DNA of 32,000 nt from Candidatus Hermodarchaeota archaeon (GCA_048886185.1 JBHLKY010000006.1:144967-176966), one strand, 5' to 3'. Positions 1 through 32,000 are shown, counted from the first letter of the stretch. The notes: a model not told the origin generated them from the sequence alone. A program made the numbers and translations.

Positions 1-2
1 GA

Positions 3-1238
3 ATGAGCGACCAAGAAATAATTCAAATCAAGAATGGCTCCTTAATCATCCAAAATGGAATCATTACTGACATTCTTGATTATCCTGTTTCCATGTCCAA
101 TAGTCCTATTTCAGAACCCCATATTTTAGATGTGACCAATAAAACACTAATTCCTGGTTTAGTTGATTCCCATACACATCTTTCTTTCACTGGAGACAGA
201 GAAGATGAGTTAGATATGAAATTACAAGGAAAAACTTATCTTGAAATTCTAAAGCAGGGAGGAGGGATTATAAAAACAGTTAAAGCTACTAGAAGCGCCA
301 ATCTAGAGGAATTAATTGAGAGAGGAAAAGAAGATGCTAATATTATGTTGAAACATGGAACTACAACAATCGAGGCAAAAAGTGGTTATGGACTTGATGT
401 TGAAAACGAGATAAAGCAATTGAAAGCATTGAAAGAATTAAATCAAACCTGCTACAGTTCAATTGTTTCAACATACTTAGGTGCTCATGCTATTCCACCA
501 GAATATTCTGATCAAAAAAGAAAATATATTGATCTAATGATTCAGGAAGCTATTCCTAGAATCTCAGAAAGTAACTTAGCTACCTTTATTGATGTGTTTT
601 GTGAAGAAGGGGTTTTCTCAATTGATGAGAGTCGTGAGATCCTTTTAGCAGGAAAAAATGCAGGCTTACAACCAAAAATTCATGCTGATGAAATTGTACG
701 AACAGGGGGAGCTCAACTTGCTGCAGAAGTAGGAGCTATTTCTGCAGATCATTTATTGATGACTGATGATGATGGTTTGGAATCCCTCGCTGAAACAGGA
801 GTTATTCCTGTGTTATTACCTGGAACACCATTCTCCCTCATGAAAAATGAATTCCCATCTGCTCGGAATATGATTGATACATTTGATCTCCCTGTAGCTC
901 TTGCAACAGACCTTAATCCCAACTGCTATTGCCACTCTATGCTAAATATTATCACATTAGCGTGTTTCAAACTATATATGACACCAATAGAAGCTTTACT
1001 TGCTGCAACTAATAACTCTGCTGCAGCTATTGGCCTCCAGCAGAAAATTGGAAGTTTAGAGGTGGGAAAACAAGCTGATTTAGTTATTCTTAATGCTCCT
1101 AATTGTAAACATATTCCATATAAGTTTGGTTCTTCTAGTTTAATAGGAGCGGTTATAAAATCTGGTAAAATAGTTGCAGCAGATAATCCAGCACTTATTT
1201 CAATGAATAAAGATTTAAAACTTCCTATTTCGGATTAA
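3..1238 (+). CDS. hutI: Imidazolonepropionase (amidohydrolase superfamily); probably 5'-truncated by the window edge
   Basis: PGLVDSHTHL metal motif, GGGI..TV.ATR, GTTTIEAKSGYGL, LGAH, KIHADE, SADHL, LATDLNP and GSLEVGKQADLV match HutI. It is next to hutH and hutU. Confidence 0.95.
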   Translation: MSDQEIIQIKNGSLIIQNGIITDILDYPVSMSNSPISEPHILDVTNKTLIPGLVDSHTHLSFTGDREDELDMKLQGKTYLEILKQGGGIIKTVKATRSANLEELIERGKEDANIMLKHGTTTIEAKSGYGLDVENEIKQLKALKELNQTCYSSIVSTYLGAHAIPPEYSDQKRKYIDLMIQEAIPRISESNLATFIDVFCEEGVFSIDESREILLAGKNAGLQPKIHADEIVRTGGAQLAAEVGAISADHLLMTDDDGLESLAETGVIPVLLPGTPFSLMKNEFPSARNMIDTFDLPVALATDLNPNCYCHSMLNIITLACFKLYMTPIEALLAATNNSAAAIGLQQKIGSLEVGKQADLVILNAPNCKHIPYKFGSSSLIGAVIKSGKIVAADNPALISMNKDLKLPISD

Positions 1239-2705
1239 TTCAACGCATTGACTAATATCGGGTGATAATTCGCGATCATCAGTGAGTACAGGAACTCTCT
1301 CTCGAATAGTATTATATTTTTTTAAGGTGAAAGGAGCTAGTTGAGGCTGAATTCCAGCTAGATCTATAGCTTGTGAAACACACAATAGTTCAATAGCAAG
1401 GATATATTGGACATGTTCAATAATTTTTCTAACCTGTCTTGCAGCGGTGGTTCCCATACTTACATGATCTTCTTGATTGGCAGATACAGGGATTGAATCA
1501 ACTGATGCGGGAAATGCCAATTGTTTGTTTTCAGAGACCAATGAAGCTGCAGTATATTGAGCTATCATGAAACCTGAATTTATTCCACTTTTTAATGAAA
1601 GAAATGCTGGTAATTTGCTAAGAGTGGGATTTAAAAGATGCTCTATCCGCCGTTCGGAAATACTTCCGAGTTCTGCAATAGCAACACCTAAGAAGTCCAT
1701 GGATAGAGCAATAGGCTGTCCATGAAAATTTCCTCCACTTAGAATCTTGTCAGGAGTAAATATGAGAGGATTATCTGTTGATGAGTTCATTTCAGTTTCA
1801 ACAATGCCTTTAACAAAATTTATTGTGTCCAATGTGGCCCCGTGTACTATAGGCGCACAACGCAGAGAATAACAATCTTGATGTGCAATATTTTGACGAG
1901 TTCGTTTACTACCTCTTAGAAATCCAAGAATCGATCGAGCAGTTTCAATTTGTCCTTTATGAGGACGTGCCTGATGGATACTTGGATTCAAAGCATCAAT
2001 ATTTGCTTGATGAACCTCCATACTCATGCTTGTTGCAATGTTTGCTACCTCCACGAGATACTCAGCATCTGCAACTGCTAATGCAGCAATTGAAGTCATC
2101 ACCTGAGTCCCATTGAGAAGAGCAAGTCCTTCTTTTGCTATTAATTTTATAGGTGTTAGTCCAATTTTTTCTAATGCTTGAAGCCCTGATATTTTCTTTT
2201 CTCCTTGATATGCACTACCCTTACCAATTAGGACCAAAGCTAAATGTGCCAACGGAGCAAGATCTCCACTTGCGCCTAGGCTCCCTTGAGAAGGTACAGC
2301 AGGTGTAACATTTTTATTCAGAAGATTCATTAAAAGAGAAACCACTTTCAGCCGAATACCCGAGTGTCCTCGTGCAAATTTATTAATTTGTAGTATAATC
2401 ATGCCTCTTACAATTTCTTGAGAGAAATCTGGACCTACTCCAGCAGCATGGCTATGCACCAAATTATATTGAAGTTTTTCAGCTTCTTGAGGTGAAACAG
2501 TTTTATCTTGAAGATATCCAAATCCTGTTGTAACACCATATACTCTTCGTTTTTCTTTCAGTATGTCTGCTACAATTTCAGCAGCTTGATTGATCCTTTC
2601 CTTGGCCTCATTAGACAGAGTAATTGTCCTGTTCTCACGGGCAACAGCTACCATGTCTGAAATAGAAAGATTATTTCCATTCAACTCTATAACTGGTTTA
2701 ATCAT
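1215..2705 (-). CDS. hutH: Histidine ammonia-lyase (alternative GTG start at 2714)
   Basis: VYGVTTGFG, SHAAGVG (His-specific SH), the MIO-forming GASGDLAPLAH, KEGLALLNGTQ, GGNFHGQP and ANQEDHVSMG are present. The 3' end overlaps the hutI 3' end by 24 nt. Confidence 0.96.
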   Translation of the reverse strand: MIKPVIELNGNNLSISDMVAVARENRTITLSNEAKERINQAAEIVADILKEKRRVYGVTTGFGYLQDKTVSPQEAEKLQYNLVHSHAAGVGPDFSQEIVRGMIILQINKFARGHSGIRLKVVSLLMNLLNKNVTPAVPSQGSLGASGDLAPLAHLALVLIGKGSAYQGEKKISGLQALEKIGLTPIKLIAKEGLALLNGTQVMTSIAALAVADAEYLVEVANIATSMSMEVHQANIDALNPSIHQARPHKGQIETARSILGFLRGSKRTRQNIAHQDCYSLRCAPIVHGATLDTINFVKGIVETEMNSSTDNPLIFTPDKILSGGNFHGQPIALSMDFLGVAIAELGSISERRIEHLLNPTLSKLPAFLSLKSGINSGFMIAQYTAASLVSENKQLAFPASVDSIPVSANQEDHVSMGTTAARQVRKIIEHVQYILAIELLCVSQAIDLAGIQPQLAPFTLKKYNTIRERVPVLTDDRELSPDISQCVELIRNRKF

Positions 2706-2930
2706 TGTTATCACAAAGTAGAAATATGTAATAGTTATGGGAATCTTATTTTATCTTTTTCTAAGGCACTATTGTTTCTATATCAGAAACTATCTAACAA
2801 AAATGCAATTTAATGCTAAGAAACATTTTTTTAAGTGATGAAATGTATCTTTCCATGTTTACACTTATTGCTTTATTCTTTGAAAATGTTAAAAGCTAGA
2901 TTGAATTTGGAGTCTATTAATTCATTGAAA

Positions 2931-4817
2931 CTATAGTATGTCGATAGTGATTTGTTTCATTGGTGGAAAGAGTTCTATATTTGTACGCTTCTTAACTAGT
3001 TGAATAAGTTCTAGATACAAGTCTTCGTAATTCATTTCTGTTTTATTGGTTTTTCCTGGTACAATAATCTTGTTATCGTTAGCAATCTGGAGTGATTTGG
3101 TGTAACCTGCAGCAGAGTGTCTTAAAATAGCTGACATTGGATCCCAGGTTAATACTCGAAAGAGTATTTCTTGGGACACAGGAGTTCCATCAGCAACACA
3201 CACCTGACCTGCATGAAGTGAATATCCCACGCCAACACCACCCCCACCATGATAACTAGTCCAAGTTGCTCCGCAAAGAGAATTTCCTAATAAATTCAGC
3301 ACAGGATAATCACCAATTGCATCAGAACCATCTTTCATTCCTTCTGTTTCTCTGTAAGGACTAGCTACTGAACCTCCATCAAGGTGATCACGGCCGATTA
3401 TTACAGGCGCTTTAATTATACTATCAAAATAAAGCTTGTTTAGAAGCATCCCAAAAGCAGCCCTTCCTTTGTATCCAGCCCAGAAAACACGTGCGGGTAA
3501 ACCCCCCTCAAAGGGGATATATTTAGATGCCAAATCTATCCAATTTATTAACATTGGATCGTCAGAGAACAGCATTTTAGCATATTTATCCGTAATACGT
3601 ATATCTTCTGGGTCGTTTGAGAGTGCTGCCCAACGAAATGGTCCTTTTCCCTCACAAAATAGCGGCCGAATATAATTAGGTACAAAACCAGAGAAGCTAA
3701 ACGCTTTTGAAAGCCCTGCATTGTACGCTTGAGCTCGAATATTATTTCCATAATCAAAAGTTTCCGCACCTCTTTCTTGCAAAGTAATCATTGCTTTTAC
3801 ATGCCGTTTTACAGTCTTAAAAGCAAGACTTTTGTACTTTTGAGGATCAGTTTTTCTGAGCGTTAATGCTTCTGAAAATGTCATTTCAGCTGGAATATAA
3901 CCGTTCAACATATCATGAGCTGAAGTCTGATCTGTTAATATATGAGGAGTGATTTCATGCGTGATTAAGTACTCTAAGAGATCAACAGCATTACACAAAA
4001 TACCGATTGATAATAGTTCTCCTTTTTCAACAGATTGTCGTGCTATCTGCACGCCTTCTGAAATTGAATTAATTTTCACATCTAAATAAGGAGTTCCCTT
4101 ATCTCTGCCTTGGTGGAAGATTCGGTCAAGGTTACTCGGATCAATTTCTGCAACTAGAGCGGTTTTATTTGCCATTTTGATAGCTAACGGTTGAGCTCCG
4201 CCCATTAACCCTAAACCAGCTGTTACAACTAGATTTTGCTCAAAAGGTTTCAATAGAGAAAAGGATTTTTTACTTTCAGCTGATTTAATTGCTGCAACGA
4301 CTGTTTCATAAGTTCCTTGAATTATTCCTTGAAGACCAATAAAAATCCAGCTACCTGCAGTCATTTGACCATACACAGTAAGTCCTGCATCAACCATCTC
4401 CTGGAAAGATTGAACCCAATTTGGTACAATCACGGAGTTAGTGATAACACAACGAGGAGCTAGAGGATGGGTTATTGTTTTACCGTAAGGAACCCCTGAT
4501 TGCATGAATAAGGTTTCATTGGGTTGTAAAGTTTTAAGAAGTTCAATAGTGTCGTAAAAAGCTTTCCAGTTTCGCATAGCTTTTCCGCTACCACCATATA
4601 TGAAAAATTTTTCCCAGTTCTTTCCATTATGGAGGTTAGATATAATAGCTCGAATAATTCCCTCAGTTGACCATCCTGCGATAGTTGTGGGAGATAAGGC
4701 ATCCTCCCCACGAGGAAGTGGGGGAATTTCCTCTGGTTTAAGATCTAAACGCAGAAGTTCTTCTTCAGGTTTCTTATAAATTCCTTCTAGAATTTCATTT
4801 AAACGGGATTTCTTCAT
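2931..4817 (-). CDS. hutU: Urocanate hydratase (divergent, with N- and C-terminal extensions)
   Basis: YGGSGKA, YGQMTAGSWIFIGLQGIIQGTYET, TAGLGLMGGAQPLA, TDQTSAHD, FDYGNNIR, YIRPLFCEGKGPFRW and GRDHLD..SVASP.RETE.MKDGSD are present. A GGAGG Shine-Dalgarno lies upstream of the ATG. Confidence 0.94.
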   Translation of the reverse strand: MKKSRLNEILEGIYKKPEEELLRLDLKPEEIPPLPRGEDALSPTTIAGWSTEGIIRAIISNLHNGKNWEKFFIYGGSGKAMRNWKAFYDTIELLKTLQPNETLFMQSGVPYGKTITHPLAPRCVITNSVIVPNWVQSFQEMVDAGLTVYGQMTAGSWIFIGLQGIIQGTYETVVAAIKSAESKKSFSLLKPFEQNLVVTAGLGLMGGAQPLAIKMANKTALVAEIDPSNLDRIFHQGRDKGTPYLDVKINSISEGVQIARQSVEKGELLSIGILCNAVDLLEYLITHEITPHILTDQTSAHDMLNGYIPAEMTFSEALTLRKTDPQKYKSLAFKTVKRHVKAMITLQERGAETFDYGNNIRAQAYNAGLSKAFSFSGFVPNYIRPLFCEGKGPFRWAALSNDPEDIRITDKYAKMLFSDDPMLINWIDLASKYIPFEGGLPARVFWAGYKGRAAFGMLLNKLYFDSIIKAPVIIGRDHLDGGSVASPYRETEGMKDGSDAIGDYPVLNLLGNSLCGATWTSYHGGGGVGVGYSLHAGQVCVADGTPVSQEILFRVLTWDPMSAILRHSAAGYTKSLQIANDNKIIVPGKTNKTEMNYEDLYLELIQLVKKRTNIELFPPMKQITIDIL

Positions 4818-4889
4818 TGATCATCCTCCACTGATTTATTGGAAAGATGAGTACGCATCTTACTTAAGTTTCAAGAATACAGTTCCTCG

Positions 4890-4897
4890 TATAAAAA
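4890..4897 (-). promoter_or_regulatory. Candidate TATA box for hutU
   Basis: TTTTTATA on the minus strand about 73 nt upstream of the hutU ATG, preceded by an A-rich stretch. The genome is AT-rich, so this is weak. Confidence 0.3.
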
Positions 4898-4984
4898 CTC
4901 TGGTTTTAGCATAGAATAATTCTTTCTTGAAACTGAAGAAGATTTGATTACCAAATGAATAGGAATTAAAGATACTGCCCTAAA

Positions 4985-5692
4985 TTATCCTTTTCGTAGT
5001 TCAGAAATTAGGATATCACGAATGACCATTTGAATAGGCTGAATGATACGTTGAACAGGTTGAGGCCGAAGTTTAGGATTCCACTCACCTTTACCCCAAG
5101 CCTCTTTTAAGGCAACTAATGCCTCTAAACAACTAACTTCGAAGGTACTAGCGAAGGTATCACGTAATTTATCAGAAATGCCTGCTTCTAACATTAACTT
5201 GCCAACATCCGCAGCACTGATTCGTGTATCGGCAGGTAGATCCATCTTATTAAGCATAATAGCCATCTTAACCTCACGATTATAGAGCTTTTCGCCTAAT
5301 ATTTGAAAAAGTTCAGTAAGACTATCTTTATTCTCCTCCCAACGGGCTTTCTCAGAATCAATAACCACAATAAGACCATGGAGCCCATTGACAACAATTT
5401 TTCGCATAGATTTAAAACGATCTTGCCCTGGCGTAGTAAAAAGATGATACTTGAATCCCTTTCCTGGGCCGGTACCCAAGCCAAATGTTGCTTGATCAAA
5501 ACCAATCGTTCGTTCAGTTGCTTTATCCTCGAGTTTCAAAAACTGATAAACGCTTTCAGGGTCCTCTTTTTTCTTAATAGCATGAAATAAGCTCAATGCA
5601 GTAGTTTTTCCAGCTAATGTAGGGCCCCAAAAAACAATCTTAATACCTTTTTGAGCCTCTTCAAAAACAAGTTCTTCTTCTTGACTCAACAA
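4985..5692 (-). CDS. MglA-like small Ras-superfamily GTPase
   Basis: IKIVFWGPTLAGKTT (G1), ERTIGFD (MglA-type switch I with Arg), HLFTTPGQDRF (MglA-type G3), NKMD (G4) and EVSC (G5). TTG start with GAGGA upstream. Confidence 0.85.
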   Translation of the reverse strand: MLSQEEELVFEEAQKGIKIVFWGPTLAGKTTALSLFHAIKKKEDPESVYQFLKLEDKATERTIGFDQATFGLGTGPGKGFKYHLFTTPGQDRFKSMRKIVVNGLHGLIVVIDSEKARWEENKDSLTELFQILGEKLYNREVKMAIMLNKMDLPADTRISAADVGKLMLEAGISDKLRDTFASTFEVSCLEALVALKEAWGKGEWNPKLRPQPVQRIIQPIQMVIRDILISELRKG

Positions 5693-6120
5693 AGCTTCCT
5701 CGTGTCATTTGATTGTCCGCAACGAAGAAAATTAACCGCTCCAGCAATCAATATGCTAGAGAGAATAACAATTACGTGACTCCAAGCTAACAAGTATGTC
5801 TCCTTCATCATTATTATATATTTTATTCTATTTCTCATTTCCTCATGTTTGACTAGAAATAGGATAAATACTTTCTTGAATAAAAATAAGTTTTTCTATT
5901 TATCTCGCATTAAAATCTTACTCGTTTGTAAAACCAAGTGCATATTCTCTTAATTATAGATAAACAAATATTTTTTTCACTTATCAGGTTAAAAAAGATA
6001 TAGGATACATCTTGAAAATTTCAGCAATATTCATATGAAAGACAAATGAGTGACATTAATAACCTCAAATTAAGTGTTTTGAATCCTATATCTAATGTAT
6101 CAAATCTTTGGAGATAAAGA

Positions 6121-6849
6121 ATGACAGAGAACTTTGATGTGATTGCTGTTTCTCCTCATCCAGACGATGCTGAAATTGGTTGTGGAGGAACATTATCTCT
6201 CCTCGCCAAATTGGGATATCGGGTAGGGATCATTGATTTAACTGATGGGGAACCCACACCCTTTAATGAAACTCCCGAAATTCGTATTAAAGAATCTTTA
6301 AAGGCTGCAAGAATATTAGGTATTGAAAGACATCTGCTGGATCTGCCAAATCGCCGATTAATGGATAATATTGACACTAGATTGACTTTGGCTAAAATTT
6401 TTCGACAAAAAAGGCCTAAAATCGTCATTGGTATGCTAGGAAGAACTCCCCAAGGATCACCCGACCACTATCAAAGTCAGTTAATTTTTGATGCTGCGAT
6501 CTTTTATAGTCGTCTTTCTAAGTGGGAAGATCAGTTTGATAATCTTCCTCCGTGGAGAATAAAGCATACTTTTTACTACTTCACGGCTCGTGAATTAATC
6601 CCATCAGAATTACCCCTTCAATTCATTGTAGATATCAGTACTCAGTTTGAAATTAAAAAGCAAGCAATTTTAGCTTATGAATCACAGTTTAAAGCACATT
6701 CTGCTTATAATCCACCGATTATTGATTGGATAGAAGGGATGGGCCGTTATTTTGGATCATTAATCAATAGCAAATACGGAGAGGTTTTCTATGGAGCAAA
6801 AATACTAAACCTCGATCTCTTTCAATATTATCTAAAAAACTCAAAGTAA
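6121..6849 (+). CDS. PIG-L/LmbE family N-acetylglucosaminyl deacetylase (BshB1-like)
   Basis: SPHPDDAEIGCGG, DLTDGE, R..E...AARILG, SPDH, FIVDIS.QFE.K..AILAYESQF and YGEVF. Confidence 0.88.
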   Translation: MTENFDVIAVSPHPDDAEIGCGGTLSLLAKLGYRVGIIDLTDGEPTPFNETPEIRIKESLKAARILGIERHLLDLPNRRLMDNIDTRLTLAKIFRQKRPKIVIGMLGRTPQGSPDHYQSQLIFDAAIFYSRLSKWEDQFDNLPPWRIKHTFYYFTARELIPSELPLQFIVDISTQFEIKKQAILAYESQFKAHSAYNPPIIDWIEGMGRYFGSLINSKYGEVFYGAKILNLDLFQYYLKNSK

Positions 6850-6873
6850 AGAGTCTCAGTTTCTACCACAGAT

Positions 6874-7800
6874 TTATTCCTCACTATGATTCTTTGCTAT
6901 CTTTGCTGCAAATAAAGCGTATTCTAAGAAGTCTTGAGGTTCCAAACGTTCTATTGAGTTTTTTAAAGCCGATAATATTTGATCTCGCTCATTTTCATTA
7001 ACAAAGGTTGGCTGAGATAGACACTTTGAATAGAATATTGCAGAATTTTGGAACTCACCGATTTCATACAGCCCATCGGCTAGAATTTTCTGTTCTTCTG
7101 TAGGGTCAATTCGTTTTTCGGAAGTTAACTTATCAAGTAGTGCTGAATAGTGTTTTAGAGCTAAAATAACACAACGTAGACCCTCAATAACAGCATGTTT
7201 TGCCAATCTATCACAGGTAATTGTACGAAGTTTTTTAATTGTCTTATTTTGTATTGAATCTCGAGGTTTAAGTATACTTAATTTCTTATTGACACGCCAA
7301 TATTGTGGAACTTCATATCCTTGAATCGGATCAGAAAATCTTTGTAGTATTCGAGATTTTACACCATACTCTGCTAAATCTTTTACATCGGTATCAAAGC
7401 CAAGTGTTTCTGTAATCCCGAATTCTCGCATTTTTATGGAATAAAAAGATCGTAAATAGCTATAAAAATCAAAATTATGAGGATATATCTCTTTTATATA
7501 TTCTAATACAACTTGTTGAAATTTAGAAAAACTTGATGGTTCTATTAATAGAAATAATTGTATTTCTGCATTATGAACAACAGCAACCGAAATCACCTGC
7601 CCTTTCGGGCCATCTGATTCGATCTTTAGAATTGCAGTACCACTAGGGAGAGAGATGGGAATGTCTACTTTTTTCGCAAAAAAAGGTTTTTCTAAATCTT
7701 TGCTTGTGACCCAATCCTCAGCTAAAAGATTACTAAATATCCAAAGTTCTGGTTGGCTGGAAATTTCCAGTAAGGTCTTTCGGGATCGTTTCCGGGGCAA
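6874..7800 (-). CDS. Hypothetical protein; probable degenerate YprB/MrfB-like RNase H-fold (DEDD) domain plus a C-terminal TPR-like helix pair
   Basis: ILKIESDG..GQVISVAVV, YSYLRSFY, R.SDPIQGYEVPQYW and KHAVIE occur in the order of YprB exonuclease motifs. LADGLYEIGEFQNSAIFYSKCL is TPR-like. TTG start with AAGGAG upstream. Confidence 0.5.
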   Translation of the reverse strand: MPRKRSRKTLLEISSQPELWIFSNLLAEDWVTSKDLEKPFFAKKVDIPISLPSGTAILKIESDGPKGQVISVAVVHNAEIQLFLLIEPSSFSKFQQVVLEYIKEIYPHNFDFYSYLRSFYSIKMREFGITETLGFDTDVKDLAEYGVKSRILQRFSDPIQGYEVPQYWRVNKKLSILKPRDSIQNKTIKKLRTITCDRLAKHAVIEGLRCVILALKHYSALLDKLTSEKRIDPTEEQKILADGLYEIGEFQNSAIFYSKCLSQPTFVNENERDQILSALKNSIERLEPQDFLEYALFAAKIAKNHSEE

Positions 7801-7899
7801 AATGCAACTCCTTCTAGATACAAGTTAAATGAAGATACAAAATTAATTCTGATAAAAGTGTTTATTTAAATTAATGCCGTCCATGCTATAAAGTTTCGA

Positions 7900-9825
7900 T
7901 TATTTACGAACACGAACCGCAACGTCCCTATTAAATGCCATCATCTCAGATGCAGCCAGAAGAGCACGTCCAGAATTGATAAATGAGTCTTTTTCATCTA
8001 TAATGAAAACTTCTTCTCCACAACGAATTTCAGGATCAACATCTAAGACAAATTTGGCTAGCAAATCTTTATTCTTAGAAATAAATGGAATACTTTCACT
8101 CATTGCTATAACACGCAACCGTGGATTGGGAATATACTTATGTAATCTTTGAGCAAAGTCTTTAGTAGGGATTATGACAAAGTCTGATGGACGAAATGTC
8201 CCTAATACCCCTGATTCGTCTGAAAAGCGACGAATGATTCCAGTTTTCTGTGATCGTTCAATATCCAAGGGAAGACCATCCAATATAGAATGCGTACCAG
8301 CGCCAAATTGATAATCTATGATAGCATTAAGGATATGACTCTCATTTAACTTGACAACATCTTTAACTTCTTCAAAAATGGTGTAATCATGTAGTATTTC
8401 CAGATCCAGATTAACTGAAGGATGAACTTCGACTCGTTTGAATCTTTTCCCATAAATTTCAAGAAATTTCACAATATATTGGAGCATATCGGACGAAAAA
8501 GTCATAGGAATTCTTTCATGCTGAACTAATGGATAAACACCTCGTAATTCGTCAGGAATTATTCCAAAAAGGGGAGATAATCTAATAACTTGGTAAGAAG
8601 ATGAAGAGTGTAGGTTTTGATAATCTTGCCCAATGAGTAAAACTGTATTCCAAATATAAAAGCGCTCTAAAATACGTTTTCTGTATCGTAATAATAGGGG
8701 AAGAGAAGTAAGAATGGGGTGTGAAATGAGGAGAGACCGAGATTTAGAAATTGGTTCATATTTTTCTATCAATTGAGATGTTGTGACACCAAAAAAGAGA
8801 TTTATGCCCCTAGCTAAAGAAGGATGGCTCATCATTCTTGCTAATACTAGTTCATAGAGACGACCATCAATGATAGCTTGCTTAACTCGACGAATTTCTT
8901 CTAAACTGGTAATGAGATTATGTTTAGCTAGTAAGAGGGTTCGATTTTCGTGATCCAGACGTTTTAGTTCGTAAACAGAATATTTCTGACATACTTCGCA
9001 CGAACATGGGAGAAATTGAAGTTTCTCTAGGTATTCCGTCCCATAAGCGGTTATATATCTACCTTTTTTAGCATAACGAATATATGCAGCTGAATCAAAC
9101 ATATCTATGCCTAGATATACTGCAATAGCAAAAAATAAGGGATGTCCAGCTCCAAAAAGATGGATTGGACGATTTTCAGGTAAAAACTCCTTTACTTTGA
9201 GTACTATTTGAATCACAGTCTCGAAGTCATACTTTTCTAATAATGGAACAACAGAACCGATAGGATGCACTCTGAAGTCCTTTTGGGCCATTTCAACGCA
9301 AGATTTCTCAATAAGATCCAAAAATTCCCCTCCTTGGATCGGCCCAGACCATAAAATTGAATCTGTTGAACTACGATGGTGAATATGTTCATCCGCCCTA
9401 TTAAGTGTTTCTTCTAAAGCTAACTTTGATTCCTCATAAGTTCCCCTTTTAACTGGAACATCCAAAAAAACACCAATGTCAGTATCTATTTGTTCTTGGA
9501 ACAGAGTAATCTCCTGATTGGTAACTGACACCTCACCATATTCCATCAGCTGAAATGCCCCCGAGTCAGTCATGAGAGGGCCAGAAAAACCAATATATTT
9601 GTGCAATCCTTCTTCTAATACTTTTTCTCGATTCAAAGGATCTTTATATAATAAATAAGCATTGGTAATAAAGCTCTCTGCACCAAGCTTCACCATTTCT
9701 TCAGGGTGTATCATCTGACGATTAGGATTGATAACAGGGAGAAGTACTGGGGTTGAAATTGTACCATGTTTTGTTGATAGCGTTCCGATTCGTGCTAATC
9801 CATCTTTCTTTTTTATTGTAAACAT
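7900..9825 (-). CDS. tgtA: Archaeosine tRNA-guanine(15) transglycosylase with C-terminal PUA domain (alternative GTG start at 9861)
   Basis: KDGLARIG, MTDSGAFQL, PIGSVVPLL, HLFGAGHP, DMFDSA, Zn site CSCEVC...HN and PUA-like FVLDVDPEIRCGEEVFII...GRALL. Confidence 0.95.
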   Translation of the reverse strand: MFTIKKKDGLARIGTLSTKHGTISTPVLLPVINPNRQMIHPEEMVKLGAESFITNAYLLYKDPLNREKVLEEGLHKYIGFSGPLMTDSGAFQLMEYGEVSVTNQEITLFQEQIDTDIGVFLDVPVKRGTYEESKLALEETLNRADEHIHHRSSTDSILWSGPIQGGEFLDLIEKSCVEMAQKDFRVHPIGSVVPLLEKYDFETVIQIVLKVKEFLPENRPIHLFGAGHPLFFAIAVYLGIDMFDSAAYIRYAKKGRYITAYGTEYLEKLQFLPCSCEVCQKYSVYELKRLDHENRTLLLAKHNLITSLEEIRRVKQAIIDGRLYELVLARMMSHPSLARGINLFFGVTTSQLIEKYEPISKSRSLLISHPILTSLPLLLRYRKRILERFYIWNTVLLIGQDYQNLHSSSSYQVIRLSPLFGIIPDELRGVYPLVQHERIPMTFSSDMLQYIVKFLEIYGKRFKRVEVHPSVNLDLEILHDYTIFEEVKDVVKLNESHILNAIIDYQFGAGTHSILDGLPLDIERSQKTGIIRRFSDESGVLGTFRPSDFVIIPTKDFAQRLHKYIPNPRLRVIAMSESIPFISKNKDLLAKFVLDVDPEIRCGEEVFIIDEKDSFINSGRALLAASEMMAFNRDVAVRVRK

Positions 9826-9912
9826 TAAACAGTGACCGCTCCTCTGATCGATTTTACACACTTGTGAGATGAACAGAAGTGTATTATGTTCGGAAGCAAC
9901 AATAGAATAATA

Positions 9913-10815
9913 TTATCTCTTAGAATCTCGATCTTTCTCTGTGATGGCTTGGGGAATATCAGTTAGCGAGTCTGCAAGCTTTTTATCAGCTACCTCTTCT
10001 TCTCCGATTTCTATCACATTAGATACGATTTTGAAAATGAAATGTAGATCTTTAACATTAAATTCGATTTCCTCTTCTTGGAGTCCTGAAGGTAGCGAAA
10101 CTTCAGCCCAGATTTCGGTTCCAGAAAAACCTGTAAATGCAGAAGAATTTTGAAGCTCTTTTTCTACTAGGACAGAATCTTTCAGCATAAGGTTATTAAA
10201 TTTTAAATTAATAAAACTGCCATCAATTTCCAGGTCTACTTCCAGACCATAAGATTCTGCTAGAGTATCGACGATCGAACGAAACATACTAATGCTGTGA
10301 ATACTAGTTTCTTGAGCATTAATCAAGCATAAATCCAGCTTGGGCCAAAGAAGAAATAGTTGGTCTCGTAAGAAATGGGTTTCAATAATCTGATCCATAC
10401 TCCCCATTGGTAATACCTCCTTTCCCTTAATTATCGTTCTCTTAAGAAGGTCTGAAGCTGAAAGACGTGACTTCGATTGTTTTTCATGAATGATCTTCCA
10501 ATAATCATCGATATACACATAGACATCAGGAAGTAACGTTTCACCTTCTTGAAATGATCTCATAAGCCCTTTTATCCGTTGAGAATAACAAAACACAGGC
10601 ATATTCTTCTTGGATTCTCGTTTTAGAAGTAAAACATCTAGGTATCGACGATCAGTGCACTTTGGTCTGAGCATGTTAACGACCTTGTTGTTTTGACATT
10701 TCTCAAGGCAAAAAATTCGCCGATCTCGAACCATCTCTTCCCATAAAGTCACACCTGATACAAGATTTAAGGTCGCCATTGCTGTTTTTGGGGCCTCTTC
10801 GTCGTTCCATTTCAA
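9913..10815 (-). CDS. Hypothetical protein (300 aa)
   Basis: Long open frame with a TTG start between tgtA and nrdJ on the same strand. No motif recognised. Confidence 0.75.
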   Translation of the reverse strand: MKWNDEEAPKTAMATLNLVSGVTLWEEMVRDRRIFCLEKCQNNKVVNMLRPKCTDRRYLDVLLLKRESKKNMPVFCYSQRIKGLMRSFQEGETLLPDVYVYIDDYWKIIHEKQSKSRLSASDLLKRTIIKGKEVLPMGSMDQIIETHFLRDQLFLLWPKLDLCLINAQETSIHSISMFRSIVDTLAESYGLEVDLEIDGSFINLKFNNLMLKDSVLVEKELQNSSAFTGFSGTEIWAEVSLPSGLQEEEIEFNVKDLHFIFKIVSNVIEIGEEEVADKKLADSLTDIPQAITEKDRDSKR

Positions 10816-11336
10816 TTTGTTAAGAGCTCCTATAAATCTTGTATTAATACCTTATATAATATCCTTTATAATTAATTTATCAAGATTATTTAACTATATC
10901 TATACGGTAACGATAACATTGTTTTTAATGTATGCAATGAACGTATGAATTGATATTATGAGAATTCATGCAACATTAGATTGGTTATGATGAGCTATTA
11001 GAGCAGTATTGAAGTGTATCTATGCCCTAGTAGTTCAGTTAGCTTAGTTCACCATCCATTATAAAAGATATACTAATATAACTTCCAGATATGTGATAGT
11101 ACATCCCTAATTTCATGTATTAAGGCGACAAAGTTGATAATCTTTCAGGTGCACAATTTAGATCTGTTAGTTATTTAAGAATGTAATATTTAGTGAATAT
11201 CTACTGTATTCTAATCGTTTTTATGAAATTCGTTAATAATTAAGACTCTATTATCAATTAATCAAATAAATAATGGGGGAAGAATAAAAAGAACGGAGAA
11301 AAAGTCTTTTTTTTAAAAATAGAGGTCTTTATGCTA

Positions 11337-14300
11337 TTACCCGCATTTTGAATAACCACAGACCCGACAAAGAATACACCCCTCACTATGCTCTACAAGA
11401 TTCCCACATTCAGGGCATTCAGGTCGGAGTCCTGAAGTAGTATGAGAGAGATAGATAGTACTACCCTCCGAACTAGAATCATTTACAGTTATTTCCCCCT
11501 CATTATCAGTCTCACGATGATGATTATTAATACTATAGCGGTTGATGAAACGTTCTATTGATTTAGCCACCGCATCAGCACAAGACAGGATTGGTCCTTC
11601 AGATCCAAAGGTAGGTGACGGACAACGAATAGATTTAAGCTGTAAAATAATTTCTTCAGATTCAATTCTACTACGTAAGGCTAATGAAATTAACCTTCCC
11701 ATTGATTCGATATGGGATGCAACACACCCTCCTGATTTTCCTAAGGACAAGAAAAGTTCAGCTAATCCTTCCTCATCCTCATTGATTGTAATAAATAAGT
11801 TTGTGCCACAACCGACCCGAACCCGTTCAGTGATTCCACGGGTAACATCAGGCCGATACCTCGGTTTTTTTGACTTTAATTCCTCATCTGGGGTGGTTTT
11901 CACTTCGTTTGTACCTTTTTTAGATAAGACATCGTATGTCCTTGAACCAGATCGATAAACTGTTAATCCTTTACAACCTAATTCATAAGCTAACATGTAA
12001 GCGTTATTAATCTCTTCCTCTGTAGCTTCTTGGGGAAAATTGATCGTTTTGCTAACTGCATTATCTACTCCTGAGGTCTGAAATGCTGCCTGCATCCTAA
12101 CATGCCACTCTGGGGAGATATCATGAGCAGTAACAAAGATTTGTCGTATTTCTTCGGGGATTTCAGTGATTTCACGTATTGATCCTGCCTTGGCAACAGT
12201 CTCCATCAGTTCTTGCGAGTAGAATCCTCTTTTCTTGGCAATTTCAACAAAAAAAGGATAACCCTCAACTAAAATATCATCATCTAAGACACGTCGTTCA
12301 TATGTCAACATAAAAAGCGGTTCTATTCCACTAGAACAACCAGCGATAATAGAAAGAGATCCTGTAGGTGCAAGCGTTGTTAGTGTCGCGTTTCGCATCA
12401 TAGGATATTTATCAACGTAAATACTCTTTTCAAAATTAGGAAAGGATCCCCGTTCTTTGGCAAGTCTTTGAGATTCTCGGATGGCAGTTGTATGGATGTA
12501 TGTCATGACTCTCTTTGCTAATTCAATACCTTTCTGTGAGTTATAAGGAATACCTAATTTAATCAACAGATCTGCAAAACCCATAACTCCTAAGCCAATT
12601 TTTCGATTAGCTCGTGTCATTCGTTCAATTTCTGGGAGAGGAAAGGTTGAAACATCAATAACATTATCCAAAAAGCGTACAGCTAAGGTTAAAACTCGTT
12701 CAAGACGAGTATAATCAACATGGAATGATAATGGATCAATAGCATCCCTTTTAACCATTTTGCTCAGGTTAACTGATCCTAAATTGCACGATTCGTATGG
12801 CAATAGAGGCTGTTCACCACAGGGGTTCGTTGCTTCAATTTCTCCAACATTTGGAGTTGGATTAGCGCTATTTATTCGATCCAAGAAGAGAATGCCTGGT
12901 TCCCCGTTGATATGAGCCATTTTCACGATTTCATTAAAGACAAGCCATGCTTTGAGTCGGGCTACTTCTTGATTATTACGAGGATTAACTAGAGGATAAT
13001 CGTCATCATGAATTACAGCTTCCATAAATGCCTCGGTGAGGCCCACAGAAATGTTAAAATTATTCAGGGTGGTTAAATCTTCTTTACAATGAATGAAATC
13101 CATGATATCAGGGTGATCGACCCGTAAAATCCCCATGTTCGCTCCACGGCGCCGGTTGTGGATGAGAATGCCATTAGCTACAAATTGATGTGAACCTGGA
13201 ACTTCAATATCCATTGTATATGCTTTTGCCCGTACAATCTTCTTAACTTGCGTAAAATAATAATTTGGATTAGAAATATTAGCAAAATGCTCATTATTAC
13301 TAATAATGTCGAAATTTTCTTGAAGAAATTTTAGCCTTTTTCTTGTTAAATTTCTTTTATTGGATGGATCACCTATGAAATGCTGAATAGCTCTATAGAA
13401 TTTTCTATTAGCTCCTCTCTTTTCTCTCCCTTTACTTGATCCTTTACCAATATATTTGGAAAGATGTTTTAATTTTTCTCCTTGGTTTGGTATTATATCA
13501 TTGTACTCGAATGCATTTTCATGATACCTTGACTCAAAGGTTTCCCTCTTTCTTTTTGTTATAAATCCGATTTCTTTATTAAATACTCTGAGAAATCTAT
13601 CTGAGACAATTTTTAAGGTATAAATCGGTTTCTTATTTAAACCGTTACCTCTTCTTTGTTTTACACTATAGCTAGATACAACATTTAAGCCTAGTAACAG
13701 CTGTTGTGTTTGTTCTATTAATTTTCGTGATGTAGAGTAGAGCTTGGGATACCCGTATGTATGTGTATTCCCATCTCCCTCAAATAAACCCCTAATAAAC
13801 GCTTTTGCTACTTCTGGATGAGATAGAAATATCTCTCTTGGAATAAAAGCTTTGGGGGGTGATTCCTTCTTCCATTCCATTTTTTCAAAAAATCTGTTTA
13901 AGTCGTGAGAATAAAAAATCAGATCACTCCAAGAACCATTATCCTCTTTCCTCCCAATTTTCAGGCCAAAAGAAAGGAACATTAAATCTTCAATTCGATG
14001 GATTAAATCAGAATCTCTATTATCAATGCTAAAAATCATCCTTCCACCAGTACTTAAGCAAGCATCGGCCATATATAATCCTAAAATTTCGCCCAGCTCA
14101 GGAGTCATCTTTTCAGGAATTTTAATGGGAGTAGCATTGAAATACTGTTCATTTATTTTAGGGAGGTTAACCTCTTTTCCATTATGACCTCCTAGTACTA
14201 CAATTACCCAGTCTCCTTCCTGAATTTGATTGATGGTTTTCCAAGCTTTTTCCCCTTTTTGATCGATACAAGCAATCTGATGATTATAAGTTGCCTCCAA

Positions 14301-15026
14301 ATTCAATCCAATATCAGTTTTAACTTTATAAACTTCAGCTATGCCATTATCCATCGAAATAAACGCATTATTATATGAATTTCCATCATAAACAAGCTCT
14401 TTTGTGAAGCTCTCTCCCATTGGAGGACAATCAAGTAATTTACCAAGTTCAATTACTCCGTTTGTAGTCCGAATGAAGCTTTCAGCTGAAACACATCCGC
14501 CCTGTTTAATGATCTCGGTGGCTGAATTGAAGACAGTCATAAAAGAGATAGGCCCACTAGCAATACCTCCAGTAGTTTGTACTTTATCATTAATTGGGCG
14601 TAATTGGGAAAAGGAAAACCCTGTACCTCCTCCAGATTTGTGAATAATGGCAGCATTCTTGATAGCCTGGAAAATAGAATCCATATCATCATGAATTGGC
14701 AAGACAAAGCAGGCAGATAATTGATTGAGTTCAGTTCCAGCATTCATCAATGTAGGTGAATTAGGCAAAAATTCAAGGTTGATCATCATTTTATAGAATT
14801 TTTCTTCGTAAAGAGCAGGATCACCCCCGTAACGCGCCTCATTCGATGCAATCGTCCTAGCTACCCTTTTAAATAGTTGATCAGGTGTTTCAATAACTTC
14901 ACCGCGTTCATTCTGCCTGAGATATCGCTTTTCAAGCACAATCTTCGCATTAGGTGTTAGATTGAGGGATTCTGCTTCGATGTCCTTCTCGTGTTCTTCA
15001 GAAATGAGGGTCATAATAATAATCAC
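11337..15026 (-). CDS. nrdJ: Adenosylcobalamin-dependent (class II) ribonucleotide reductase precursor containing an intein; C-terminal TSCPD/NrdJb-like domain and Zn ribbon (alternative ATG at 15014)
   Basis: FLPNSPTLMNAG, LSACFVL, SGGGTG.SFS.LRP, KQGG|RRRGANM, ATNPCGEQPL, ESCNLGS, APTGSLS, SSGIEP, AVSKTIN and C-terminal CPECG...CILCRVCGYSKCG. No ATP-cone is visible. Confidence 0.96.
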   Translation of the reverse strand: MIIIMTLISEEHEKDIEAESLNLTPNAKIVLEKRYLRQNERGEVIETPDQLFKRVARTIASNEARYGGDPALYEEKFYKMMINLEFLPNSPTLMNAGTELNQLSACFVLPIHDDMDSIFQAIKNAAIIHKSGGGTGFSFSQLRPINDKVQTTGGIASGPISFMTVFNSATEIIKQGGCVSAESFIRTTNGVIELGKLLDCPPMGESFTKELVYDGNSYNNAFISMDNGIAEVYKVKTDIGLNLEATYNHQIACIDQKGEKAWKTINQIQEGDWVIVVLGGHNGKEVNLPKINEQYFNATPIKIPEKMTPELGEILGLYMADACLSTGGRMIFSIDNRDSDLIHRIEDLMFLSFGLKIGRKEDNGSWSDLIFYSHDLNRFFEKMEWKKESPPKAFIPREIFLSHPEVAKAFIRGLFEGDGNTHTYGYPKLYSTSRKLIEQTQQLLLGLNVVSSYSVKQRRGNGLNKKPIYTLKIVSDRFLRVFNKEIGFITKRKRETFESRYHENAFEYNDIIPNQGEKLKHLSKYIGKGSSKGREKRGANRKFYRAIQHFIGDPSNKRNLTRKRLKFLQENFDIISNNEHFANISNPNYYFTQVKKIVRAKAYTMDIEVPGSHQFVANGILIHNRRRGANMGILRVDHPDIMDFIHCKEDLTTLNNFNISVGLTEAFMEAVIHDDDYPLVNPRNNQEVARLKAWLVFNEIVKMAHINGEPGILFLDRINSANPTPNVGEIEATNPCGEQPLLPYESCNLGSVNLSKMVKRDAIDPLSFHVDYTRLERVLTLAVRFLDNVIDVSTFPLPEIERMTRANRKIGLGVMGFADLLIKLGIPYNSQKGIELAKRVMTYIHTTAIRESQRLAKERGSFPNFEKSIYVDKYPMMRNATLTTLAPTGSLSIIAGCSSGIEPLFMLTYERRVLDDDILVEGYPFFVEIAKKRGFYSQELMETVAKAGSIREITEIPEEIRQIFVTAHDISPEWHVRMQAAFQTSGVDNAVSKTINFPQEATEEEINNAYMLAYELGCKGLTVYRSGSRTYDVLSKKGTNEVKTTPDEELKSKKPRYRPDVTRGITERVRVGCGTNLFITINEDEEGLAELFLSLGKSGGCVASHIESMGRLISLALRSRIESEEIILQLKSIRCPSPTFGSEGPILSCADAVAKSIERFINRYSINNHHRETDNEGEITVNDSSSEGSTIYLSHTTSGLRPECPECGNLVEHSEGCILCRVCGYSKCG
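13155..14495 (-). mobile_element. Intein (447 aa, precursor residues 178-624) with LAGLIDADG homing endonuclease
   Basis: Starts with Cys (TGT 14495-14493) after KQGG. Block B is ATYNH, block C ILGLYMADA, block E FIRGLFEGDG, block H LIEQTQQLLLGLNV, block F YTMDIEV, and it ends in block G ANGILIHN (AAC 13157-13155). Removing it restores IKQGG-RRRGANMG. Confidence 0.95.
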
Positions 15027-15343
15027 TTTAGTAGGGAGAAGATGGAATTAGATGCTCTGAATTCGGATTAGGGTGTAACATTTGATTGAAATATAAGGGA
15101 TTCAAACCACATTGTTTCATATACTGATAACGAATCATCATTTAAGAACCCAAAAATTGGTCATGTGTGAATAATGCTTGAACTGTGAAAGACACCAGCA
15201 GTCCAACTCATTTTTACTCCTCAAATAGCAGAAGAGAGAATGATCTATACAAATTAAAAATATAATTCACTCAGCAGTAGTACACAAAATTGTCGGATAG
15301 AAAGCAAGAAAAATGAAAAAAAAAGATATAGCTGATTTTCAGT

Positions 15344-15364
15344 CTATATGCAATATGCATATAG
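15344..15364. promoter_or_regulatory. Perfect 9-bp inverted repeat, candidate operator in the nrdJ/RHH divergent region
   Basis: CTATATGCA-ATA-TGCATATAG, read directly. Confidence 0.45.
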
Positions 15365-15542
15365 TACCAAAGTAATATTCTAGTACTATCTCAAAATATT
15401 AAGCTCCTATTTTCAAAAGGAAATACTAACCAGAAATCAGTGTAGTAAGTGGATTAAGAAGTAATATCCCTGTATTATGCTTATTTTAAATCAACTATAA
15501 TATCGATTTTGTCAACCACCAAAATGAGGTTGATAAGTCAAA

Positions 15543-15728
15543 ATGATGAAACTTATAACAGTGCATTTACCAAACGATCAAGTATTGGGTCTTGACGAAT
15601 TAGTTCGCAGTGGAAGGTATCCTAATCGCAGTGAAGCTATCCGTTTCGCCATCCGTGATATGTTGAAAGATGAACTGTGGAGTCTTCGTGCTAGTGCTTT
15701 AATTCCCCAATCTCGAGAGGTCTACTAA
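15543..15728 (+). CDS. Ribbon-helix-helix transcription regulator, CdrS/aCcr1-like
   Basis: MKLITVHLP..(helix)..GRYPNRSEAIRFAIRDML.DELW closely matches my recollection of the archaeal CdrS/aCcr1 RHH family. A GAGGTTGAT Shine-Dalgarno-like motif lies upstream. Confidence 0.85.
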   Translation: MMKLITVHLPNDQVLGLDELVRSGRYPNRSEAIRFAIRDMLKDELWSLRASALIPQSREVY

Positions 15729-15792
15729 TCCTATCAACAAATTCCATACTTCGTTTCAATTCAGTAGTGGGAAAAGTAATCTTCCTAGTAAC

Positions 15793-15822
15793 AAGAACTG
15801 AATTAGATTTCAGTTCTTTTTC
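15793..15822 (+). terminator. Hairpin plus T-tract downstream of the RHH gene
   Basis: AAGAACTGAA (15793-15802), loop TTAGAT, TTCAGTTCTT (15809-15818), running into a T6 tract. Outer CTAGT/ACTAG could extend the stem. Confidence 0.55.
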
Positions 15823-15912
15823 ACTAGCATCTCATTATACAGTTGTAATCTCACCTTGATTAAACCAAGTTTTAAGTAGAAATGGAAATTTAGTTGTTCT
15901 TAGTGCATACTT

Positions 15913-16524
15913 ATGAATAATGACACGTTAACCAAACGTTGGCGAACTGTAAAATCAAAAACTCCGATAATTGGGATTGATGATGGAGGGTTTGACCGTT
16001 TTTCCAAAGAAGATATCATTGTTCCTGTTTTTGGTGTCATCATGAAAGGAGCAGCCTACGTTGATGGCATTATTCAATGCTATCTTAAGAGAGATGATTC
16101 TGAGGCGACTACTACAATCACTAACATGATATTAGAGTCACCACATAAGAATCAGATAAAAGCAATTTTCTTACAGGGGATTACTATTGCAGGATTTGGA
16201 GTTATAGACATTATAAATTTGTTTGAAATAACAGGAATCCCAGTTATTGTAGTTCTACGAAAATCTCCAGACTATCCTAAAATACAAAGAGCTTTAGAAA
16301 AGACCTTTCCAGACGATCAAGAACGATGGTCAAGTATTCAACGTGCGGGTGACCTCGTAAAAGTCCAAGAAGATCCCCTTCTTCTCATACAAATAGCAGG
16401 AATCCATCCAAGGGATGCCTCTTTACTCATTAAGAAATGTACAGCCATTGGTACCATTCCAGAAGCTTTAAGGATTGCCCATTTCATTGGAGTAAGCTAT
16501 TATCATTATCCTAGCCAAATGTAA
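15913..16524 (+). CDS. DUF99 family protein (endonuclease V-like fold, 'endonuclease dU')
   Basis: IIGIDDG, VFGVIMKG...VDG, QGITIAGFGVIDI, GIPVIVV and IPEALRIAH.I. Confidence 0.88.
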   Translation: MNNDTLTKRWRTVKSKTPIIGIDDGGFDRFSKEDIIVPVFGVIMKGAAYVDGIIQCYLKRDDSEATTTITNMILESPHKNQIKAIFLQGITIAGFGVIDIINLFEITGIPVIVVLRKSPDYPKIQRALEKTFPDDQERWSSIQRAGDLVKVQEDPLLLIQIAGIHPRDASLLIKKCTAIGTIPEALRIAHFIGVSYYHYPSQM

Positions 16525-16535
16525 TTTTTGAGTTT

Positions 16536-18068
16536 CTAATGTGTATTTGTTTGAGGAGGGAATATTTCTTCATATAACAGCATCAATGGAGCCAATATCC
16601 AACCGAAAACTCCTCCTATCACTATTAAAGCAAACTGATGAGATAAGTTCCACAAACTTATCAGAATGAGGATGAAACAAAATCCTAAAGCCAATAAGGA
16701 ATTACGAACAACGCTAATTTCCCTATTCCAGATAGCTCCTTCGCTAACTGCTGTGGTTTTCAGAAGTAATCCTTCAATTACTCCAGAAATCAAAAATAAA
16801 AATGTTCCTAAAGAAAATAGATAGAATGGTATCAATTGGATTATCCGTTGTGAGAGATGTTGTTGACGTGGTTCCCATAAAATAGCTAGAAATGCTGCTA
16901 GAGAGTACGCAATCCCGACGAAACTGGGCATTAAGAATCCAGAATGCATTCCAAATAAATCAGGCCGCAAAAAAGGTATATTTCCCAAAATCAGAAAGGC
17001 AAGTGCAGTGATTAATAATACAACGCTAATTCCGGCGAAGAAAGCCATCGTGTTAAGAATTAGCTCTAACTTTTCAAACCAATTTAGATTTTTTGACCCA
17101 AGGATCATTCGAAGTCGCAATCGAAGCACACTGGAAGCTCCATTCGCCCACCGCCATAACTGTGATACTTGACTCTTAGCTGTTTCGGGTACAAGTCCAT
17201 ATGATCCTATAAAATCGATGTATTTCCCTTTATATCCATTTGATAATATTTTCATTGATGTATCGATATCTTCTATCACTGTTTCTTCTGAGAAACCACC
17301 CACTTTAACCAAAACCTCTTTTCGGAAGCATCCAGTAGTACCGTTAAATAATACAACCCCTCGCTGATCTTTTGCAGCCTCAAATACTTCATAGAACTGA
17401 GAATACAGAATAGAATTTGCAGCTTGATATAACTTATTTGTATTTCTATAAGAGACTTTAGCTTGGATATAACCAACCTTGGTGTCTGAAAATGCTTTCG
17501 AAAATTCTGTTAGTAAATTAGAAACTGGGATGTGGTCAGAATCTAAGATTACAATAAACTCCCCTTTGGTCTTGTCGAGTACTGCATTAATGTTTCCAGC
17601 CTTGAATCCTCGTCGGTCTTGTTTATGGTAAAATTGTATTTGGTTCTCCCCACAAAACTCCTGTAGCTGTTTAGTGATATTAGGATCCTGGCCATTATCG
17701 CTAACAATAATTTCATAATTCTGGTATTCGATTTCCAAGGCTCCCTGTAGTGTTTTTTTTAATACTGTGAAAGAGGTTCCATGTGAGGGAACAATGATAC
17801 TGAATGACGGAGTCGTGTGAGATGAAGAATTGGTGTAAATAGTTTGCCAATGAAATGAAAAAGCTCCAGAAATCATATAAAAAAGATAGAATGCGAATAA
17901 ATATCCAAACACTTCAATTCCAAGAAGTATTAGATTGAGAAGTATTGTAGGAAAGCTTGTATGACTTAAAATCATCATTGTACTTAAAATAATATAAACA
18001 GGAATCGTGACAAAGATTAGAATAGAAATGATTAGACTAATCCACGATAAAATACGATATAACCACAT
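16536..18068 (-). CDS. Membrane-bound processive GT2 glycosyltransferase (cellulose-synthase-like)
   Basis: SDNG, GFKAGNIN, ILDSDH (DxD), FNGTTGCFR, IEDID and QLWRW (QxxRW). Two N-terminal and several C-terminal TM helices. Confidence 0.9.
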   Translation of the reverse strand: MWLYRILSWISLIISILIFVTIPVYIILSTMMILSHTSFPTILLNLILLGIEVFGYLFAFYLFYMISGAFSFHWQTIYTNSSSHTTPSFSIIVPSHGTSFTVLKKTLQGALEIEYQNYEIIVSDNGQDPNITKQLQEFCGENQIQFYHKQDRRGFKAGNINAVLDKTKGEFIVILDSDHIPVSNLLTEFSKAFSDTKVGYIQAKVSYRNTNKLYQAANSILYSQFYEVFEAAKDQRGVVLFNGTTGCFRKEVLVKVGGFSEETVIEDIDTSMKILSNGYKGKYIDFIGSYGLVPETAKSQVSQLWRWANGASSVLRLRLRMILGSKNLNWFEKLELILNTMAFFAGISVVLLITALAFLILGNIPFLRPDLFGMHSGFLMPSFVGIAYSLAAFLAILWEPRQQHLSQRIIQLIPFYLFSLGTFLFLISGVIEGLLLKTTAVSEGAIWNREISVVRNSLLALGFCFILILISLWNLSHQFALIVIGGVFGWILAPLMLLYEEIFPPQTNTH

Positions 18069-18104
18069 AAAATGTATCTTCCTAATGTGTAACCGCTAGT
18101 AATA

Positions 18105-18950
18105 CTAAAAATCGAGTTTACCAGCTAAAAAATCAGACCACCCTTGTTTATACTTCTCAGGACTATTGATATGATTCCAATAGACAGGGGGACTCGGAAT
18201 ATAGCCATAGAGGAGTCCCTCTTTAGCCAAAGTGGGAAACACATCCTTTTCAAGTGAGGAAACTTCTTTTTCAATATAAGTGAAGATTTCTGGTTCAAAT
18301 ATGTAAATTCCTGCATTAGTATACTGCAATCCCTTCTTCCCTCCACTTACAAACCTGGAGATTTTGCCACTTTTCTCCTCAAATTCAACTTGTCCGCTAG
18401 TGTTTTCAAGAATAAACATGGTTGCTATTCCCCCTTCTTTTATTTTTCTACGATGGTATTCCAGTAGTAAACCAAGATTTATATCAGTTATTAGATCCCC
18501 GTTCATAACGAGAAATGTTGATTTAAATTGTTTCCGAGCATTTAGTACTGCTCCAGCTGTATCTAGAGGGATTTCCTCTGAAATAAACCCAATTTCAACA
18601 CCAGGTATGTCTTTCTCGGAAAACTGCTGCTGAATGTGCTCTTTTAGATACCCTACCGATAGAAAAATCTCTCTAAGAGCATGTCGTTGTAATAAATCTA
18701 TAGAATATTCAAGAATTGGTTTATAACCAATAGGTAACATAACAGCTGGAGTAGCCACGGACATTGGACGAAAACTAGTTCCACGACCTCCACATAATAT
18801 TAATGATTTAATCGTGTGAGCTTCTAATGCAACCTTCAATGCCTGAATTATGAATTGTTTAACATTGCCATGACCCGCCACTTCCACCAGATTCAACCAA
18901 AAATTATTGGTAAATTCAATCGTATATTTGTGAATATCCTTACTTGCCAT
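18105..18950 (-). CDS. NDP-sugar pyrophosphorylase-like protein with an N-terminal RHH-like segment; catalytic motifs degenerate
   Basis: SLILCGGRGTSFRPM...P.VMLPIGYKPILEY, EEIPLDTAGA, VMNGDLITD, NAGIYIFEPEIF and SLEKDVFP. Confidence 0.85.
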   Translation of the reverse strand: MASKDIHKYTIEFTNNFWLNLVEVAGHGNVKQFIIQALKVALEAHTIKSLILCGGRGTSFRPMSVATPAVMLPIGYKPILEYSIDLLQRHALREIFLSVGYLKEHIQQQFSEKDIPGVEIGFISEEIPLDTAGAVLNARKQFKSTFLVMNGDLITDINLGLLLEYHRRKIKEGGIATMFILENTSGQVEFEEKSGKISRFVSGGKKGLQYTNAGIYIFEPEIFTYIEKEVSSLEKDVFPTLAKEGLLYGYIPSPPVYWNHINSPEKYKQGWSDFLAGKLDF

Positions 18951-18989
18951 TGGAAGTCATTCTCATATTATTTTCTGGAAACAAAGCGA

Positions 18990-19964
18990 TTACTTTTCAC
19001 GCTCGACAAGAAATTGGACTAATAACCTTAGAAACTCAAATAACTCATTTATTTCATAATATTTATTGCCCATTTCGTCTTGGATAGCCTTTAATTCATT
19101 TAAGCAAAATTGAGCATATTTATCTCTTACCTCTCTTACCTTATGATTGACTGAACGAAAAGCTTCTATGACGAATTTAATATCTTCTTCTGTTTTCTCT
19201 CCAACAGGTTTATTATAAATTTTCTTTATTTGCGAAGCATACTCCGTTTGTAAAATGAAAAATAGGAATAAGTTTCGTTTTGATTCTTGAATGTCCCAAT
19301 AGGGAACTTTTCCGAATTGTTCCGGATTTCCTAAAATATCTAAAAAATCATCTTGAATTTGGAATGCAATACCAGCAGCAACGATGGCTTCATGTAATCT
19401 ATCAGTAAATATATTACCCCGATCAGCTGCTAAACAACCTAATTTGACACAACCAGCAAAAACAATTGCTGTTTTCAATTCCATAATCTTGATGATGTGT
19501 TCCATATCAAAATCAAAATTCTTTTCCAACCGATCTTCTAGTTCAATGGCATTACCTAAACTGACATGGTAAGCATAGTCGAGAACTAAGTCTAAAGTAG
19601 GTTCATTTTTCAATAAAGTCAAAGCATAGGCATGAAGAACATCACCATCATGAAGAGCACGATCTGCTCCATGAATTATGTGAAAGGCTTTTCTTCCACG
19701 TCTAATAGGAGCACCATCAATTAAGTCATCATGAATTAATGTCATATTGTGAAGAAGCTCGATAGCAATGGCAGCATTATATGATCTTTCCATTGCTGCC
19801 TCACGATTTTCAGATTCTTTTACTAAAAGGTCAGTAGTTATAGCGATTAGGGCTGGACGTAGTCGTTTTCCTGCTGTATTAAGAATATAATCACGTATTC
19901 GCTCTTTCGTTGGACTAATAAGGCCATTAATGGCTTGGGAGAGCTTCTTGTCCAATTGTTCCAT
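18990..19964 (-). CDS. Polyprenyl diphosphate synthase (GGPPS/IdsA-like; alternative ATG at 20024)
   Basis: GKRLRP, ELLHNMTLIHDDLID...RRG (FARM), KTA, FQIQDDFLD (SARM) and GK..WDI.E.K. Confidence 0.92.
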   Translation of the reverse strand: MEQLDKKLSQAINGLISPTKERIRDYILNTAGKRLRPALIAITTDLLVKESENREAAMERSYNAAIAIELLHNMTLIHDDLIDGAPIRRGRKAFHIIHGADRALHDGDVLHAYALTLLKNEPTLDLVLDYAYHVSLGNAIELEDRLEKNFDFDMEHIIKIMELKTAIVFAGCVKLGCLAADRGNIFTDRLHEAIVAAGIAFQIQDDFLDILGNPEQFGKVPYWDIQESKRNLFLFFILQTEYASQIKKIYNKPVGEKTEEDIKFVIEAFRSVNHKVREVRDKYAQFCLNELKAIQDEMGNKYYEINELFEFLRLLVQFLVEREK

Positions 19965-20160
19965 AATTTCTGCATCTAGAAATTGTATTACCACGAAAAA
20001 AGACCTCTTTTTCCCAGTGTACATAATGATGTTTTTTTTCGGTTCGCTGCTTATATTTTACTGTAGAGTGACCTTCTGTCATCCAGTAGGCTCAATTTTT
20101 CGGCCAATATTTAATAGGTTTCCTTAACCGATAGCCTTTTCCAATGCAACTGAGATTCAT

Positions 20161-21480
20161 GTGTGGATGATCCAACAATTGCTCCTTAAAATCTGTTCAT
20201 ATTGTGGTAAGAAAACTCCAATAAAGAACTTTTGTGTCTTTTGTGGAAATCCTTTATCAAATATTAATATTTGTCCTCAATGTCAGAGCACAATTCCCAT
20301 TAATACTACTTCTTGTCCGTTTTGTACCTATCCATTCACTCTAGAAAAATTTAAAATTACAGAAAAAGATTCTTCGCACTTTAATTGGATTTTTACTAGA
20401 TATTACTTTGCAATATTGGTTATATTTCTTCTCTCGACATATGCACTAACACAGATACTGGTTGGATCTATATTTTTGTTACTCTTTCCATCTGAATTCT
20501 TTAACGATCCTATTTTCTCTTCAACGATTTCATTACTAATTATGTTGGTAAGTAGTACCTTACTAATCATAATCATAGTAAAAATGTTACCCTTTTCATT
20601 ACAAGAAGTGTCTATTGAAAGACCCCACACATTTAATCGCTTTTTGTTGCTTCTCATACTCATAGTATCTATTTCTATCATTGAAATTATAGTTACTTTA
20701 GTGGATTTTGGATTAAATCTGATCAATTTGGACCCCTCTCTCTCTTCACCCTATGATGATTACTTTACAACTCCGATTACTATCCTAGCTTTCGCATTTT
20801 TAGCTATAATAATTGGTCCTGTTTTTGAGGAACTTGTTTTCCGGCGTTTTGCTATCTCTACAATGCTGAAACAATATCAATCAAAGTCTGTTGCGGTTTG
20901 TACAAGCGCATTAATTTTCAGCTTAGCCCATACTGTGACAAACCTATCGGTAAGTCTTCGTTATGCGATTTTACACCTAATATCTACTTTCATTCTTGGA
21001 ATAGTGTTAGGAATAATATTTCTTAGATGGGGTTTGAAATATGCAATAGTTTTTCATTCGGGTTGGAACGCTTTTTCTTTATTAGTCCAAATTTTGATCT
21101 TAAGTGAAGCAATGCAGATTATTGACTTAATTATAGTACTCTTCATTTGTATTACGACTGTCTTCGCATTCTATTCACTTGTTCTGTTTCGTACGTCTTT
21201 AAGTGGAACTTCTTTCAGACTAGTTCTCCCTGCAAGAAATGAACTTCGACTAGTTTCAGAAAATTTTCTGTTAATTATTATTTATGAGGTAATTTTACCT
21301 TTTATACTTCTATCTCCAGCTCAAAACATTATTACAGCAGGATTTGTCTTTCTTTACCAATTTTGTGGCTTTTTTATTGGTCTAAAACTAATTACAAAAG
21401 AGCAAAGAATGTCTAATCCTCATCCTAACAATTTAATAGATCTTGATGCTTACTATGATGATATATCTTCATCAGAATAA
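20161..21480 (+). CDS. CPBP (Rce1/Abi-type) intramembrane glutamic endopeptidase with N-terminal double zinc ribbon
   Basis: Four CxxC pairs at the N-terminus. GPVFEELVFRR (EExxxR), FSLAH (FxxxH) and FHSGWN (HxxxN) are present, with many TM helices. Alternative ATG at 20167. Confidence 0.88.
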   Translation: MWMIQQLLLKICSYCGKKTPIKNFCVFCGNPLSNINICPQCQSTIPINTTSCPFCTYPFTLEKFKITEKDSSHFNWIFTRYYFAILVIFLLSTYALTQILVGSIFLLLFPSEFFNDPIFSSTISLLIMLVSSTLLIIIIVKMLPFSLQEVSIERPHTFNRFLLLLILIVSISIIEIIVTLVDFGLNLINLDPSLSSPYDDYFTTPITILAFAFLAIIIGPVFEELVFRRFAISTMLKQYQSKSVAVCTSALIFSLAHTVTNLSVSLRYAILHLISTFILGIVLGIIFLRWGLKYAIVFHSGWNAFSLLVQILILSEAMQIIDLIIVLFICITTVFAFYSLVLFRTSLSGTSFRLVLPARNELRLVSENFLLIIIYEVILPFILLSPAQNIITAGFVFLYQFCGFFIGLKLITKEQRMSNPHPNNLIDLDAYYDDISSSE

Positions 21481-21564
21481 CCGCAACATTTGGCAAGTAT
21501 TTTAATTCTTTTTCACTATACTCTTTGAGAAAGCATTGTAAAAAAAGGAAAAAATCGTAAAGTA

Positions 21565-22560
21565 TCAATGTGAGATACTAAAGTGTGATTTGGGATCCTC
21601 GATAAAAACTGGAACTGCTGCTGCCCCTCTTTTCACTTCAATATCATCCATTCTAAGAACTCGGACGATTTCTTTGAATCTATTGCGAATTGTAACTGGA
21701 GTTGTTTTTGCAGCGCGAGCAATCTGTTGTTGTGTTCGTCGTTCTCCTGTTTTTACTCCTGCAATATATAAACAAGCAGCAGCTATAGACATGGGATTTT
21801 TTCCTACAGTAATACCATATTCTCTTGTTTGTTTTGCAATATTGACTGCTATCATTCTAGTAGGCATGGAAAGAGACAATTCCTCTCCTAAACGATGTAT
21901 CAATGCTTCGTGTCTTCCAGAATCAGGTTTTGTTTGAAGATGCTGAACTATTGTCCTGACACAACGTCCAAGCTCTTTAAAGGAAACGTTCGTATTAGTT
22001 GAAACATCTTTTAACGTGAGGGGGATCTTAGTCTTGCGACATGCTAAGTAAAGACTTGCTGCGATCATTCCATCGATTGATCGTCCTCGAATAAGATTCT
22101 TTTTTAAACATTGACGATAATACGAGCTTGCCATTTGAGCTGTGCGGTCTGGTAATTCCATTTGGCTTCTTAGTCTTTTAAGCTCACGTAAGGCAATTCT
22201 AAGGTTTCTAATCTCGCTTTCATGGGCGTGATTATCGACATTTGTTAAGCGATTAAATGCCAATCGTTTTGAGGATGATAATTTTCTTCCTTTGCCATCT
22301 TTTCGGGATCTGCTTATCTGAGTTTTGATACCAAAGTCTGGTTGGAGCAATGACAGCGGTGATCCTCCCCGTGAGCGATCTTGTTCTTCTTGATAATCAT
22401 AAGCACGCCATTCAGGGCCTTGATCAAACATTAAAGAATCAACGACAACTCCACAACAGGCACAAATGAATTGTCCGAGCCTATGATCGGAAACAACATT
22501 GTCTAAAGCACCACATTCAGGACATTTTCTATGACGGCCGATTTCATGCTTCGTTACCAT
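21565..22560 (-). CDS. tfb: Transcription initiation factor IIB (alternative TTG start at 22581)
   Basis: Zn ribbon CPECG...CACCG, DQGPEWRA B-reader, two cyclin repeats (RGRSIDGMIAASLYLACR; GKNPMSIAAACLY) and VTIRNRFKE. Confidence 0.96.
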   Translation of the reverse strand: MVTKHEIGRHRKCPECGALDNVVSDHRLGQFICACCGVVVDSLMFDQGPEWRAYDYQEEQDRSRGGSPLSLLQPDFGIKTQISRSRKDGKGRKLSSSKRLAFNRLTNVDNHAHESEIRNLRIALRELKRLRSQMELPDRTAQMASSYYRQCLKKNLIRGRSIDGMIAASLYLACRKTKIPLTLKDVSTNTNVSFKELGRCVRTIVQHLQTKPDSGRHEALIHRLGEELSLSMPTRMIAVNIAKQTREYGITVGKNPMSIAAACLYIAGVKTGERRTQQQIARAAKTTPVTIRNRFKEIVRVLRMDDIEVKRGAAAVPVFIEDPKSHFSISH

Positions 22561-22882
22561 GTTAATCGTGATTACTCCCAATAATAAATTTTAATGGTTT
22601 TCTAGATAACTTTTACGCCTTTTTTATTTGGAAATCCAAAGGCTGTAGATTAATATGATTTCGTTTTTATTTTATTTTATGCCTTAGTCTGGCGTTCTTA
22701 ACTGAATCCGTTACTTAAAATCCAATAACTCATCAATTATTACATTTGGATATACTAGTTAATTTATACGAAATAAGGAAAATTTAACTAGATAGTTATG
22801 TGAATATTCCACTTCAAGCACAATTAACTTATATCAGCCATCGATTCAACTTAAAATTAAATAAGAATACAATACCACGAGT

Positions 22883-23767
22883 TTATCTTACAATAAAGTT
22901 CTCGTTCAAAACTTTTTTGCTATAAAATTCCCCAGCACAATATGAGCTCCTAACAAGTGGCCCAGAGACTACATAAAGGAAACCCATTTCAAGAGCTTTA
23001 TTTTTCCAAAAGTCAAATTTTTCAGGTTTTAGAAACTCAACTACATCCAGTTGACGTCGTGAAGGTTGAAGATATTGGCCCAACGTTACGATGTCCACTT
23101 TTACACGTCTTAGTTCTTCTAGAGTGGATAATATTTGATCATCTGTCTCACCAAATCCCAGTATTATTGAGGATTTCGTTAAGATATGGGGATTTAGCTT
23201 CTTAATATGTTTTAGAATTTGAATGGATTGATTAAAGCTAGCTTTCTTATCACGAACACGCGGGGTTAACACTTCAGTTGTTTCTATGTTATGCCCGACC
23301 ACATTTGGATTACTCTCAATAAGTCTCTGAAGAGCAGTTAAATTTCCTTGGAAATCTGGAATAAGAATTTCTATTATTATATTGGGATTTTTCCGCTTTA
23401 TACTCCTTATACATCTACTTAAATGCTCTGATCCTCCATCAATCAAATCGTCTCGTGTTACAGATGTAAGGACCACATATTTTAGCCCAAGTTCTTCAAC
23501 TGCTCGCGCAAGGTTTTCTGGCTCCTTGGGATCAAGAGATTGGTGGGGATTACGTGTCTGTACATTACAAAATTTACAGGAACGCGTGCAAAAGGGTCCC
23601 ATTAATAAGAAAGTAGCTGTGCCTGATTCCCAACATTCAGTACAATTAGGACAAAAGGCCTCTTCGCAAATAGTATGAAGATTCTGTTTTCTGAGCAATC
23701 TTCGGATATTTCCAAATTCCTTTTCAGATGGAAGTTTTGCTTTGATCCACTTTGGCTTTCTTTTCAC
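22883..23767 (-). CDS. lipA: Lipoyl synthase (radical SAM, classical LipA type)
   Basis: CEEAFCPNCTEC (CX4CX5C), CTRSCKFC, VVLTSVTRDDL.DGG, HNIET, TLGQYLQPS and GPLVRSSY. Confidence 0.96.
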   Translation of the reverse strand: MKRKPKWIKAKLPSEKEFGNIRRLLRKQNLHTICEEAFCPNCTECWESGTATFLLMGPFCTRSCKFCNVQTRNPHQSLDPKEPENLARAVEELGLKYVVLTSVTRDDLIDGGSEHLSRCIRSIKRKNPNIIIEILIPDFQGNLTALQRLIESNPNVVGHNIETTEVLTPRVRDKKASFNQSIQILKHIKKLNPHILTKSSIILGFGETDDQILSTLEELRRVKVDIVTLGQYLQPSRRQLDVVEFLKPEKFDFWKNKALEMGFLYVVSGPLVRSSYCAGEFYSKKVLNENFIVR

Positions 23768-23921
23768 TATAAGTATCGCCTACAGATAAAAAGAAACTGA
23801 ATTGTATCGAAGAAAAAGAAAAAGATGAAAAAATAAATAGGTTGAGATCACCAAAAAGTAGCCATTTTAAATATCAATAGTTACAGCCAATTTGGTTTAA
23901 TTATCTGTAAATAGGTCTCTA

Positions 23922-26360
23922 TTGGTGATAAATCCTTTGATTTTTCAGAATGAACTGCAGAATATTATTAATAGCGTTCCTTTAGAACAACTTCTTGCAG
24001 GTGGTATTAGCTTCATCTTGGTTTTAATATTCCTGCTTGAATTGAGAAAATACTTGAAGTATCGTGCCTTTCCTGATCTTATGGAGCTTTCAGGGGTGGG
24101 TGGTATGGCTGCTGGACTCTTTGCGTTAACAGGTGATATCCTCCTAGCAGTTTTGGCTGCAATCTTAGCTTTAATGATAATTGGATGTTTCGAAATACGA
24201 GAAAATCCGATATGGTTTCGAATGATGGTTACTTTTACTTTCAGTTATGGCTTCTTTTTTGTAATGGTGGTTTTAGGATTTGTTACGGCTCAAGTATATC
24301 CTTCTTTTGGAAATAATATCAAAGAATTATTAATTTCTGCTGGATTTAGCCCTAATATCCAGATTCAACAATTCTTCGTTGGAATTGGTTACAATCTTGT
24401 GCTTTGGATTATGGTTTTAACAGCATTCATCGTATTTGGTAGAAAATTCATTATTGTCACTCGATTTATTAGTCCTCAAATGGTATATCTTGTGCTGTAT
24501 TTAGTAGTCCTGTTATTGATTCTGCAGTTACACCTTCCTGAAAACCTAGATTGGCTCAAATATTTTGCTGTTTTTCTGGCGAATTTCTTTATTTACATTA
24601 TTTCTGGTCCATTATTAACAATTTTGTTTGGAATTAAACCTTTGGAGGATCAACGAGTGGAGAACATTATTAAGGAGGTACAAACAAAAATTGATACTCC
24701 AATTCGAAAAATTGGCATTGTAAAAGCTCCAATTCTGAATGCTTTCGCGTATGGCCCCTGGTTTGATCAACGTATTGCTTTCATTGCCTCTGACTTAAAC
24801 CAATTCACAGATGCCGAAATTCGGGGAATAACAGCCCACGAATTGATTCATACTAAGAAGAAACACACTCTTTGGTTATTAGCACTGACTGCAGTTGAAA
24901 TTGTCATAAAATACATTGTTGATGCCCCCATCGGAGGAGCATGGGAATTAGCATTAGGCACAACAAGTTGGGACTTTTTGAGCTATTGGGTATTTAATAT
25001 TGTTTTATTTGCCATTTTAGTTACTTTCGTTAAAATAATGGAAGGTCAAGCTGACAAAATCAGCAGAGAAAATGGATTTGGTATTGATCTAGCTGAGTCT
25101 TTATATCGTTTGGAAGGTTTTTATTATGGTATTGCTGGAGAGATCGGTTTTAATGTTCAACTGATGACAGGAAAGACACGGTCTGATGACGAAAACATTC
25201 GTTTTATGGGAGACCAAGCTTATTATCTATACCGCAACCTCGCTCCGAGCAGAATGACTTGTTTTATGAACTTGATTGCGTCCCATCCTTTAACATCTAT
25301 TCGCCTAGCGATACAAACAGACCAATCTATAGGAGCCATTCAAGCTGGTTTTATGATATGGCTGTTATTAATTCCAGGATTAAGGAAAAGAACAATACGG
25401 AGACTTCAGAAAAACCATGAAAAACTTGCTGAATTACTATCCCAAAAATACACTCGAGATATTGGCACAATAGACTCCTATTTAGAAATTACATATGAAG
25501 AAAATTGGGCAAAATATTATATTGGACGATATGTTCTTGCGAAACCTTGGTTGTCTGAAGGTGTGGCCTATTGGGGGAAAGTTACGAATTATTCCAAGAC
25601 AGAAAACATAGTTTCTCCAATCGAATTAGAATTGGAGGATTACGATGGAAAGATCGTTAAAATCTCTAAAAGTAATTATATGCTTGCCATTGCGGAACCA
25701 CAACATAAATACTATACAAAAGATGGAAAAATAGCCATTTTAGATCATGTTAAAATTAAGAATGGAAAATTTCGTAAGTTTTACTTTTCATATAATGGAA
25801 ACAAAATCTCATCAAAATCCATTGGATTAGACACATCTGAATTTCAACAACTTGCTTATTGGTTAGTTTACAAAGAAGGTAAAATCCAACCCTGGAGTTT
25901 AAAAGAAGTTAAATTAGAAAAGACTTTTAGAGAATCTATTTTTATTTTTGAAGATGAGATTCAAAACAAGCTCCAATACCAAGGACAAGATATAGTTATC
26001 TCTTCTCCTCCTTTAATACAAATGATTTACGAAAGAAATTGGGCAAAGGAAAAAGCTTTTTTTAGGCTTCTACAAAGTTTAGGTGAACCCATTATTCTCT
26101 ATGATAAAGAAGATATTGACATTGGAACTCCATGTAAAATTAAAAACTTAGGGGATGATGATACAATAGAACTGTTAGAGGGACGAACCTCACGCGTAAT
26201 AACACCAAACAAAATAGATGCATTAATCTTAGATTATCCTTTCTATCTTATTAATTTTCGTAAGGAAATGGGTCTTGGAAATATCCTCTCACTAAAATTG
26301 TTTAACAGAGGCCTCAAAACTAAGTATATAGGCCTTAATGGCTTTTACATCAAATATTAA
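23922..26360 (+). CDS. M48 family (HtpX/Ste24-like) zinc metalloprotease with extra N-terminal TMs and a ~290-aa C-terminal soluble region
   Basis: NAFAYG, AHELIH (HExxH), MEGQAD and ASHP. Highly hydrophobic N-terminal half. Confidence 0.85.
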   Translation: MVINPLIFQNELQNIINSVPLEQLLAGGISFILVLIFLLELRKYLKYRAFPDLMELSGVGGMAAGLFALTGDILLAVLAAILALMIIGCFEIRENPIWFRMMVTFTFSYGFFFVMVVLGFVTAQVYPSFGNNIKELLISAGFSPNIQIQQFFVGIGYNLVLWIMVLTAFIVFGRKFIIVTRFISPQMVYLVLYLVVLLLILQLHLPENLDWLKYFAVFLANFFIYIISGPLLTILFGIKPLEDQRVENIIKEVQTKIDTPIRKIGIVKAPILNAFAYGPWFDQRIAFIASDLNQFTDAEIRGITAHELIHTKKKHTLWLLALTAVEIVIKYIVDAPIGGAWELALGTTSWDFLSYWVFNIVLFAILVTFVKIMEGQADKISRENGFGIDLAESLYRLEGFYYGIAGEIGFNVQLMTGKTRSDDENIRFMGDQAYYLYRNLAPSRMTCFMNLIASHPLTSIRLAIQTDQSIGAIQAGFMIWLLLIPGLRKRTIRRLQKNHEKLAELLSQKYTRDIGTIDSYLEITYEENWAKYYIGRYVLAKPWLSEGVAYWGKVTNYSKTENIVSPIELELEDYDGKIVKISKSNYMLAIAEPQHKYYTKDGKIAILDHVKIKNGKFRKFYFSYNGNKISSKSIGLDTSEFQQLAYWLVYKEGKIQPWSLKEVKLEKTFRESIFIFEDEIQNKLQYQGQDIVISSPPLIQMIYERNWAKEKAFFRLLQSLGEPIILYDKEDIDIGTPCKIKNLGDDDTIELLEGRTSRVITPNKIDALILDYPFYLINFRKEMGLGNILSLKLFNRGLKTKYIGLNGFYIKY

Positions 26361-26400
26361 TTGTTTTCTGAGAAGTATAATCGTTATTAGTATAAAGATG

Positions 26401-27648
26401 TTAATTCTTTGTTTCTAAAAGTTCCGTTGTTATATCCTTAGCTCTTTGACGTCTCTCAATAAGAGAGTCAGAAAGCTGATTTAGCTTTTTGGTGTTAAGA
26501 TTAATTTCTTCTTCTTTTAAATTTAATGATTCAGTTAATGATGTTATTTCAGTCTCGCATTGAGTTAATTTTTTATTGATTGATTGGAATTCTGAAGATT
26601 TATCTATATCCTCTTTTCGTTTCAAATGTTCGTTCCATTCCTTTTTCCATGAATCCATCTTTCCCTGTTGCAGGGCTTTCAATTCTTGGGTTAAATTGTT
26701 AATGCTTTTTTGCTTTAAATGGAGATCAGATTCTCCCACAGTGAGTAACTCCTCCATTAGTGCAATAATTTCAGGATTACCTTCTTCTTCTTCAAGAAAA
26801 CTTTGAACAGGATTCTTCTCATAGGCTAGTGCTGTATTCACAAAACCAAATTCACCTGAAATTGATCCTCGTTGAATTTCACGAGCATATTTCTTGAATA
26901 TTTTCTTAAATGAGTTTAAATGTTTCCCAATTTCTATTTCTACCTCGGTCATTCGAATACCATGGTTTCGTGAATTTTGAATTAACGGATTCTCTAATAG
27001 AAGAGTATAATTTTCCTCAACTTCTGCTTTTGCTTCCTTTAGTGCTTTATATTCATCCTGTAAAAGATTAATGCTTTCTTTCGTTTGTGAAATTTGCTCT
27101 GAAAGATCCTGAACATCTTTTTCCAAACTTACTAAGTCTTCAAGTGTTTTTATTATACGGTACTCCTCTTTTTGCAGGTCACGTAATTTTGATAACTCAG
27201 ATCCTAATTTACTAAGAGGAGAGTATATTGATCGCTTCTTAAGAGCAAAATCTATACCCATTATTCTGTCAGCTTTTATACATTCACGATTAATTTCATT
27301 TAGCATCCGAGAAACAGATCGAATGAATTGAGTTAATTCAACGGATGTCAACTTTTGAGAGGCGTCAGGAACACTAAAATCTGAATAATTTTCATCTATG
27401 TAATGAGCTAATCCATTAATCGCTTTATGAGACTCAAATTGAGACCGAAATTTGATTTTCTTCATTCCTTCCTCTGTTAACTTTGGTTCAGTTTCCTCAA
27501 TAAGTTTTTTACACCCTTCTTTCATACTCTCTGAATGTTTTTGCATTGATTGGAGGAGTTTTTTACTTTTTTCATATGCTAAATTAATCTCTTTTCTTTT
27601 CTCTGATCGTATTTCCTCAGCTAAACCTTCAATCTCATCTTCAGTCAT
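26401..27648 (-). CDS. Long coiled-coil protein of unknown function
   Basis: E/K/L-rich heptads over most of the length, with no Walker motif. AGGTGG Shine-Dalgarno 8 nt after the upstream stop. Confidence 0.8.
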   Translation of the reverse strand: MTEDEIEGLAEEIRSEKRKEINLAYEKSKKLLQSMQKHSESMKEGCKKLIEETEPKLTEEGMKKIKFRSQFESHKAINGLAHYIDENYSDFSVPDASQKLTSVELTQFIRSVSRMLNEINRECIKADRIMGIDFALKKRSIYSPLSKLGSELSKLRDLQKEEYRIIKTLEDLVSLEKDVQDLSEQISQTKESINLLQDEYKALKEAKAEVEENYTLLLENPLIQNSRNHGIRMTEVEIEIGKHLNSFKKIFKKYAREIQRGSISGEFGFVNTALAYEKNPVQSFLEEEEGNPEIIALMEELLTVGESDLHLKQKSINNLTQELKALQQGKMDSWKKEWNEHLKRKEDIDKSSEFQSINKKLTQCETEITSLTESLNLKEEEINLNTKKLNQLSDSLIERRQRAKDITTELLETKN

Positions 27649-27656
27649 TTAACCAC

Positions 27657-28055
27657 CTATTTTTTTAAGTAATAGATCGATGAAAGATATAGCTCATCCA
27701 ATCGTGTTACCATCATTTCCAATTGAGGTTTGGTATCATTCCTTTTCTTGAATCCAATTATAAGATGATTTACTTCCCTTTCATTTGAAATTAGTGCTAA
27801 TCCTTCAGAAGTTGGTTGAATAGATTCCCACATTTGGGGAAGGGTCGCACACAGTCTTTCAAACTCTTCGAGTTTCATTTCAACAATAGATCCATTATTT
27901 CTTTTTAATCCTGTTAACGGAAAACCGCTGTCATCACTTATAAATGATGCAATCATTTGATGGGCATCTTCACCTCCCTTCATTTGCTTGGATAAAATAG
28001 CCCTAAGAGACAAACGCATCTGGTCTTCTAAATTTCGTCCCATTTTTTGTTTCAT
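27657..28055 (-). CDS. Roadblock/LC7 (MglB/LAMTOR-like) fold protein
   Basis: Helix, then IASFISDDSGFPLT (Roadblock beta-hairpin with D.G), then helix EEFERLCATLPQMWESI, then three strands (HLIIGF, LEMMVTR, LYLSSIY). Confidence 0.62.
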   Translation of the reverse strand: MKQKMGRNLEDQMRLSLRAILSKQMKGGEDAHQMIASFISDDSGFPLTGLKRNNGSIVEMKLEEFERLCATLPQMWESIQPTSEGLALISNEREVNHLIIGFKKRNDTKPQLEMMVTRLDELYLSSIYYLKK

Positions 28056-28081
28056 CAGCCTAATTAATACTGTTTCATCAG
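28048..28081. repeat. 11-bp direct repeat TGTTTCATCAG at 28048-28058 and 28071-28081
   Basis: Read directly. It duplicates the start-codon context of the Roadblock gene. Confidence 0.7.
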
Positions 28082-28263
28082 GAGAGAGATCAGATTTTTG
28101 CTATTAATTTTTTTTGAATTTCGAATAGAGATTTCTATTGGTTCGAAAAGATAATATTTTCAAAGAAGGTCAAGGACAGATGTCTAAGTTTCACTAATCA
28201 AGTAATTTCGTATCATTATTCAGCGCAAAATTGCTGCTAGACACTAATTTACGTGAATGAGCA

Positions 28264-31200
28264 ATGCTAATTCGTTTTAATTTGATAAATATACTGAAAC
28301 CTTATATGAAATCCGCCCTTCTCCTCCTGTTAGTCTTCACCTCTGTACCCAGCATCACGAGTGCATATATACCTCTTGAAAGTCACGAGAGAGAAGTACA
28401 GGGAGTTTCACCAAGTTTTCCAACAAACATTCCCAAAATGACGCTGGAAGATGATAACAATCTTACTGATAATTCATTCTTCGACATTGAAAGCCTTTAT
28501 ACATATGTTGGTTCCTTATATGAAGAAGACGGGATATTTTTTGAGGCTGTCGAGGGATATGCCACATCTATCGCCACTTACGAAGCTCTTTCTATCTTGA
28601 GGTTCTTAGGACTCGATTATTACCAATTTGGCTCCGATTGGGCAGATGAAGAGGTAACCATAGCAGATAATTTATTAAATAGTCTTAGAGATGAATCTGA
28701 ATCGGGAGGGTTTCTTATTAGCACAGATGCCCGATCACCTTCGTTAGAGGGGACTTTTGGAGTTACAGCCTCTCTTTGGATAATGAATGAACTACCATTG
28801 AAACTAAAGCCAATCACTCCAGAATTATTGAATTTCGTAATACAAAATACCTATGATAGAGACAATGGTAGTTTTCATGAATTTGACCAGAAAACCTTGA
28901 CTATCAAGGCAACATTTCAAGCGTTAACTATTCTGGATCTAATTCGCAAAGTTGTAATCATTCCAGAGTTATATGACGAGGAAAAAACTCTTTTGGTAAA
29001 TAAAACTGTTCTAGAGTTTGTGGGAAATTTTTCCGATAATATTTACGAATTTCTAGAGAGTTCATGGGAAAATGATTCATACTTTTATTCCCACAGCCCC
29101 TATCAAACTAAAATTGAAGATACGTGGTATGCTCTCGGTTCAATTAAAATACTGGAAGAGCTTGGGAAGATTGTAGGTATATCGCTACCAATAAAACTCA
29201 TCGATTATAAGGAAAACGTGATAAATTGGTTGATTTCATTAAAAAAGACATCTGGTATTACTAAAGGAGGGTTTGGGACATCTGAATTTGCTAATATCTC
29301 AGAGACAGGTTTAACTTATGCAATTCTTCAGCTCTTTAATGCTACAGATGAGATTAACAATGGGCATAACGAAACACTGTCTTTTGTTTATTCGTCGCAA
29401 TTTCTTAAACGGGAAAATCGACAATATCGTGCCTCTGAAACAGTTCATTTGGGAGGATTTGGTCCAAACAATCGCACTTATAGTAATAGTGAAGCAAGTA
29501 AAAGGGTTAACATACATGATTCATACTATGCAACATTGGTTCTTCTTCTTTCAGATGATATCTTTAATTCCATTAATCTTTCCTTAGAAACATCACATTA
29601 TCAAGAGATCTTGTCAAAATATCCTGAAAGTATTAATCAATCTAATTACATTATTCAAGGAAAGCTTGGGACGCTTGAACAATATTTTTCTATTTATAAT
29701 TATAAGTCTCATGGATCATTGGAACTGAAAACTTCCGTAGATAATTGGAATTTCACCCATCCTGAGTATACTGAGAGAAATACTAACTTCGTCGGAAAAT
29801 CTAACGCTCTTTATATTGTAAACTTGGAGAATGATACAGATGCTAATTTTAACTGGACCTTAGGTTCGCATAGACTTACAAATATTATTTCAATACGAAA
29901 TTTACCAATTATTCAGCCTCAGAGGTATTATCATAATTCGACATTGTTTGTAGGATATGAAAACAAGATAGAGTTTGATGCGACTGCAATAAAACCAGGA
30001 GGTATCATAAGTACAACAATTCAGTATCAAAATCATTCTCTTCTCACATATTCCACTCAAAATATAACCGATGGGACTGTAACTGCTAATCTAAAATCAC
30101 CAAATGGGCAGAAACTTATATGGTTTAATTTTGAGCCTATTAATAAAACTATTGAAGCAATAAATTATGTATGGGACGTTCCTGATCAAGCTCTACTAGG
30201 AACGTGGAAACTTACGACAATTTTCAACCAATCAAAATTGTTTATGATATTTACCGTATTGATTGAAGTCAATGATACAGTGTTTTTTGATGATATGTCA
30301 ATATTACCCCATTATTATCCAGGAGAAGATATGAACCTAAATATTTCTTTAAAATATTCAAATGGTAATTTTACTCCCTTTGCTAATGTATCATTGATGT
30401 TTTCAAGTAACAAAACGAATAAGATTGTTTTTAACCTAACACTTCAGCATTTCCAGGGCACTGTTTATTCAACAAGAGGTATAAATTGTCCCACTCGTTT
30501 TCTTTATGGTTTCTATAATGCTTCAGTTCGACTAGTTTGGAATTCGACGTTAATTGAATCTCCTGATCTCATTGTAAATAAGAGTCTTCCAATTATATCT
30601 ATCAAAGGTGTTCCAACGCTATCAGATCCCTTTTTTAAAACAAATTACAGGAGTTCAAAAATTTTAGTAGAGAATAATGAAATTTATTATGGTGAAACAG
30701 TCAACTTATCATTTAGTATAGGTTTTCGATCTGATTCTACAATTTATAATGTAACTGATGAAAAAGTGTTTGTTCGAGGAGGATTAACAAACCTAACTCA
30801 ACCATCTTCTTTTATTCAACTTTTTAAGGTCTCACAAAAGAATGAATCTCTTTTTTTGAATGGATTAATCAATACTAATCTTCCTAATACTACTTTTGGG
30901 ACACGATTCCAGATATTAGCAGAATGGAATAATACGTATGTATACATCAGAAAATTAATGAGCACAGAACAAGCTGCTTTCGATTTCTCTCTTGTTGGAT
31001 CCTTTATGATTGAGGATATTACTTATGTAGCGACCGAGATGTCCAATGGACTTCATTACTATGCACTTGACACAACTCCAGTTATTTCAATTTCATTTAA
31101 AGTTATTAACAAAGAACTAGAAGAGAACGCGATCCCTGTACCTAATCTCAATCTATACGGTATTCTTGACATCCAAGATAAAATTGGAACTTTAAATCGC

Positions 31201-31479
31201 TCTCTCCCTAGTATAACATCAGCAGTCGACCAGACTGGCAACCCAATATATCTTATATCAATCCCTACTACAGATTTAAGCCCAAATAGATACGAAATCG
31301 GAGTTTACACTTGGACAGCTATTAAAAACCATTTGAAAATCGGACAATTATTACCTGGCTTTAGAATTACAAGAACTTTTTCTCCTCAGCCGATTCTACA
31401 ACCGTATGAAGTCTTAGTACTTTTCACAGGATTAATTTTCATTATACTGGTTTATTTGAATTTAAAGAAGTTTCGGTAA
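28264..31479 (+). CDS. Large secreted, membrane-anchored protein with prenyltransferase/squalene-oxidase-like alpha/alpha repeats and a beta-rich stalk (alternative ATG at 28306)
   Basis: Signal-peptide-like MKSALLLLLVFTSVPSITSA. Six repeats of type G.F...x..T..A...L..L. Many N-x-S/T sequons and a C-terminal TM helix followed by KKFR. Confidence 0.75.
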   Translation: MLIRFNLINILKPYMKSALLLLLVFTSVPSITSAYIPLESHEREVQGVSPSFPTNIPKMTLEDDNNLTDNSFFDIESLYTYVGSLYEEDGIFFEAVEGYATSIATYEALSILRFLGLDYYQFGSDWADEEVTIADNLLNSLRDESESGGFLISTDARSPSLEGTFGVTASLWIMNELPLKLKPITPELLNFVIQNTYDRDNGSFHEFDQKTLTIKATFQALTILDLIRKVVIIPELYDEEKTLLVNKTVLEFVGNFSDNIYEFLESSWENDSYFYSHSPYQTKIEDTWYALGSIKILEELGKIVGISLPIKLIDYKENVINWLISLKKTSGITKGGFGTSEFANISETGLTYAILQLFNATDEINNGHNETLSFVYSSQFLKRENRQYRASETVHLGGFGPNNRTYSNSEASKRVNIHDSYYATLVLLLSDDIFNSINLSLETSHYQEILSKYPESINQSNYIIQGKLGTLEQYFSIYNYKSHGSLELKTSVDNWNFTHPEYTERNTNFVGKSNALYIVNLENDTDANFNWTLGSHRLTNIISIRNLPIIQPQRYYHNSTLFVGYENKIEFDATAIKPGGIISTTIQYQNHSLLTYSTQNITDGTVTANLKSPNGQKLIWFNFEPINKTIEAINYVWDVPDQALLGTWKLTTIFNQSKLFMIFTVLIEVNDTVFFDDMSILPHYYPGEDMNLNISLKYSNGNFTPFANVSLMFSSNKTNKIVFNLTLQHFQGTVYSTRGINCPTRFLYGFYNASVRLVWNSTLIESPDLIVNKSLPIISIKGVPTLSDPFFKTNYRSSKILVENNEIYYGETVNLSFSIGFRSDSTIYNVTDEKVFVRGGLTNLTQPSSFIQLFKVSQKNESLFLNGLINTNLPNTTFGTRFQILAEWNNTYVYIRKLMSTEQAAFDFSLVGSFMIEDITYVATEMSNGLHYYALDTTPVISISFKVINKELEENAIPVPNLNLYGILDIQDKIGTLNRSLPSITSAVDQTGNPIYLISIPTTDLSPNRYEIGVYTWTAIKNHLKIGQLLPGFRITRTFSPQPILQPYEVLVLFTGLIFIILVYLNLKKFR

Positions 31480-31842
31480 CAAGTTTTTTCCAATTTCATC
31501 AGCCCACTGTTTGAAAAAATGAATTAGCTCATCTAGTTGGGATCTTGTTAAATCAGGAAAATGGATTCCAAACAGAACTAGGGTATGTAAACGGGTTATT
31601 TTGGCAATAATTCGCGCAATACTTCCAGCTAGCTCTCCATCTCGGTGACTTGGGAATGAGATACAATGGTAATTTGCTGATTCATCACCATTTTTTCTTA
31701 TATAAGGAACCCCAATTCCAACTCCTCCCAGGTGATCGTTCGGGCCAACAATATCAATAACTAATCCCCTTTCTTTAAAATATATAGTTGCTGAGAATTG
31801 ATGTGAAGAGTATTCAGTTCTAAAGTTCGCGATTTCTTGCAA
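31462..31842 (-). CDS. LpdD-like small protein (prenylated-flavin chaperone family)
   Basis: G..DHLGGV, PSHRDGELA..IA..IA and GIH..LT..QL match the LpdD pattern as I recall it. TTG start; the 3' end overlaps the upstream convergent gene by 18 nt. Confidence 0.6.
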   Translation of the reverse strand: MQEIANFRTEYSSHQFSATIYFKERGLVIDIVGPNDHLGGVGIGVPYIRKNGDESANYHCISFPSHRDGELAGSIARIIAKITRLHTLVLFGIHFPDLTRSQLDELIHFFKQWADEIGKNLLPKLL

Positions 31843-31888
31843 TGTGTGAACCCTTCAACAGAAAAGAAAATGAAAAATATATTTGCTT

Positions 31889-31999
31889 TTAGTTACCCTC
31901 TTCACTAGTATCGCTTTTTGATTCCTCTTCAGATTGCGGTGGCTCTTCCTCTTCTAGCTCTTGCTGCTGCTCCTGTTCAAATTGTCGCTGCTCTTGCTG
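31889..31999 (-). CDS. 3' end of a gene starting beyond the window; Q/E-rich acidic tail
   Basis: My translation is QQEQRQFEQEQQQELEEEEPPQSEEESKSDTSEEGN*, with TAA at 31891-31889. It is too short for the ORF track. Confidence 0.65.
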   Translation of the reverse strand, partial: QQEQRQFEQEQQQELEEEEPPQSEEESKSDTSEEGN

Positions 32000-32000
32000 C

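What the first reader, a model, noticed from the sequence alone, without database searches (positions are those of the whole stretch)
13140..14510. RNR intein followed by Arg: no +1 nucleophile, so canonical splicing is impossible
Seen: the junctions read ...AAA CAG GGC GGA | TGT GTT... and ...CAC AAC | CGG CGC CGT GGA GCG AAC ATG, that is KQGG|C...HN|RRRGANM. Cys1, the block B TxxH, the block F Asp and the terminal His-Asn are all intact, but +1 is Arg (CGG 13154-13152). No single substitution links CGG to a Cys, Ser or Thr codon, so a one-base error does not explain it. Established: all recognised intein classes need Cys/Ser/Thr at +1, whereas some bacterial intein-like Hint domains lacking it cleave or ligate by a proposed aminolysis route. 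The QGG..RRGA segment is the RNR specificity loop 2. The catalytic SAC Cys lies N-terminal to the intein, while NPCGE and ESCN lie C-terminal. Inference, four options: (a) non-canonical splicing through the freed Arg alpha-amine; (b) double cleavage giving a naturally split two-chain RNR broken in loop 2, comparable to the split NrdA of phage Aeh1; (c) homing into an Arg allele that killed the gene; (d) an assembly chimera of intein-plus and intein-free alleles.
Basis: partly seen in the sequence, partly recalled or inferred. Interest (0 to 1): 0.9.

Follow-up and report, generated by a model that had tools for sequence, protein, structure and literature searches.

The report
RNR intein lacking its splicing nucleophile
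The only ribonucleotide reductase gene of this Asgard archaeon is interrupted by an intact, mobile intein followed by arginine instead of the Cys/Ser/Thr that all described inteins need. More than a hundred related archaeal inteins share this trait, so an undescribed way of removing the intein probably exists.

Summary
The nrdJ gene (11337-15026, minus strand) carries a 447-aa LAGLIDADG intein (14495-13155) between KQGG and RRRGANM, and +1 is Arg (CGG 13154-13152).

It is not an error or a chimera. Contigs from other studies bridge both junctions unchanged. Same-genus genomes hold the empty site ATEIIKQGG|RRRGANMG.

It is a lineage trait. Of 149 homologous inteins at this loop-2 site, 127 have K/R/I/M/V at +1, and all keep Cys1 and His-Asn. 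They form one clade (support 0.999), sister to canonical Thr/Ser+1 inteins. The clade also differs in the residue before His-Asn and in blocks A, B and F.

The gene is the only RNR found in this genome (96% complete) and in four closed genomes, so an active enzyme must result.

- **Best reading (about 0.5):** BIL-type splicing. A Cys1 thioester forms, Asn cyclises, and the freed alpha-amine attacks the thioester (aminolysis).
- **Main rival (about 0.3):** double cleavage gives a two-chain NrdJ nicked in loop 2.
- **Rejected:** dead allele and assembly chimera.

No paper describing this was found. Earlier agents of this scan saw the same lineage on other DNA.

The parts
11337..15026 (-). nrdJ, adenosylcobalamin-dependent (class II) ribonucleotide reductase precursor. 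It is 1229 aa from GTG 15026; the ATG at 15014 is the likelier start. It is the only RNR gene found in the genome.
   Evidence: ORF. NCBIfam NF006417 scores 1122.6 bits against a cut-off of 961. Pfam finds Ribonuc_red_lgN, Ribonuc_red_lgC and TSCPD. It is the single PF02867 gene and there is no PF13597 in G000.
14496..15026 (-). N-extein (residues 1-177), ending ...ATEIIKQGG. It contains the SAC cysteine and the first half of specificity loop 2.
   Evidence: Translation. It aligns to T. maritima NrdJ 128-204. Intein-free alleles read ATEIIKQGG|RRRGANMG.
13155..14495 (-). Intein, 447 aa (residues 178-624): a HINT splicing domain with a LAGLIDADG homing endonuclease inserted in it.
   Evidence: Pfam PF14890 and PF14528. 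AF2 model with pLDDT 88 and pTM 0.89. The best fold matches are the TliVMA intein 7qss (E 8e-28), PI-PfuI 1dq3, 2cw7 and PI-SceI. The insertion is precise relative to empty alleles.
14493..14495 (-). Cys1 (TGT), the N-terminal splice nucleophile.
   Evidence: Cys is found in 149 of 149 inteins at this site.
14280..14291 (-). Block B T69-Y-N-H72.
   Evidence: In the clade T69 is 100% and H72 is 97% conserved.
14058..14090 (-). LAGLIDADG motif 1 (EILGLYMADAC). This copy has Ala145 where 98% of the clade has Gly.
   Evidence: Contigs from runs X5 and X6 carry the Gly codon at 14062.
13770..13799 (-). LAGLIDADG motif 2 (FIRGLFEGDG).
13209..13211 (-). Block F Asp (D429).
   Evidence: In the clade this position is D in 85% and E in 12%.
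13155..13160 (-). Terminal His446-Asn447 (CAC AAC).
   Evidence: His-Asn is found in 149 of 149 inteins at this site.
13152..13154 (-). The +1 residue Arg625 (CGG), which is not a nucleophile.
   Evidence: Independent contigs show no change here. The empty site in relatives also has Arg, and one of them uses CGG.
11337..13154 (-). C-extein (residues 625-1229 plus the stop codon). It begins RRRGANMGIL and contains NPCGE, ESCN, the TSCPD domain and a Cys-rich tail.
   Evidence: It aligns to T. maritima NrdJ from R206.

Best explanation
This is a genuine, mobile, LAGLIDADG-bearing intein in specificity loop 2 of the cell's only ribonucleotide reductase. It belongs to a large archaeal lineage that lost the +1 Cys/Ser/Thr once and has kept working since.

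The most likely mechanism is protein splicing by the route proposed for type A bacterial intein-like (BIL) domains.
1. Cys1 makes the N-S acyl shift, giving a Gly177 thioester.
2. Asn447 cyclises without a branched intermediate and frees the alpha-amine of Arg625.
3. That amine attacks the unhindered Gly thioester directly (aminolysis), giving intact KQGG-RRRGANM. The amine is held close to the thioester because the two exteins fold into one RNR barrel.

Shown here: the junction, the lineage, its single origin, its mobility, selection on it, and that it sits in the sole RNR gene. Inferred: that ligation rather than cleavage alone occurs, and the order of the steps.
For: The junction is real.

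It is a lineage trait. Of 149 full-length inteins at QGG|xRRG, +1 is K in 105, R in 15, I in 5, M in 1 and V in 1, against T in 15 and S in 7. All have Cys1 and His-Asn. All 26 related inteins at other sites have C/S/T at +1.

The non-nucleophile inteins form one clade with support 0.999, sister to canonical Thr+1 inteins at the same site.

The active site changed in a coordinated way:
- The residue before His-Asn is V/I/L in 127 of 127 non-nucleophile inteins, against S/T in 21 of 22 canonical ones.
- Arg9 was gained (91% against 0%).
- The basic residues after the block B His were lost.
- The His-Thr-Tyr of block F became variable-variable-Phe.

An active product is required. This is the only RNR found in G000, which is 96% complete. 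It is also the only RNR in the closed genomes of Ca. Heimdallarchaeum aukensis and Ca. H. endolithica, Nanoarchaeota YN1 and a Micrarchaeota chromosome.

The inteins are intact in 56 species genomes. The Lys codons AAA/AAG are one change from Thr, yet Thr is not seen there; that scan's search pattern favoured K/R/I.

The intein is under purifying selection, with dN/dS 0.19.

It is mobile. Empty sites reading ATEIIKQGG|RRRGANMG occur in 23 of 30 NrdJ loci from genomes of the same class. Its synonymous divergence is about half that of the flanks.

The -2 and -1 residues are invariant Gly-Gly.

Precedent: BIL domains lack the +1 nucleophile (PMC7664689). Dassa et al. 2004 JBC 279:32001 and Aranko et al. 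2013 FEBS J 280:3256, both cited, reported ligation without one. Their content I give from my own knowledge.
Against: There is no biochemical, proteomic or RNA evidence for any product. BIL domains give mainly cleaved products (PMC7664689), and canonical inteins mutated at +1 normally only cleave (my own knowledge). Every computational observation here fits double cleavage equally well. The clade-specific substitutions have not been tied to any chemical step. The genome is a MAG, so an unassembled second RNR is not strictly excluded, although four closed genomes show the same picture.
Confidence: 0.5

Rival explanations
1. Double autocleavage without ligation. The Cys1 thioester is hydrolysed and Asn447 cyclises. 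The 177-residue and 605-residue pieces stay together non-covalently, giving a two-chain NrdJ nicked in loop 2.
For: This needs the same conserved residues: Cys1, TxxH and His-Asn. BIL domains without a +1 nucleophile mainly cleave (PMC7664689). A split RNR alpha works in phage Aeh1 (alpha-a plus alpha-b; review PMC3267527). Loop 2 is flexible. Another scan note reports a giant-virus RNR intein with Gly at +1 in the same loop (e1-5308108; not tested here), which would fit a site that tolerates a nick.
Against: The nick would lie between the S205 and R206 equivalents, in the middle of the loop whose main-chain conformation carries the specificity signal (PMC3267527). No NrdJ gene naturally split at this site was seen among the 61 class genomes with a match. 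Hydrolysis of an intein thioester is normally slow (my own knowledge). The lineage has persisted and spread in sole-RNR genomes with no sign of reverting to Thr.
Confidence: 0.3
2. The intein is removed, or the exteins are joined, by some other route not considered here. Examples would be a host factor acting on the cleaved ends, or a different intramolecular chemistry specific to this clade.
For: The clade has its own conserved residues with no known role: Arg9, Tyr70, Glu431 and Phe438. Nothing has been tested at the bench.
Against: The lineage occurs in very different archaeal phyla, in reduced DPANN genomes, and in a few contigs labelled as bacterial MAGs, so a shared host factor is unlikely. 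Inteins are self-contained as a rule (PMC4031507).
Confidence: 0.1
3. The intein is never removed. NrdJ works with a 50-kDa domain permanently inserted in loop 2.
For: None directly. It cannot be excluded without protein data.
Against: Cys1, His446 and Asn447 are invariant in 127 sequences that fall to about 30% identity with the window's intein, which is not expected if no chemistry occurs there. Loop 2 sits at the dimer interface and bridges the effector and substrate sites (PMC3267527). Empty alleles are common in close relatives.
Confidence: 0.04
4. Dead allele: homing into an Arg allele inactivated the gene.
For: The +1 residue is a non-nucleophile. This copy's endonuclease carries six private substitutions at conserved positions.
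Against: The ORF is intact at 1229 aa with all catalytic motifs. It is the only RNR found in this genome and in four closed genomes. Arg or Lys is the native residue at the site. The trait has one origin and the lineage has diversified widely since. dN/dS is 0.19.
Confidence: 0.03
5. Sequencing error or assembly chimera of intein-plus and intein-free alleles.
For: The genome is a metagenome-assembled genome.
Against: A contig from another study crosses the C-junction with identical letters while differing elsewhere. 56 other genomes and more than 120 database proteins have the same HN|K/R/I junction.
Confidence: 0.01

Closest known systems
Canonical class 1 LAGLIDADG inteins at the same NrdJ loop-2 site with Thr/Ser at +1 (the sister clade found here, for example P0128, P0137 and P0109)
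   Same: Same insertion point (KQGG|xRRGA), same architecture and length, and the same Cys1, TxxH, block F Asp and His-Asn. They share 35-39% identity with the window's intein, and the tree places them as the nearest relatives.
   Different: They have Thr or Ser at +1, Ser or Thr before His-Asn, basic residues after the block B His and His-Thr-Tyr in block F. The window's lineage has K/R/I/M/V at +1, V/I/L before His-Asn, and has lost the other features.
Homing-endonuclease inteins with solved structures: TliVMA/PhoVMA inteins (7qss, 7qst), PI-PfuI of the Pyrococcus furiosus RNR (1dq3), the intein homing endonuclease II of entry 2cw7, and PI-SceI
   Same: The same two-domain fold, HINT plus LAGLIDADG. 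Foldseek E-values run from 8e-28 to 1e-11, and the sequence match to 7qss/7qsu has E 5e-12.
   Different: By my own knowledge, all of these are followed by Cys, Ser or Thr and splice by the standard four steps. Sequence identity is only 9-20%.
Type A bacterial intein-like (BIL) domains, for example Clostridium thermocellum BIL4 (PDB 2lwy; Dassa et al. 2004; Aranko et al. 2013)
   Same: A HINT domain with Cys1 and a C-terminal His-Asn followed by a non-nucleophile. They are the only precedent for ligation by aminolysis (references listed).
   Different: BIL domains have no endonuclease, sit in variable bacterial proteins rather than in a conserved site of an essential enzyme, mostly cleave, and form a separate sequence family. 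The window's protein gave no PF07591 hit. By descent the window's element is an intein.
Split NrdA (alpha-a plus alpha-b) of Aeromonas phage Aeh1
   Same: An RNR catalytic subunit that works as two polypeptides (review PMC3267527). It is the model for the two-chain rival.
   Different: That split is at the gene level and was caused by a free-standing endonuclease gene. No intein is involved, and the review passage read here does not place the break in loop 2.

Membership tests
Intein (class 1, canonical) | HINT splicing fold with blocks A, B, F and G | tested here: met
   PF14890 with E 5e-12. AF2 model with pLDDT 88, and Foldseek matches to solved inteins.
Intein (class 1, canonical) | Cys or Ser as the first residue | tested here: met
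   Cys1, TGT 14495-14493.
Intein (class 1, canonical) | Block B Thr-x-x-His and C-terminal His-Asn | tested here: met
   T69-Y-N-H72 and H446-N447.
Intein (class 1, canonical) | Cys, Ser or Thr at +1 of the C-extein | tested here: not met
   The +1 residue is Arg, CGG 13154-13152. Of 149 homologues at this site, 127 also lack a nucleophile. The first Cys/Ser/Thr downstream is at +23.
Intein (class 1, canonical) | Precise in-frame insertion in a conserved host site, with intein-free alleles in relatives | tested here: met
   Of 30 loci in the same class, 23 read ATEIIKQGG|RRRGANMG.
Intein (class 1, canonical) | Excision with ligation of the exteins | not testable with these tools
   It is only inferred that an active RNR must result.
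Class 2 / class 3 inteins | No N-terminal nucleophile (Ala1). For class 3, also the Trp-Cys-Thr motif with a block F Cys. | tested here: not met
   Cys1 is present, the block F position is Asp429, and the residue before His-Asn is Ile or Val, not Thr. Both classes still need a +1 nucleophile (PMC7664689).
Type A BIL domain | HINT domain with Cys1 and His-Asn, followed by a non-nucleophilic residue | tested here: met
Type A BIL domain | Membership of the BIL sequence family, no endonuclease, and a host that is a variable bacterial protein | tested here: not met
   No PF07591 hit at E <= 0.01. A LAGLIDADG domain is present and the host is the essential NrdJ. In the tree it nests among inteins.
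LAGLIDADG homing endonuclease | Two LAGLIDADG motifs with acidic residues | tested here: inconclusive
   PF14528 with E 5e-18, and both motifs are present with D144 and E239/D241. However, this copy has G145A and five other private changes at positions 92-98% conserved in the clade. Activity was not tested.
Class II RNR (NrdJ) | Match above the equivalog cut-off, and the catalytic cysteines | tested here: met
   NF006417 at 1122.6 bits against 961, and TIGR02504 at 693 bits against 400. SAC, NPCGE and ESCN are present.

The most novel reading that the evidence does not exclude
These elements may be a fourth mechanistic class of true inteins. They would ligate their exteins with no side-chain nucleophile at +1. 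After Asn cyclisation the freed alpha-amine would attack the Cys1 thioester, with the two ends held together by the folded host enzyme. The class would be widespread in Archaea and would sit in the only ribonucleotide reductase of many genomes.
Probability: 0.5. Interest if true: 0.9.

Novelty: new variant of a known kind. Interest (0 to 1): 0.82.

Why it matters
Every review read here states that inteins of all three classes need Cys, Ser or Thr at +1 (PMC4031507, PMC7664689). Here a large, old and still mobile intein lineage lacks that residue, in an essential and often unique gene.

- If it splices, that rule is wrong. A natural scaffold would then exist for traceless protein ligation at junctions without Cys, Ser or Thr, which is a standing limit of intein technology.
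- If it only cleaves, many archaea run on an RNR nicked in its specificity loop. That would be new for RNR allostery.
- Either way, annotation pipelines that demand a +1 nucleophile will miss or mis-flag these genes.
- The question can be tested directly with one expression construct.

Tried and rejected
**Shifted junctions.** Moving both junctions by one or more residues cannot put a nucleophile at +1. The residues at the two ends differ (G against N, C against R), and empty alleles fix the site exactly.

**A downstream nucleophile.** The first Cys/Ser/Thr is at +23. I rejected this.

**Literature.** Ten searches found no description of an RNR or archaeal intein without a +1 nucleophile, nor of a 'class 4' intein (one search was a syntax error). 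The library lacks most subscription journals, so this is not proof of novelty.

**RNA evidence.** No RNA holder was listed for this stretch, so expression is untested.

**Viral contigs.** Only distant LAGLIDADG matches appeared and no member of this lineage.

**Extein dN/dS.** In one search the fixed extein windows ran into other inteins in the relatives, so those extein values are unusable. One search used shorter flanks instead.

**Genome-contig scan.** The scan used the pattern HN[KRI]RRGA, so its +1 tallies are biased. I used it only for taxonomic breadth and intactness.

**Complex prediction on the two halves.** Not run. Halves of one fold pass by likeness and would not separate the readings.

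**RNA-level removal (an archaeal intron).** Not tested. I judged it unlikely given the in-frame HINT domain with conserved catalytic residues.
Full report
**1. What is there**

The minus-strand ORF 11337-15026 (1229 aa) is a class II, adenosylcobalamin-dependent ribonucleotide reductase.
- NCBIfam NF006417 scores 1122.6 bits against a cut-off of 961.
- Pfam finds Ribonuc_red_lgN, Ribonuc_red_lgC and TSCPD.

The ORF is interrupted by a 447-aa element that matches Intein_splicing (PF14890) and LAGLIDADG_3 (PF14528).

- Cys1 is 14495-14493.
- His-Asn is 13160-13155.
- The +1 residue is Arg, CGG 13154-13152.

Counted from GTG 15026, the intein is residues 178-624 and +1 is R625. My first searches used 177-623, one residue off, which did not affect them.

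An AlphaFold2 model of the intein with short flanks is confident (pLDDT 88, pTM 0.89). Its best structural matches are endonuclease-bearing inteins: TliVMA 7qss (E 8e-28), PI-PfuI 1dq3, entry 2cw7 and PI-SceI.

**2. The insertion is exact and lies in specificity loop 2**

T. maritima NrdJ (1xje) aligns as ...VVKQG204-S205|R206-RRGALM. K202 and Q203 are the loop-2 residues that read the substrate base (PMC3267527).

I looked at 30 NrdJ loci from genomes of the same class.
- 23 are empty at this site and read ATEIIKQGG|RRRGANMG. Arg is usual, Lys occurs in some, and one empty allele even uses CGG.
- 7 are occupied, including this window. Several same-genus genomes are among the empty ones.

So the element is a precise, sporadically distributed insertion, and the +1 Arg is simply the host's native residue.

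**3. It is not an artefact**

Contigs assembled from other studies' runs cover the region with strain-level differences elsewhere.
- X6 record 7 (12900-13250) crosses the C-junction with no difference at 13152-13160.
- X5, X6 and X8 contigs cross the N-junction.

**4. It is a lineage trait**

The 120 best database relatives of the intein all sit at the same site, all keep Cys1 and His-Asn, and have K, R, I or M at +1. Only two distant ones have Thr.

I added an exhaustive profile-free search of cluster representatives. Together the searches gave 149 full-length inteins at QGG|xRRG.

| +1 residue | Count |
|---|---|
| K | 105 |
| R | 15 |
| I | 5 |
| M | 1 |
| V | 1 |
| T | 15 |
| S | 7 |

All 26 related inteins at other insertion sites have C/S/T at +1.

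I built a tree after removing sequences more than 90% identical (128 tips).
- The non-nucleophile inteins form one clade of 81 tips with support 0.999.
- That clade is sister to canonical Thr+1 inteins at the same site.
- The single nested exception, P0129, has its junction shifted by one residue (KQG|C...LVHN|SFRRGA), so that a Ser falls at +1.

Within the clade +1 changed several times among K, R, I, V and M. It tracks the host residue.

**5. The active site was remodelled with the loss**

These figures come, with 80, 22 and 26 dereplicated sequences in the three groups.

| Position | Non-nucleophile clade | Canonical relatives |
|---|---|---|
| Residue before His-Asn (445) | V/I/L in 127 of 127 | S/T in 21 of 22 |
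| 444 | Leu | Val |
| Block F (436-438) | variable-variable-Phe | His-Thr-Tyr |
| After the block B His (73, 75) | basic residues lost | Lys/Arg at both |
| Block B | TYNH | TPNH |
| 9 | Arg in 91% | Arg in 0% |

The clade keeps C1 (100%), T69 (100%), H72 (97%), D/E429 (97%), H446 (100%) and N447 (100%). This pattern looks like an adapted mechanism, not a recent accident. What each change does is inference.

**6. The host needs it to work**

In this genome (4.84 Mb, 96% complete) the gene is the only match to the class I/II catalytic domain, and there is no class III NrdD.

The same holds in four closed genomes that carry the lineage: Ca. Heimdallarchaeum aukensis PM71, Ca. H. endolithica PR6, Nanoarchaeota archaeon YN1 and a Micrarchaeota chromosome. 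A fifth genome, Culexmicrobium, does have NrdD.

The lineage is found in Hod-, Heimdall-, Thor- and Hermodarchaeota, Micr-, Aenigmat-, Woese- and Nanoarchaeota, Methanoperedens, Thermoplasmata, Methanomassiliicoccales, Hydrothermarchaeales, Culexmicrobium and a few contigs labelled as bacterial MAGs.

In 56 species-representative genomes the intein ORF is intact at 368-450 aa. The +1 codons are AAA/AAG (35), CGN/AGR (17) and ATH (4). The search pattern used there favoured K/R/I. AAR is one change from a Thr codon, yet Thr is not seen.

Against the two same-genus occupied alleles the intein has dN/dS of about 0.19. Its synonymous difference (0.33 and 0.41) is about half that of the flanking exteins (0.63-0.80). 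That fits transfer by homing after the species diverged.

**7. Mechanism**

With no side chain common to K, R, I, M and V, the only nucleophile available at the C-junction is the alpha-amine that Asn cyclisation releases.

The route proposed for type A BIL domains fits. It runs through a thioester at Cys1, Asn cyclisation, then aminolysis (Dassa et al. 2004; Aranko et al. 2013; references listed, content from my own knowledge). It fits for three reasons:
- Cys1, TxxH and His-Asn are retained.
- Gly-Gly at -2/-1 is invariant, which gives an unhindered thioester.
- The two exteins belong to one barrel that can hold the ends together.

I rate this reading at about 0.5.

The main rival, at about 0.3, is double cleavage giving a two-chain NrdJ nicked in loop 2.
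- For: BIL domains mostly cleave (PMC7664689), and phage Aeh1 runs on a split alpha subunit.
- Against: the nick would sit in the loop whose backbone carries the specificity signal, and I saw no gene naturally split at this site among the 61 class genomes with a match.

Other readings are unlikely or refuted (section 6):
- permanent retention of the intein;
- a dead allele;
- an assembly chimera.

**8. Comparison with what is known, and novelty**

By descent, context and fold this is an intein. It fails one defining feature of every recognised intein class, the +1 nucleophile. It shares that feature only with BIL domains, to which it is not related more closely than other inteins are.

Ten literature searches found no description of such inteins (see Tried and rejected). 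The library is incomplete, so this is not proof.

Earlier agents of this scan reported the same lineage in other genomes (e1-548487, e1-548520, e1-548507, e1-2598223). One also reported a giant-virus RNR intein with Gly at +1 in the same loop (e1-5308108).

**Verdict.** The feature is real. It is a new variant of a known kind, and it can be tested directly by expressing one construct.

Noticed in passing
window 14058-14090 and other intein codons (intein residues 29, 118, 145, 287, 301, 346): This copy alone carries N29S, H118Y, G145A (inside LAGLIDADG motif 1), G287N, S301F and Y346S. These positions are 92-98% conserved in the clade and are conserved in its closest relatives. Contigs from runs X5 and X6 have the Gly codon at 14062. 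The endonuclease of this copy may be decaying while the splice residues stay intact.
   Followed up: partly
G047:C1:920767-921042 and G047:C1:2590062-2590148 (L087 covers the first): In one same-genus genome the C-extein match is split between two places 1.7 Mb apart on one contig. The open frames are 329 and 683 aa, and the break is where other relatives carry a further intein. It could be a split-intein (trans-splicing) nrdJ or an assembly join.
   Followed up: no
relatives' nrdJ loci: Many relatives have nrdJ open frames of 1,500-2,750 aa with several inteins; for example both Heimdallarchaeum genomes have about 2,500 aa. The window's gene has only this one intein (782 aa of extein plus 447 aa).
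   Followed up: no
P0129 (metagenomic protein): This is the only nucleophile-bearing member nested in the clade. Its junction is shifted by one residue (KQG|C...LLVHN|SFRRGAMM), so that a Ser occupies +1. It may be a secondary return to canonical splicing.
   Followed up: no
window 13155-14495 against its flanks: Synonymous differences to the two same-genus occupied alleles are 0.33 and 0.41 in the intein, against 0.63-0.80 in the adjacent exteins. This suggests the intein is younger than the host genes' divergence and arrived by homing.
   Followed up: partly
P0002: The database's own gene call for this locus is 1027 aa and starts inside the intein, so automatic annotation truncates the precursor.
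   Followed up: no
window 11337-11700 (C-terminus of nrdJ): The NrdJ ends with a TSCPD domain followed by a Cys-rich tail (CPECG...CILCRVCGYSKCG) that looks like a zinc ribbon.
   Followed up: no
window 4985-5692 (-), 7900-9861 (-), 15913-16524 (+): The neighbouring genes are an Arf/Ras-like small GTPase, an archaeosine-type tRNA-guanine transglycosylase with a PUA domain, and an endonuclease dU. This is ordinary archaeal chromosome context, in keeping with the Hodarchaeota/Heimdall-group (Asgard) affiliation of the closest relatives.
   Followed up: partly
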